Assembly: GCA_963761595.1 (NCBI GenBank)
Contig: CAVXHE010000004.1
Span: 105,601-169,600 of the forward strand
Length of the DNA: 64,000 bases
Origin: an uncultured Alphaproteobacteria bacterium
Lineage (GTDB): Bacteria; Pseudomonadota; Alphaproteobacteria; Rhizobiales; Xanthobacteraceae
Direction: 5' to 3'
The translations under genes were made by a program, and so were the position numbers. Shown piece after piece: positions 1 through 64,000 of the stretch. Every line of letters begins with the position of its first letter. The first letter of the stretch is position 1. Under the pieces are notes generated by a model, which searched no databases, was not told the origin of the DNA, and saw only the letters and a program-made list of their open reading frames with translations.

Positions 1-136
1 GGTTGAGCGCGGCACGGTCGGCGTTCTTGGCGCCGAAGGCCTTGGCAATCTCGCGCGGTGAAACCTGGCCGCTCCGCTCGCGGATGAAGGCGACAAGCTC
101 ATCGCGGGTGGGCAGGCGTTGCGGTGGGCTTTTCAT
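1..136 (-). CDS. rnr: ribonuclease R, N-terminal 45 codons only (gene continues beyond window start)
   Basis: Minus-strand ATG at 136-134. Translation MKSPPQRLPTRDELVAFIRERSGQVSPREIAKAFGAKNADRAALN resembles the winged-helix N-terminus of alphaproteobacterial RNase R. It sits directly downstream of topA, as in the common dprA-topA-rnr arrangement. Too short for the ORF track. Confidence 0.45.
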   Translation of the reverse strand, partial: MKSPPQRLPTRDELVAFIRERSGQVSPREIAKAFGAKNADRAALN

Positions 137-201
137 GGGCTACTCGGAAGCCAGAACTGGGCCCCACCCATATTCTGAGCCAGTAGCGGGTCGCGTCAAA
201 G

Positions 202-2880
<2,679 letters not shown>

Positions 2881-3216
2881 GCATAACCCGATGATTTTAC
2901 GGCCTTTTTGCTAATTCGATGCGCGCAACAAAGCAGGCCGGCCGCCGGGAACATGGGTAATGACGGCCCGACTGTCAAATCGGTCTCGGTAAAAAACACC
3001 CCAGAGCTAACCCCAAAGAACGAAATAAACCGTTCCAAACCGCACGATGTGTTGTCGCATCCTCAGGTTGTTAATTTACATATCATAACGCATCGGTATA
3101 TTGGTGCGGACCCAGGGGACGTTGGAAAACAATCAGAACTTTGCCTTGGCAAGCGGGCCCGACCAGCGAGGCAGCGTGCCCAAAAGCCGCGCCTAAAACC
3201 GCGCCGTGAACGGAAA

Positions 3217-3396
3217 ATGCCGAACAGTGACGACACCGATAGTCCGGATGGCGGGGAAACGCCTAACTCGGTCGCCCGATATATCGCCTCGCTCGCCGCA
3301 GATCTCTCCAAGATCGCCAAGCGCAACGGGCTTGATGTGCTCAGCCAGTTGTTGGAAATGGCGGCGCTCGAGGCCGATCAAGCGGCAAGGAGATAG
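3217..3396 (+). CDS. small hypothetical helical protein (59 aa)
   Basis: ATG at 3217 inside track ORF 2908..3396. The sequence MPNSDDTDSPDGGETPNSVARYIASLAADLSKIAKRNGLDVLSQLLEMAALEADQAARR looks like a small protein type recurrent in Rhizobiales. No function known to me. Confidence 0.4.
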   Translation: MPNSDDTDSPDGGETPNSVARYIASLAADLSKIAKRNGLDVLSQLLEMAALEADQAARR

Positions 3397-3514
3397 GAGG
3401 GTTCCCGATCGGCAGATTGGCTTGTGCAAGATCGATCACCGGTGGACAATCGTGCATGACCATCATTCGGTCTCGGCCACATGATAGTGGCGGGGCGTTC
3501 CGGATCCGGGAGAA

Positions 3515-3730
3515 TTGACGATGCGTATCCTCGCAACGCTAACGGCGATTGCTTTGCTGGCGGCGCCCGTTCACGCCCTGGCGCAGGGAGCGCAACCAAC
3601 GACATTGAGCCAGCAAAGAGCGGCGAAAAAGACAACAGCACCGCCGGCGGACGAGCAGGCCTACAAAGATGCGCTCAAGCGCGTGCCTGTCCCCACCGAA
3701 AAGCCCGATCCTTGGAAAACGATGCGCTAG
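3515..3730 (+). CDS. small secreted protein (signal peptide)
   Basis: 71-aa ORF with a typical Sec signal (MRILATLTAIALLAAPVHALAQG) followed by a short hydrophilic mature part. Confidence 0.45.
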   Translation: MTMRILATLTAIALLAAPVHALAQGAQPTTLSQQRAAKKTTAPPADEQAYKDALKRVPVPTEKPDPWKTMR

Positions 3731-3846
3731 AGCATCAAAGCCCAACGCTCGCTGTCTCCGTAAGAGGCCGCTCCCCGTTCCTGCTTGACTAACACATATC
3801 TCGCTGGTTATACGTCAATCAATAACCAGCGGGTTATCGATCCCAA

Positions 3847-4170
3847 ATGCCAAACGCTCATGATGTGCTCTTTCGAACGCTCGCCGATCCGACTCGGCGG
3901 GCCCTTTTCGAACGGCTGTGCCGTGAAGGCGAGCAGACGGTCGGGGCTCTGACGGCGCGGGCCAAGGTTTCGCAACCGGCCGTCTCCAAGCATCTCGGAG
4001 TCCTCAAAGAAGCCGGGCTGGTGCGCGACCGCCATGAAGGCCGCCAGACGCACTATAGCGCGCAGCTTCGCGCGCTTGCTCCGCTGATCGACTGGACCAG
4101 CCAGATGACAGGCTTCTGGCAGAGCCGGTTCGACCACCTCGAAGATCTGCTCAAAAGGATGGACCAATGA
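3847..4170 (+). CDS. ArsR/SmtB family transcriptional regulator
   Basis: 107 aa. Carries the LADPTRRALFERL...VSQPAVSKHLGVLKEAGLV winged-HTH signature. First gene of a four-gene set with overlapping start and stop codons. Confidence 0.9.
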   Translation: MPNAHDVLFRTLADPTRRALFERLCREGEQTVGALTARAKVSQPAVSKHLGVLKEAGLVRDRHEGRQTHYSAQLRALAPLIDWTSQMTGFWQSRFDHLEDLLKRMDQ

Positions 4171-4571
4171 GCAATGCCGAAACGCTCGCCGTCGTTGTCG
4201 AACGGGAGATACCTTTTCCGCCGGAAAAAATCTGGCGCGCGCTCACTCAACCACACCTGATCGAGGAGTGGCTGATGAAGAACGACTTCAAGCCTGTCGT
4301 GGGCCAGCGTTTCAATCTTCGCGCGGACTGGGGCGCTGTCGACTGTCAGGTCATGGCCGTCGAGCCGAACAAAACGCTGTCTTACACGTGGGGTGCCTAT
4401 GGTCTCGAGAGTGTCGTCACTTGGACTCTCACCCCGACGCGCACGGGGACCCACCTGCGCATGGAGCATTCGGGCTTCCGGCCGGATCAACAGCAAGCCT
4501 ACCAGGGTGCCAAATACGGCTGGCAGAAGTTCTTTGCGGCCCTGGAGCAGGTCTTGGCGCGGGCAGATTGA
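4167..4571 (+). CDS. SRPBCC / Aha1-domain protein
   Basis: 134 aa with the PPEKIWRALTQP...EWL pattern typical of AHSA1/SRPBCC proteins that commonly follow ArsR regulators. Its start overlaps the upstream stop. Confidence 0.85.
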   Translation: MSNAETLAVVVEREIPFPPEKIWRALTQPHLIEEWLMKNDFKPVVGQRFNLRADWGAVDCQVMAVEPNKTLSYTWGAYGLESVVTWTLTPTRTGTHLRMEHSGFRPDQQQAYQGAKYGWQKFFAALEQVLARAD

Positions 4572-4843
4572 TGCCTGCTGCCTTGCGCTCCGGCATGTCT
4601 TCACAGGAGGTGTTATTGGCCCGGAACAACTGGATTCGGCAAATCCACCGCTGGCTGTCCATTATCTTTACAGCGACTGTCATCGCCAACTTCGTCGTTA
4701 TGGGACTGGGGAAATCTCCCTCCTGGGTGGTCTACACGCCACTGCCGCCGCTCTTCTTGCTATTGTTCACCGGTCTCTACTTGTTCGCACTGCCCTATGC
4801 CGCCAGGTGGAAGGTCGGGACTAACGAGGAGAAGCGGGCATGA
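4571..4843 (+). CDS. small membrane protein (2 TM)
   Basis: ATG at 4571 in frame within track ORF 4268..4843. It has two hydrophobic helices (WLSIIFTATVIANFVVMGL, LPPLFLLLFTGLYLFALPY) and appears translationally coupled to both neighbours. Confidence 0.5.
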   Translation: MPAALRSGMSSQEVLLARNNWIRQIHRWLSIIFTATVIANFVVMGLGKSPSWVVYTPLPPLFLLLFTGLYLFALPYAARWKVGTNEEKRA

Positions 4844-5244
4844 CGAAGAGTGAGAACAGCAAGTCCCCTTCTCGACTTATCGACGCGAGAATCAAGGAGC
4901 TGAGTGATTGGCGCGGCGAGACGCTGGCTCGGGTCCGCGCTCTCATCAAAGAGGCCTGCCCTGACGTGGTCGAGGAGTGGAAGTGGCGAGGGGTTCCGGT
5001 GTGGGAGCACGCCGGAATTATCTGCACCGGCGAGACGTACAAGAATGCCGTGAAGATGACTTTCGCCAACGGCGCCTCGTTGGCGGATCCTTCAAGCCTC
5101 TTCAACTCCAGCCTCGAAGGCAATATGAGACGCGCGATCGATATCCATGAGGGCGACAAGATCAATGAGCGTGCGCTAAAAGATCTTGTCCGCGCCGCTG
5201 TCGATTACAATTCGAGCAAATTGAAGAAGAAGGCGCGCGGCTAG
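4840..5244 (+). CDS. DUF1801 (YdhG-like) domain protein
   Basis: 134 aa. The motifs SDWRGETLARVRALIKEACPDVVEEWKWRGVPVW and VKMTFANGASL match the DUF1801 pattern. Confidence 0.8.
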   Translation: MTKSENSKSPSRLIDARIKELSDWRGETLARVRALIKEACPDVVEEWKWRGVPVWEHAGIICTGETYKNAVKMTFANGASLADPSSLFNSSLEGNMRRAIDIHEGDKINERALKDLVRAAVDYNSSKLKKKARG

Positions 5245-5314
5245 ATCAGCGAGACCAGCCCGCCGCCGTGACGTTCCAGGCGTCCGGCGATTTCGAGCTC
5301 CATAAAACCATCCG
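5241..5314. repeat. 74-bp direct-repeat copy of the dprA 3' end (partner at 7083..7157)
   Basis: ctagatcagcgagaccagcccgccgccgtgacgTtccaggcgtccggcgatttcgagctcca-taaaaccatccg differs from 7083..7157 by 1 substitution and 1 single-base indel. Confidence 0.9.
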
Positions 5315-5370
5315 GCGCAGCACATTGGCCTTTAGTTTGGGCCTTTGTTTGAGCCGTTGCTGGAGCTGCG

Positions 5371-5625
5371 TCAGTTTTGGCTACCGCGGGCCCGCCGCGG
5401 CTTTTCCAAGCCCATCTGTCTATCGCCGACCACGCCGAAATCGCCTGACTTTATGTCGCCATCGGCGACAGCGAAGCCTTCGGCGCTCAAGCCGCGGCGG
5501 AGCAATTCGCGTATCGCCGCGGCTCGGCTCGGCATGCGCTGCTTGAACCGCCAATTATCGAGCGCAATCAGTTCGTCCTTGGTCAGCATGATTTGCAGGC
5601 GTTCGCCGCGGGGGTCGGTCGTCAT
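5371..5625 (-). CDS. ribbon-helix-helix (CopG/Arc-like) small protein
   Basis: ATG at 5625 within track ORF 5371..5769. MTTDPRGERLQIMLTKDELIALDNWRFKQRMPSRAAAIRELLRRGL fits a beta-strand plus two-helix RHH layout. Confidence 0.5.
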   Translation of the reverse strand: MTTDPRGERLQIMLTKDELIALDNWRFKQRMPSRAAAIRELLRRGLSAEGFAVADGDIKSGDFGVVGDRQMGLEKPRRARGSQN

Positions 5626-5899
5626 AATCCCTCTCCATTGACAACAACCGCTGTATTCCAGTCTGCTAAACATACTCAATCTTAGTCGGCAGCGCAAGCT
5701 TAGCCGAAGTTGCAATTTTAGCTGACGGCACAAGTTTAGCTGGCGGCGCAAGCGGCGACGTATTGGCAAGTGTCTGATAAAACTAATCTTGCTTATACGG
5801 CTTACCTACGACAATAGGCGTAAGTAGATTAAGTTGAATACGAAATGATTGTTGTAAAGCGAAAGAATAAGGCGCAGGGTTTTGCTTGAGGAGTTAGTC

Positions 5900-6550
5900 A
5901 TGTCGTTGCGCACAGTTGCCTCTGCTGACATCGAGCCTCGCTTCGAACTGAGCCGCGAGGCCGACCACCGCATCGCGAATAGTCTGGCCGCGATCAGCGG
6001 CCTCGTTCGGGTGCGGGCACGGGCCGCGAACGATGTCGAGGACCCCGAAACTTTCCTCTTGGAAATCGCGGACCGCATCGAGACCGTCGCAAAGCTCCAT
6101 CGCCTTTTTTCCGCTTCCGATAACGGAAGCGTTCGGCTCAATGACTATTTGCAGGAAATTTGCGAGCGCTTGAGCAGCGCGCTTTCGCCGACTGCAATTT
6201 CATTTTCAGTGACCTGTTCGCCGAGCCACTTTGTGCCGTTCAATACGGCGCTGCCATTGGGCCTCATAACGGCCGAGCTGTTTTCCAATTCCCTGAAATA
6301 CGCGCACCCCGCCGGTCTCCCGGTGAAAATCACGGTGTCCTGCGGTCGCAGCGGCGACAAGCTGACGCTGAGCTATGAGGACGACGGCGTGGGATTTCCC
6401 GAGGGCTTCGATATTTGTCATGACGGACATTTGGGAATGCGTTTCATCCGGTCGCTCTGCGCGCAGCTGCGAGGCGCAAACACGTGGTTGAGCGATCCGC
6501 TCGGCATGCGATTTGAAATTATCGTTCCTTGTAAAAAGTTGGATCAGTGA
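5900..6550 (+). CDS. HWE/HisKA_2-type histidine kinase without recognisable sensor domain
   Basis: H-box EADHRIANSLAAISGLV lies about 25 aa from the N-terminus and is followed by HATPase_c motifs (ELFSNSLKYAHP, DDGVGFP). GAGGAG RBS 7 nt upstream of ATG 5900. Confidence 0.85.
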   Translation: MSLRTVASADIEPRFELSREADHRIANSLAAISGLVRVRARAANDVEDPETFLLEIADRIETVAKLHRLFSASDNGSVRLNDYLQEICERLSSALSPTAISFSVTCSPSHFVPFNTALPLGLITAELFSNSLKYAHPAGLPVKITVSCGRSGDKLTLSYEDDGVGFPEGFDICHDGHLGMRFIRSLCAQLRGANTWLSDPLGMRFEIIVPCKKLDQ

Positions 6551-6618
6551 GATGCCGTTAGGGTCGCCGGCGCCAGTTCCCACACGAGGAGCAAGCAGGT
6601 GCGGCGGCAGGAGCAACC

Positions 6619-6792
6619 ATGAAAACCGTTGAAGAATACCGCGGATTTGCCAGGGACTGCCGGAAGCTTGCCGCCGAACTCACCGACCCGGAAGACAAGC
6701 GCGCCACGGAATTAATGGCGGCGGCTTGGGACAAAGTCGCGAACGAACGCGAAGCCGCGCTCAAAAGCAATTCGCCGCTCGAAAAGGTGTAA
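6619..6792 (+). CDS. small helical protein (57 aa), paralogue of 18103..18303
   Basis: Below the track threshold. MKTVEEYRGFARDCRKLAAELTDPEDKRATELMAAAWDKVANEREAALKSNSPLEKV shares the pattern R..A..C...A...D..DK.....A..W.K.A with the ORF at 18103. Confidence 0.5.
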   Translation: MKTVEEYRGFARDCRKLAAELTDPEDKRATELMAAAWDKVANEREAALKSNSPLEKV

Positions 6793-6834
6793 TGCATGTC
6801 AGTTGGCGACCCGCTCCTCGTTGTCAATTTGCAA

Positions 6835-7053
6835 ATGTCCTCGCCACATTGGCGTTACTATTTCCACGTCGATGGACCGGGTGAGAATTGCGCCGACCAA
6901 TGCGGCGCCCTGCTGCCGAGCGACGACGCGGCGTTCGAGCACGCCGCCCGCATCATCCGTGAACTCAAAGAATCGGGTGACTACGACGACCCGGGCTACA
7001 TCATGGTGGTGCGGTATCTTGGCGGCGAAGTTGTTTTCTCGATTCCGTTCTAG
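6835..7053 (+). CDS. DUF6894-like small protein
   Basis: The WRYYFHVDG...GALLPSDDAAFEHAARIIRELKE pattern is typical of the Rhizobiales MxRYFFHv..g family. Start uncertain (ATG 6835 or alternative start at 6796). Confidence 0.55.
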   Translation: MSSPHWRYYFHVDGPGENCADQCGALLPSDDAAFEHAARIIRELKESGDYDDPGYIMVVRYLGGEVVFSIPF

Positions 7054-7082
7054 CGCGTCTTCCGATTGGCCGACGCACCGCC

Positions 7083-7157
7083 CTAGATCAGCGAGACCAG
7101 CCCGCCGCCGTGACGCTCCAGGCGTCCGGCGATTTCGAGCTCCAATAAAACCATCCG
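7083..7157. repeat. 75-bp direct-repeat copy (authentic dprA 3' end), partner of 5241..5314
   Basis: Identical to 5241..5314 except 1 substitution and 1 indel. Encodes the last 25 codons of dprA (..[25 protein letters not shown]). Confidence 0.9.
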
Positions 7158-8201
7158 CACTGCGCGCGGCGAGGTTTGCGACAGCCGCACCAGATCGTCG
7201 ATCGAGACCGGGGTCGGGCTCAACAGCGCGACGATCCGCGCGCGCTCATCGGCTTCCGGCTCCGCGCCGGGTCCGGGCTCTTGCAGCTCGCCGTCCGGCG
7301 CCGGCAGCGGCAGGAGGTGTCCCATGATCGGCGCCAGCACATTGATAATGTCGGCGGCTTCGGTGACCGGCGTCGCGCCTTGCTTGATCAACCCGTTGGT
7401 GCCCTCGGCGCGTGGATCGAGCGGCGAGCCCGGCACGGCAAAGACTTCGCGGCCCTGTTCGAGCGCAAGCCGTGCCGTGATCAATGAGCCCGAACGCTTC
7501 GCCGCCTCGACAATGACCACACCGAGCGCGAGCCCCGAGATCAGCCGGTTGCGGCGCGGGAAATCCCGCGCGCGGGGCTCCCAGCCGAGCGGCATTTCGG
7601 AGAGCGCAGCTCCAGCCGGCAAGATGCTTTCGAGCAGGCTTTCATGCTCGGCCGGATAGATGCGGTCCTGGCCGCCGGCGAGCACCGCAATCGTGCCGCG
7701 TGCGGCACTTGCGCGATGCGCCGCCGCATCGATGCCGCGGGCGAGCCCCGACACGATGGCGAAGCCCGCTTCGCTAAGCGCTTGCGTGATCAGCTGCGTG
7801 ATTTTGATCCCGGCCGCCGACGCATTGCGCGAGCCGACGACGGCGACCTGCGGCATGGCCAGCACGTCGGTATTGCCGCGAATCGAAATCAAAGGCGGCG
7901 CATCGTCGATCATCTGCAGCCGGTGCGGATAATCAGCCTCGCCGGCGGCGACGATCAGGACGCCAAGCTTTTTCGCAGCCTCGATCTCGCGCTCGGCCTC
8001 TGCGCGCGAACAGATTTTTGGTGCCCCGGCGCCGCCGCGGCGGGCAAGGCCGGGGAGGGCGTCGAGTGCTGAGCGGGCGCCGCCGAAATGATTGATCAAA
8101 GCGCGAAACGTCCGAGGTCCGACATTCTGCGAACGTATTAGCCGCAGCCAATCGATCCGCTGCTCGTCCGTCAGCCGCAAGGTTTTTGCAATGTCGTGCA
8201 C
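7083..8201 (-). CDS. dprA: DNA-processing protein DprA
   Basis: Conserved from [30 protein letters not shown] through the Rossmann-like core ([28 protein letters not shown]) to the C-terminal winged helix. Most plausible start is GTG at 8201. The 135 codons upstream in the track ORF lack DprA similarity. Confidence 0.9.
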
Positions 8202-8576
8202 GGTCGCCGCCTGCGTGTCGTTACAACCATAGCATTGCAAGGACGGAGGTGGGAGAAAGAGAACAGGCCGAACGCGTGGCTGCGTTTCTAAGCCACAAGC
8301 TGCCGCACCGGTGGACCTAATTGGCAGGTTGTAGTCCACGCCAATGCGCACGGTGTTCGTGGTCAGATCGGCTTTATGAAAGAAAGTCGTCGATGCTACA
8401 GGCCCGTCGATCTGTTGCATTTCGGTTAGCGGAAGGTGCCTTTCGCGATGTTGTGTTGTCCAAGGTGCTGGCTTACGGCACCATGAAACAAAACCGCGAT
8501 GCGAATCGGTCCGGCTCGCTTCGAGCGAAGGGATGCGCAGAGGGGTGCGGCCTGACGCCAAGAAAGGGAAAGAAAA

Positions 8577-8786
8577 ATGAACGGCAAATGCCCGAGCTGC
8601 GGACATACGATAAAGCCCATCTTGGAACGTGGGCCGATCGGAAACTTGGCATCGGGTTCAATAATCTCGGGCTACGTCGCCATATGCCCGACGGTGGGAT
8701 GCAACGTTATCCTCGGCGTATTTCCCGATCCCGACGCCATCGTGGAAGACGTCGTCAATAAGTTAGCTAAGGAACAGCCGAAGTAA
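8577..8786 (+). CDS. small Cys-containing hypothetical protein (69 aa)
   Basis: [10 protein letters not shown]...ICPTVGCNV gives a CxxC plus CxxxxC arrangement (possible zinc ribbon). Purine-rich RBS (gggaaagaaaa) and locally lower GC. Confidence 0.4.
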
Positions 8787-8824
8787 GACTGAATTCTCGA
8801 CCTCGGAAGCCTGTCACTGTTCCA

Positions 8825-8853
8825 TTGACATTTGTCACCGTTTCAGTTACATA
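8825..8853 (+). promoter_or_regulatory. sigma70-like promoter (TTGACA-N17-TACATA)
   Basis: Perfect -35 hexamer TTGACA (8825-8830), a 17-nt spacer, and -10 TACATA (8848-8853). Faces the non-coding structured stretch 8860-9206. Confidence 0.45.
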
Positions 8854-8859
8854 TCGCTC

Positions 8860-9206
8860 TTGATTCTCGCTCACGTAAAGGATCTGCCCCGGAGACACAC
8901 CGGGGCAGTGGAGCGAGGGCGGTGCCTGCGGGCGGCGTTGTAAACCGCTCCCGGGCAGCTTTGGGCATCAGCATCCCAGCACTACGGACTGGGCCGCGAG
9001 GTGCTCGCTGGACGAGGGACAGGTTCGGGCGGGTAACACCCGCAACAACTGCGTCCGTTCCTGCCCCCGGAAGGGGGATGACTACAGGACGGCGCTCTGC
9101 CAAGTCCCCGGAAGCATGGCCTGGAGCTGGGCCTTTGGGATTCGCAGTCCCCTAGGTCAGAGCCGCGGTGGAACGCCGATAGATGTGCGCCTCCTGCTGG
9201 AGGCGC
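8860..9206 (+). ncRNA. candidate structured RNA or long 5' leader, family not identified
   Basis: No credible ORF, but dense GC-rich hairpins: CUGCCCCGG-AGACACA-CCGGGGCAG nested in CUCGCUCAC/GUGGAGCGAG (8866-8918), GCGGGU-AAC-ACCCGC, CCCCC-GGAA-GGGGG inside CGUCC/GGACG, and GCGCCUCC-UGCU-GGAGGCGC (9187-9206). Lies downstream of the consensus-like promoter. Confidence 0.3.
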
Positions 9207-9412
9207 GGCCGTGCCAGCAGCACGGCACGAGGATCAATGCGTCTGTCGGCGTTCCGCTTCCTTTATTTTCGTAGCTTATCGAAGCGAGTTAAGCGGGCAG
9301 CGAAAAGGCAGGCACCACCCCTTCTTTTTTCTTCCGCGCTCTCCTTCGCGCTTCCAACGTGGTGGTATTTGCAAACTCAGGCGCACATGCGTTGCGAGAA
9401 CGATCTTCCATG

Positions 9413-9527
9413 TCGTCATTGCCGGACTTGATCCGGCAGTCCATGGGGCCGGCTCGCGTGCACTCCTTCGTCGGACTTGCTCTCGACAAGTCAGCATGGA
9501 CCACCGGGTCAAGCCCGGTGGTGACGA
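9413..9527. repeat. REP-like composite inverted repeat (two 33-nt arms)
   Basis: The arm tcgtcattgccggacttgatccggcagtccatg (9413-9445) is an imperfect reverse complement of catggaccaccgggtcaagcccggtggtgacga (9495-9527). Each arm has its own internal palindrome. It produces the pseudo-peptides ..GLDPAVH.. and ..MDHRVKPGGDE.. seen in spurious ORFs of Bradyrhizobium-like genomes. Confidence 0.7.
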
Positions 9528-9698
9528 GGTAATGGAATGGCGAGAGGCCTACGATGGAACCGCAGCCCACAACCAGCCCGAAAACCGTTGCAAACCGGCC
9601 GCCAAAAACGCAGATTGGCCCGACTTGTGCCGACTTGGCCCCCGGCTTGCCTCTGAGTTGCCGGGGTATGTGGGGTTTCCCTTTGGGGAGGGTGTACA

Positions 9699-11498
9699 TT
9701 GGACGCTAGCCCGGCCAAGCGCGCGTTCCGCGTCGTTCTGATCAAACCGTCGCATTACGACCCGGATGGCTATGTCATCCAGTGGCTGCGCTCGACGTTG
9801 CCGTCGAACAGCCTCGCCAGCGTCTATGGGCTGATCAAGGAGTGCGCGGACGAGCGCGTGCTCGGTCCCGACGTCGATATCGAGATCGAGGCCTGCGACG
9901 AGTGCAACACCGTCGTCGATGTCGAGGGCGTGGTGAAGCGCATCCGCGCCGCCGGCGGCGGCATGGTCGGGCTGATCGGCGTGCAATCGAACCAATATCC
10001 GCGCGCGCTCGATCTCGGCCGTAAATTCCGCGAGCGCGGCCTCAATGTCATGATGGGCGGCTTTCACGTCTCCGGCTGCATTTCGATGCTGCCGACGCTG
10101 CCGGCCGATCTGCAGGAAGCGCTCGATCTCGGCATTCATCTGTACGCCGGCGAGGCCGAAGGCCGCATGGCCGAAGTGCTGCGCGATGTCGCCTCGGGCA
10201 CGGCGAAGCCGATCTACAAATATCTCAACGATCTGCCCGAGATGGCGGCCGCGGTTTATCCGATCCTGCCGCGCTCGGTGGTGACGCGGGTCGCCGGCCA
10301 TTATTCGAGTTTCGACGCCGGCCGCGGCTGCCCGTTCCAGTGCAGCTTCTGCACCATCATCAATGTGCAGGGCCGCAAATCGCGCTATCGCACGCCGGAC
10401 GACGTCGAAGCCATCGTGCGCGCCAACGCGGCGCAGGGCATCACGCGGTTCTTCGTCACCGACGACAATTTCGCCCGCAACCGCAATTGGGAGCCGATCC
10501 TCGACCGGCTGATCGAGCTGCGCGAGCGCGACAAATTCAACATCAAATTGCTGCTCCAGGTCGACACTTTGTGTCACCGCATTCCGAATTTCATCGAAAA
10601 GGCGGCGCGCGCCGGCTGCACCGCGATCTTCCTCGGCCTCGAGAACATCAATCCCGAATCCCTGATGGGCGCCAAGAAGCGCCAGAACAAGATCTGGGAA
10701 TATCGCGACATGCTGCTCGCCTGGCGCCAGCAGCATGTGATGACCTATGCCGGCTACATCCTCGGCTTCCCGACCGATACGCCGGAGACGATCGCGCGCG
10801 ATATCGAGATCATCAAGAAGGAACTGCCGGTCGACATTCTCGAATTCTTCTATCTGACGCCGCTGCCGGGCTCCGAGGATCACAAGAATCTGTACATGAA
10901 AGGGGTGCCGATGGACCCCGACATGAACAAATACGATCTCGAACACGCCTGCACTGCGCATCCGATCATGTCGAAGGAAGCCTGGACGCAGGTCTATGCC
11001 GATGCCTGGAAGCGCTATTACACCGACGAACATGTCGAGACCATCATGCGCCGCGCCGTCGTCTCCGGCATCAACCGCACCAAGGTTCTCGACTCGCTGA
11101 CCATCTTCTCCGGCGCGGCGCGGATCGAAGGCGTGCATCCGCTGCAATTCGGCTTTTTCCGGAGGAAGCTGCGCACCCAGCGCCGCTCCGGCAAGAACGT
11201 GCTCAATCCGCTGATTTTCTATCCGTGGCGGCTGTTCGATTTCTTGAAGGTCTGTTCGCAATGGGGCCGGCTGATCTGGCGCTATCGCCGCATCATGGCG
11301 AAGGTGGCGAAGGACCCGGCGGCGGCGACGCATTTCGATGAGGCGCTCCGCCCGCATACCGGGGTCGGCGACACCGATCATTTCGTCGAAGTCTTCGCCG
11401 ACAAGATCCCGCACACCCACGGCGCGCCGGTTGTCGGCACGCGCGCGCGGGTGCACGGTGGAAGCGGCGGAGTAGCCGAACAGCGTCATTCCGCGTAA
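9699..11498 (+). CDS. B12-binding domain-containing radical SAM protein (class B)
   Basis: 599 aa. N-terminal cobalamin-binding-like domain (RVVLIKPSHYDPDGYVIQW.., MVGLIGVQSNQY) followed by the radical SAM cluster motif GRGCPFQCSFCTI. TTG start preceded by GGGGAGGG. Confidence 0.9.
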   Translation: MDASPAKRAFRVVLIKPSHYDPDGYVIQWLRSTLPSNSLASVYGLIKECADERVLGPDVDIEIEACDECNTVVDVEGVVKRIRAAGGGMVGLIGVQSNQYPRALDLGRKFRERGLNVMMGGFHVSGCISMLPTLPADLQEALDLGIHLYAGEAEGRMAEVLRDVASGTAKPIYKYLNDLPEMAAAVYPILPRSVVTRVAGHYSSFDAGRGCPFQCSFCTIINVQGRKSRYRTPDDVEAIVRANAAQGITRFFVTDDNFARNRNWEPILDRLIELRERDKFNIKLLLQVDTLCHRIPNFIEKAARAGCTAIFLGLENINPESLMGAKKRQNKIWEYRDMLLAWRQQHVMTYAGYILGFPTDTPETIARDIEIIKKELPVDILEFFYLTPLPGSEDHKNLYMKGVPMDPDMNKYDLEHACTAHPIMSKEAWTQVYADAWKRYYTDEHVETIMRRAVVSGINRTKVLDSLTIFSGAARIEGVHPLQFGFFRRKLRTQRRSGKNVLNPLIFYPWRLFDFLKVCSQWGRLIWRYRRIMAKVAKDPAAATHFDEALRPHTGVGDTDHFVEVFADKIPHTHGAPVVGTRARVHGGSGGVAEQRHSA

Positions 11499-11583
11499 GC
11501 GAGGCAATCCAGCTGGCTTGCTCGGGTTTTCGGTAGCTCCGTGCAGCTCGGTCCTCGCTATGACGGAGATCCGTAGCGGCTGA

Positions 11584-12207
11584 TCAAGCCGTCGATGTCC
11601 GTCCGATCTTGCTTTCCGTGCCGTTGAGGAGCCGCGCGATATTGGCGCGGTGCATGATCCACAGCAGTGCGGTCAAGAGGAGGAAGAGCTGCGCTTCGCG
11701 GATATTGTGGTTCAACCACAAGACGGCTGGCGTCGTTGCGCTCGCGATCAGCGCGGCCAGCGACGAATAGCGGGTCAAAGCGGCGATCGCTGCCCAAACG
11801 ACGCAGAAACACACGAGCGCCAGCCAGCATTTGAAGCCGAGCAACAGGCCGATATAGATCGCCACCCCTTTGCCGCCGCGAAAACGGAGCCAGACCGGAA
11901 AGAGGTGGCCGAGAAACGCGCCAAGGGCGGCGATGAGCGCTGCGTCGCGGCCGAGCGCCCAATTGGTCAGCGCGACCGCCGCGGTGCCTTTGAGCATGTC
12001 GCCCAACAGCGTCGCCGCGGCGAGCTTCTTGTTGCCGGTGCGCAGCACATTGGTGGCGCCGATATTGCCGGAGCCGATGCTGCGCAGATCGGCCGTGCCG
12101 GCAAGCCGCGTCAGGATGATGCCGAACGGAATCGAGCCGCACAGATAGCCGAATATCAAAGCCGCGCCGTAGGCGGGCAGAAGCGACCAATCGATCGGCT
12201 GCGTCAT
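11584..12207 (-). CDS. plsY: glycerol-3-phosphate acyltransferase PlsY
   Basis: 207 aa multi-pass membrane protein with the [14 protein letters not shown] and FRGGKGVA motifs. Confidence 0.95.
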
Positions 12208-12267
12208 GGCGGCTCAATACTGCCTGTCGGTGAATGGCAAACGACGTTTAGGTGTAGCGCAATTTCG

Positions 12268-13718
12268 CTAAACCGCGCGGACCCTTCCCGCAGCACTCTC
12301 GCGCGGCGCAAAGCCCGCGGCAATGGCGTCGGCTTCGCTCGGATAGATGACGAAGTGCCGAAGCTTGTCGGGTGCGGCGCGCGCAATCGCCGCAAGCCCC
12401 GGCGAAAACGTCTTGCGCACCGTGTCGCCGGTGACGAAATGCGCGGTGACGTCCTCGTCGATATCGGCCTCGCAATAGACGCAGCGCAGCCGGTGTCCGG
12501 ATTGCGCCTCGATCACATAGAACTTGTTGGCGGCGTATTGGCTTTCGGCGGGATCGCAGGTGATGCAATTGGTGTTGTCGCAGGCCACGCCGGTGCCGAT
12601 CGGCTGCGTGTAGACCGGATGATCGGGCTTGGCGAAGCCGCCGGCGAATTTGTGCAGCGAATTGTTCTTGTGCAGGTGCAGCATCAGCGAAATCAGCGCC
12701 ATGCGCACCGGCACGCCGTAAGCCGCTTGCTGGAAATAGACCGCGCGGCGGTCGCTGTCGAACGAGGCGTCGAGCTCGTTGACGCGCGGCAATGGGTGCA
12801 TGACGCTGGCGTCGGAATACTTTGCTTCGCCGAGGAATTTCGCGTCGATCTTCGGATAGGGCAGTTCCTTGCCGGTTGCCTTGTCGGTCCAGCGCTCCTT
12901 CTGGAAGCGGGTGACGTAGACGGCGTCGGTCTTCTTCTGCAGGACGAGCCCATAATCGATCTCGGGCTCGGCATAGAGCGAGAGCTGATGCGGCTGATCG
13001 GCGGTGACATAGAGCGCGTCGATCCGGCCGCTTTCGGACGTGCCGGTGTCCTTCGACACCATCCGCAGTGAAACTCCTCGCGCAGGCGGCGGTCGACATG
13101 CGCCGGCAATTCCATTCCGGGCGCGGGCAGAGGATCGATGGTCGCGCCGAACCGCGCCAGCGCATAGACGAAGGAATGGATGGTGCGGCTGCCTTTGAGG
13201 TCGCCGGAAATCGCGACCTTCATGTTGCGCAGGCTCTTGTTCTTGGCGCGCAGCGTGAACAGATCGCACAGCGTCTGCGTCGGATGTTCGTGCGCGCCGT
13301 CGCCGCCATTGATCACGGGAACTTGCGAATATTCCGCCGCCAGGCGCGCGGCGCCGTCGCGCGGATGGCGGATGACGACGATGTCGGCGTAGTTGGAGAT
13401 GACCCGGATCGTATCGGCGAGGCTTTCGCCCTTGGCGGCCGAACTGGCCGCCGGATCGGCGCTGGTAATATTGGAGCCGCCGAGGCGGAGCATCGCGCTC
13501 TCGAACGACAGGCGCGTGCGGGTCGAGGGTTCGTAGAACAGGCTCGCGAGGATGAATTTGGAGGCGAGATCGGTACTGCGCGCGATGCGATAGAAGACGT
13601 TGTCGTCGGCGAGTTCCTTCAAAAACCCTTGCGCGACCTCGAAGATCGTTTCGATCTCCTTATTGGTCAGGTCGTTGATCGAGGAGATATGGCGCGTCAG
13701 CGGCTGGGGTTTGGTCAT
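12268..13718 (-). CDS. pyrB: aspartate carbamoyltransferase catalytic chain fused to a PyrI-like zinc domain; one apparent frameshift near 13075
   Basis: The N-terminal half (frame of ORF 12693..13853 from MTKPQPL) has the carbamoyl-phosphate site SLFYEPSTRTRLSFE and HPTQ. The C-terminal half (frame of ORF 12268..13269) has HPLPRVNEL, then CDNTNCITC...RCVYCE as in the regulatory chain zinc domain. The frames join around 13070-13085. Confidence 0.8.
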
Positions 13719-13873
13719 TAAAGTGGTCGTATAGGCCCAATGGGCGCGGTCCGGCAAGCCCGCTTTGGTGACGGGCTTAAGTGATGCACCGAAATCATCG
13801 GCAGTGCCGTTCGTGCTAGGATTGTGAAGCACCAAGACGCCCCAAAGGGGCATTCGATCAGGGGCTTTCGGCT

Positions 13874-15500
13874 ATGGCCATCCGCTCGCGTTTCGACACG
13901 CACGAGGTGTTCAACCAGTCGCCGCCTTACCAGAACGTCGATCTGTTTCTAAGCGACCTGCCGCTCGTCGAAGCGGTCAAGGCGAATGGCGGATCCGGAC
14001 GAAGTGGCCGCTCTGTCGGCATTCGGCCAAGCGTTGGGGAACGGCGGAAAGGTTCACGCTGGCGCGGCAGGCCAATGAGAACCCGCCGAAGCTTCACGCT
14101 TTCGACGCCAAGGGCGATCGCTCCGACACCGTCGAGTTTCATCCGGCCTATCACGATTTCATGGCCGCGAGCGTCGCCGCCGGATTGCACGCCTCGACCT
14201 GGACCGAGACCGGACAACGCGCCGCGCCGCCGGCGGAAGTGTTGCGCGCCGCGCGCTTCTACATGGCGGCGCAAGTCGAGACCGGACATCTGTGCCCGAT
14301 CACGATGACGCGCGCCGCGCTGGCGCCGCTTGCCGCCGAGCCTGCGCTCGCGGCGAAAATCGCGCCGAAGGTGGTGTCGCGCAGCTACGACGCGACGTTC
14401 CGGCCATGGTGGGAGAAATCCGGCATGACGCTCGGCATGGGCATGACCGAGAAGCAGGGCGGCACCGACGTGCGCGCCAATACGACGACAGCGACGCCTG
14501 ACGGCGGCGCGTACTCGATCGTCGGCCACAAATGGTTCTTCTCGGCGCCGATGAGTGACGCGTTCCTGGTGCTGGCGCAGGCCCCAAAGGGACTGACGTG
14601 TTTCCTCATGCCGCGTTTCCGTCCCGACGGTTCGGTCAACGCGCTGCATTTTCAGCGGCTCAAGGACAAGCTCGGCAACCGCTCCAACGCCTCGAGCGAA
14701 GTTGAATTCACCGACGCTTTCGCCTGGCGCGTCGGCGAGGAAGGCTGCAGGCATCCGCACCATTCTGCAGATGGTGCAATTGACGCGGCTCGATTGCGCG
14801 GTGGCCTCCGCAGGCCTGATGCGCATGGCGCTGGTGCAGGCATTGCATCATTGCCGCCATCGCAATGTGTTCGGCAAACGCCTCGCCGATCAGCCGATGA
14901 TGCGCGCCGTGCTCGCCGACATGGCGCTCGACGTCGAAGCCGCCGTGGCGCTTGTCTTCCGCCTGTCGCGCGCGCTCGATCGCGCCGCAACGGATGCGCG
15001 TGAAGCGGCCTATGCGCGGCTGCTGACGCCCGCGGTCAAATTCTGGATTTGCAAGCTCGCGCCGGGCTTGATCTTCGAGGCCATGGAGTCGCTTGGCGGC
15101 AACGGTTACGTCGAGGAAAGCCTGCTGCCGCGGCTTTATCGCGAGGGTCCGGTCAACGCCATCTGGGAAGGCTCCGGCAATGTCATGTGTCTTGACGTGT
15201 TGCGCGCGCTCAAGGGCAAAGAGGAAGCCGAATTGTTTGTTGATCTTGTCGCGCGACGCCGGCCTCGCTGTCAACTCGGAAAATCCACAATCGGCCGATG
15301 AAGCCGACGCGCGCCGCATCGTGCAGCGATTAGCCCTTGTCGCAAGCGCTGCCGCTCTCAACGCGAGTATGCCGCCTGTGATCGCCAACACATTTTTCAG
15401 AACGCGCGTCGAAAAAACGCACGGCGTGTTTTACGGCACCGCCGGACTCGATTCACAAACAGTTGATCTTTTGCTGCAACGCGTGTTGCCGGACGCGTAA
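13874..15500 (+). CDS. AidB-like acyl-CoA dehydrogenase, disrupted as assembled (about 4 frame changes)
   Basis: The THEVFNQSPPYQNVDLFLSD start is typical of AidB/isovaleryl-CoA-dehydrogenase-like proteins. Conserved blocks MGMTEKQGGTDVRANTT, GHKWFFSAP, GIRTILQMVQLTRLDC and LGGNGYVEES sit in different frames. Joins are near 13988, 14038, 14745 and 15245. Confidence 0.8.
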
Positions 15501-15688
15501 AGGCCGCGCGTTGACGCGCATTTCCGCGCACGGCTGCGATCGCGGGGCGTTGGGAATAATTTTCGCGGCCATCGGTAGGTCATTTGCAGACGTGCCATGC
15601 GCCGGCGTCTCTCGCCAGGCGTTGTTTCCGAACTATGTGACCGCCGCAGCGACGAGCTGTGCTTCGTTCTCATCGAAGGAACAACAAA

Positions 15689-15964
15689 ATGTCGAAGACT
15701 CTCTCAGGCAGAAGTTTCAAGGGCGCCGCCACAATGGCAGCGGCGCTTGCGGTTTTATTGGCGGCGACAGCGGCGAGCTCGGCTGCAACGCATCGCTCCG
15801 TGCGCAGCCAGCAGGTGCGGACCTATTACAACTATGTACCCGGCCAGATCGATGCCCCGGGGCTGACCGCCGGACAGCTTGGCCGGCGCACCGATCCGGT
15901 GCTCGTCCCGCCGGGCGGCTTCGGCCCTCCGGATCCGGCAAGCTGCGGCGGCTTTCACTGCTGA
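15689..15964 (+). CDS. small secreted hypothetical protein
   Basis: ATG at 15689 (MSKTLSGRSFKGAATMAAALAVLLAATAASSAA) gives a signal-like N-terminus. The C-terminus is Pro/Gly-rich and ends ..CGGFHC. Confidence 0.4.
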   Translation: MSKTLSGRSFKGAATMAAALAVLLAATAASSAATHRSVRSQQVRTYYNYVPGQIDAPGLTAGQLGRRTDPVLVPPGGFGPPDPASCGGFHC

Positions 15965-15998
15965 CGCTGACTGAAATTGGCGGCGCCGGAGTGGAAGT

Positions 15999-16478
15999 TC
16001 ACGGCGCCTCTATTTGTCCGCGGGTGAGCCGGTCGAGCGCGCCTTGCAGAATGAAGGTGGCGGCATGCTGGTCGATCACCGCCTTGCGCTTGGCGCGGCT
16101 CGCATCGGCCGCGATCAGCGCGCGCTCGACCGCCGCCGTCGACAGCCGCTCGTCCCACAACGCGATCGGCAGTTCGGTGAGCTGCGCCAGATTGCGCGCA
16201 AAGGCGCGCGTCGACTGCGCGCGCGGACCTTCGGAACCGTCCATGTTGATCGGCAGGCCGAGCACGAGACCCGCGGCACGGCGTTCGGCGGCAAGCTCGA
16301 GAATGCGCTGGGCGTCGAGATTGAAGCGCTGCCGCGCAATAGTTTCGACCGGTGCGGCAACACGGCGATCCGGGTCGCTCGCCGCGACGCCAATCGTCTT
16401 GGTGCCGAGGTCCAAACCGAGCAGCGCGCCGCGCGCCGGGAGGATCGCGGCAGCGTCAATGAGCGCGACAACGGGCAT
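15999..16478 (-). CDS. ruvX: Holliday junction resolvase-like protein RuvX (YqgF)
   Basis: 159 aa. Has LLGLDLGTKTIGVAASD, GLPINMDGSEGP and DERLST, the characteristic YqgF nuclease motifs. Confidence 0.9.
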   Translation of the reverse strand: MPVVALIDAAAILPARGALLGLDLGTKTIGVAASDPDRRVAAPVETIARQRFNLDAQRILELAAERRAAGLVLGLPINMDGSEGPRAQSTRAFARNLAQLTELPIALWDERLSTAAVERALIAADASRAKRKAVIDQHAATFILQGALDRLTRGQIEAP

Positions 16479-16636
16479 CCGCGATCTTTCCCATAGTGGC
16501 CGTTCCGGCGACCTTTTCGATCCGCGCGGCTATGCGTATCTTATGACTGTCCCCGGCGTTCCCGTCACGCATAAGGTCCGTCATGCAGATCACTTGGGGT
16601 AAAGCCTTTCATGTGTAATTTTCACCGGGAGTTCGC

Positions 16637-17449
16637 ATGAAAATCACGTCAGCCGTGCTTGCCACCGCGCTTATGCTTGCCATGTCCCAATTTGTCCTGT
16701 CTCAATTTGCCATGTCTCAGATTGCCATGTCTCAGATTGCCAAAGCCGCGGAGATCAAGGTTGTCAGCGGCGGCGCTTTCAAACAGGTGCTGGGCGCGTT
16801 GGCCGCGCAATACGAGAAGGAGAGCGGTAACAAGGTCGATGTCATCTACCAGACCGTCGGGCAGCATCTGGCGCTGATCCGCGACGGCAAGGAAGAGTTC
16901 GACGTTGCCGTTCTGACGCCGGAGGGGATCGACGGGCTCGCCAAGGAGGGGAAGGTCGTGCCGGGCACGCGCGCCGACTTAGCGAAGGTTGGCGTTGGCG
17001 TCGTGGTCAAAGCGGGTGCGCCAAAGCCGGATATCAGCACGGACGAGGCGTTCAAGCGCGCGCTGCTCGCGGCGAAATCGGTCGCCTATATCGATCCCAA
17101 AGCCGGCGGCTCGAGCGGCATCTATGTCGCCGGCCTGTTGCAGCGGCTCGGCATTGCCGCAGAGGTCAACGCCAAGGCCGTCCTGGTGCAGGGCGGGGCG
17201 GTCGCCGATCACGTTGCCGACGGCGAGGCGGAGATCGGCGTCCATCAGATCAGCGAGATTCTGCCGGTCGCGGGTGTGACGTTTGTCGGTCCGCTGCCGG
17301 CGGACATTCAGAATTTCACGGTCTATTCGGCCGGCGTCGGTGCTGCGGCCAAGGATGCCGCGGCGGCCAAGGGCTTCGTCGCGTTTTTGACCGGTCCGCA
17401 TGCCCAGCCGATCATCAAGGCCAAGGGCATGATGCCCGCGTCGCCTTAG
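16637..17449 (+). CDS. periplasmic substrate-binding protein, ModA-like (SBP_bac_11 type), orphan
   Basis: 270 aa with a signal peptide, then EIKVVSGGAFKQVLGALAAQYEKESGNKVDV and IAYIDPKAGGSSG patterns of molybdate/tungstate-like binding proteins. No permease or ATPase adjacent. Confidence 0.75.
   Translation: MKITSAVLATALMLAMSQFVLSQFAMSQIAMSQIAKAAEIKVVSGGAFKQVLGALAAQYEKESGNKVDVIYQTVGQHLALIRDGKEEFDVAVLTPEGIDGLAKEGKVVPGTRADLAKVGVGVVVKAGAPKPDISTDEAFKRALLAAKSVAYIDPKAGGSSGIYVAGLLQRLGIAAEVNAKAVLVQGGAVADHVADGEAEIGVHQISEILPVAGVTFVGPLPADIQNFTVYSAGVGAAAKDAAAAKGFVAFLTGPHAQPIIKAKGMMPASP
16679..16738. repeat. 4 x 15-bp tandem repeat inside the signal peptide coding region
   Basis: The units gccatgtcccaattt / gtcctgtctcaattt / gccatgtctcagatt / gccatgtctcagatt encode MSQF-VLSQF-AMSQI-AMSQI. 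Confidence 0.9.
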
Positions 17450-17466
17450 ACCTGGGCGCAAAAAAA

Positions 17467-17492
17467 CAGCGCCCGGCCGGAGCCGGGCGCTG
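17467..17492. terminator. bidirectional-type intrinsic terminator hairpin (strongest for the minus-strand DUF1127 gene)
   Basis: CAGCGCCCGGC-CGGA-GCCGGGCGCTG forms an 11-bp stem. The A7 tract upstream on plus becomes a U7 tract after the hairpin on minus. Confidence 0.6.
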
Positions 17493-17497
17493 ATTTG

Positions 17498-17518
17498 CCG
17501 ACCGCAAGCTGCGGTCGG
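17498..17518 (+). terminator. second hairpin, possible plus-strand terminator
   Basis: CCGACCGC-AAGCT-GCGGTCGG followed by gtggatttta. Lies downstream of the ModA-like gene. Confidence 0.35.
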
Positions 17519-17534
17519 GTGGATTTTATCGGGG

Positions 17535-17690
17535 TTAGTGCTTCGCCTGTTCCCAAGCAATCCGCGGGATATCGCCACGCGTGATGCCGATATCGGCCAG
17601 TTCGCGGTCGCTGAGATGGGACAACTCGTCCATGGCAACGCCATAGCGCTTCCAGGACTTGAAGAAGTGGATGATGGACGACAACAACAT
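17535..17690 (-). CDS. DUF1127 domain small protein (51 aa)
   Basis: Below the track threshold. MLLSSIIHFFKSWKRYGVAMDELSHLSDRELADIGITRGDIPRIAWEQAKH contains the hallmark L..LSDreLaDIGi.R.dI motif. Followed by a strong terminator. Confidence 0.75.
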   Translation of the reverse strand: MLLSSIIHFFKSWKRYGVAMDELSHLSDRELADIGITRGDIPRIAWEQAKH

Positions 17691-18102
17691 GTTTTTGTTC
17701 CTTTATTTCGCTTTCCGGCGAAGGCTCGTGAAAGCCGGCACCAGAATCGGAACTCAATATAAGCACCAATGGTGCATTGCAAAATAAGCCTGCTGCAGTG
17801 CAGCTACGCGAATATCGCATGCGCATTGCAACGATCTCTAAAGACTTGTGGTAAAATTTCGGCCGTAACGTCCAAAAACTCAATAAATACGGTGATTGTC
17901 ATGTAGCCGACGCATCAGTGCCGGCCGATGGCGATCGGAAACCCGTCTCGGGGAGGCTCGGAGACTTAAAACACAGTAAAAATTGTTCCGATCGCCGCTT
18001 TTGATGCGCTCTTTGCCCGAGTTACGCCCGCCATTGATCCTTCATGTGCCGCACTTGGGCGCTGCAATGGGAGTGTCGGAGTATTGTGTCGGGGAGTTTC
18101 CC

Positions 18103-18303
18103 ATGGGGACCGCTCTGGATCACCGCAGAAGTGCGGAAGAATGCGTTGCGATGGCCCGGTTGGCTGATGACACCAGCGACAAGGCGCTCTGGCTCGCCTT
18201 AGCGCAATCCTGGGTCAAGCTTGCCGAACACGTCTCGCGGGTCGAGACGGATGTGGCGCTCGAGGACGTGAATCTGCTGCCAGAGAACACCAGACTGTCC
18301 TAG
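18103..18303 (+). CDS. small helical protein (66 aa), paralogue of 6619..6792
   Basis: ATG at 18103 inside track ORF 17983..18303. The segment HRRSAEECVAMARLADDTSDKALWLALAQSWVKLAEH aligns with the 6619 ORF. Confidence 0.45.
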   Translation: MGTALDHRRSAEECVAMARLADDTSDKALWLALAQSWVKLAEHVSRVETDVALEDVNLLPENTRLS

Positions 18304-18372
18304 GCGACCGCGGCTCGGCCGTTGTTGCTGGTTCGGGCTAGCGCCTCACTAGGCTGGCTCACTGGGCATCAC

Positions 18373-18666
18373 TCACTGCCCATGGCTTGCCAGCACTGTC
18401 TGGCACGCCTTGCTGATCTTGGGGCGGTTGGCCTGCAAGCAGCCCAGAATGCCGAGCACGTCGTTCGGATTGACCTGCAGTTGGACCTGGCAATACTTGG
18501 TCACGTCCGGATGGCAGGCGGCGCGTTCCTGGTCGTTGCCTTGTCCGAGCCCACCGCCGGACACCGGAGGCGGCTGGGGCGGCAAATTCTGAGCGTAACC
18601 GGCCGCACCGGCAGCAACCAGAGCCGCAAACGAAAACGCGACGATCGAGAGCGATTTGCGCAACAT
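18373..18666 (-). CDS. secreted cysteine-rich repeat protein
   Basis: ATG at 18666 (MLRKSLSIVAFSFAALVAAGAAGYAQ signal). The mature part has CHPDVTKYC ... LGCLQANRPKISKAC, a cysteine-rich repeat pattern common in Rhizobiales. Confidence 0.6.
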   Translation of the reverse strand: MLRKSLSIVAFSFAALVAAGAAGYAQNLPPQPPPVSGGGLGQGNDQERAACHPDVTKYCQVQLQVNPNDVLGILGCLQANRPKISKACQTVLASHGQ

Positions 18667-18953
18667 GGTCCTCCCTTCCGGGCACGAAGCCCGCGCCCGT
18701 GACGTCGTTTTATCCCACACTTTATCCGCACTGTCGCAATTCCCAAGCGCGTTTAACGGTTGCCGAATACTCTTGTGTGGATTTTTCGAAGTCGAGCGCA
18801 GTGCAGCACACGGGTCCCCGCGTCGTCCGTCGCCGCGTTAAATGTTCGCTGGGATATTTGCCGGCACAGTTCGGAACATGCCGGTCGCGCGCTTTTCCAC
18901 ACACTTGCGCGCACGCGTGCGGGGGCGATACATCTCGCCCAAGGTGGTTGGAA

Positions 18954-19029
18954 GGGCGATTAGCTCAGTTGGTAGAGCGTCTGCTTTACACGCAGAATGT
19001 CGGCGGTTCGAGTCCGTCATCGCCCACCA
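18954..19029 (+). tRNA. tRNA-Val (anticodon TAC)
   Basis: GGGCGAT acceptor pairs with ATCGCCC. D-arm TAGCTCAGTTGGTAGAGC, anticodon loop CTTTACAC, T-arm GGTTCGAGTCC, and an encoded CCA. Confidence 0.95.
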
Positions 19030-19217
19030 GGCTTCGCCCTAACGGGCGACGCGTGGCGCAGCCACGGCGCGCGCAGAACATCTGCCCGGCGCACGCGATG
19101 CGAGAGGCCCCCAAAAAAAACTCGCCCGCGGCCTCGCAATTTAAGCGATTGCGATAGCGCGCGGGCGGTGAGTGGCGCACGGAGGATCCGCGTGGCAAAT
19201 CCGCCGATCGCGAGCAA

Positions 19218-19514
19218 TCAGACGGCTTCCTTGAGTTCCTTGGAAGCGCGGAAGGCCACTTTTTTGCTGGCCTTGATCTAAATCGGTTGGCCGGTCGCGG
19301 GATTACGTCCCATGCGCGCGGCGCGCTTGCGCACCTGAAGGATGCCGAGGCCGCCAATGCGGATGCGCTCGCCCTTCTTCAGATGCTTGACGATATTGCC
19401 GACAAAGCCGCCGAGGATCGCTTCAGCTTGCTTCTTCGAAAGCTCGTTGTCCTCCGCGAGGCTCGCGGCGAGATGCTTCAATGTAACCGTAGTCGCGGTT
19501 GCCTTACTTGCCAT
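19218..19514 (-). CDS. hupB: HU family DNA-binding protein with an in-frame TAG at codon 79 (19280-19278)
   Basis: MASKATATTVTLKHLAASLAEDNELSKKQAEAILGGFVGNIVKHLKKGERIRIGGLGILQVRKRAARMGRNPATGQPI then stop, then IKASKKVAFRASKELKEAV then stop. The 19 codons after the TAG are a typical HU C-terminus. Confidence 0.85.
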
Positions 19515-19706
19515 TAGACCCTCCTCAATGAAGCGGTTTGCGTGAAAAAAGCGCCGCTCAGGGCGAAGCAGTTAAACAATTCGGCTGCGGCTGACCACGC
19601 TTGTTTTGCCAATTCCACCGATGTTTTCTGCACCAAGAGGGTGTCTGATGGCGCTTCATGGCAAGGATATGACGGCCGTGAAAGCCCGATGAATGGGCCA
19701 AATTCC

Positions 19707-19734
19707 TTGACTTGAGGCCCTGCCGGCCTTAATC
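19707..19734 (+). promoter_or_regulatory. possible promoter of tRNA-Asp (TTGACT-N16-TTAATC)
   Basis: A -35-like TTGACT and -10-like TTAATC lie about 15 nt upstream of the tRNA 5' end. Confidence 0.35.
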
Positions 19735-19749
19735 CGGCGCCTCGCCCGC

Positions 19750-19826
19750 GGGGGCGTAGCTCAGTTGGTTAGAGCGTCGGCCTGTCACGCCGAAGGTCGC
19801 GGGTTCGAGTCCCGTCGCTCCCGCCA
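19750..19826 (+). tRNA. tRNA-Asp (anticodon GTC)
   Basis: GGGGGCG acceptor pairs with CGCTCCC (one G-U). Anticodon loop CCTGTCAC, T-arm GGGTTCGAGTCCC, and an encoded GCCA. Confidence 0.95.
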
Positions 19827-20047
19827 TTTCAAAGACTTAGCTCTGTTTTTTGCAGCGGATCGAAAGGTCCGGCCGAGGCCGTGCCGGGCCTTGGGTGCGG
19901 CCGTCACGCCGCCGAAGGCGCTCCCGTGGAGCGCCGGAAACAGCCCGCCGGGGTGGCGCATCCGGTCGCGGCCGGGAACCTCGTGCCGGCGGCAGCCGGA
20001 AGAATCCCACAGAAAAATCACCGATCCGATCGCCGGTCGTTCGACTT

Positions 20048-20887
20048 TTACACAACTCTGACGTTGTTCGGATTGCGCGCCGGGTCGCGCCAGAAGGCGT
20101 CATTCTCGTATTTGCGCACCAGATCGGCGGGGAGGACGGAGCGGCGTTGATGCGCTTCGACGCGCTGTCCGACCGCATGCAGCCCCGGCGTGCCAAGCCG
20201 GCGATCGAATTCGGCGACATCGAACTCGATATTGTCGAAGTCGTGCGCGAACGGTTTTTCGCCGATGAAGTCATAGATGGCTTCAAGCGCGCGCTGCGGC
20301 TGCGAAGTCAGCGTCTCGTAAGTGAGTAAGAGCAGGCGATCGCTCTGCTCGCCGCAGAATGCTTCGCGCAGCGCGCTCCACGCATAGCCGACCATGCCGC
20401 CCGGCGCGGCCAGACCGTCGACGCGCGAATAGACCGTGCCGCCCGGCTCGAAATTGAAAATGCCGGATGGTTGAAACTTGTTGGTGCGGATGAGTCGCTC
20501 GATCGAGTCGAGCACCCACGGCATGTCGCGCACACAGCAGATCACGCGCGCATGCGGAAACAGTGACGAGATCAACGGCAGCTTCGTGCACCACAGGCGA
20601 TTGGTGTCGAACACCACGTCACCCGCCGGCGCGTGCGAATAGAAAGTTGAGAACACGGCGCGCAACAGCGCCTCGCGCTGCGCGTCGCTGATGAAGATCG
20701 ATGTCTCGTTGCCCATGCTCATATTGCGCAGCATGGCCTCGATCAGCGAGCCGACCGGCCCGGTCATGCCGGCATGAAAGCGCGGGTTCTGCCGCAACAG
20801 CGCCGACAGCAATGTCGAGCCGGAGCGCGGCAGGCCAGAGATGAAATGAATGGATGCTTGCAAGAAAATCCTCCTCCTATCGCGCAT
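20048..20887 (-). CDS. sulfotransferase family protein
   Basis: 279 aa. The PAPS 5'-phosphosulfate-binding loop ISGLPRSGSTLL is near the N-terminus, with overall Stf0/sulfotransferase-like organisation. Confidence 0.75.
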   Translation of the reverse strand: MRDRRRIFLQASIHFISGLPRSGSTLLSALLRQNPRFHAGMTGPVGSLIEAMLRNMSMGNETSIFISDAQREALLRAVFSTFYSHAPAGDVVFDTNRLWCTKLPLISSLFPHARVICCVRDMPWVLDSIERLIRTNKFQPSGIFNFEPGGTVYSRVDGLAAPGGMVGYAWSALREAFCGEQSDRLLLLTYETLTSQPQRALEAIYDFIGEKPFAHDFDNIEFDVAEFDRRLGTPGLHAVGQRVEAHQRRSVLPADLVRKYENDAFWRDPARNPNNVRVV

Positions 20888-21192
20888 AGACCGCAGCCGG
20901 CAGGCGATCAGCTTAGCGCGCGATTTTCAAGGAAAGTGCAAGCCGGCTGCGGACATTGCAGCGAGAGACGGGAAGCCGGCCGTAAGCTGCTACTAAGTCA
21001 GCGAAATTTCGGTCCAGTCGACCACTCAGTCGAAAACGGCCCTATCCTGACGTTGTTAGCACACTTATATCCTGTTAAATATCGCGCAAGCCAACAACAA
21101 CAAAACAGCACCAAGACGCTCAGAGGAGGTGCGCGGCTGCGGTTGCCGGAGAGTCGTGACGGCCGGCGCGCTTAATAGCATTGGAGGACGTG

Positions 21193-23755
21193 GTGAGCGA
21201 TCCGCAAGATCATCCAAGTCTCGACCGAGCTTGAGCTCAACCAGGCGATCGCCACGGTCGATGGCGGCGGCGGCGGCAGCTACGTCATCCAATTCACCGC
21301 CAATATCACCGAAGGCACCGACACCGGCGGCGCGATCACCTTCAACGGCAATACGCTGTCGGCGCCGGCCGATCTTTACGCGCTCAATCTGCAAGTCGGC
21401 GCGTCGCTCACCATCGACGGTCGGCGGCCATACACTCTAGCGGGGGCCGGCACATATCGCGGCTTCTTCGCCTATTCCGGCGCGGTGACGATCCAGAACC
21501 TCAATATCGACAATACGCTCGCGCAAGGCGGCAGGCGGGGCGGCTATGGCGGCGGCGGCGGCGCCGGTCTCGGCGGCGGCTTGTTCGTCGGCTTCCGGCG
21601 CGCAGGTCGACGCTGTCCGGCGTCAGCTTCAGCGGCGACCAGGCGCAGGGCGGCAATGGCGGCTCCAAGCGTCCGATCAATGGGGCGGCAGTTTGCGGAG
21701 GTGGCGGCGGCGCCTGTGGCGGCAATGGCGGCAAGCGGCGGCGGCGGCATTGGTGCCGGAGCGAATGGCGGCGGTAACACGCCGGCCGGCTCCGGCATTG
21801 TGCTCGGTGCACCGCTCGCGACTATCGCGGCGGGTGGCGACCTTACAGACGGGGCTCGCAACGGTTCGATGGCGGCGGCATCGGCGGCACGGCCTCCATT
21901 TGACCGTCAATAGGCTTTGGCGGTGGTGGCGGCTTCGGCGGTGGCGGCGGCGGCGGCTATTATCAAGGTCGGCAACGGTGGGTCGGCGGCGGTGGCGGCG
22001 GTGGCTTCGTTGCCGGCACTGGCGGTTTTGGCGGTGGCGGCGGTGGCGGCCTCACTTCCGTCATGGCTATTACCGGCGGCGGTTTCGGTGGCGGCACGGC
22101 GGCGGTGGCTGATGCACCGCGGCGGCGGCGGCGGCCTGGGCGCCGGCGGCAGCGTTTTCGTGCAGCAAGGCGGCACGCTCATCATCGGCGGCCGGCGGCC
22201 TTTCCGGCGGCAGCGTCCAGGGCGGCGTGGCGCAATTTGGTGCCGGTTACGGCGAGCGGCGGCGCACCTGGCTCGGCTTTCGGCAGCGGCATTTTCGTCC
22301 AGGGCAATGACACGCTCACTTTCGCGCCGGGCTCCGGCCAGACGCTGACCATCGCCGATGTCATTGCCGATCAGAGCGGCTCGGGCGGCACCGGCAGCAA
22401 TGCCGGGGTGGCCGCCGTCCTTGTGAAGGGCCCCGGCACCGTCGTGCTCGGCGGCGACAATACCTTCACCGGCGGCACCACGGTCAAAGGCGCGGGCGCG
22501 ATCCTGTCGATCTCTGCCGACGACAATCTCGGCGCGGCATCGTCCGAGCCTGACGCTCGCCAACGGGACGGACGTTGGATTTCAGCGGCAGCTTCACGCT
22601 TACGCATGCCATCAACGTCAACGGCGACCCGATGTTCAACGTCGACCCGGGACAGACCGTCACCGTTACGACGCCGATCACCGATGGGCTGGCGCCCGGC
22701 GACGTCGACAAGACCGGCGCCGGCACGCTGGTCCTCGACGCCGACGATACCTATAGCGGCGGCACCACGATCGAAGCCGGCACTTTGCAGTTGGGCAATG
22801 CAAGCCGCTGGCGCGGGCGCGATCACCTTTGCCAATACGCGTGGGCAGCGGCGACGCTTGAATTCACGCTCGCGAATGCGCCCGGCAATGCGATCGACAA
22901 TTTCGGGCCCAATGATTTCATCCAGATCGATGGCTTCAGTCGAGCACTCGCGGCACCTATTTCGGCGGCGAGCTCACGCTGGACGGCACCGACGGCGACG
23001 GCACCACGCCGGAGACGGTCACGCTCGACATCCCGGGCGTGTTGGCGTCGAACTTCAAGGTCGATGTCGCATGGCGTCGACGACGACAATCAGCTCGGAA
23101 CCAATGAGAGCGATGTCGCCTGCTATTGCCGCGGTACCTTGATCCGGACAAAGCGCGGCGAACGACGAAGGTCGAAGCGCTATGATCGGGGATCAGGTGA
23201 TGACCGCGCGACGGCGCTCTGCGCCCGATCAAATGGATCGGGCGTCGGAGCTATGGCGGCCGTTTCATCATGGGCCGCAAGGACATTCTGCCGGTCTGCA
23301 TCAAGGCCGGCGCGCTCGCCGACAACGTGCCGGCGCGCGATCTTTGGATCTCGCCGCATCACGCCATGTATTTCGAGGACGCGAGCGGCGGCATGCTGAT
23401 CGAGGCCAAGGACCTCGTCAACGGCGTCTCGATCGTGCAGGCCGAACGCGTCGACAAGGTCGAATATTTCCATATCGAGCTTGACACGCACGATGTGATC
23501 TTGGCCGAAGGCGCGCCGTCTGAGACATATCCTCGACGACGACAGCCGCTGCATGTTCCACAATGCGCACGAATACGACATGCTCTATGCCGAGCGACGT
23601 CCGGCAGCCGGCATCGCTATTGCGCGCCGCGGCTGGAAGACGGCTACGAGGTTGAAGACGTACGGCGGCGCATTGTTGCGCGCGCCGGGGCCGGTTCATC
23701 GGCCGGATCACGCCGTTACCGCGTGAACGTCTATCGCCGGACTGCGCGCCGCTAG
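21193..23755 (+). CDS. large Gly-rich beta-helix (autotransporter-associated repeat) protein with C-terminal Hint domain, heavily frame-disrupted as assembled
   Basis: GGAGGA RBS plus GTG at 21193. Readable blocks in alternating frames: IIQVSTELELNQAIATVDGGGGGSYVIQFTANITEG; GAVTIQNLNIDNTLAQGG..GGGAGLGGGLFV; GSGIFVQGNDTLTFAPGSGQTLTIADVIADQSG..VLVKGPGTVVLGGDNTFTGGTTV; KTGAGTLVLDADDTYSGGTTIEAGTLQLGNAS; and Hint domain CYCRGTLIRTKRGE ... LPVCIKAGALADNVPARDLWISPHHAMY..VEYFHIELDTHDVILAEGAPSETY ..YCAPRLEDGYE. At least 6 to 8 frame changes. Confidence 0.7.
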
Positions 23756-23802
23756 AGCATGATCCCGAAAGTGGAAACCGGTTTTCGGAAAAGATCATGC
23801 TC
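23755..23802. repeat. REP hairpin family A (copy 1)
   Basis: GAGCATGATCCCGAAAGTGGAAACCGGTTTTCGGAAAAGATCATGCTC is a near-perfect hairpin, homologous to 36340..36388. It gives the pseudo-peptides MIPKSGNRFSEKIM and HDLFRKP.STFRDHA. Confidence 0.8.
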
Positions 23803-23818
23803 CAACGAAAATCTAGAC

Positions 23819-23848
23819 CTTGATCCGATTCAATTGAATTGGATCAAG
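23819..23848. terminator. 30-nt palindrome between convergent genes (likely bidirectional terminator or REP)
   Basis: cttgatccgattcaattgaattggatcaag is self-complementary except for one G-T position. It lies between the Hint-domain gene (+) and the hydrolase gene (-). Confidence 0.45.
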
Positions 23849-23870
23849 ATCTAGGTGAGTTCATTGCCGC

Positions 23871-24803
23871 TCAGCCGCGATAGATCGGCGCCGGCTGGGC
23901 GAAGAAGCTCCACAGGATGTGGTAGACCAGCGCGTAGTTCTTCTGCTGGAAGCTGGCGTGCGAAATTCCCGGCATGACGGCAAAGTGCTTGTCGGGATTG
24001 GGCAGCTTGGCGAAGAATTTGACCAGATCGTCGAAGCTCGCGATGCCGTCCCATTGGCCGCGCATGATCAGCGTCGGCACGGTGATCTTTTCCGGGTCGA
24101 CCACCGGCAGGTTCCCGCACATGTCGACATAGGTTCCGGTCGGCACCGAATCGTCGAGCGCGGTCACGGCGTCGGCGAAGGCGTCGATGACCTTCGCCTC
24201 GGCGGTGCCGGGATGGTCGCGCTCGAAGATCGAATGAATGAACGCCCGGTCGATCGGCCGGCGGTTTTTGGTGCGAAATTCGGGCAGCCTCTTCTTGCGC
24301 TCGGCGAGCGTCGGCGAGCCTTCGCCGGTCCAGACCATGGCGTCGAGCGCAAGCCGTGCGACCATGTCGGGATGGCGCTCGGCAAACATCGCCGCGCGCA
24401 ACGCGCCTGAGGAAATGCCGTAGACGAGGAGCGGGCGCTTGCCGCGCAGCTTCTCGATATAGGTCGCAGCCGCAAAGCAATCGTCGGCGCCTTGCGCGAT
24501 CGGGGCGTTATTGTTGCGGCTCTTTTCCGAGCGGCCATAGCCTTCCATGTCGACGCACCAGCAGTCGAAGCCGCGGCGGGCGAACCAATCCATGACGGAG
24601 GAATCCGGCCGGCCGTCGACCTGAAGATCGAAGGTCGGTTGCGACGCCATCGACGAGCCGTGCACGAACAGGATGGTGCCCGCGGTCTGTTTCGGATCGC
24701 CGGCGCATTTTTCGAACATGAACAGCTTCACGTCGCCGTCTTTGGTGGTCCAGTGCTCCTCGCCCTTGATCGCGGCAGCGGAGATCGTGGTCATGTCGTT
24801 CAT
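23871..24803 (-). CDS. alpha/beta hydrolase
   Basis: 310 aa. Has the oxyanion region ILFVHGSS, nucleophile elbow VYGISSGA (GxSxG) and a C-terminal His region GISHASF. Confidence 0.85.
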   Translation of the reverse strand: MNDMTTISAAAIKGEEHWTTKDGDVKLFMFEKCAGDPKQTAGTILFVHGSSMASQPTFDLQVDGRPDSSVMDWFARRGFDCWCVDMEGYGRSEKSRNNNAPIAQGADDCFAAATYIEKLRGKRPLLVYGISSGALRAAMFAERHPDMVARLALDAMVWTGEGSPTLAERKKRLPEFRTKNRRPIDRAFIHSIFERDHPGTAEAKVIDAFADAVTALDDSVPTGTYVDMCGNLPVVDPEKITVPTLIMRGQWDGIASFDDLVKFFAKLPNPDKHFAVMPGISHASFQQKNYALVYHILWSFFAQPAPIYRG

Positions 24804-24855
24804 GGCGTATCCGTGCGTTTTTGAGTTTGCGTCGTCGTGCGCTGCCTTCGACGGT

Positions 24856-25857
24856 TCAGTCGATAAGCGCGATGTGATTGGCCTTGATCACCTTAGCCCA
24901 TTTGACGATCTCGGCCTGCATGAAGGCGGAAAATTCCGGTTGGGTCATGACCAAAGCGGTCGCGCCCTGTTCGGCCCAGTTCTTCTTGATATCCGGCCGT
25001 TGCAGGATCGCAGTGATGTTGCGGTTGAGGAAATCGACAATCGGCTGCGGCGTGTCCTTCGGCGCCATGAAGCCGACCCAGAGCGTGGCTTGGAAACCCG
25101 GGGCGCCGGCTTCGTCGAGGGTGGGCACATCGGGCAGAATGGGCGAGCGGGTTTTGCCGCTGGTGCCGATCGGCCGCACCATGCCGGACTTGATCAGCGG
25201 CGCCATGGTCGGAACGGAATCGAACAGCAGTTGAATCTGACCGCTGAGGATATCGGTGCGCATGCCGCTCGAGCCCTTGTAGGGCACATGCACGATGTCG
25301 ATGCCGGTGATGCTTTTCAAAAGCTCGCCGGCCATGTGATAGTTCGAGCCGAGGCCGGACGAGCCGTAATTCAACGTGCCGGGCTTCGCCTTGGCGAGCG
25401 CAACGAGTTCGGCGAGGTTTTTCGCCGGCACCGAGGGGTGCACCACCAGCACCAGATCGCTGTCCATCAGCGGCGCGACCGGCACGAGGTCGCGCATCAG
25501 CGCATAGGATTTCTTCTGATAGAGTGTCTCGTTGACGGTCTGGGTGCCCGAGACCATCAAGAGCGTGTAGCCGTCGGGCGTCGCATTGGCGACGAATTCG
25601 GTGCCGATGGTGGTGCCGGCGCCGGGACGGTTCTCGATGACGAAGGCCTGATGCAGCACCTGCTGCAACTCGGCCGCGATATCGCGGGTGTAGACGTCGG
25701 TTGGGCCGCCAGCGCCGAACGGCGCGATGATTTTCACCGGCCGCGACGGATAATCGTCGGCGCGCGCGATCGAGGCCGTTACGGTGGCGGTCAGGGCACC
25801 GGCGACAGGCGCGCCTGCCAGCATGAACAGCGCGGCGCGGCGCGAATATCGAGGCAT
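24856..25857 (-). CDS. Bug family tripartite tricarboxylate transporter substrate-binding protein (TctC-like), orphan
   Basis: ATG at 25857 (MPRYSRRAALFMLAG.. twin-arginine-like signal). YPSRPVKIIAPFGAGGPTDV, NYGSSGLGSNYH and VPYKGSSG are Bug-family hallmarks. The 275 upstream codons of the track ORF run antisense through nuoA and are spurious. Confidence 0.9.
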   Translation of the reverse strand: MPRYSRRAALFMLAGAPVAGALTATVTASIARADDYPSRPVKIIAPFGAGGPTDVYTRDIAAELQQVLHQAFVIENRPGAGTTIGTEFVANATPDGYTLLMVSGTQTVNETLYQKKSYALMRDLVPVAPLMDSDLVLVVHPSVPAKNLAELVALAKAKPGTLNYGSSGLGSNYHMAGELLKSITGIDIVHVPYKGSSGMRTDILSGQIQLLFDSVPTMAPLIKSGMVRPIGTSGKTRSPILPDVPTLDEAGAPGFQATLWVGFMAPKDTPQPIVDFLNRNITAILQRPDIKKNWAEQGATALVMTQPEFSAFMQAEIVKWAKVIKANHIALID

Positions 25858-26013
25858 GCAATAGTCTGGCAGGCAATAGTCTCGCACGTCAGTGTCACTC
25901 CCTAGTCGCACCGCCGAATTTAGGGCCTTGAATTTGAGCCCTGCCGGCGGCGCGAGGATGCCCTGCCAGGAATTTGGCGGCTCGCCAAGCGGCAGATGCC
26001 TGCTATGCCCGTT

Positions 26014-26066
26014 GTCGCTGGCAAATTTGTCACTGGCAAATTTGTCACTGGCAAATTTGTCACTGG
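26014..26066. repeat. 3.5 x 15-bp tandem repeat in the Bug / nuoA divergent intergenic region
   Basis: gtcgctggcaaattt gtcactggcaaattt gtcactggcaaattt gtcactgg, about 230 bp upstream of nuoA. Confidence 0.9.
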
Positions 26067-26292
26067 AACGTAACATCGTCGCGACCGGCCGCGTCAACGC
26101 GCTCGCCACACACAGGCTTGTCTTGCACCTTTTTGTGCACTGCGCTAAGGGTCGCAAAGTTCCTAATGTGGCGCAAATCTGCTTGATTTTGGGGCAAATC
26201 AGCGCACTCCCGACACATACGGAACCGCGCCGCCGGGACCGGCTTCCGATTCTGGGAGCGTGGTCTTTGCCCGCCGCTCGGAAGGACCGCTG

Positions 26293-26670
26293 ATGAGCCA
26301 AGCTCTGACGCAATTGCTGTACGCCTACCTGCCGCTCATCGTCTTTATCGGCGTCGCGGGCTTTATCGGGATTGTGCTTCTGGTCGTTGCCTTCGTCGTC
26401 GCTTACCAGCAGCCCGACCCGGAAAAGCTCTCCGCCTACGAGTGCGGCTTCAACGCCTTCGACGACGCGCGGATGAAGTTCGACATCCGCTTCTATCTGG
26501 TCGCGATCCTGTTCATCATTTTCGATCTCGAAGTCAGCTTCCTGTTTCCCTGGGCCACCGCCTTCGGCAAGTTGGGCGTGTTCGGCTTCTGGTCGATGAT
26601 GCTGTTTCTCGGCGTACTGACGATCGGCTTCATCTACGAATGGAAGAAGGGAGCGCTCGAATGGGATTGA
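26293..26670 (+). CDS. nuoA: NADH-quinone oxidoreductase subunit A
   Basis: 125 aa, 3 TM. Has YECGF and [13 protein letters not shown] motifs. ATG at 26293 within the track ORF. Confidence 0.95.
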
Positions 26671-27233
26671 GCGAACCCGCACGCGCCACGCCGCGATCGC
26701 AAATTCTCGATCCGCGCACGGGGAAGCCCGCCGGCGCCAATGACGCGTTTTTCGCCGACGTGAACAATGAGCTTGCCGACAAGGGCTTCCTGGTCGCCGC
26801 CGCCGAAGATCTCATTTCCTGGGCGCGCACCGGCTCGCTGATGTGGATGACGTTCGGGCTCGCCTGCTGCGCCGTCGAGATGATGCAGGTGTCGATGCCG
26901 CGTTACGACATCGAGCGCTTCGGTTTTGCGCCGCGCGCTTCGCCGCGCCAATCCGACGTCATGATCGTCGCCGGCACGCTGACCAACAAAATGGCGCCGG
27001 CTTTGCGCAAGGTCTACGACCAGATGCCGGAGCCGCGTTACGTGATCTCGATGGGCTCCTGCGCCAATGGCGGCGGCTATTATCACTATTCCTATTCGGT
27101 GGTGCGCGGCTGCGACCGCATCGTACCGGTCGATATCTACGTGCCGGGCTGCCCGCCGACCGCGGAGGCGCTGCTGTATGGCGTGCTGCTGTTGCAGAAG
27201 AAAATCCGCCGCACCGCCACGATCGAGCGCTGA
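26661..27233 (+). CDS. nuoB: NADH-quinone oxidoreductase subunit B
   Basis: N2 cluster ligands [22 protein letters not shown] and VPGCPP. The start overlaps the nuoA stop. Confidence 0.97.
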
Positions 27234-27235
27234 CC

Positions 27236-27862
27236 ATGGAGGCGCCGATCTTGGATGAGACGCTCGATACGCTCGGCAAAACCATTGCTGCTGCGCTGCC
27301 GGCTTCGGTGACCGGCTATGCGGTCGCCTATCACGAGCTCAATGTGACGGCGCGGGCGAGCGATATCGTTGCGGTGATGCGCTTCCTGCGCGACGACGTG
27401 CGCTGCCAGTTCGTCAATCTGATCGACATCACTGCAGTCGACTGGCCGAGCCGCGAGCAACGCTTCGATGTGGTCTATCATCTGCTGTCGCCGAAGCTGA
27501 ATTTGCGCGTCCGCGTAAAGGCTGAGACCGATGAGGATACGCCGGTGCCGTCGATCATCGACGTGTTTCCCGGCTCCGATTGGTTCGAGCGCGAGACCTA
27601 CGATCTTTATGGCGTGGTGTTCACCGGCCATCCCGACATGCGGCGCATCCTTACCGATTACGGCTTCGAGGGTCATCCGTTGCGCAAGGATTTTCCACTG
27701 ACCGGGTTCGTCGAGGTGCGCTACGACGACGAGCTCAAGCGCGTCGTCTACGAGCCGGTGCGGCTCGTGCAGGAATTCCGCAATTTCGATTTTCTCTCGC
27801 CCTGGGAAGGCACCGACTATGTGCTGCCGGGCGACGAGAAAGCCGGCGGCAAAGGGTCGTGA
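27236..27862 (+). CDS. nuoC: NADH-quinone oxidoreductase subunit C
   Basis: 30-kDa subunit signature [41 protein letters not shown]. Confidence 0.95.
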
Positions 27863-27871
27863 GGTCGTGAC

Positions 27872-28309
27872 GTGAAAAACACCCTCAAGCCCGGCATGAC
27901 GCACCGTTTCACTTACACGGTGCCGGAAAACAAGACGGTGCCTTACACCTATCCGGAGGCGCCGGAGATCGCCGTGATGCCGAAAGTGTTCGCCACCGGC
28001 AACATGATTGTGCTGATGGAATGGGTGTGCACGCAGCTTCTGGCGCCGCATCTCGATCCGGGCGAGGGCAGTCTCGGCGTGCATGTCGATGTCAGCCATT
28101 TGGCGGCGACGCTGCCGGGGATGGCGGTCACGGTCGACGTCGAATGCCTCGCGGTCACCGGGCCGCGCGTGACCTTTGCGGTCAAAGCGCATGACGGCGT
28201 CGATCTGATCGGCGAAGGCCGTCACGAGCGCTTCGTCGTCGCCTGGGACAAGTTCAACGCGCGCCTCGCGGCCAAAGCCGCCAAGGCGAAAGCGCTGGAG
28301 GTGGTGTGA
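27872..28309 (+). CDS. hotdog-fold thioesterase (FlK / fluoroacetyl-CoA thioesterase-like family) embedded between nuoC and nuoD
   Basis: 145 aa with a GTG start. [54 protein letters not shown] and KFNA closely follow my recollection of the FlK-type thioesterase family. The stop overlaps the nuoD start. Confidence 0.7.
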
Positions 28310-29502
28310 TGGCGGAAACCGCGGCCACCAGAAATTTCACCATCAATTTCGGCCCGCAGCATCCGGCGGCGCACGGCGTGCTGCGGCTTGTGCTCGAGCT
28401 CGACGGCGAAGTGGTCGAGCGCGTCGACCCGCATATCGGCCTCCTGCATCGCGGCACCGAAAAGCTGATCGAGCAGAAAACCTATCTGCAGGCGATCCCG
28501 TATTTCGACCGGCTCGATTATGTCGCGCCGATCAATCAGGAGCATGCGTTCTGTTTGGCGGCGGAAAAGCTCCTCGGCATCGACGTGCCGCGGCGCGGCC
28601 AGCTCATCCGCGTGCTCTATTGCGAGATCGGCCGGCTATTGTCGCATATGCTCAATGTCACGACGCAGGCAATGGATGTCGGCGCGCTCACCCCACCGTT
28701 GTGGGGTTTCGAGGAGCGCGAGAAGATGATGGGCTTCTACGAACGCGCCTCGGGTTCGCGCATGCATGCGGCCTACTTTCGCGTCGGCGGCGTGCATCAG
28801 GATTTGCCGCAGCAACTGATCGACGACATCGAGGCGTTCTGCGATCCGTTCCTGGTCATTTGCGACGATCTCGAAACGCTGCTCACCGACAACCGCATCT
28901 TCAAGCAGCGCAATGTCGATATCGGCATCGTCTCGCTCGAAGACGCCTGGGCGCGTGGCTTTTCCGGCGTGATGGTGCGCGGCTCGGGCGCGGCGTGGGA
29001 TTTGCGCAAGTCGCAGCCCTACGAGTGCTACGCCGAAATGGAATTCGACATTCCGATCGGCAAGAATTGCGACAATTACGATCGCTACTGCATCCGCATG
29101 GAGGAAATGCGCCAGTCTGTCCGCATCATGAGGCAGTGCATTGCGAAACTCCGCGCGCCGGACGGGCAGGGCCGGGTGACCGTCGACGATCACAAGATCG
29201 TGCCGCCGAAGCGCCAAGAGATGAAGCGCTCGATGGAATCTTTGATCCATCATTTCAAGCTCTACACCGAAGGCTTCAAAGTGCCGGCCGGCGAGGTCTA
29301 TGCCGCCGTCGAAGCGCCGAAGGGCGAATTCGGCGTCTATCTGATCGCCGACGGCAGCAACAAGCCGTACAAATGCAAAATCCGCGCGCCGGGCTTTGCG
29401 CACCTGCAGGCGATGGATTTCCTCTGCCGCGGCTACATGCTCGCCGATATTTCGGCGATCCTGGGCAGTATCGATATCGTGTTCGGCGAGGTCGACCGAT
29501 GA
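28306..29502 (+). CDS. nuoD: NADH-quinone oxidoreductase subunit D
   Basis: 398 aa 49-kDa subunit. Has [22 protein letters not shown] and a C-terminal DIVFGEVDR. Confidence 0.97.
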
Positions 29503-30163
29503 GCGTGCGCCGTCTCGCCGAGAAACAGCCGCCGAGCTTCGCCTTCACGCCCGAAAATCTGCAATGGGCGAAAGCGAAGATCGCGCAATATCCGGAAGGC
29601 CGGCAGCAATCCGCGGTGATCCCGATCTTGTGGAAGGCGCAGGAGCAGTGCGGCGGTTGGCTGCCGCAAAAGGCGATCGAGGCGACTGCTGACCTGCTCG
29701 GCATGGCGAAGATCCGCGTCCTCGAAGTCGCGACCTTCTACACGATGTTCAATCTGTCGCCGGTCGGGCGCTTCCACGTCCAGCTTTGCGGCACCACGCC
29801 GTGCATGCTGCGCGGCGCCGAAGCGCTCAAGAAGGTCTGCCATCACATGATCGGCCACGAGAACGACGTGACCGCCGACGGCACCTTCTCCTGGATCGAG
29901 GTCGAATGCCTCGGCGCTTGCGTGAATGCGCCGATGGTGCAGATCAATGCCGATTTCTACGAGGATCTGACGCCCGATACGTTGACGCGGATCATCAATG
30001 ATTTCTCGGCCGGCCGCACACCGAAGCCCGGTCCGCAGGTCGACCGGGTCAATTCGGCGCCGATCGGCGGCGCCACTACACTGACCGATCCGTCGATCTA
30101 CGAACCGAAGGGACAGCCGGCCCCCGCTTCGTCCACCGAACCACCCGAACAAGGACGCGGCTG

Positions 30164-30164
<1 letters not shown>
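29499..30164 (+). CDS. nuoE: NADH-quinone oxidoreductase subunit E
   Basis: 24-kDa subunit with 2Fe-2S ligands [11 protein letters not shown] and [13 protein letters not shown] at 29499 overlaps the nuoD stop. Confidence 0.95.
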
Positions 30165-31471
<1,307 letters not shown>

Positions 31472-31478
31472 GGCTCTC

Positions 31479-33554
31479 ATGACCAAGCTCATCGTTGACG
31501 GCAGAGAAGTCGACGTTCCGCCGGAATACACGCTGCTGCAGGCCTGCGAGTCAGCCGGCGCGGAAATTCCGCGGTTCTGTTTTCACGAGCGGCTGTCGAT
31601 CGCCGGCAATTGCCGCATGTGTTTGATCGAAGTGGTCGGCGTGCCGAAGCCGCAGGCCTCCTGCGCCATGGCGGTGCGCGATCTGATGCCGAACAAGGAC
31701 GGCTCGCCCAAGGTTCTGTCGACGCGCTCGCCGATGGTGCGCAAGGCGCGCGAAGGCGTGATGGAATTTCTGTTGATCAATCATCCGCTCGATTGCCCGA
31801 TCTGCGACCAGGGCGGCGAATGCGATCTGCAGGATCAGTCGATGGCCTATGGCATCGACTCGACGCGCTTCCACGAGAACAAGCGCGCGGTCGAGGACAA
31901 ATATCTCGGCGCGCTGGTCAAGACTTCGATGAACCGCTGCATCCAGTGCACCCGCTGCGTGCGCTTCATCACCGAGGTCGCCGGCGTCCCCGAGCTCGGC
32001 GCCATCGGCCGCGGCGAGGACATGGAGATCACGACCTATCTCGAAACCGCGATGCATTCCGAGCTGCAAGGCAACGTGGTCGACATCTGCCCGGTCGGCG
32101 CGCTGACCTCGAAGCCTTACGCGTTCGCGGCGCGGCCGTGGGAGCTCAACAAGACCGAGTCGATCGACGTGATGGATGGGCTCGGCTCCGCGATCCGCAT
32201 CGATACCCGCGGCAGTGAAGTCATGCGCATCCTGCCGCGCGACAATGACGACATCAACGAAGAGTGGATTTCCGACAAGACGCGGCATGTCGTCGACGGC
32301 TTGCGCACGCAGCGCCTCGACCAGCCCTATGTGCGCGAGAACGGACAGTTGCGCCCGGCGACCTGGCCCGAAGCTTTCAAGGCGATCGCGGCGAAGGTGG
32401 CGCAGGCTACTCCTAAGCGCATCGGCGCGATCGCGGGCGATCTTGCCGGCGCCGAAGAGATTTTCGCGCTCAAGGATTTGATGACGCGCTTGGGCGTAAG
32501 CAACCTCGATTGCCGGCAGGACGGCTCGGCGCTCGATCCGGCTTGGGGCCGCGCAAGTTACCTGTTCAATGCCAGCATCGCCGGCATCGACGCGGCGGAC
32601 GCGCTTCTGATCGTCGGCTCGAATCCGCGCAAGGAAGGGGCCATACTCAATGCCCGGATCCGCAAGCGCTGGCGCGCCGGCAAATTCCCGGTCGGCGTCA
32701 TCGGGCCGAAGGCGGATCTGTCCTACACCTACGATTATCTCGGAGCCGGCCCGGAAACCCTTGCCGATATCGCGCGGCACTCCTTCGCCGACAATCTGAA
32801 GAAGGCCGAGCGGCCGATGCTGATCGTCGGTGCCGGCGCATTGACGCGTGGCGACGGCGCGGCGCTGGCATCGCTCGCGGCCAAGACGGCGGTCGAGCTC
32901 GGCGCGGTCAAAGACGGCTGGAATGGTTTCTGCGTGCTGCACAACGCGGCCTCGCGCGTCGGCGCACTCGATCTCGGCTTCGTGCCGGGGCAGGGCGCGC
33001 TGAGCGCACGGCAGATGGCGGCGTTCGGCACGCTCGATCTTGTGTTCCTGCTCGGCGCCGACGAAATCGACATCCAAAAGGGCGCTTTCGTCGTTTACAT
33101 CGGCACCCACGGCGACCGCGGCGCGCAGCGCGCTGATGTCGTGCTGCCGGGCGCCGCCTATCCGGAAAAATCCTCGATCTACGTCAATACCGAAGGCCGC
33201 GTGCAGATGGCGTCGCGCGCCTCGTTCCCGCCCGGCGACGCCAAGGAAGACTGGGCGATCCTGCGGGCTTTGTCCGATGTTCTCAAAAACAAGCTGCCCT
33301 ATGACTCGCTGTCGGCTCTCCGGCAGGCGCTCTACAAGGCCCATCCGCACATGATGCGCGTCGGCCAGATCGCGCCGGGTGACGCAGCCGATATCCAAAA
33401 ACTCGCAGGCCTCGGCGGCACCGTCGACAAGGCGCCGTTCGGTCCGGGCATCGAAGACTACTACTTCACCAACGCCATCGCGCGCTGTTCGGCGGTGATG
33501 GCGGAATGTTCGGCGATCGCGCTGGGGCGCTCGACCATGACGGCGGCGGAATAG
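31479..33554 (+). CDS. nuoG: NADH-quinone oxidoreductase subunit G
   Basis: 691 aa 75-kDa subunit. Has [29 protein letters not shown] and [10 protein letters not shown]. Confidence 0.97.
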
Positions 33555-33564
33555 AGGACCTCGC

Positions 33565-34626
33565 ATGACGCTCGTCGACTTCTGGTGGACCTATCTTTGG
33601 CCTCTGGTGATCATGGTCGCGGAGAGTCTGCTGCTGCTTGTCGTGCTTCTGGTTGCCGTCGCCTATGTTCTGTTGGCCGACCGCAAGATCTGGGCCGCGG
33701 TGCAAATCCGGCGCGGCCCGAACGTGGTCGGGCCCTGGGGTCTGTTCCAGTCCTTTGCCGATCTCTTGAAATTCATTCTCAAGGAACCGGTCATCCCGGC
33801 GAGCGCCAACAAGGGCGTGTTCCTGTTGGCGCCGCTCGTGACCTGCGTGCTGGCGCTCGCTGGCTGGGCGGTCATTCCGGTCAATGCCGGCTGGGTCATC
33901 TCGAACATCAATGTCGGCGTGCTTTACATTTTCGCCATCTCGTCGCTCGGCGTCTACGGCGTCATCATGGCCGGCTGGGCGTCGAATTCGAAATACCCGT
34001 TTCTCGCCGCGCTGCGTTCGGCGGCGCAGATGGTGTCCTACGAAGTCTCGATCGGCTTCGTCATCATCACCGTGCTGCTTTGCGTCGGCTCGCTCAATCT
34101 TACGGCCATCGTCGACGCGCAGCGCGATCATGGGCTTGCGACCATGCTCGGCGTGCCGTGGCTGTCGATCCTGAACTGGTATTGGCTGCCGCTCTTCCCG
34201 ATGCTGGTGATCTTCTTCGTCTCCGCGCTGGCCGAAACCAACCGGCCGCCGTTCGATCTGATCGAGGCGGAATCAGAGCTCGTCGCCGGCTTCATGGTCG
34301 AATACGGCTCGACGCCCTACATGATGTTCATGCTCGGCGAATACGTCGCCGTTTGCACCATGTGCGCGCTGATGACGATCATGTTCCTCGGCGGCTGGCT
34401 GCCGCCGATCGCGGTTGTGCCCTTCACCTGGGTGCCCGGCATCATCTGGTTCGTGTTCAAGGCCTGCTTCGTGTTCTTCATGTTCGCCATGGTGAAGGCC
34501 TTCGTGCCGCGCTATCGCTACGACCAATTGATGCGGCTCGGCTGGAAAGTGTTCCTGCCGATCTCGCTTGCCATGGTCGTGATCGTCGCCGCCGTGCTGC
34601 AGGTCACCGGCTGGGTGCCGAAATGA
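33565..34626 (+). CDS. nuoH: NADH-quinone oxidoreductase subunit H
   Basis: 353 aa polytopic membrane protein. Has [35 protein letters not shown] and RYRYDQLM. Confidence 0.97.
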
Positions 34627-34638
34627 CGGGAGGATGGC

Positions 34639-34914
34639 ATGATGCATGGGATGGCGAACGGCTTGGATTTCTCGCTGCCGGCCTGGATCGGCGCGCTGAT
34701 TGGGACCATCATAGCGGTCGCCGTCTATGTGCCGGGCATCGCCATGTTCGAACGGCAGCAGCGCGCGCAGAGCGGTCCGATGACGCTCGAACAACGCCGG
34801 GCCTTCGAGGACAAGCTGTCTGTCATGCGCCGGCTCATCCTCGGCGCCGACATCGCATTCTTCGCCGTGGCCGGCTATTGGCTCGGCACGACGTTCAGCG
34901 GCATGAGAGGTTGA
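34639..34914 (+). CDS. small membrane protein embedded between nuoH and nuoI (hypothetical)
   Basis: 91 aa with two predicted TM helices ([40 protein letters not shown]). Tightly packed: 12 nt after nuoH and 1 nt before nuoI. Confidence 0.5.
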
Positions 34915-34915
34915 T

Positions 34916-35404
34916 ATGAGCTTGGATCTGGCCGCCCGTTCGCTGTTCCTCCGAGAATTCGTGCAGGCCTTCGTCCTGTCGATGCGCTACTTCTTCAAGC
35001 CGAAGGCGACGCTCAATTATCCCTTCGAGAAAGGCCGGCTGTCGCCGCGCTTCCGCGGCGAACATGCGCTGCGCCGCTATCCGAACGGCGAGGAACGCTG
35101 CATCGCGTGCAAGCTCTGCGAGGCAATCTGCCCGGCGCAGGCCATCACCATCGAAGCCGGCCCGCGGCGCAACGACGGCACCCGCCGCACCACCCGTTAC
35201 GACATCGACATGGTGAAGTGCATCTATTGCGGGCTGTGCCAGGAGGCCTGTCCGGTCGACGCCATCGTCGAGGGACCGAATTTCGAATTCGCCACCGAAA
35301 CCCGCGAGGAATTGTACTACGACAAGGAACGCCTCTTGGCGAACGGCGATCGCTGGGAACGCGAGATCGCAAAAAGCATCGCGCTCGACGCGCCCTACCG
35401 CTGA
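34916..35404 (+). CDS. nuoI: NADH-quinone oxidoreductase subunit I
   Basis: Two ferredoxin-type motifs, [12 protein letters not shown] and [12 protein letters not shown]. Confidence 0.97.
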
Positions 35405-35417
35405 GATCGGCTCCGCA

Positions 35418-36035
35418 ATGGTTATCCACGCGCTGTTCTTTTATCTGTTCGCGGCCGTGACCGTGGCGTCGGCCGCCATGGTGATCTTCTCGCGCAATCC
35501 GGTGCATTCGGTGCTGTTCCTCATTCTCGCTTTCGTCAATGCGGCGGGACTGTTCGTGCTGATCGGCGCCGAGTTCCTGGCGTTCATTCTCATCATCGTC
35601 TATGTCGGCGCCGTCGCCGTGCTGTTTTTGTTTGTCGTCATGATGCTCGACGTCGATTTCGCCGAGTTGCGCCAGGGCTTTCTCAATTATCTCCCGATCG
35701 GCACGATCATCGGCATCATCCTCTTCGTCGAACTGGCCACGGTACTTGCCGCTTATGTGATCGGGCCTGACGTCGCCAAGGCGATCACGGCGCCGATTCC
35801 GGCGGCCGACCAGATCAGCAATACGCAGGCGCTCGGGCTCGTGCTCTATACGCGCTACGTCTATTTCTTCCAGGCCGCGGGCGTCATTCTTCTGGTGGCG
35901 ATGATCGGCGCCATCGTGCTGACCTTGCAGCACAAGCCGAATGTGAAACGGCAAAGCATCGCCAGCCAAGTCGCGCGCAACAAAGCGAGCGCCATCGAGG
36001 TGGTTCAGGTCAAGTCGGGGCAGGGGCTGTCATGA
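35418..36035 (+). CDS. nuoJ: NADH-quinone oxidoreductase subunit J
   Basis: 205 aa, 5 TM. The [20 protein letters not shown] and [17 protein letters not shown] blocks are typical of NuoJ. Confidence 0.95.
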
Positions 36036-36340
36036 TCATCGGGCTTGGGCACTACCTCGCGGTCGGCGCGATACTGTTCACGCTCGGCATCATGGGGATT
36101 TTCCTCAACCGCAAGAACGTCATCGTCATCTTGATGTCGATCGAGCTCATCCTGCTCGCCGTGAACATCAACCTCGTCGCGTTTTCGAGCTTCTTGGGCG
36201 ACATCGTCGGCCAGGTCTATGCGCTGATCGTGCTCACGGTCGCGGCGGCGGAAGCCGCGATCGGGCTTGCGATCCTCGTCGCCTATTTCCGCAACCGCGG
36301 CTCGATCGCCGTGGAAGACATCAATCTGATGAAGGGTTAG
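36032..36340 (+). CDS. nuoK: NADH-quinone oxidoreductase subunit K
   Basis: 102 aa, 3 TM. Has [17 protein letters not shown] and [13 protein letters not shown]. Confidence 0.96.
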
Positions 36341-36388
36341 CGCATGATCCCGAAAAGTGGACGCCGGTTTTCGGAAAAGATCATGCGC
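36340..36388. repeat. REP hairpin family A (copy 2)
   Basis: GCGCATGATCCCGAAAAGTGGACGCCGGTTTTCGGAAAAGATCATGCGC lies immediately after the nuoK stop. Homologous to 23755..23802. Confidence 0.8.
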
Positions 36389-36443
36389 CAAGCAAAAATG
36401 TTAGCTGGGTGCGCAGAGCGTTTGGGGCGGGATAGGCGCTAAT

Positions 36444-38543
36444 ATGTACGAAGCTATCGTTCTACTGCCGCTGCTCGGCGCCATCATCGCGGGTGCGGTG
36501 TCGCTTATCGGCGCGCGCAATCGATTCCCCGGCGAGGACCCGCCGCCGCCGCACGACGACCATTCAGCCGCGCTCGCTGCCGACGCTCACGCGCACGGTG
36601 CGCCGTCACCGGACACGGCGCATGCCGCCGCGCATGCGACACACAGTGAGGATCATCACGGCGAGGAAGAGGCATCCGCCGCCGGTTCGCTCGGCTCAGA
36701 GCTGATCACCTCGACCTTCCTGGTGATCTCCTGCGTGCTGTCGTGGTATGCCTTCTACGATGTCGGCTTCCAGCATCACGACGCCCGCATCACGCTGTTC
36801 TCATTTATCAGCTTCGCCGACCTGCATTCGAACTGGGCGCTGCGCATCGATACGCTGACGGTGGTGATGCTGGTCGTGGTGACGACGGTGTCGTCGCTCG
36901 TGCACGTCTATTCGATCGGCTATATGGAGGAGGACCCCTATAAGCCGCGGTTCTTTTCCTATCTGTCGTTCTTCACCTTCGCCATGCTGATGCTGGTGAC
37001 GGCGGACAATTTGTTGCAGCTGTTTTTCGGCTGGGAAGGCGTCGGGCTCGCGAGCTATCTCCTCATCGGTTTCTGGTATTACAAGCCGGAAGCCAATGCC
37101 GCCGCGATCAAGGCCTTTCTCGTCAACCGCGTCGGCGATTTCGGCTTCTCGCTCGGCATTTTCACCGCCTTCTATCTCACCGGCGCGATCGATTTCGACA
37201 CGGTGTTCGCGCAGGCGCAGGACCTCGTCGGCAAGAATTTTCATTTCCTGAGCTGGGACGTCGACGCGCTGACCACGATGTGCTTGCTCCTGTTCATGGG
37301 CGCGATGGGCAAGTCGGCGCAGTTCCTGCTGCACACCTGGCTGCCCGACGCCATGGAAGGCCCGACGCCGGTTTCCGCCTTGATCCATGCCGCCACGATG
37401 GTTACCGCCGGCGTCTTCATGGTGGCGCGGCTGTCGCCGTTGTTCGAGCTTGCGCCCTATGCCAAGTCGTTTGTCATTTTCATCGGCGCGACGACGGCGA
37501 TTTTCGCCGCCACGATCGGACTGGTGCAGAACGACATCAAGCGCGTGATCGCCTACTCGACTTGCTCCCAGCTCGGCTACATGTTCGTCGCCATGGGCTC
37601 GGGCGCCTATTCGATCGGCATGTTCCATCTGTTCACGCATGCGTTCTTCAAGGCGCTGCTGTTCCTCGGCTCGGGCTCGGTCATCCTCGCGATGCATCAC
37701 GAGCAGGACATGCGCCACATGGGCGGCCTGCGGAAGAAAATTCCGTTCACCTACGCCATGATGCTGATCGGCACGTTGGCGCTGACCGGTTTTCCCTTTA
37801 CCGCGGGATACTTCTCCAAGGACGCGATCATCGAAGCCGACGACGCGGTGCAGGGCTTTGCCGCAAGCTACGGCTTCATCATGACAGTGCTCGCCGCGGC
37901 GCTGACGTCGTTCTATTCCTGGCGGCTGATCTTCATGACCTTTCACGGCGCGCCGCACGATCCGCATCATTACGAGGCGGCGCATGAGAGCCCGAAAGTC
38001 ATGCTCATTCCGCTCGCGATACTTGCCTTCGGCGCGATCTTTGCCGGCTATCCCTTCGTGCACCTTTTCACCGGCGAAGGAGCGGATGCCTTCTTCCGCG
38101 AGTCGCTGGCGCTGAAGTCGGCCGACACGATTTTCTCGCGTATGGAGGCTTTGCCGCTCTTTATCGATCTCGCGCCGACGGTGATGATGGTCATCGGCTT
38201 CCTGGTCGCCTACCAGTTCTATATTCGCCGGCCCGACATTCCGGCGGCGCTCGCGCGCGATCAGAAGCCGCTCTACGAATTCCTCCTCAACAAGTGGTAT
38301 TTCGACGAACTCTACGATTTCCTCTTCGTGCGCCCGGCGATGCGGCTCGGCCGTCTGTTATGGAAGGGCGGCGACGGCGTCATCATCGACGGCTTGGGGC
38401 CTGACGGGGTGTCGGCACGCGTCCTCGACGTGACTCGCAATGTCGTCCGGCTGCAGACCGGGTACCTCTACCACTATGCCTTTGCCATGATGATCGGCGT
38501 CGCCGGTTTCATCACTTGGTTCATGGTCAGCGGGACTGCACTG
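36444..38543 (+). CDS. nuoL: NADH-quinone oxidoreductase subunit L (700 codons, no in-frame stop as assembled; reads into nuoM)
   Basis: Antiporter-like subunit with [34 protein letters not shown] and C-terminal [26 protein letters not shown] His/Asp/Ala-rich insert follows TM1. An out-of-frame TGA at 38542-38544 overlaps the nuoM ATG. Confidence 0.9.
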
Positions 38544-40061
38544 ATGACAAGCTGGCCGATCCTGTCCGTCGTTGTCTTCCTGCCGATCGCGGGCGCGCTG
38601 TTCATCGCCTTCCTGAGCGATGACCTGGAAGGCGCGCGCAATGCGCGCTGGGTGGCGCTGTGGACGACGCTCTTCACTCTCGCCATTTCGCTGCTCTTGA
38701 TCTGGCGCTTCGACCCATCGACCGCGGATTTCCAGTTCGTGGAAAAGCGGCCATGGCTCGGCGGCGCCATCAACTACTCGATGGGCGTCGACGGCATTTC
38801 GCTGCCGCTGGTCATTCTCACGACCGCGATCATGCCGATCTCGATCCTCGCCAGCTGGACCGCGATCCAGCGCCGGGTGCGCGAATATATGATCGCCTTC
38901 CTCGTCCTCGAGACGCTGATGGTCGGCACCTTCTGCGCGCTCGACCTGGTGCTGTTCTATCTGTTCTTCGAGGGCGGCCTCATTCCGATGTTCCTGATCA
39001 TCGGCGTCTGGGGCGGGCCGCGCCGCGTCTACGCGAGCTTCAAGTTCTTCCTCTATACGCTCCTTGGCTCGGTGCTGATGCTGCTCGCTATCATGGCGAT
39101 GTATTGGGATGCCGGCACCACCGACATCCCGACGCTCTTGCACCACGCCTTCCCGCGCAATTTGCAGACCTGGGCGTGGTTTGCCTTCCTCGCCTCGTTC
39201 GCGGTCAAAATGCCGATGTGGCCGGTGCATACGTGGCTGCCCGACGCCCATGTCGAAGCGCCGACGGCGGGCTCGGTCATTCTCGCCGCGATCCTTTTGA
39301 AGCTCGGCGGCTATGGCTTCCTGCGCTTTTCCTTGCCGATGTTCCCGGAGGCGTCGCAGCATTTTGCAGCCCTCATCTACGCACTTTCCGTGGTGGCGAT
39401 CATCTACACCTCGCTGGTGGCGCTGATGCAGGAGGACATCAAGAAGCTCATCGCCTATTCGTCGGTGGCGCATATGGGCTTCGTCACCATGGGCATTTTC
39501 GCGGTGACGGCGCAGGGCATCGCCGGCGGCATTTTCCAGATGGTGTCGCACGGCATCGTCTCGGCCGCCTTGTTCCTTTGCGTCGGCGTCGTCTACGACC
39601 GCATGCATACCCGTGAGATTGCGGCCTATGGCGGGCTGGTCAACCGCATGCCGGTCTATGCCTTCGTGTTCATGGTGTTCACCCTCGCCAATGTCGGGCT
39701 GCCCGGCACGACCGGCTTTGTCGGCGAATTCCTCACCCTGATCGGCACATTCCGTGTCAACACTTGGGTGGCGACGCTCGCGACCATCGGTACCATCCTT
39801 TCCGCCGCTTATGCGCTGTGGCTCTACCGCAAGGTCATCCTCGGCAAGCTCGAAAAGCCCGCTTTGTTCAACATCAAGGATCTCGGCTGGCGCGAAATCA
39901 CGATCTTTGTGCCGCTCGTCGTCCTGACCATCATTTTCGGCGTCTATCCGAAGCCGATCCTCGACTTCTCTTCGGCGTCAGTGACGCAATTGATCGACAA
40001 TTATCAGCACGCGCTCAGCGCCGTGCAGACCGCGGACCAGTCCGCGTCGCTCGGACGCTGA
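38544..40061 (+). CDS. nuoM: NADH-quinone oxidoreductase subunit M
   Basis: 505 aa starting at [20 protein letters not shown]. Has [28 protein letters not shown] and [15 protein letters not shown]. Confidence 0.93.
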
Positions 40062-40075
40062 GGCCAAGGTAACAA

Positions 40076-41525
40076 ATGTACGCCGCAGAGCTTCCCACCC
40101 TCGTTCCGCTCCTTCCCGAGTTCATACTCGGCATCGGCGCCATGGCGCTGTTGATGCTCGGCGTCTTTCGCGGCGAGGCCAGCGGGCGCGCTGTGGATAT
40201 CATCGGCATCGTGCTTCTGGTGATCGCGGGGATTGTCGTCGTCACGTTGCCGGCCGGCAAGCTCACCACGTTCGGCGGCAGCTTCGTCGTCGATGATTTT
40301 GCCCGTTTCCTGAAAATCCTGGCGCTCACCGGCTCGGCGGCGGCGATTTTGATGTCGCTCGATTATGCGCAGAAGGAACGCCAGCAGCGCTTCGAATATT
40401 CGGTGCTGATCCTGCTGTCGACGCTCGGCATGCTGATGCTGATCTCGGCGGCCGACCTGATCGCGCTTTATCTCGGCCTCGAATTGATGAGCCTGCCGCT
40501 CTACGTCGTCGCCGCGAGCTATCGCGACTCGCTGCGCGCGACTGAAGCCGGGCTGAAATATTTCGTCCTCGGCGCGCTGTCGTCGGGCATGCTGCTCTAC
40601 GGCGCGTCGCTGGTTTACGGCTTCACCGGCACCGTGAGCTTCACCGGCATCGCCCAGGCGGCGGGGCAGGAAACCGGCGCCGCCGCCACCGGGTTGATTT
40701 TCGGCATCGTCTTTCTGTTCGCCGGCTTCTGCTTCAAGGTCTCGGCGGTGCCGTTCCATATGTGGACGCCGGACGTCTATGAGGGCGCGCCGACGCCGGT
40801 GACGGCGTTCTTTGCCGCGGCTCCGAAAGTGGCGGGCATTGCCATGTTCGTGCGCGTCGCCGTCGTCGCGTTTCCGAGCATCACCCACGAATGGCAGCAG
40901 ATCGTCGTCTTCGTCTCCATCGCCTCGATGGTGCTCGGCTCCTTCGCGGCCATCGGCCAGCGCAACATCAAACGCCTGATGGCCTATTCGTCGATCGGCC
41001 ATATGGGTTTCGCGCTGATCGGGCTCGCCGCCGGAACGTCCGAGGGCGTGCAGGGCGTGCTGGTCTATATCGCGATCTATCTCACCATGACGCTCGGCGT
41101 CTTCGCCGTGATCCTGTCGATGCGGCGTTCGACCGGAATGGTGGAATCGATCGACCAATTGGCGGGGCTTGCGCGCACCCATCCGGCGACGGCGTTCTTC
41201 ATGGCGATGCTGTTGTTCTCGATGGCGGGCATTCCGCCGCTCGCCGGCTTCTTCGCCAAATTCTACGTGTTCCTTGCCGCGATCAAAGCCGGCCTCTACA
41301 TCCTCTCGGTCATCGGCGTGCTGGCCAGCGTGGTCGGCGCCTATTACTATCTGGCGATCATCAAGGTCGATGTATTTCGACGAGCCGGCCGAAGGCCTTT
41401 GTCGAGATGCCCTATGAGCTGCGCGTGGTGCTCGCTGGTCTGCGGCCTGTTCAACGTCCTGTTCTTTGTCTATCCGGGCCCGCTGGTCGGCGTCGGCGAG
41501 CGCGGCGGCGCATTCCCTGTTCTGA
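40076..41525 (+). CDS. nuoN: NADH-quinone oxidoreductase subunit N, last 55 codons disrupted by about 4 frame changes as assembled
   Basis: Intact to ..YYYLAIIKV. The conserved tail MYFDEPAEG / [14 protein letters not shown] / [15 protein letters not shown] / [11 protein letters not shown]-stop is then spread over three frames (joins near 41370, 41395, 41445, 41488). The reconstructed stop TGA at 41523-41525 overlaps the birA ATG. Confidence 0.88.
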
Positions 41526-42303
41526 TGCAGCTCGATCCCATCGCGGCCGCGGCCGCGGGCTTTCGCCTGGCGGCTCACGACGTTCTGGGATCGACCAATG
41601 CGGAAGCATTGACGCGCATCGCGGGGCGGCGAGACGGGCCCGCTCTGGGTCACTGCGCGCGAGCAGACAGCAGGCCGCGGCCGCCGCGGCCGGGAATGGA
41701 TTTCGCCGGCGGGCAATCTCTACGCGAGCCTCCTTCTCTCCGATCCGGCTCCGTCGGAAGCCGCCCCGCAACTGGCTTTCGTCGCGGCTCTTGCCGTTCA
41801 TGACGCCATCGTCAGTTGCGCGCCGCGATTGCGCGAAGGCTCGCGCTCAAATGGCCGAACGACCTGTTGCTCGCCGACGAGAAAGTGCGCCGGCATTCTG
41901 ATCGAGGGCGAAATGGCGGCAGGCAAAGCTCGCCGTCGTCATCGGCATCGGCGTCAATTGCGTGCGCCATCCGCGGCCCAGACGATCGTTTCCGGCGACC
42001 GATCTTGCGCGCTAGCGGCCCGAAATCTCGCCGGAGAGCCTGTTCCTGCGCTTGTCGCCGCCATGATGCGGCGTCTCGATCAATGGGACCGCGGCGTGGG
42101 CTTTGCGGCGATCCTCGGCGATTGGCTCGGCTGCGTCACCGGCCTTGGCGAGCGAGATCACGGTGCGGTCAATGGCCGTGACCTGAGACGGCCGTTTTGA
42201 CGGGCCTCGACGACTCGGGCCGCCTATGCTCGGCTCGCCGACGGCGAGCTGCGAAAAGATCACCGCCGGCGATGTGTTTCCCGATCGCGAACGCGCGCCG
42301 TGA
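41525..42303 (+). CDS. birA: biotin-[acetyl-CoA-carboxylase] ligase, very heavily frame-disrupted as assembled
   Basis: Recognisable blocks in rotating frames: [17 protein letters not shown]; [54 protein letters not shown]; [14 protein letters not shown]; AGILIEGE; [12 protein letters not shown]; [11 protein letters not shown]; [22 protein letters not shown]; [10 protein letters not shown]; [17 protein letters not shown]. About 8 joins in 780 bp. Confidence 0.75.
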
Positions 42304-42353
42304 GCCTGGCCGAAGCGCCTACACGGCCAATCCGCCAAAAGGGCCGACGACTG

Positions 42354-44021
42354 ATGCCCAACGAACTCGTCTTCGCGCCGCTCGGCGGCATCGGCGAGAT
42401 CGGGATGAACCTCTCGATCTACGGCTTTGGCGACGCGCGCCGCCGGCAATGGCTCATCGTCGATTGCGGCGTGTCCTTTGCCTCCGAGGAGCATTTGCCC
42501 GGCGTCGATCTCATCCTGCCGGACATCTCGCTATCTGATCGAGGAGCGCAAAAACATCGTCGGTCTCGTGCTCACCCACGGCCACGAAGATCACATGGGC
42601 GCGCTCATCGATCTGTGGCCGCGGCTCAAAGTGCCGCTCTACGCGACGCCGTTCACGGCCGCTCTGTTCGAGGCGCGGCGCGCCTCCGAGCCCGGCGCGC
42701 CGGAAATTCCGGTCAATGTCGTGCCGGTCGGCGGCCACCTTTACGCTCGGGCCGTTCGACGATCGATTTCATCAATGTCTCGCATTCGATTCCGGAATCC
42801 AATGCGCTCGCGATCCGCACGCCGGCCGGCACCGTCGTGCATACCGGCGACTGGAAGATCGATCCGACCCCGATCATCGGCGCGCCGACCGATGCGGCGA
42901 AGTTCACCGCGCTCGGCGATGCCGGCGTGCTGGCGCTCGTCGGCGATTCCACCAATGCCGTTCGCGAGGGCAGCTCGCCGTCGGAATCCGACGTGGCAAA
43001 GACGCTTGCCGAACTGATCCGCACCGCGCCGCGGCGCGTCGCCGTGACGACCTTTGCCTCCCATGTCGGCCGCCTGCGCGCCGTCGCCGACGCCGCCCGC
43101 GCCGCGGAGCGCGAAGTGGTCGTGGTTGGCCGGGCCATGGAACGCGTGGTCCAGGTGGCGCGCGAGACCGGCTATCTCGACGGCGTGCAGGATTTCCGCA
43201 GCGTCGAGAGCTACGGCTATCTGCCGCCGGACAAGGTTTTGGCTCTGTGCACCGGCAGCCAGGGCGAGCCGCGCGCCGCGCTGTCGCGCATCGCCGAGGA
43301 CGAGCATCCGGAAGTCACGCTGTCGCGCGGCGACCGCGTGATCTTCTCGGCGCGGCCAATCCCGGCAACGAAAAGGCGGTATCGCGGGTGATCAACGGTC
43401 TGGTCGAGCAGGGCGTCGAGGTCATCACCGACCGCACCCATCTCGTCCACGTCTCCGGCCATCCGCGGCGCGATGAATTGCGCGACATGATCGGCTGGGT
43501 GCGGCCGAAAATCCTCATTCCGGCGCATGGCGAGGCGCTGCATCTTGCCGAGCATGCCGAATTGGCCCGCAAAGCCGGCGTGCCGCATGTGCTGGTGTGC
43601 CGCAACGGCGACCTGGTGCGGCTTGGCGCCGGAGGGCCCGAAATCATCGACGAGGTTCCCTCGGGCCGGCTCTACAAGGACGGCTCGCTCCTGGTGAGCG
43701 CGGAGGTCGCGCACCGTGGCGGCGCGCCGGCGGCTGAGCTTTGCCGGCATCGTCTCGGTCGCGCTGGCGCTGAGCGACAAGGGCGTGCTCGTCGCCGATC
43801 CGGAAGTCGAGCTGATCGGCCTGCCCGAAACCGACGCCGGCGGCGCCTCGATGACCGAGATCGCCCGCGACGCTGTCGAAGCCGCCTTCGACGCCCTGCC
43901 CAAACCGCGCCGCCGCGATCCCGACGCGGTCGCCGAGGCGGTGCGGCGCGCCGTGCGCGGCGCGATCGCCGAGCGCTGGAAGAAAAAGCCGATCTGCCAC
44001 GTCCATGTTTTGACGGTGTAG
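42354..44021 (+). CDS. rnj: ribonuclease J, about 5 frame changes as assembled
   Basis: MPNELVFAPLGGIGEIGMN start. Metallo-beta-lactamase motif LVLTHGHEDHMGAL, then IDFINVSHSIPESNALAIRTPAGTVVHTGDWKID, HVSGHPRRDEL and the C-terminal domain. Joins near 42528, 42737, 42757, 43362 and 43705. Confidence 0.85.
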
Positions 44022-44099
44022 GGCGGCTTGAGCGCAGCGAAACCCGCTTTGCGGTGGAGCGGCTTATTGATGGGTTTCGCTTCGCTCCACCCGCCCTAC
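44018..44099. repeat. REP family B inverted repeat (28-nt arms)
   Basis: gtagggcggcttgagcgcagcgaaaccc (44018-44045) matches the reverse complement of gggtttcgcttcgctccacccgccctac (44072-44099) with 3 mismatches. It yields the familiar pseudo-peptides ..ERSETR../..GFRFAPPALP... Confidence 0.75.
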
Positions 44100-44138
44100 C
44101 ATAATAATATGCCGGCCGGGCTTTAGGAGAACTCCATC

Positions 44139-44543
44139 ATGATCGGCAGGCTCAATCACGTCGCCATCGCGGTGCGCGATATCGGCAAGGCGACCGCGGT
44201 CTATCGCGACGTTCTCGGCGCCGAAGTTTCGGCCGCGGTGCCGCAACCCGATCACGGCGTGACCACGGTTTTCATCACGCTGCCCAACACCAAGATCGAG
44301 CTTCTGGAACCGCTCGGCGAGACGTCGCCGATCGCAAAATTCCTCGAGCGCAATCCGGACGGCGGCATGCATCACATCTGCTACGAGGTCGACGACATCC
44401 GCGCCGCCCGCGACGCCTTAAAGGCTTCGGGCGCGCGCGTGCTTGGCGACGGCGAGCCGAAAACCGGGGCGCACGGCAAGCCGGTGCTGTTCCTGCACCC
44501 GAAGGACTTTTCCGGCACTTTGGTCGAGCTTGAGCAGGGATGA
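44139..44543 (+). CDS. mce: methylmalonyl-CoA epimerase (VOC family)
   Basis: 134 aa. Has MIGRLNHVAIAVRD, KIELLEPLGE.SPIAKFLERNP.GGMHHICYEV.DI and FLHPKDF.GTLVELEQ. Confidence 0.93.
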   Translation: MIGRLNHVAIAVRDIGKATAVYRDVLGAEVSAAVPQPDHGVTTVFITLPNTKIELLEPLGETSPIAKFLERNPDGGMHHICYEVDDIRAARDALKASGARVLGDGEPKTGAHGKPVLFLHPKDFSGTLVELEQG

Positions 44544-44839
44544 GCATCATCACGGCGGTTGCGGTCTTTGTCCTGATCTGGTGGGTGGTGCTGTTCGCCG
44601 TGCTGCCGTGGGGGGTGCGGAGCCAGCACGAAGGCGGGGCGGAGCCCAATGATCCGACAGAACCTATAGTCCCCGGCACCGATCCAGGCGCGCCTGCAAA
44701 TCTCAGGCTCGGCCAAAAACTGTTGTGGACGACACTCGTCTCAGGCGTGATCTACGCCGCTTGCTACGTAGTCTATGTCGAGCATCTGGTCACGATCGAC
44801 AGCCTGATGGCGCCGTTCGTCGGCACAAAAAGCCAATAG
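44540..44839 (+). CDS. DUF1467 family membrane protein
   Basis: 99 aa with AVFVLIWWVVLFAVLPWGVRSQ, typical of DUF1467. The start overlaps the mce stop, the usual alphaproteobacterial mce neighbour. Confidence 0.85.
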   Translation: MSIITAVAVFVLIWWVVLFAVLPWGVRSQHEGGAEPNDPTEPIVPGTDPGAPANLRLGQKLLWTTLVSGVIYAACYVVYVEHLVTIDSLMAPFVGTKSQ

Positions 44840-44920
44840 AAATCAATATTTTAAACTGAAGTTCTTGCGCATGGTCTGCGCTTCTGCACGCAACTGAAAT
44901 AGATGCGGGTTGCGCTAGCC

Positions 44921-44950
44921 CCCAAAAGAAAAGCAGGGCCAAAGCCCTGC
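44921..44950 (-). terminator. intrinsic terminator oriented on the minus strand, with no annotated minus-strand gene upstream
   Basis: The minus strand reads GCAGGGC-UUUG-GCCCUGC followed by UUUUCUUUUGGGGG. On the plus strand the hairpin is not followed by a U tract. Confidence 0.55.
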
Positions 44951-45210
44951 CCAAAAATCCTCATCTGACCCATAACCCACGTTTCGTTTATTGAGGTGCG
45001 GCTTACACGTGGCTGGCGACGCTTTCCGCTCGCGGGTCATCCTCCCGAGACTTGGACCGCCGCCCTGAATTATCCGCGTTTGAGGCGGCTTCAGGGTCGC
45101 AGATTATTCGTAATCTAAATTCAAAGGCTTGTCATCATGGTACCATCCCGTCTCGCAAAAAAATTCTAATGGAATTTCCTGCCGGGGTTGATCCCACCTG
45201 GCCTGGCGCG
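44951..45210 (-). ncRNA. candidate small RNA or small-ORF transcript ending at the 44921-44950 terminator (5' end unknown)
   Basis: Inferred only from the orphan terminator and a 450-bp gap with locally AT-rich patches and an internal hairpin (CCCUGAA...UUCAGGG, 45055-45090). No family recognised. Confidence 0.25.
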
Positions 45211-45305
45211 GGGCTTAGATTGGGGCTTCGGTTGGGGCCTTGTAATTCCGTCGCCGTTGCGGCCTTTTGTGGCCCCGACACATTCCCCGACTCGCCCGAG
45301 ATTTC

Positions 45306-46648
45306 ATGCGCCTTTCCCGATACTTCCTGCCCAATCTGCGTGAGACGCCCAAGGAAGCGGAGATCGCGTCCCACCGGCTGATGCTCCGCGCCGGCATGAT
45401 CCGGCAGGAGGCGGCCGGTATCTACACCTTCCTGCCGCTCGGGCTGCGGGTGCTGAAAAAGGTCTGCGCAGATCGTGCGCGAGGAGCAGGACCGCTCGGG
45501 CGCGATCGAGCTTCTGATGCCGACCATCCAGCCGGCCGATCTGTGGCGCGAGAGCGGCCGCTACGAGGCCTATGGCAAGGAGATGCTGCGCATCAAGGAC
45601 CGCCACGAGCGCGACATGCTCTATGGGCCGACCAACGAGGAAATGATCACCGCGATCTTCCGCAGCTATGTGCGGTCCTACAAGGATTTGCCGCTGAACC
45701 TCTACCATATCCAATGGAAGTTCCGCGACGAGGTGCGGCCGCGCTTCGGCGTGATGCGCGGGCGCGAGTTCCTGATGAAGGACGCCTATTCCTTCGACCT
45801 CGATTTCGAAGGCGCCAAGCACGCCTATAACCGCATGTTCGTCGCCTATCTGCGCACCTTCGCCGCGCATGGGGCTGCGCTCGATCCCGATGGTCGCCGA
45901 AAGCGGCCCGATCGGCGGCAATCTGTCCCACGAATTCATCATCTTGGCGGACACCGGCGAGAGCGAAGTGTTCTGCGACCGCGACTATCTCGACTTCGAG
46001 GTTCCGGGGCCCGACGTCGACTTCACCCATGTCGGCCGCTTGCAGGCCATCGTCGACAAATGGACCTCGCTCTATGCGGCAACGTCGGAAAAGCACGATG
46101 CTGCGGCCTTCGCCAAGCTCGGCGCGGGCAAGGGCCTCTCGGCGCGCGGCATCGAGGTCGGCCATATCTTTTATTTCGGCACGAAATATTCCGAGCCGAT
46201 GAAGGCCGTCGTGACCGGCCCCGATGGCGTGGATCGGCCCGTCCATGGCGGCTCCTATGGCATCGGCCCAAGCCGGCTGGTCGCCGCCGTCATCGAGGCC
46301 TCCCACGACGAGGCCGGCATCAAATGGCCGGATTCCGTCGCGCCGTTCAACGCCATCATCCTCAATCTCAAGCAGGGCGGCGCCGACACCGATCCGGCCT
46401 GCGAAAAGCTCTATGCGGGGCTGACCGGCAAAGGCATCGACACCCTCTACAACGACCTCGACGAGCGGCCGGGCTCGAAATTCGCCGCCGCCGACCTGAT
46501 CGGCGTACCGTGGCAGATCCTGGTGGGGCCGCGCAGCCTTGCCGAAGGCAAGGTCGAGGTGAAGCGCCGCGCCGATGGGCAGCGCGAGCTGATGTCGGCT
46601 GCCGACGCGGTCGCCAGAATTTCCGCGTCAACGTGCGTTTCGGCATGA
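45306..46648 (+). CDS. proS: proline-tRNA ligase (alphaproteobacterial short type), 2 frame changes as assembled
   Basis: [34 protein letters not shown].. start. Has [55 protein letters not shown] and [14 protein letters not shown], plus the anticodon-binding end. Joins near 45465 and 45865. Confidence 0.9.
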
Positions 46649-46742
46649 TCTTCTGTGTGCGGCGGCGGTTTAACGCGAGAGACCAGGCTTGAAACCGCCA
46701 GAATCGTGTGAAACTCCGGGTAATCGCGGGGACCTGACATAA

Positions 46743-48012
46743 ATGGCCGAGTCGACCGGCACCCATCCTTTTTCGGCATTCGAATGGATGTTGTCGCTGC
46801 GCTATCTGCGCGCGCGGCGCAAAGAGGGATTCATTTCCGTCATCGCCGGCTTCTCGTTTCTCGGCATCATGCTCGGCGTCGCGACGCTGATCATCGTCAT
46901 GGCGGTAATGAACGGGTTCCGGCAGGAGCTGTTGTCGAAAATCCTCGGCCTCAACGGACATCTGCTGATCCAGCCGCTCGAGCAGCCGCTCACCGACTTC
47001 GCCGATGTTTCGGCGCGGGTGTCCAAGGTCAACGGCGTCTATCTCGCCGCACCCCTGGTCGAGGGCCAGGCGCTGGCGTCCTCGCCGTTCAATGCCTCCG
47101 GCGTCGTGGTCCGCGGCATGCGCGGCGGCGATCTCTCAAAGCTCACGCAGGTGTCCAAAAACATCAAACAGGGCACGCTCGACGGCTTCGACGATAACCA
47201 GGGCATTGCCATCGGCAGCCGGCTCGCCGAGCAGCTGTCGGTCCGCGCCGGCGACAATCTGACACTCGTGGCGCCGCGCGGCGCGGTGACGCCGATGGGC
47301 ACGACGCCGCGGATCAAGGCCTATAAGATCGCGGCGGTCTTCGAGATTGGTATGTCAGAATACGATTCGGCCTTCGTCTTCATGCCGCTTACCGAGGCGC
47401 AGGCCTATTTCAACCGCTCCGGCGACGTCACCGCCATCGAGGTCTATACCGACAATCCGGACAATATCGACAGTTTCCGCAAGGCCGTGACCGAGGCCGC
47501 GGCGCGGCCGATCTATATGGTCGACTGGCGCCAGCGCAACGCCACCTTCTTCAACGCGCTCCAGGTCGAGCGCAATGTGATGTTTTTGATCCTGACCTTG
47601 ATCGTGCTCGTGGCCGCGCTCAATATCGTGTCCGGACTGATCATGCTGGTCAAAGACAAATGCGAGCGATATCGCGATCCTGCGCACCATGGGGGCGACG
47701 CAGGGCGCGATCATGCGCGTGTTTCTGATTACCGGGGCTTCGATCGGCGTCGTCGGCACGCTGGTCGGCTTTCTGCTCGGCACCGTCGTCTGCCTCAATA
47801 TCGAGGAGATCCGGCGCTTCCTGTCGTGGCTCACCAATACCGAATTGTTCTCGCCGGAGCTTTATTTCCTGTCACAGCTTCCCGCCGACATGAACCTCAA
47901 GGAAACCACGGCGGTTCTGGTCATGGCGCTCGGGCTCTCGCTGCTCGCAACGCTCTATCCGTCATGGCGCGCGGCGCGGCTCGATCCCGTCGAAGCGCTG
48001 CGTTACGAGTGA
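46743..48012 (+). CDS. lolE: lipoprotein-releasing ABC transporter permease (LolC/E family), 1 frame change near 47665
   Basis: The N-terminus FEWMLSLRYLRARRKEGFISVIAGFSFLGIMLGVATLI, periplasmic domain and FtsX-like C-terminus (..ILRTMGATQGAIMRVFLITG..YPSWRAARLDPVEALRYE) lie in two frames. Confidence 0.88.
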
Positions 48013-48021
48013 TCGGGCCGC

Positions 48022-48757
48022 ATGGATGACACCACCACGATAGGCGAGGCCAGAACGCCGCTACCGGACAACGAGGAACAGCCGCTTCTCTTCCTGCACG
48101 GCATTTGCCGTCATTTCAGCCAGGGAGACCAGCGGCTTGATATTCTCAAGAACGCGCGAGCTTGCGGTGTGGCCCGGGCAGTCGGTGGCGCTGGTGGCGC
48201 CGTCGGGCTCCGGCAAGTCGACGCTGCTGCACATGGCCGGCCTTCTCGAACATCCCAATTCCGGCGAAGTCTATATCGACGCGGTGGCGACCACGCCGCT
48301 CACCGACACTGCGCGCACCCGGATCCGGCGCACCGAGATCGGCTTTGTTTACCAGTTTCACCATCTGTTGCCGGAATTCTCGGCGCTTGAAAACGTCGTC
48401 ATGCCGCAGATGATCCGCGGCCTGTCGAAGCGCGAGGCAACCTCGCGGGCCGCGGAATTGCTGAGCTATCTCGGCCTCAAGGACCGGCTCACGCATCGGC
48501 CGGCGGAATTGTCGGGCGGCGAGCAGCAGCGCGTCGCCATTGCGCGCGCGGTCGCCAATGCGCCGCGCATCCTCCTCGCCGACGAGCCGACCGGCAATCT
48601 CGACGTGCGCACCGCCGAACATGTGTTCGCGACGCTCGGGCAGTTGGTGCGCGCCTCGGGCCTCGCCGCCATCATCGCCACCCACAATTTGGACATCGCG
48701 GCGCAGATGGACCGCCGCGTCACGCTTCGCGATGGCGCCGTCGTCGAACTCGACTGA
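48022..48757 (+). CDS. lolD: lipoprotein-releasing ABC transporter ATP-binding protein LolD, 1 frame change near 48157
   Basis: Has Walker [10 protein letters not shown], the LolD-type [18 protein letters not shown], signature [14 protein letters not shown] and Walker [13 protein letters not shown]. The N-terminal 45 codons are in a different frame. Confidence 0.9.
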
Positions 48758-48765
48758 CAGAACTT

Positions 48766-49029
48766 CTAAGACTGCGGATGGCGATGCTTGTGCCCGCTAT
48801 ATTGCGGCGCCGCGGTTGCGGACGGATGATACCAATCGTTCTGCTGACAGAAGCCGCCGATGCCGCGCACGTTCTCCAGGCACTGTTCGAAAGTTGTGAA
48901 GCCGCAATTGGTGCCGCTGAAGCCTGAGCCGTAAATCGAGCACCACGGATAGTTGCTTTGCGCCTGCGCGCGCGGCGCGATTGCGATCGCCGCGACAAGC
49001 AGTCCGACCACGAAAATCAAGGTCTTCAT
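48766..49029 (-). CDS. DUF3551-like small secreted cysteine-containing protein (copy 1 of 3)
   Basis: MKTLIFVVGLLVAAIAIAPRAQA signal, then NYPWCSIYGSGFSGTNCGFTTFEQCLENVRGIGGFCQQN. Four conserved Cys and a basic C-terminal tail. Confidence 0.65.
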   Translation of the reverse strand: MKTLIFVVGLLVAAIAIAPRAQAQSNYPWCSIYGSGFSGTNCGFTTFEQCLENVRGIGGFCQQNDWYHPSATAAPQYSGHKHRHPQS

Positions 49030-49052
49030 GACGATCTCCCGTTTGAGGGGTT

Positions 49053-49316
49053 TCACGAATTTTTGCTGTGGCTCTTGCGCATCTGGTGCCGCGCCGGCGC
49101 GGCAGCAAGGGGCGGCCGATACGTGTCGTTTTTCTCGCAGAAGCCGCCGATGCCGCGGACGCTCGCCATGCACTGTTCAAAACTCGTGAAGCCGCAACTG
49201 GTGTCGCTGTAGGGCGTGCCGTAACGGGCGCACCACGGATAGTTCTGCGCTTGCGCGCGCGGCGCGAGGACGGCGGTTGCGAGAAGGAGTCCGAGCACGA
49301 AAAGCAAGGTCTTCAT
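49053..49316 (-). CDS. DUF3551-like small secreted protein (copy 2 of 3)
   Basis: MKTLLFVLGLLLATAVLAPRAQA signal, then NYPWCARYGTPYSDTSCGFTSFEQCMASVRGIGGFCEKN. Clear paralogue of the flanking genes. Confidence 0.65.
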   Translation of the reverse strand: MKTLLFVLGLLLATAVLAPRAQAQNYPWCARYGTPYSDTSCGFTSFEQCMASVRGIGGFCEKNDTYRPPLAAAPARHQMRKSHSKNS

Positions 49317-49359
49317 GGCAATCTCCCTTATCTAGAACTGTTGTTGCGAAGCTTTTGTT

Positions 49360-49629
49360 TCACGAGTTTTTGCTGCGGCTCTTGCGCGCCTGGTGCGGCA
49401 CCGGCTCCGCGGCCGCGGGCCCTTTGTACCAATCGTTTTTCTCGCAGGTGCCGCCCGAGCCGCGCGCGGTCGCCATGCACTGTTCGTAACTGGAAAAGCC
49501 GCAATTGACGCCGGCGCCGTCGGAGAAATTCGAACACCACGGATAATTCGATTGCGCCGCCGCGGGCGTTGCGATCGGCGCCAGTGCAATGAATCCTAAG
49601 AGTGCACACAAAAGCTTCGTGGCCATCAC
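49360..49629 (-). CDS. DUF3551-like small secreted protein (copy 3 of 3)
   Basis: Signal peptide, then SNYPWCSNFSDGAGVNCGFSSYEQCMATARGSGGTCEKN. Same Cys spacing as copies 1 and 2. Confidence 0.65.
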   Translation of the reverse strand: MMATKLLCALLGFIALAPIATPAAAQSNYPWCSNFSDGAGVNCGFSSYEQCMATARGSGGTCEKNDWYKGPAAAEPVPHQARKSRSKNS

Positions 49630-49763
49630 GGTTATGAACCCGAGCCGTGGCGGTTTATTGCATGGCGAAGAGGCGAAGGCTCTTCTTAGCCCAAAAAAAG
49701 GCCGCCGGATGCGGCGACCTCTTCGCAGTCTTGTTCAGCGCAGTGTTGTTCAGCGTCCCCCGC

Positions 49764-49988
49764 TTAGCAGGGGGCGCACCAGCAGCGATACGGGCCGCAG
49801 ACCCGGGTAAAGCCTGGCCCGCACCAGCGGCCGAAGCCGCGGCAGGCCGCCTCTTTCAGCGGGGTCGCGTTTTTGATTTGGGCATGGAAGCTCGCGGCGC
49901 CGGACGACTGAGTTTGCGCATTGGCGGCGATCACCATCGTGCCCAGCATCAGCGCGGCTGCGGTCAAAGTCATGGTCAGTTTTCGCAT
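49764..49988 (-). CDS. small secreted Cys-rich peptide (74 aa)
   Basis: ATG at 49988 (MRKLTMTLTAAALMLGTMVIAANA signal). The C-terminus CRGFGRWCGPGFTRVCGPYRCWCAPC has 6 Cys in 26 residues. Confidence 0.5.
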   Translation of the reverse strand: MRKLTMTLTAAALMLGTMVIAANAQTQSSGAASFHAQIKNATPLKEAACRGFGRWCGPGFTRVCGPYRCWCAPC

Positions 49989-50242
49989 AGCACCCTTCCT
50001 TCTCATTTTGTCGTGATTGCCGAGTAGAACGAGATTGCTACGGGACGGCGACAACGCGGGGGGCGTCGTTCGTAGCGCCGGCCTTTGGAATCGGCCGGCT
50101 ACAGGGGCTTATACGCGATAACACGCCGACTGGATCGGTGTCGGAGTAGGGGCTCTGCTGCGGTCCGGCAGGAATTTTGCGGGCGGCGCTTCATCGATCC
50201 CTCCTGGAGGCCGCAGCCGCGCCGCGCTGTCGCGGTATGGCA

Positions 50243-50407
50243 TTACTTTTTGGGCGAGATCATCGCCTGTTCGGCATTGCATTCCGAGCAGCGGTAGATG
50301 CGCCGCTCGGGCTCCTGATCGGTCGCCGGCTCGACATGCGACAAGCTCACATGACCGCCGCAAACGGTGCAGGTCGGCAATAAAAATGGGTTGATCTTTC
50401 CGCTCAT
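50243..50407 (-). CDS. small zinc-ribbon-like protein (54 aa)
   Basis: ATG at 50407. MSGKINPFLLPTCTVCGGHVSLSHVEPATDQEPERRIYRCSECNAEQ carries two CxxC pairs. Confidence 0.45.
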   Translation of the reverse strand: MSGKINPFLLPTCTVCGGHVSLSHVEPATDQEPERRIYRCSECNAEQAMISPKK

Positions 50408-50502
50408 TGCACGATTTATTTGCGTGAAAATCTCGTGCGTGAAAATCTCGCGCTGCCATCGAATCATACTGTGTCAGCAACATTACACGACGAGGCAAAT
50501 CA

Positions 50503-50853
50503 TTACCCGCGACACGACGCGTCGGCGCGAACAAATTCTCCTGAAGACAAGTTCAGCGACCTGAGCAACGCATCGCTGACCCGGCCCAGATCCTCAATGA
50601 TCAGGTCCTCAATGATATAGTCCTCAATTATATAACCGGGTTCGGCGGTTTTAGTTCGAATGACGTCCATCGCATCGTCCGGGTTGGCGATCGCGACGAT
50701 ATAAGCGACGGCATGTCGATCACCGCGAAACCTGCTCACCCGCACCAGCCGGCCGAAGAATTCAGTCGCGCGTCCGGTCATGAAGCGGTGGTTGCCGATG
50801 CCGTAGCCGCGATAGTCGACGTATCGCGGACGCGCGAGCGCGGTTTGCGGCAT
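50503..50853 (-). CDS. hypothetical protein containing a 3 x 15-bp coding tandem repeat
   Basis: 116-aa ORF in a lower-GC stretch. The repeat gives ..YIIEDYIIEDLIIEDL... No family recognised. Confidence 0.3.
   Translation of the reverse strand: MPQTALARPRYVDYRGYGIGNHRFMTGRATEFFGRLVRVSRFRGDRHAVAYIVAIANPDDAMDVIRTKTAEPGYIIEDYIIEDLIIEDLGRVSDALLRSLNLSSGEFVRADASCRG
50591..50635. repeat. 3 x 15-bp tandem repeat
   Basis: tcctcaatgatcagg tcctcaatgatatag tcctcaattatataa. Confidence 0.85.
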
Positions 50854-51082
50854 GGCGGTCCCCCGTATTGCAATGCGGTAACCGCGGGAACCGGGATGGG
50901 TTTCTTAAGTTTCGGATCGCGTCCGTGCGTGGTTATCCGTCCGTTGCGTGGAACGCAGAATTCGCAGGCTATCGGCTGCCCGCCTTCGCGCGGGTGCTCT
51001 ACAAAAAACTGACATGCCGGGGTCGTCAGATCGGATATCTATTTCCGACAAGGACGCATATTAAGGGTCATAATTAAAAGCC

Positions 51083-51262
51083 ATGACAAATTCAGAGAAA
51101 AAAGAAGCGCCGGTGATGCTGCCCTTTGCCGACAAAGAGGGATCGGGCTGGCACGTGATCGTGCGCTACCACGAAGGCCACGAGCGCCGCATCGATGGCT
51201 TCGCTTCCGAGAAGGAGGCGCTCGATTGGATCATCGCCAATTCCAATCAGGTCGATGAATAG
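51083..51262 (+). CDS. small hypothetical protein (59 aa), related to 51755..51982
   Basis: Below the track threshold. MTNSEKKEAPVMLPFADKEGSGWHVIVRYHEGHERRIDGFASEKEALDWIIANSNQVDE shares the pattern W.I......G....I.G..S...A.DWI with the ORF at 51755. Confidence 0.45.
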   Translation: MTNSEKKEAPVMLPFADKEGSGWHVIVRYHEGHERRIDGFASEKEALDWIIANSNQVDE

Positions 51263-51280
51263 AATTTTTCAGTCAGGTCG

Positions 51281-51610
51281 ATGAATGGAATAAGGCAGCC
51301 TCAGAGCTTTGCCTGCCGCACCGAAGCGGGCATAGTCGGTCGCATGGACAACACAATGGACAATACAGGTGAAACCGGTTGCGAACTGAAGATCCTCCAG
51401 GGCTGGGAGCCGATTACGCTCGAGGACGCGCTCAAGCTACATCCGGACCGCGTCAAGCGTTGCCCGATATGCCACGGCCGGGTCCGCGCGCATAAAGCCG
51501 CCGACGACGGAGCGGTCGCCCATTTCGAGCATCTTGAACATCATCCGGGCTGTTATCTGGAGAGCGCCTTCGACGGCAATCCAAGGCCGCATCGCAAGGC
51601 GCTCAGGTGA
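51281..51610 (+). CDS. hypothetical Cys/His-rich protein (possible zinc finger)
   Basis: 109-aa ORF (alternative start at MDNTMDNT, 51344). RCPICHGRVRAHK....HFEHLEHHPGC suggests a metal-binding motif. No family recognised. Confidence 0.35.
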   Translation: MNGIRQPQSFACRTEAGIVGRMDNTMDNTGETGCELKILQGWEPITLEDALKLHPDRVKRCPICHGRVRAHKAADDGAVAHFEHLEHHPGCYLESAFDGNPRPHRKALR

Positions 51611-51666
51611 CTAAGCCGCAAATGCTCTAGGGACTTCCGCCAAGCCGCGACGTCAGCGCGTCGCCG

Positions 51667-51918
51667 TCAATGCAACCGATCCAGCACGTCGCGGGTGATG
51701 TCCTCTCCCGTTTTGGCATCTCGGACAATGAAGTGATCGCCGCTCGCTAGTATCGTGGCCAACTCCGGACAGGGCATATTCCGCCATATGGGCAAATCGC
51801 CGCGAGTCAAAGTCATTTTCAAGCCGAAGCGCATCGAGGATGGGGATTGGCAAATCGAGGCCCACTGTCCCGGCGCGGAGATTCGGTACGTCACGGGCTT
51901 GGTCAGCAAAGCCGACAT
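51667..51918 (-). CDS. ORF with PhaR N-terminal-domain-like segment (possible gene remnant), antisense to 51755..51982
   Basis: The C-terminal ..PELATILASGDHFIVRDAKTGEDITRDVLDRLH resembles the ..LEDLA.MV..GEDF.V.DAKTGEDITRSVL.. motif of PHA synthesis repressor PhaR. The rest is not PhaR-like. Confidence 0.25.
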   Translation of the reverse strand: MSALLTKPVTYRISAPGQWASICQSPSSMRFGLKMTLTRGDLPIWRNMPCPELATILASGDHFIVRDAKTGEDITRDVLDRLH

Positions 51919-51982
51919 TGACGATTGGATGCAGGGTCCCCGGCGCGTAGATTGGCTCAGATCGCAAGGTTATGCGAAATGA
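51755..51982 (+). CDS. small hypothetical protein, paralogue-like of 51083..51262
   Basis: ..EDGDWQIEAHCPGAEIRYVTGLVSKADIDDWMQG.. aligns with ..EGSGWHVIVRYHEGHERRIDGFASEKEALDWIIA... Overlaps an antisense ORF, so the call is uncertain. Confidence 0.35.
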   Translation: MANSGQGIFRHMGKSPRVKVIFKPKRIEDGDWQIEAHCPGAEIRYVTGLVSKADIDDWMQGPRRVDWLRSQGYAK

Positions 51983-52173
51983 CCAACCCCCGGGCGCGGC
52001 TGGCCGTCGTCTGACCTACGAAACAACCAACATCAATGCGCGCTAAGGCCGAACGATATATCCGATATCGCAAGCGCCATTGGCATTGGCGTGATAAACG
52101 ACAATTGCTCTTGCCGTTTGAGGACGAGCAATGACCGAAAAATCGAATTCGCTCGAATATCGCACGGCGATCT

Positions 52174-52589
52174 TCAACGACGAAACGGATTGTCGCTCAC
52201 CATTTTCCGCTGAGGGACTGGGATAGCAGCAATATACTTCTCGAAATCTGCAGTCTTAATGGATGCGTGTAGCCGGATAAGAACGTATTTTTTTATGATC
52301 CGCGTCAGGGTAATTAGGCGATCATCCCGTTTTGATTTAGTCCATCCACGGTCCTTGGAAAATTGCCCCACAAGGATACAGGTATCAAATTAGTGGCTGC
52401 TGCGAGCCCTAGTTTTTCGTCGATCACGTCTTTGTAGTGCTCAATTAGCTCCTTGTGATGGGTGAGACGCTGATTGAGTATGATCCAGGACACGAAAATA
52501 CCCAGCGTCCCGCCGCTGATGAGTAAGGCGAAAGCACTCATCGTCGGATAAGCCGAGCGCAGATGATCGAGAATGGCGAACGGGTCCAC
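52174..52589 (-). CDS. low-GC hypothetical membrane protein, apparently split by one frame change near 52345
   Basis: ORFs 52314..52589 (with TM helix FALLISGGTLGIFVSWIIL) and 52174..52371 overlap in two frames. Visibly AT-richer than the surroundings. Confidence 0.35.
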
Positions 52590-52620
52590 TCCTCAATCAT
52601 AGCGGGATTCTTCGCCACAA

Positions 52621-52648
52621 TTGAAACTGACCCGACCCTGCCTTAACT
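52621..52648 (+). promoter_or_regulatory. sigma70-like promoter (TTGAAA-N16-TTAACT)
   Basis: The hexamers sit immediately upstream of the paired LexA-type boxes and 70 nt upstream of the 32-codon ORF. Confidence 0.4.
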
Positions 52649-52651
52649 CCA

Positions 52652-52684
52652 GAACAATAAGTGAACTATGTTCTCTTTTCGTTC
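52652..52684. promoter_or_regulatory. two adjacent alphaproteobacterial LexA (SOS) boxes in opposite orientation
   Basis: GAAC-aataagt-GAAC (52652-52666), then tat, then GTTC-tcttttc-GTTC (52670-52684). Both have exact 7-nt spacing and match the GTTC-N7-GTTC operator described for Rhodobacter, Rhizobium and Caulobacter LexA. Confidence 0.6.
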
Positions 52685-52718
52685 CCATATGGGAGCGTCA
52701 GGGAGAAGGGGACACACC

Positions 52719-52817
52719 ATGGTTCGCTCGGTTGTCGAGGAAGCACTGGCTTTGGCGTCGATTGGCCTGTTTCTGGCCACGGTCGCCGTCTGGGCGCAGG
52801 TTCTTGGCGTTCTCTAG
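52719..52817 (+). CDS. 32-aa hydrophobic peptide, candidate SOS-regulated small membrane protein
   Basis: ATG preceded by GGGAGAAGGGGA. MVRSVVEEALALASIGLFLATVAVWAQVLGVL has one predicted TM helix. Below the ORF-track threshold. Confidence 0.4.
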   Translation: MVRSVVEEALALASIGLFLATVAVWAQVLGVL

Positions 52818-52977
52818 CTGGGCTCGGGGTTATCTGAGATTTTGCCGCGCCGGCGAAGCGGGCATACTGGGGACAAGTGGGTTGGCGCGCCCGCTCGAAT
52901 TGCGATTGGCTGTATGCAGGTCGCGCAAGGCGCGTGGCGATGAACCCGCGTGCCTTTAGACCCAGGGTCCGAACACA

Positions 52978-55900
52978 ATGGCGGCCAAGCCCGGCTTCGT
53001 CCATCTGCACGTGCATTCGTCCTATTCGCTGCTCGAAGGCGCGCTGACGATTGCGCGGCTTGCGGAGCTCGCCAAGAAGGATCGCCAGCCGGCGCTGGCG
53101 CTGACCGACACCGACAACATGTTCGGTGCGCTGGAATTCTCGGAGAAACTTGCCGGCTATGGCATTCAGCCGATCGTCGGCTGCGCGCTCGGCATCGATT
53201 TCGGCGATCAGGAAAGCCGCAACCCGGCGCTCGAGCAGGCCTGGCCGCGCATCGTGCTGCTCGCCGCGGCCGAGGAGGGCTATCGCAGCCTGATGCGGCT
53301 GTGCTCGCGCGCCTATCTCGATACCTCGCCGCAGGACCGGCCGCACCTTATGCTCGCGGCGCTTGCCGATGAAACCAAAGGCTTGATCGCGCTCAGCGGC
53401 GGTCCGAAGGGACCGCTCGACGTCGCCATTGTCGGCGGACAGAACCCGCTGGCGCTGACGCGCTGCGAAGCGCTGCAAAGCCTGTTCGGGGACCGGCTCT
53501 ATGTCGAATTGCAGCGCCACGGCATGCCGGCCGAGCGCACCGCCGAAGCCGCCCTGATCGATCTCGCTTATGCGCGCGGCATTCCGCTCGTCGCGACCAA
53601 CGAGCCGTTCTTCGCCACGCGCGACGATTACGAGGCGCACGATGCGCTCCTTTGCATCGCCGAAGGCAAGCTCGTCGCCGACAGCGAACGTCAGCAGAAG
53701 ACGCCCGAGCACCGCTTCAAGAGCCGCGCCGAGATGGCGGCGTTGTTCGCCGACATTCCGGAGGCGATCGCCTCGACGGTCGAGATCGCCGAGCGCTGCG
53801 CGTTTCGGCCGCGCACGCCGGCGCCGATCCTGCCGCGTTTCACTCACAGGCGAAACCGATGAGCCGCAGGCGCTACGCGAGGCGGCGCTCGCGGGCCTCA
53901 AGGCGCGGTTGGCGCGTTACGGCGTCGCCCACGGCCACACCGACGAGGAATATAGCGAGCGGCTCGACTTCGAGCTCGGCGTCATCGCCCGGATGAAATA
54001 TGCCGGTTACTTTCTCATCGTCGCCGATTTCATCCAGTGGGCGAAGGCGCAAAGCATTCCGGTCGGCCCCGGCCGCGGCTCCGGCGCCGGCTCCTTCGTC
54101 GCTTATGCGCTGACCATCACCGATCTCGATCCGATCCGCTTCGGGCTCCTGTTCGAGCGCTTCCTCAATCCCGAACGCATCTCGATGCCCGACTTCGACG
54201 TCGATTTCTGTCAGGACCGGCGCGACGAAGTCATCCGCTATGTGCAGGGCCGTTACGGCCACGATCGGGTCGCGCAAATCATCACCTTCGGCACCTTGCA
54301 GGCGCGCGGCGTGCTGCGCGACGTCGGCCGCGTGTTGCAAATGCCCTATGGGCAGGTCGACAAGCTGTGCAAGCTGGTGCCGCAGAACCCGGCGAATCCG
54401 GTCACGCTCAAACGCGCGATCGAGGATGAGCCGCGATTGCAGGCCGAGCGCGACCGCGATCCCGTCACCCGGCGCGCTTTCGATATCGCGCAGAAGCTGG
54501 AAGGGCTGCACCGTCATGCGTCGACGCATGCCGCCGGCATTGTCATCGGCGAGCGCGCATTGACGGAACTGGTGCCGCTTTATCGCGATCCGAAATCCCT
54601 GATGCCGGTGACGCAGTTCAACATGAAATGGGTCGAGCCGGCGGGACTGGTGAAGTTCGATTTTCTCGGTCTCAAGACGCTCACGGTGCTCGACCATGCC
54701 GTGAAGCTGGTGCGGCGGCGCGGCATCGACATCGATCTTTCGAGTGTGCCGCTCGACGACACGCAAGACCTACGAGATGCTGGCGCGCGGCGAAACGGTC
54801 GGGGTGTTCCAGGTGGAAAGCGCAGGGCATGCGCCGCGCGCTGATCGACATGCGCCCCGACCGGTTTGAAGATCTGATCGTGCTCGTGGCGCTTTATCGC
54901 CCGGGACCGATGGCGAATATCCCGACCTATTGCGCGCGAAAACTCGGTCACGAGCGCACCGACTACCTGCATCCAAAGCTGGAGCCGATCCTGCAGGCGA
55001 CGTACGGGATCATCACCTATCAGGAGCAGGTCCAGCAGATCGCGCGCGACCTTGCCGGCTACAGCCTCGGCAAAGCCGATATCCTGCGTCGCGCGATGGG
55101 CAAGAAGGACCGCAAGGAGATGGCGTCGCAGCGCGACAGTTTCATCTCCGGCGCGGTCGAGCGCGGCATCGGCCGTTCCGATGCCGAAGCCATTTTCGAT
55201 ACCTGCGCCAAGTTTGCGGAATACGGATTCAACAAATCGCACTCGGCGCCTTATGCGCTGCTCACCTATCAGACCGCCTATATGAAGGCGAATTATCCGG
55301 TCGAGTTCCTCGCGGCGTCGATGACGCTCGACATGGGCAATACCGACAAGCTCGCCGAATTCCGCGCCGAGGCCGAACGGCTCGGCATCAAGGTCGAGCC
55401 GCCCTCGATCAACCGCTCGGCGGTGGAATTCGAGGTCGAGGGAAATACCATCTTCTACGCGCTCGCCGCTTTGCGCGGCGTCGGCCGCCAGGCGGTCGAC
55501 AGCGTAGTCGCCGCGCGCGGCGACAAGCCGTTCGCCGATTTGGCCGATTTCGGCCACCGCATCAATCCGCAGAGCCTCAATAAGCGCGTGCTGGAAAGTC
55601 TCGCCGCCGCCGGCGCCTTCGATACGATCGAGCCGAATCGCGCCCGCGCTTACGCTGCGTGCGATACGCTTCTTGCGACCGCCCAGCGCACCCATGACGA
55701 CGCGGCGCGCGGCCAATCCGAGCTGTTCGGCGGCGCGGCCGCTGCCGCCCCGATCATGGTGCCGGCGCTCGAACCGTGGCTGCCGGCGGAGCGTCTGCAG
55801 CGCGAATATGAGGCGGTCGGCTTTTTCCTCACCGGCCATCCGCTCGACGATTATGCCGCGGCGCTCAAGCGGCTGCGCGTGCAGTCCTGGTCGGAATTCT

Positions 55901-56448
55901 CGCGCGCGGTGAAAGGCGGGGCAGGGGCCGGCCGCGTCGCCGGCACTGTCGTCTCGCGCACCGAGCGGCGCACCAAGACCGGCAGCAAGATGGGCATTAT
56001 CGGGCTGTCCGATCCGACCGGCCATTACGAGGCGGTGCTGTTCGCCGAAGGCTTGGCGCAATACCGCGATCTCTTGGAGCCGGGCAAAGCCGTGCTGTTG
56101 TTCCTCACCGCCGAAGTGCAGGGCGATGAGGTGCGCGCGCGCATTCAATCGGTCGAGCCGCTCGACGAGGCCGCAGCCCGCATGCAGCGGGGGCTCCGCG
56201 TGTTTCTGCGCAACGAAGAACCGCTCGCCGGTGTCGTCAAAAGGCTCGAGCCGACGCGCCATGGCCGCAACGGCGGCAATGGCTCAGAGCAGAATGGGCA
56301 AAATGGCGACGGCGAAGTCTCGATGGTGCTGATGCTGCAGAACGGCAGTGAGGTCGAGGTGAAGCTGCCTGGGCGCTTTAAGGTCTCGCCGCAGATCGCC
56401 GGCGCCATCAAGGCGGTGACCGGCGTGGTGACGGTCGAGGCGCTGTAA
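52978..56448 (+). CDS. dnaE: DNA polymerase III subunit alpha, about 3 frame changes as assembled
   Basis: PHP domain [16 protein letters not shown]. Palm and fingers regions [39 protein letters not shown] and ALYRPGP. HhH, OB fold and C-terminal tail are present. Joins near 53845, 54765 and 54825. Confidence 0.93.
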
Positions 56449-56562
56449 GAGGCGCCTTCCTTTCCGGCGGCAACGCGACTATCTAGTCGCCATCAAGCGC
56501 GCTGCGCGATAAAGACGGCCGCGTCATCTCCCACCCAATTCGTCGCTGTTCGGACCCGGAAA

Positions 56563-58285
56563 ATGCTTCGGATCGACAATCTCGTTTTCAATGCCTGGGG
56601 CCGCCGCTTCTTCGATGAGGCGAGCGTGACGATTCCGGTCGGCACCAAAGTCGGGCTGATCGGGCGCAACGGCGTCGGCAAGACCACTCTGTTCAAGCTC
56701 ATTCTGGGCGAGCTCGCGGCGCAGGGTGGCGAGATCGTTCTGCCCAAAAGCGCGCGGATCGGCTCGGTCGATCAGGAGCATCCGGCAACGCCGGTGACGC
56801 TGATCGATACGGTGCTAGAGGCGGATACGCAGCGCGAAGCGCTCAACGCACAATTGGAGACAGCGGAGCCCGAAGAGCTCGCCGAGATCTATCAGCGATT
56901 GAACGCCATCGACGCTGATCGCGCGCCCGCCCGCGCCGCGGAAATCTTAAGCGGCCTCGGCTTCTCCACCGAAGATCTGACGCGGCCGATGGCGGAGTTT
57001 TCCGGCGGCTGGCGCATGCGGGTGGCGCTTGCAGCCGCTTTGTTCGCCGAGCCCGAGCTTCTGCTCCTCGACGAGCCGACCAACTATCTCGATCTCGAAG
57101 GCGCGCTGTGGCTCGAAGCGCGATTGAAGAAATATCCGAATACCGCCCTGATCATCAGCCACGACCGCGAATTGCTCAACAATTCGGTCGACGCCATTCT
57201 GCATCTGAGCCAAGGCAAGCTCGAACTCTATACCGGCGGCTACAACGATTTCGAAACGCGCCGCGCCGAGAAGACGCGCCTGCAAGTCGCCACCAAGGCC
57301 AAGCAGGAAGCCGAGCGCGCGCATTTGCAGAAATTCATCGATCGCTTCCGCGCCAAAGCGAGCAAGGCCGCGCAGGCCCAATCGCGCATCAAGCGGCTCG
57401 CCAAGCTCGAGCCGATCGCCGAAGTGGTCGAGGAGCGCGTCGCGCCGTTCACTTTGCCGTCGCCGGCGCGGCCTTTGGCGCCGCCGCTCCTGCAGCTCGA
57501 AGGCGCCTCCGTCGGCTATGACGGCAAGGCGATTTTGCGCAAACTCAACCTGCGGCTCGACGTCGACGACCGCATCGGACTGCTCGGCGTCAACGGCGCC
57601 GGCAAATCGACCTTCGCCAAGATGATCGCCGGCGCACTGCCGCTGCAATCGGGCGAGATGAAGCGGGAGAGCCGCATCAAGGTCGGCTGGTTTCACCAGC
57701 ACCAGATCGAAGCGCTCGATCCGGACGATACGCCGCTCGACATCATGCGGCGCGAGCGGCCGGACGACAGCGAGTTCATCGCGGCGCTCGCGGCTCGCGC
57801 AATTCGGCCTGTCCTTCGACAAGCAGGACACGACGGTCGCCAATCTGTCCGGCGGCGAGCGCGCCCGGCTTCTGCTCAATCTCGTCGCCATGGCGGCGCC
57901 GCATCTGCTCATTCTCGACGAGCCGACCAACCATCTCGATATCGACAGCCGCCGCGCGCTCCTTGACGCGCTCAACGACTACGAAGGCGCCGTCATCCTC
58001 ATCACCCACGATCGCTCGCTGATCGAGCTGGTCGCCGACCGGCTGTGGCTTACGGCCGACGGCGAGATCAAGCCGTTTCCGGGCGATATGGACGACTACG
58101 CGCGCTTTGTCCTCGAACGGGCGAAGGCCGGCGGGCGGGCGCCGTCACAGGGCGCCGACCATCGCGCCACGGCGCCGGATCTTGGAGATGCCGAAACCGT
58201 TCTCTCGGCCGAGCAGGAAGCTGCCCAGGAAGCCCGTTTTGCCGCCCGGAAGGCCGCCAAGAAGCGGCGCCGGCGAGGTTATTGA
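56563..58285 (+). CDS. ABC-F family ATPase (two ABC domains with linker), 1 frame change near 57778
   Basis: Has Walker A GRNGVGKTT and GVNGAGKST, signatures FSGGWRMRVALA and LSGGERARLLL, Walker B LLLLDEPTNYLD and LLILDEPTNHLD, an inter-domain coiled linker, and no TM domain. Confidence 0.88.
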
Positions 58286-58326
58286 GAGCCGGCTATTGAG
58301 CGATTTCCGCAATCAACCGCCATAGG

Positions 58327-58355
58327 TTGTTGCTTCTCGCCCACCGTCCCTATAT
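58327..58355 (+). promoter_or_regulatory. possible rpsB-tsf promoter (TTGTTG-N17-CTATAT)
   Basis: The -10 hexamer matches the alphaproteobacterial CTATAT consensus. It lies about 100 nt upstream of rpsB. Confidence 0.4.
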
Positions 58356-58456
58356 AAGCCCGGCAATCTCACACGCGGACCTTGGCCTTAAAGCCGTCCG
58401 GTGTCCGGCCATCCAGGCCGGGCTCTCGGTCCGCGGCGGATCAACCGGAGAACGAC

Positions 58457-59455
58457 ATGTCGCTGCCAGACTTCAGCATGCGCCAGCTTTTGGAAGCTGG
58501 CGTTCACTTCGGCCACCAAGCCCATCGTTGGAATCCGAAGATGGCCGAGTACATCTTCGGCACTCGGAACAACATCCACATCGTCGACCTGACGCAATCG
58601 GTGCCGATGCTGCACCGTGCCTTGCAGGCGGTCAGCGATACCGTGGCGCAGGGCGGACGCATCCTGTTCGTCGGCACCAAGCGCCAGGCGCAAGAGGCGA
58701 TCGCCGAAGCCGCCAAGCGGTCGGCGCAATATTACGTCAATTCGCGCTGGCTCGGCGGCACGCTGACCAATTGGAAGACGGTGTCGAACTCGATCAAGCG
58801 GCTGCGCGCGCTCGAGGAGATGCTGTCGTCGAACGAGGCCGGCGGCTACACCAAGAAAGAGCGCCTGACGCTGCAGCGCGAGCGCGACAAGCTCGACCGC
58901 GCGCTCGGCGGCATCAAGGACATGGGCGGGCTGCCCGACCTGGTCTTCGTGATCGACACCAACAAGGAAGACATCGCGATCAAAGAGGCGCGCCGCCTCA
59001 ACGTGCCGGTCGCGGCCGTCGTCGACACCAATTGCGATCCGAACGGCATCACTTACGTCGTGCCGGGCAATGATGACGCGAGCCGCGCCATCACGCTCTA
59101 TTGCGATCTCGTCGCGCGCGCGGCGCTCGACGGCATTTCGCGCGCCCAAGGCTCGCACGGCGTCGATGTCGGCGCCCAGGCCGAGCCGATCGTCGAGGAA
59201 CTGCCGCCCGAGACCGCCACGCTCGGCTTCGAGCCGCTGTCGGGACCGCGCGGCGTTGCCGACGATCTCAAGAAGCTCACCGGCGTGTCGCCGACCATCG
59301 AGAAGAAGCTCAACGACCTCGGCATTTTCCACTACCAGCAGATCGCCGATCTGTCGCCGACGGCGGCGCATAATGTCGGCGAAGAGGTCGGACTTCCGGG
59401 CCGTGTCGAAGGCTGGATCGCCAAGGCCAAGGAACTGACGGCCGAGGAAGTGTAG
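58457..59455 (+). CDS. rpsB: 30S ribosomal protein S2 with about 80-aa C-terminal extension
   Basis: [29 protein letters not shown] start and a complete S2 core. The extension contains [32 protein letters not shown]. Confidence 0.95.
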
Positions 59456-59585
59456 GGCCTGCCGCAAGCTTTCTTCCGCGGCGGCTGTTTCGTGGACGAA
59501 ATCGCGCTGCGTTTCGCTGCGTGGGGTCGTTAAGGGCTCAACGCGGCCGGGACGGGCCTAACGACCGATATCAGGGACTACTTCA

Positions 59586-60514
59586 ATGGCAGAGAATATC
59601 AGCGCATCCATGGTCAAGGAGCTCCGCGACCAGACCGGCGCGGGCATGATGGATTGCAAGGCGGCGCTCAACGAAAGCGGCGGCAATATCGATGCCGCGG
59701 TCGACTGGCTGCGCAAGAAGGGCCTGTCCAAGGCCGCCAAGAAGGCCGGCCGCGTCGCCGCCGAAGGTCTGATCGGCGTCGCCGTCACGCCGACCAAGGG
59801 CATCGTGGTCGAGGTCAATTCCGAGACCGATTTCGTTGCGCGCAACGATCTGTTCCAGGGTCTGGTCAAGATGATCGCGGATGCGGCGCTCGGCGCCGGT
59901 TCGGACGTCGAACAAGATTCTCGCAGCCCGCGCCGGCAGCATCACCATTGCCGATGCAATTGCCGATACCATCGCCAAAGTCGGCGAGAACATGACGCTG
60001 CGCCGCGCCGCCGAGCTTTCGGTCGGCAAGGGCGTGGTTGCAAGCTACGTGCACAGTTCGGTGATCGACGGGCTTGGCCGCATCGGCGTGATTGTCGCGC
60101 TGGAATCCACCGGCAAGGCCGACGAGCTCAAGGCCTTCGGCCGGCTTGTGGCGATGCACGTCGCCTCGGCCAATCCACAGGCGGTCGATCCGTCAGGCCT
60201 CGATCCTGTCGCCGTCGAGCGCGAGAAGAACGTGCTCGCCGACAAGTTCAAGGCGCAGGGCAAGCCCGCGGCCATGATCGAAAAGATCGTCGAGTCCGGC
60301 TTGAAGACTTTCTACAAAGAGGTCTGCCTGCTCGATCAGCCCTTCATCCACGACGACAAAAAGAGCGTGGCGCAGGCCGTCAAAGAGGCCGAAGGCAAGG
60401 TCGGTGGCCCGATCAAGGTCGCCGGCTTCGTGCGCTTCGCGCTCGGTGAAGGCATCGACCGGCCGGAAGGCGATTTCGGCGGCGAAGTCGCCGCTCCTTG
60501 CCGGCGCGCATTAG
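59586..60514 (+). CDS. tsf: translation elongation factor Ts, 2 frame changes as assembled
   Basis: Has [24 protein letters not shown] (UBA-like N-terminus), [14 protein letters not shown], and middle and C-terminal domains in a second frame. Joins near 59915 and 60493. The reconstructed end ..EVAALAGAH stops at 60512-60514. Confidence 0.9.
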
Positions 60515-60523
60515 AGCCTTCCA

Positions 60524-61237
60524 ATGGACAAACCGAACTACCGGCGGGTGATCGTCAAGCTGTCCGGCGAGGCGCTCAGCGGCCCGGAAAAGTTCGGGAT
60601 TCATCAGCCGACGATCGATCGCTTCGCGGCCGATCTCGTCGCCGCGCACCGGCTCGGTATCGCGCTCGGCGTCGTGGTCGGCGGCGGCAACGTGCTGCGC
60701 GGCGCGCAGATCTCGGAGGACGGCCTGTCGCGTCCCACCGCCGACGCCATGGGCATGCTGGCGACCGTCATGAATGCGCTGGTCCTGGTCGCGGCGATCG
60801 AGCGCGCCGGCGTCGAGGCGCGCGCCATGTCGGCTTTGATCATGCCGCAGGTCTGCGAGACCTATGAGCGCCAGAGCGCGCTGCGGCATCTCGAGAACGA
60901 CCGCATCATCGTGTTCGCCGGCGGTACCGGCAATCCGTTCTTTACCACCGATACCACGGCCGTCCTGCGCGCCGCCGAGATGGAGTGCAATGCCGTGCTC
61001 AAGGCGACCGATGTCGACGGCATCTATACGGCCGATCCAAAGAAGGATCCGAACGCCACCCGGTACGAGCGCCTCGCCCATCAGGAGGCGCTGGACCGGC
61101 GGCTGAAGATCATGGACGCCACGGCTTTCGCGCTTGCCCAGGAAAACCGGATGCCTATCATCGTGTTTTCGATCCGGGAGGAGCGCGCGATCGAGAACGT
61201 TCTGTGCGGAAAAGGGCACTTCACCACGGTCGGTTAG
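60524..61237 (+). CDS. pyrH: UMP kinase
   Basis: 237 aa, intact. Has [19 protein letters not shown] and [14 protein letters not shown]. Confidence 0.96.
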
Positions 61238-61330
61238 CGCTCGCGCGCCCGGCTCATGCGATCGATCAGTTTTCCAAGTAGAGTTCCGTTGGGTCTCAGG
61301 ATTCTGGGAAAGGTGCCGGGAGAGCGCAAA

Positions 61331-61890
61331 ATGGCAACCGCCACATTCGACATGAACGATCTCAAGCGCCGCATGCAGGGCGCGCTTGGCGCGCTCAAGC
61401 ACGAGCTTTCGGGCTTGCGCACCGGGCGGGCTTCGACCGCATTGCTCGACAATATCCAGGTCGACGCTTACGGCACGCATATGCCGCTCAATCAGCTCTC
61501 AACGATCAGCGTGCCGGAGCCGCGGCTCCTCAACGTGCAGGTCTGGGACCATTCGATGGTGCACGCGGTCGAGAAGGCGATTTCGGCCGCCAATCTGGGA
61601 TTGAGCCCCTCGACCGAAGGGCAAAATCTGCGCTTGCGGATTCCGGAGCTCAACGAGGAGCGCCGGCGCGAGCTGGTCAAGGTCGCCCACAAATATGCCG
61701 AAGGCGCGCGCGTGGCGGTCCGCCACGTCCGCCGCGACGGCCTCGATCTGCTCAAGAAGATGGAGAAGGATCACCAGATCAGCGAAGACGAGCACAAACA
61801 CCAGGCCGGCGAGGTGCAGAAAGTGACCGACGCGACCATCGCCGACGTCGAAAAGATGCTCGCCGGCAAGGAAAAGGAGATCATGACGGT

Positions 61891-61894
<4 letters not shown>
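61331..61894 (+). CDS. frr: ribosome recycling factor
   Basis: ATG at 61331. Has [28 protein letters not shown] and [10 protein letters not shown]. Confidence 0.95.
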
Positions 61895-62663
<769 letters not shown>

Positions 62664-62667
<4 letters not shown>

Positions 62668-63551
62668 ATACGCCGAACAATCAGGATCGTGGCCAGGGTC
62701 GCAGCGCTGGTGCGCCGGAAAATGCCGCGCGCAATTTCAAGCGCCGCGTCGCTTCGGCTTTGGTGCTGGCGCCGATTGCGCTGGCGGCGACCTATTTCGG
62801 CGGCTGGGCCTTCGTGATCGTTTGTGCGCTCGCAGCCGGCGCCGTGCTTTGGGAATGGACGATGCTGGTGGCGAAGAGGCCCGAGCCGCGCATCATTGCG
62901 CCGGGGCTTGCGGCGCTCTTCGTTGCGGCGGGGCTGGTCGGCGCGACCGCGCCAACCGCAGCCATCGCCACGATCGCGATCGGCGCTCTTGTCGTAGGCG
63001 GTCTGGTAGCGTTCTGGCCGCAATGCGTGCTGCCGCCGCTGTGGGCGGCGGGCGGCGTCATCTATGCCGGCGTCGTTTTGCTGTGCCCGACACTCCTGCG
63101 CAATGACCCGCAATTCGGCCTTCAGGCGCTCCTCTTCTTGTTCGCAACCGTTTGGGCGACCGATATTTTCGCCTATCTGGTCGGCCGCGCGGTCGGCGGC
63201 CCGTTGCTCTGGCCGCCGGTGTCGCCGAACAAGACCTGGTCGGGCGCCGTCGGCGGTCTCGTTGGGGGGGTTGCCGCGGGCATTGCGGTCGCCTATGCGA
63301 GCGGGGGAACCCGGGCAGCAATAGCGGGAGTTTTGGCCTTGGTGCTTTCGATAGTCGCGCAAGGCGGCGACCTGTTCGAGTCTGCCATCAAGCGGCGATT
63401 TGGCGTCAAAGATACCAGTCACCTCATTCCGGGCCATGGCGGTGTAATGGATCGCCTCGACGGTTTTCTGGTCGCAGCTTTTGCGGCCGTTCTGATCGGC
63501 ATTTTGCGCCAAGGCGTGGCGGCTCCCGCCCGCGGCTTCTTGGCGTGGTAG
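62664..63551 (+). CDS. cdsA: phosphatidate cytidylyltransferase
   Basis: GTG at 62664 overlaps the uppS stop. A polytopic membrane protein with the CDS signature [27 protein letters not shown]. Confidence 0.9.
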
Positions 63552-63562
63552 GATTTAGTTTG

Positions 63563-64000
63563 ATGAGTTCGACGAAACAGAAACGTCCATTGGCGAAAGT
63601 CGAGCTTGCGCGCGCGCAGGACGCCGCGCCAAAGACAGTGACGATCCTTGGCGCGACGGGCTCGATCGGTTCGAGCACCGCCGATCTGTTGCGCCGCGAC
63701 CCGGCGAGCTATTCCGTCGAAGCCGTGACCGCAAATCGCGACGCCGCCGCCTTGGCTCGCTTGGCGCGCGAACTCGGCGCCCGCTTTGCGGCCGTGGGCG
63801 ACACGGCGGCTTATGCCGAACTCAAGGCCGAATTGTCGGGTTCGGGCATCGAAGCGGCGGCCGGGCCGGAGGCCTTGGTCGAGGCGGCAAAACGCCCCGC
63901 GCAATGGGTCATGGCCGCGATCACCGGCGCCGCAAGCCTCGCACCGACCCTTGCCGCCGCCGAACGCGGCGCCGCCGTAGCCCTCGCCAACAAAGAGTGT
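63563..64000 (+). CDS. dxr: 1-deoxy-D-xylulose 5-phosphate reductoisomerase, N-terminal 146 codons (runs off window end)
   Basis: ATG at 63563. The NADPH-binding start VTILGATGSIGSSTADLL is followed by ..AAITGAASLAPTLAAAERGAAVALANKEC. Not in the ORF track because no stop is reached. Confidence 0.88.
   Translation, partial: MSSTKQKRPLAKVELARAQDAAPKTVTILGATGSIGSSTADLLRRDPASYSVEAVTANRDAAALARLARELGARFAAVGDTAAYAELKAELSGSGIEAAAGPEALVEAAKRPAQWVMAAITGAASLAPTLAAAERGAAVALANKEC

Follow-up and report, generated by a model that had tools for sequence, protein, structure and literature searches.

SidA is the model of SOS-induced division arrest in Alphaproteobacteria. Curated resources restrict it to Caulobacteraceae, so that division arrest after DNA damage is not known to have been described for rhizobia and their relatives. 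In Caulobacter, sidA (CC_1927) is the top mitomycin-C-induced gene, its induction depends on RecA, and CC_1926 is dnaE (PMC4211646 Data S1A, PMC1839093 Table 7). SidA inhibits division without killing the cell (PMC4211646), and the direct repeat GTTC-N7-GTTC has been established by experiment as the Caulobacter SOS box (PMC9578287, PMC12700426). Division inhibitors of other origin act at a comparable point: YneA of Bacillus, SosA of Staphylococcus, ChiZ of Mycobacterium, DivS of Corynebacterium and DidA are small, damage-induced membrane proteins that block late division rather than FtsZ assembly (PMC13396833, PMC4211646). DidA, a protein of Caulobacter, is SOS-independent. A second kind of system is represented in E. 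coli by TisB/IstR-1 and DinQ/AgrB, in which a LexA box stands before the gene of a hydrophobic peptide of ~30 codons, and in which an antisense or divergent sRNA serves as the antitoxin.

Here, we analyze a locus in a 64-kb stretch of DNA (the window), where a pair of LexA-type boxes precedes an ORF for a hydrophobic peptide of 32 amino acids, encoded upstream of dnaE. We consider it likely that a LexA-repressed promoter drives the expression of a conserved, single-pass inner-membrane peptide, and that this peptide is the counterpart of the SOS division inhibitor SidA.

Two LexA-type boxes within a putative promoter

The initial annotation had placed two LexA-type boxes, 3 nt apart, in front of the peptide ORF. 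Both were recovered at these very positions when the sequence was checked: GAAC-N7-GAAC (GAACAATAAGTGAAC) on the left and GTTC-N7-GTTC (GTTCTCTTTTCGTTC) on the right, with 3 nt in between and their centers 18 bp apart (Table 1). Together, the four tetramers form a large palindrome of 33 bp, GAAC-N7-GAAC-N3-GTTC-N7-GTTC. With both strands considered, GTTC-N7-GTTC occurs twice in the 64 kb, both times at this pair. As ~1.8 matches would be expected anywhere in the window, the count as such is unremarkable; what is remarkable is that two of them lie only 3 nt apart. The view that adjacent boxes would not arise by chance proved sound, with conservation across related dnaE loci being decisive. The distance from the boxes to the ORF, previously given as 35 nt, has to be corrected, as the right box and the ATG are separated by 34 nt.

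This conservation was assessed in an unbiased sample of 80 dnaE loci from Xanthobacteraceae, Bradyrhizobium, Tardiphaga, Pseudolabrys and Pseudorhodoplanes, of which 77 complete copies, together with that of the window, gave 78 operator copies for comparison. In 73 of them, both boxes are perfect and separated by a 3-nt gap; the departures include one mismatch (three copies) and a 4-nt gap (one copy). When 76 operators were aligned, the GAAC/GTTC tetramers were invariant, reaching 2.0 bits per position, whereas spacers and flanks varied and most spacer positions carried 0.1–1 bits. The spacer of box 1 is A-rich and variable, that of box 2 is pyrimidine-rich, with a T at its fifth position in 73/76 operators. 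This alignment identifies the pair of boxes as a phylogenetic footprint bearing the alphaproteobacterial LexA consensus, from which we infer that LexA binds here.

How are the boxes placed relative to the promoter? In Alphaproteobacteria, the −35 consensus is CTTGAC. The hexamer TTAACT of the window aligns with TTGAC(T/A/C/G), an element that nearly all of the 78 copies have 2–5 nt ahead of the left box. The gap between the boxes mostly reads TAT or AAT (position 17 being A in 69/76 and position 18 being T in 74/76 operators), and at the related loci the −35 and −10 elements are 16–19 nt apart, with a mode of 17. A conserved TTGAC at this distance from a CTATGT-like −10 puts the boxes inside the promoter rather than downstream of it, with TTAACT and CTATGT as the putative core elements. 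An earlier proposal had the promoter formed by TTGAAA (52621-52626) and TTAACT, separated by 16 nt and followed by the boxes. The two hexamers are indeed present in this arrangement, but the pair does not stand as a promoter, given that TTAACT is the −35 element by alignment. TTGAAA instead is part of a recurrent upstream motif. With a strict pattern, an AAACTG(A/G)CCC-type motif was detected shortly before the −35 element at 14 of the 77 related loci, while other loci have different upstream classes. Lacking universal conservation, it does not belong to the core promoter, and neither is it the end of a tRNA, for a tRNA scan of the 48–53 kb region returned none. Searching 51.5–53.3 kb for Rfam families gave only a chance-level match to sX6 (E 0.44).

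On the other side of the promoter lies a divergent ORF of 91 amino acids (52589-52314), a low-GC gene that had been suggested to share LexA control. It has no match in Pfam, NCBIfam or PADLOC, and a tblastn search of the 80 related loci found no counterpart in any of them. We therefore reject the idea that a conserved divergent gene is co-regulated.

Table 1. Features of the locus, in window coordinates
Feature	Position	Strand	Remarks
Recurrent upstream motif, TTGAAACTGACCCGACCCTG	52621-52640		Contains TTGAAA
Putative −35 hexamer, TTAACT	52643-52648	+	Weak, degenerate variant of the conserved TTGACT
LexA operator 1 (predicted)	52652-52666	−	GTTCACTTATTGTTC on the − strand, GAAC-N7-GAAC on the + strand; fills the −35/−10 spacer
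−10-like hexamer, CTATGT	52666-52671	+	Straddles the 3-nt gap, reaching into the end of box 1 and the start of box 2
LexA operator 2 (predicted)	52670-52684	+	GTTC-N7-GTTC; overlaps with both the −10 hexamer and the probable start of transcription
Shine-Dalgarno region, GGGAGAAGGGGA	52701-52712	+	Purine-rich
32-codon peptide gene, product MVRSVVEEALALASIGLFLATVAVWAQVLGVL	52719-52817	+	ATG at 52719, stop ends at 52817
Spacer between peptide gene and dnaE	52818-52977	+	No conserved terminator
dnaE, DNA polymerase III alpha subunit	52978-56448	+	Product ~80% identical to an intact DnaE (1170 aa) from a related locus (L007)

A conserved 32-codon gene

The ORF was found upstream of dnaE and on the same strand in 78 of the 80 related loci, and its length is exactly 32 codons in every one of the 78 complete copies. 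Among these relatives, entropy at the first, second and third codon positions amounts to 0.81, 0.30 and 1.31, respectively, and dN/dS is ~0.2; in an alignment of 38 diverse members, M1, L12, S14, L17 and W25 are invariant. By this pattern of substitution, the ORF is a true gene under purifying selection, and the conservation to which the initial annotation had looked as a check is present at the amino-acid level. Its description as a ribosome-binding-site-preceded ORF with a hydrophobic product likewise was borne out. Besides the purine-rich Shine-Dalgarno region of the window (Table 1), a GGAG, GAGG or GGGA is located no more than 16 nt from the start codon in 72/78 copies. The peptide carries charges only at R3, E7 and E8, which are followed by 24 uncharged, hydrophobic residues.

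Relation to SidA

Gene order provides the most direct comparison with Caulobacter. There (locus L081), lolD (6243-6929) is followed by a nucleoside hydrolase gene, a GAAC-N7-GAAC box, the 29-aa sidA (8051-8140), a gap of 36 nt and dnaE (from 8176). In the window, lolD (48137-48757) is followed by a variable region, then by the boxes, the 32-aa gene and dnaE. Both loci hence have GAAC-N7-GAAC boxes in the promoter of a gene that sits directly upstream of a same-strand dnaE, with lolD a few kb further upstream. The peptides are alike in their build as well: with 29 and 32 residues, both are single-pass (predicted for the peptide described here), have their charges confined to the first eight residues and show nearly the same mean Kyte-Doolittle hydropathy in what follows (2.13 for residues 9-29 of SidA, 2.12 for residues 9-32 of the family peptide). 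When the two families are aligned as profiles, positions with E, LAL, S, F, M and AQ coincide.

There are differences, too. The 32-aa family has a conserved W25, Q27 and EE pair of its own, as well as one extra N-terminal residue. While the sidA operators are arranged in tandem and in the same orientation, those of the window family form an inverted pair 3 nt apart, and the 36 nt between sidA and dnaE compare with 104–316 nt (median 191) at the related loci. The named SidA family, comprising 23 clusters, is restricted to Caulobacteraceae, whereas the loci of the 32-aa family come from Xanthobacteraceae and Bradyrhizobium. In addition to its locus tag CC_1927, sidA is listed as CCNA_02004 and is represented by NCBIfam model NF033228.

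At the sequence level, the similarity to SidA is weak yet significant. Hhalign matched SidA to the 32-aa family over 25 gap-free columns with a P of 2e-4 and a probability of 47%, hydrophobic helices being prone to look alike. The score was reached by 5 of 1000 column-permuted profiles (empirical P ~0.005), and a reversed profile obtained 5.7 as compared to 18.8. Scored against the family HMM, SidA attained 8–11 bits, a value reached by none of 2608 natural small-ORF decoys and by 0.3% of shuffles. A probability of 47% and an empirical P of ~0.005 leave homology unproven from sequence alone. Pairwise BLASTP of the peptide, a short and hydrophobic query, against SidA produced no alignment. The SidA equivalog model NF033228 (29 positions) matched neither the window peptide nor three other family members at E ≤ 10; in the control, Caulobacter SidA scored 72 bits against a cutoff of 35 bits.

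The 32-aa peptide is probably the Xanthobacteraceae/Bradyrhizobium counterpart of SidA and a distant orthologue of it. The initial proposal, a LexA-controlled gene whose tiny product spans the membrane once in the manner of SidA or TisB, gains support from selection on the ORF, the operator footprint, the boxes at the lexA genes of the clade (see below), the sidA-like position and the weak sequence similarity to SidA. To the remaining inhibitors that we introduced above, the likeness is one of principle: YneA, SosA, ChiZ, DivS and DidA have no sequence kinship to the 32-aa family, and most of these proteins are larger and equipped with extracytoplasmic domains such as LysM, none of the five being linked to dnaE.

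Division inhibitor or toxin

TisB is LexA-regulated as well. LexA-type boxes, a length of ~30 amino acids, a single hydrophobic helix and the lack of a family match (the peptide had none in Pfam, NCBIfam or PADLOC) would all suit an SOS-induced type I toxin in the manner of TisB or DinQ, that is, a peptide which depolarizes the membrane and promotes dormancy or persistence without acting specifically on the divisome. We nevertheless regard a toxin as improbable. Toxin-antitoxin modules are usually patchy, and the TisB/IstR-1 and DinQ/AgrB systems, which act by membrane depolarization, are narrow in their distribution; the 32-aa gene, in contrast, shows clade-wide synteny, strictly so in 78/80 loci, together with purifying selection. 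A tblastn search of 72,556 plasmids retrieved nothing, and one of 50,697 phage records retrieved only a chance-level match (E = 10). Scanning the ORF plus 150 nt with the alphaproteobacterial consensus revealed an antisense promoter-like site in 0/78 loci and hence no candidate for an antitoxin RNA, although this is a weak test, since sRNA promoters can be atypical. Finally, both position and sequence of the gene resemble those of sidA. Being a syntenic chromosomal gene with neither plasmid or phage copies nor an antisense promoter, it is better explained by a division inhibitor than by a toxin, and the 32-aa peptide probably is such an inhibitor, as far as its sequence and genomic setting can tell.

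Link to dnaE

Two candidate elements were sought in the spacer between the peptide gene and dnaE and were both discarded. A hairpin followed by a T-run, as expected of a conserved intrinsic terminator, was present in 9/76 loci as compared to 13/228 shuffled controls and thus was not enriched, and a canonical TTGAC-N17-20-TAnnnT promoter was found in 0/78 loci. The spacer of most relatives does contain a conserved GTGGAC-N17/18-CAYCAT pair, which is probably the promoter of dnaE itself. With no conserved terminator ahead of dnaE, some read-through from the peptide gene seems probable. In Caulobacter, mitomycin C raised dnaE slightly, an effect that depended on RecA (log ratio 0.19 versus −0.04; PMC4211646 Data S1A, PMC1839093 Table 7). 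As for the window, its dnaE is split by two apparent frameshifts; the assembly of the window has indel errors.

Might the operators, then, mainly place dnaE under SOS control, with the ORF as a leader or uORF that tunes dnaE and a peptide that is itself functionless? That the ORF always precedes dnaE in the same orientation, that no conserved terminator intervenes and that Caulobacter dnaE responds, if slightly, to mitomycin C would be in line with such an arrangement. Yet, a pure leader has no need for the amino-acid-level conservation described above (dN/dS and five invariant residues alike), the spacer is long, variable and mostly endowed with a promoter-like pair of its own, neither an attenuator-like structure nor an Rfam match is present, and the Caulobacter counterpart works as a protein (PMC4211646). 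We therefore deem a leader function very improbable.

LexA boxes of the clade

Neither lexA nor recA is contained in the window or in any related locus retrieved. We compared lexA loci from three lineages instead, namely the Bradyrhizobium diazoefficiens type, Nitrobacter and Bradyrhizobium sp. ARR65 (L082-L087). Each of them holds a single perfect GAAC-N7-GAAC within its 3.7 kb, 112–130 nt upstream of lexA, and this box is followed, after a gap of 11 nt, by an inverted, imperfect second one (GTTC-N7-GTTT). The order of elements in these Bradyrhizobium and Nitrobacter promoters (−35, box, −10, inverted box) is that of the window promoter. They differ in that the lexA promoters combine the 11-nt gap with an imperfect second box, whereas in the window the gap is 3 nt and the −10 hexamer is formed by the junction. 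With alphaproteobacterial LexA operators, among them the paired boxes of lexA and recA promoters, the window shares the exact direct repeat, the T-rich spacer and the overlap with core promoter elements. On this comparison of promoter sequences, the operator motif is the LexA box type of the clade. Although the four tetramers do make one big palindrome, hardly any credence can be given to a regulator other than LexA (for instance, one recognizing the 33-bp inverted repeat as a unit) and to a gene outside the SOS response, because each half is the exact alphaproteobacterial LexA direct repeat, the spacer is T-rich toward the second GTTC (with its near-constant fifth-position T) in line with published SOS-box consensus sequences, the presence of the same box type at an 11-nt gap in lexA promoters of the clade makes the 15-mer rather than the 33-mer the unit, and the Caulobacter counterpart, sidA, depends on LexA and RecA.

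Proposed mechanism and implications

What might be the physiological role of this gene? With one operator in the −35/−10 spacer and the other over the −10 element and the likely start, both would lie inside the promoter, such that two LexA dimers would block RNA polymerase. Upon DNA damage, RecA-stimulated self-cleavage of LexA would free the promoter, and the short leader with its good Shine-Dalgarno sequence would be translated. The resulting peptide, consisting of a charged N-terminus (R3, E7, E8) and a hydrophobic helix of 24 residues, would insert into the inner membrane and may delay late division, as SidA does via FtsW, FtsI and FtsN, while part of the transcription would continue into dnaE.

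A sidA-type gene and dnaE were probably linked already before Caulobacterales and Hyphomicrobiales split. A bolder idea, which we find possible but rather doubtful, is that peptide gene and dnaE together constitute an ancient SOS unit, spanning at least two alphaproteobacterial orders, in which LexA derepression brings about division arrest through the peptide and, by read-through, increased transcription of the gene for the replicative polymerase alpha subunit. If true, this would couple the capacity for replication restart to a division checkpoint, and the tight, inverted double operator around the −10 element would set a high threshold for induction.

Irrespective of its age, the 32-aa gene represents a specific candidate for damage-induced division arrest in rhizobia. 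The clean design of the two-operator promoter could also lend itself to a DNA-damage reporter in agriculturally important bacteria.

When each sequence was padded with uninformative X residues, the profile search yielded 4865 matches at E ≤ 10, the best 120 of which are labeled 'hypothetical protein' or are unnamed, and have no Pfam domain. One of these best 120 is named to Bradyrhizobium. An exhaustive search of representative sequences with the family profile gave 552 matches, among which the best 150 represent the same module within mis-called, longer ORFs. Among the Bradyrhizobium, Nitrobacter and Xanthobacteraceae-type genomes sampled, essentially all contain the peptide gene, which is either labeled 'hypothetical' or not called. 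Curated equivalog models can overlook fast-evolving orthologues among micro-proteins, and gene order is what exposes them.

Conservation of the peptide gene

Is the 32-codon ORF upstream of dnaE a genuine gene? The paired boxes, the ORF and its ribosome-binding site are present in the sequence as the initial annotation described them (see the table). The right box and the ATG are separated by 34 nt. For comparison, we collected 80 dnaE loci from one-genome-per-species contigs, spanning Xanthobacteraceae sensu lato (including Bradyrhizobium, Tardiphaga, Pseudolabrys and Pseudorhodoplanes) at 67–89% identity to the window's DnaE. Because the query consisted of the DnaE N-terminus alone, this sample is unbiased towards the finding. 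A peptide homologue occurs in 77/80 loci, on the dnaE strand every time and typically 100–300 nt upstream of dnaE; in a 78th locus (L012), the C-terminal end of the peptide lies at the contig edge. The sole two loci in which the 700 nt ahead of dnaE hold neither the peptide ORF nor LexA boxes, L062 and L064, have in common a different upstream sequence, and their lineage may have lost or relocated the gene.

Features of the peptide–dnaE region (window positions)
Feature	Position	Remark
Divergent 91-aa ORF	52589-52314	within the lolD-peptide gene interval
TTAACT, weakened −35 element (predicted)	52643-52648	aligns with conserved (C)TTGAC(T)
Left box GAACAATAAGTGAAC (GAAC-N7-GAAC)	52652-52666	seen in sequence
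CTATGT, −10 candidate	52666-52671	inter-box gap plus flanking bases
Right box GTTCTCTTTTCGTTC (GTTC-N7-GTTC)	52670-52684	3 nt beyond left box
Ribosome-binding site, purine-rich	52701-52712	precedes the 32-codon ORF
32-codon ORF encoding MVRSVVEEALALASIGLFLATVAVWAQVLGVL	52719-52817	ATG at 52719, stop codon ends at 52817
dnaE	start 52978	

Every complete copy (78, counting 77 loci and the window) is exactly 32 codons long, and 72/78 have a Shine-Dalgarno motif ahead of the start codon. Entropy across codon positions 1/2/3 is 0.81/0.30/1.31, highest at the third position, and dN/dS is ~0.2 (Nei-Gojobori). This synonymous-biased conservation beside dnaE bears out the proposed peptide gene and marks the ORF as a genuine coding gene on which purifying selection acts. 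At one locus, L010 (CAWHPH010000039.1), the spacer and the 5′ end of dnaE are present twice, ~3 kb apart, in a region ~3 kb downstream from the peptide gene, owing either to partial duplication in tandem or to an artefact of assembly.

Operators and promoter anatomy

GTTC-N7-GTTC occurs twice in the 64-kb window (both strands), and both copies lie at the peptide promoter. With ~1.8 expected anywhere in the window, the count is unremarkable, yet the 3-nt spacing of the pair is not, which upholds the original argument that adjacent boxes are unlikely to arise by chance. In 73/78 copies the two boxes are free of mismatches and 3 nt apart, the others comprising three with one mismatch, one with a 4-nt gap and one that is degenerate. 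The four box tetramers are invariant (2.0 bits per position) and most spacer positions carry 0.1–1 bit, a combination that looks like a protein-binding footprint.

The initial annotation had taken TTGAAA-N16-TTAACT for the promoter. In the locus alignment, a conserved (C)TTGAC(T) hexamer lies 2–5 nt upstream of the left box; because TTAACT aligns with it, we read TTAACT as a weakened −35 rather than a −10 element, and TTGAAA is part of a motif (AAACTGACCC...) limited to some loci. The boxes are separated by TAT or AAT, and the distance from the −35 hexamer to the CTATGT-type element is 16–19 nt (mode 17 nt). The alphaproteobacterial sigma-70 consensus is CTTGAC-N17-CTATAT, which the layout of (C)TTGAC(T) and CTATGT fits. 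Box 1 would then fill the −35/−10 spacer and box 2 would lie over the −10 and the likely transcription start, a predicted overlap amounting to a classic occlusion design.

Further elements lie upstream. A recurrent motif, (CAATT)SAAACTGACCCACTACC, precedes the −35 hexamer by ~10 nt in at least 14/77 loci (52621-52640 in the window; also just upstream of the −35 in, e.g., L004, L013, L042, L051 and L066) and forms a GGGTCA...TGACCC hairpin in several of them. Candidate roles are a site for a second regulator, an upstream gene's terminator or a variable-region boundary; a tRNA end was ruled out. Five loci have GTCAAGTGTAAC in its place. In Bradyrhizobium loci L050, L052, L067, L076 and L077, GTTAACCAT occupies the same relative position, ~40 nt ahead of the left LexA box; its similarity to the CtrA-type TTAACCAT half-site hints at a cell-cycle input to the peptide promoter in some Bradyrhizobium species.

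GTTC-N7-GTTC is an experimentally established SOS box in Caulobacter and relatives (PMC9578287, PMC12700426). Neither lexA nor recA was found in the window or the fetched dnaE loci. Using an approximate LexA sequence as probe, we retrieved real Bradyrhizobium and Nitrobacter LexA at 91–95% identity and fetched the encoding contigs. At the level of the clade, the proposed box type is borne out: each 3.7-kb lexA locus has exactly one perfect GAAC-N7-GAAC, 112–130 nt upstream of lexA. The layout there runs TTGCRG, GAAC-N7-GAAC, ATATAGTGTCC (replaced by ATATAGTGTAT in Nitrobacter loci) and GTTC-N7-GTTT. A −35, a box, a −10 and an inverted box are thus common to lexA and peptide promoters, whereas the inter-box gap is 11 nt in the former and 3 nt in the latter; this difference shows that recognition acts on the 15-mer rather than on a 33-bp palindrome. 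The lexA promoters (L082-L087) are near-identical across ~60 nt (AATTAAG-N-GTTGCRGAAC-N7-GAACATATAGTGTMYGTTCATGATTTGTTTCG) and lie downstream of a moeA-like gene, with a convergent comEC-like competence gene downstream of lexA.

Relation to SidA

What might the peptide be? BLASTP gave no alignment between peptide and SidA, and the family does not match the curated SidA model NF033228 (SidA itself scores 72 bits; cutoff 35 bits); strictly, it is no member of that equivalog family. Profile comparison by hhalign nevertheless aligned 25 gap-free columns at 32% identity (P 2e-4, probability 47%), with E, LAL, S, F, M and AQ in register, a score matched by 5/1000 column-permuted SidA profiles (a composition-preserving null), the reversed profile scoring 5.7 vs 18.8. 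SidA sequences score 8–11 bits against the family HMM, a range reached by 0/2608 natural small-ORF decoys (best 4.9) and 0.3% of shuffles; reciprocally, 0.76% of shuffles lie at or above the real median. Both peptides confine their charges to residues 3–8; from there to the C-terminus they are hydrophobic and uncharged. Weak as it is, the similarity reaches significance, and from sequence alone (P about 0.005) a SidA-family relation is suggestive.

Caulobacter sidA (CC_1927; CCNA_02004, with CCNA_02005 a nucleoside hydrolase according to the literature) is the gene most strongly induced by mitomycin C, with a log ratio of 1.39 in wild type vs −0.04 in a recA mutant (PMC4211646 Data S1A), and CC1926 is dnaE (PMC1839093 Table 7). 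Probing with the exact 23 nt of the published sidA_R primer, we recovered a Caulobacter-type contig (L081, FWPV01007877.1) ordered lolD, nucleoside hydrolase on the opposite strand, a perfect box with an imperfect tandem box after it, sidA ORF, 36-nt gap, dnaE. Its 40-codon ORF has an internal ATG yielding the 29-aa SidA, which NCBI names 'cell division inhibitor SidA'. The promoter (7987-8035) holds a perfect GAACATCTTGTGAAC, GAACGAAAAGGGAAT 1 nt later, and then GAAC-N7-GAAA, a tandem same-orientation array in contrast to the inverted Xanthobacteraceae pair. The window runs proS, lolCE, lolD, ~4 kb of variable DNA, peptide gene, dnaE, matching the wider order of L081: lolD upstream, small peptide gene, dnaE. 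Given the weak similarity together with position, strand, predicted regulation and size, a distant SidA orthologue is the most economical reading.

An SOS-induced division-inhibiting micro-protein next to dnaE is an already known kind of system, and the finding introduces no new principle. The named SidA family comprises 23 clusters only, all named ones from Caulobacter or Caulobacteraceae. Neither Pfam nor NCBIfam has a model for the 32-aa family, which is labelled 'hypothetical protein' wherever annotated (the best 120 of 4865 profile matches at E<=10 are 'hypothetical' or unnamed). We found no paper extending SidA beyond Caulobacteraceae, although an earlier mention may exist. An SOS division checkpoint has been missing for Bradyrhizobium-group bacteria, and the peptide is a solid, testable candidate for it; the peptide–dnaE pair is also evidence for an ancient linkage of a sidA-type gene with dnaE.

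Proposed mechanism and alternatives

SidA delays late division via FtsW, FtsI and FtsN (PMC4211646, PMC13396833). In our reading, two LexA dimers on the two operators would occlude the promoter; DNA damage would trigger RecA-stimulated LexA cleavage and derepression, and the peptide, once made, would insert into the inner membrane and delay late division as SidA does. We consider this reading as a whole likely; for this clade, LexA binding, damage induction, peptide localisation and the division target are what we infer.

Could the peptide instead be a TisB-like type I toxin? This seems improbable, as the gene is strictly syntenic, an antisense promoter-like site was seen in 0/78 loci, and plasmid or phage copies were not found. 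It is quite unlikely, too, that the ORF is a leader merely tuning dnaE: selection acts at the amino-acid level, and the spacer to dnaE is long and variable. A regulator other than LexA at the boxes is very improbable given the same box type at the clade's lexA promoters.

Under the preferred SidA-like reading, some transcription may still reach dnaE. A conserved terminator was not found in the peptide–dnaE spacer (9/76 loci vs 13/228 shuffled controls), and Caulobacter dnaE shows a small RecA-dependent rise (0.19 vs −0.04; mitomycin C data, PMC4211646), so some read-through from the peptide promoter is plausible. Most relatives have a conserved promoter-like pair, GTGGAC(A/T)-N17/18-CAYCAT or CCCCAC, 50–110 nt upstream of dnaE (e.g. 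L045, L051, L073), probably dnaE's own housekeeping promoter; its −10 part is similar to sigma-32-type CCCCAT motifs. The spacer is of another, shorter type in the window (52930-52977) and in its closest relatives (L001-L006, L008), where the −10-like part is seemingly absent; in its place, L001 has a strong hairpin plus TTTT ~20 nt before dnaE.

Variable upstream region and assembly

Co-regulation of the divergent 91-aa ORF, also suggested by the initial annotation, finds no support: none of the related loci holds a homologue of the ORF, and searches for its family gave no match. It is one of several orphan ORFs, small secreted Cys-rich proteins among them, in the variable stretch from lolD to the peptide gene (48760-52620; GC 48–58% vs about 63%). 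In Bradyrhizobium sp. RDT10 (L051, 900-3685), the same interval is occupied by a long putative transposase-like ORF and an unrelated ORF of 401 aa; in Caulobacter, it is occupied by the nucleoside hydrolase. The interval seems to be a hot spot for insertions beside a fixed peptide–dnaE pair.

Against L007, whose DnaE (1170 aa) is intact, the window's dnaE (52978-56448) falls into three frame segments, with two indels that jointly restore the frame (junctions near 53845-53852 and 54802-54829). Each segment has ~80% identity and is free of internal stops, with short homopolymers close to the junctions. Upstream, the frame likewise changes within proS and lolE (45475-48029), and in the related locus L002 dnaE is truncated. 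The pattern suggests errors of long-read assembly, not pseudogenes.
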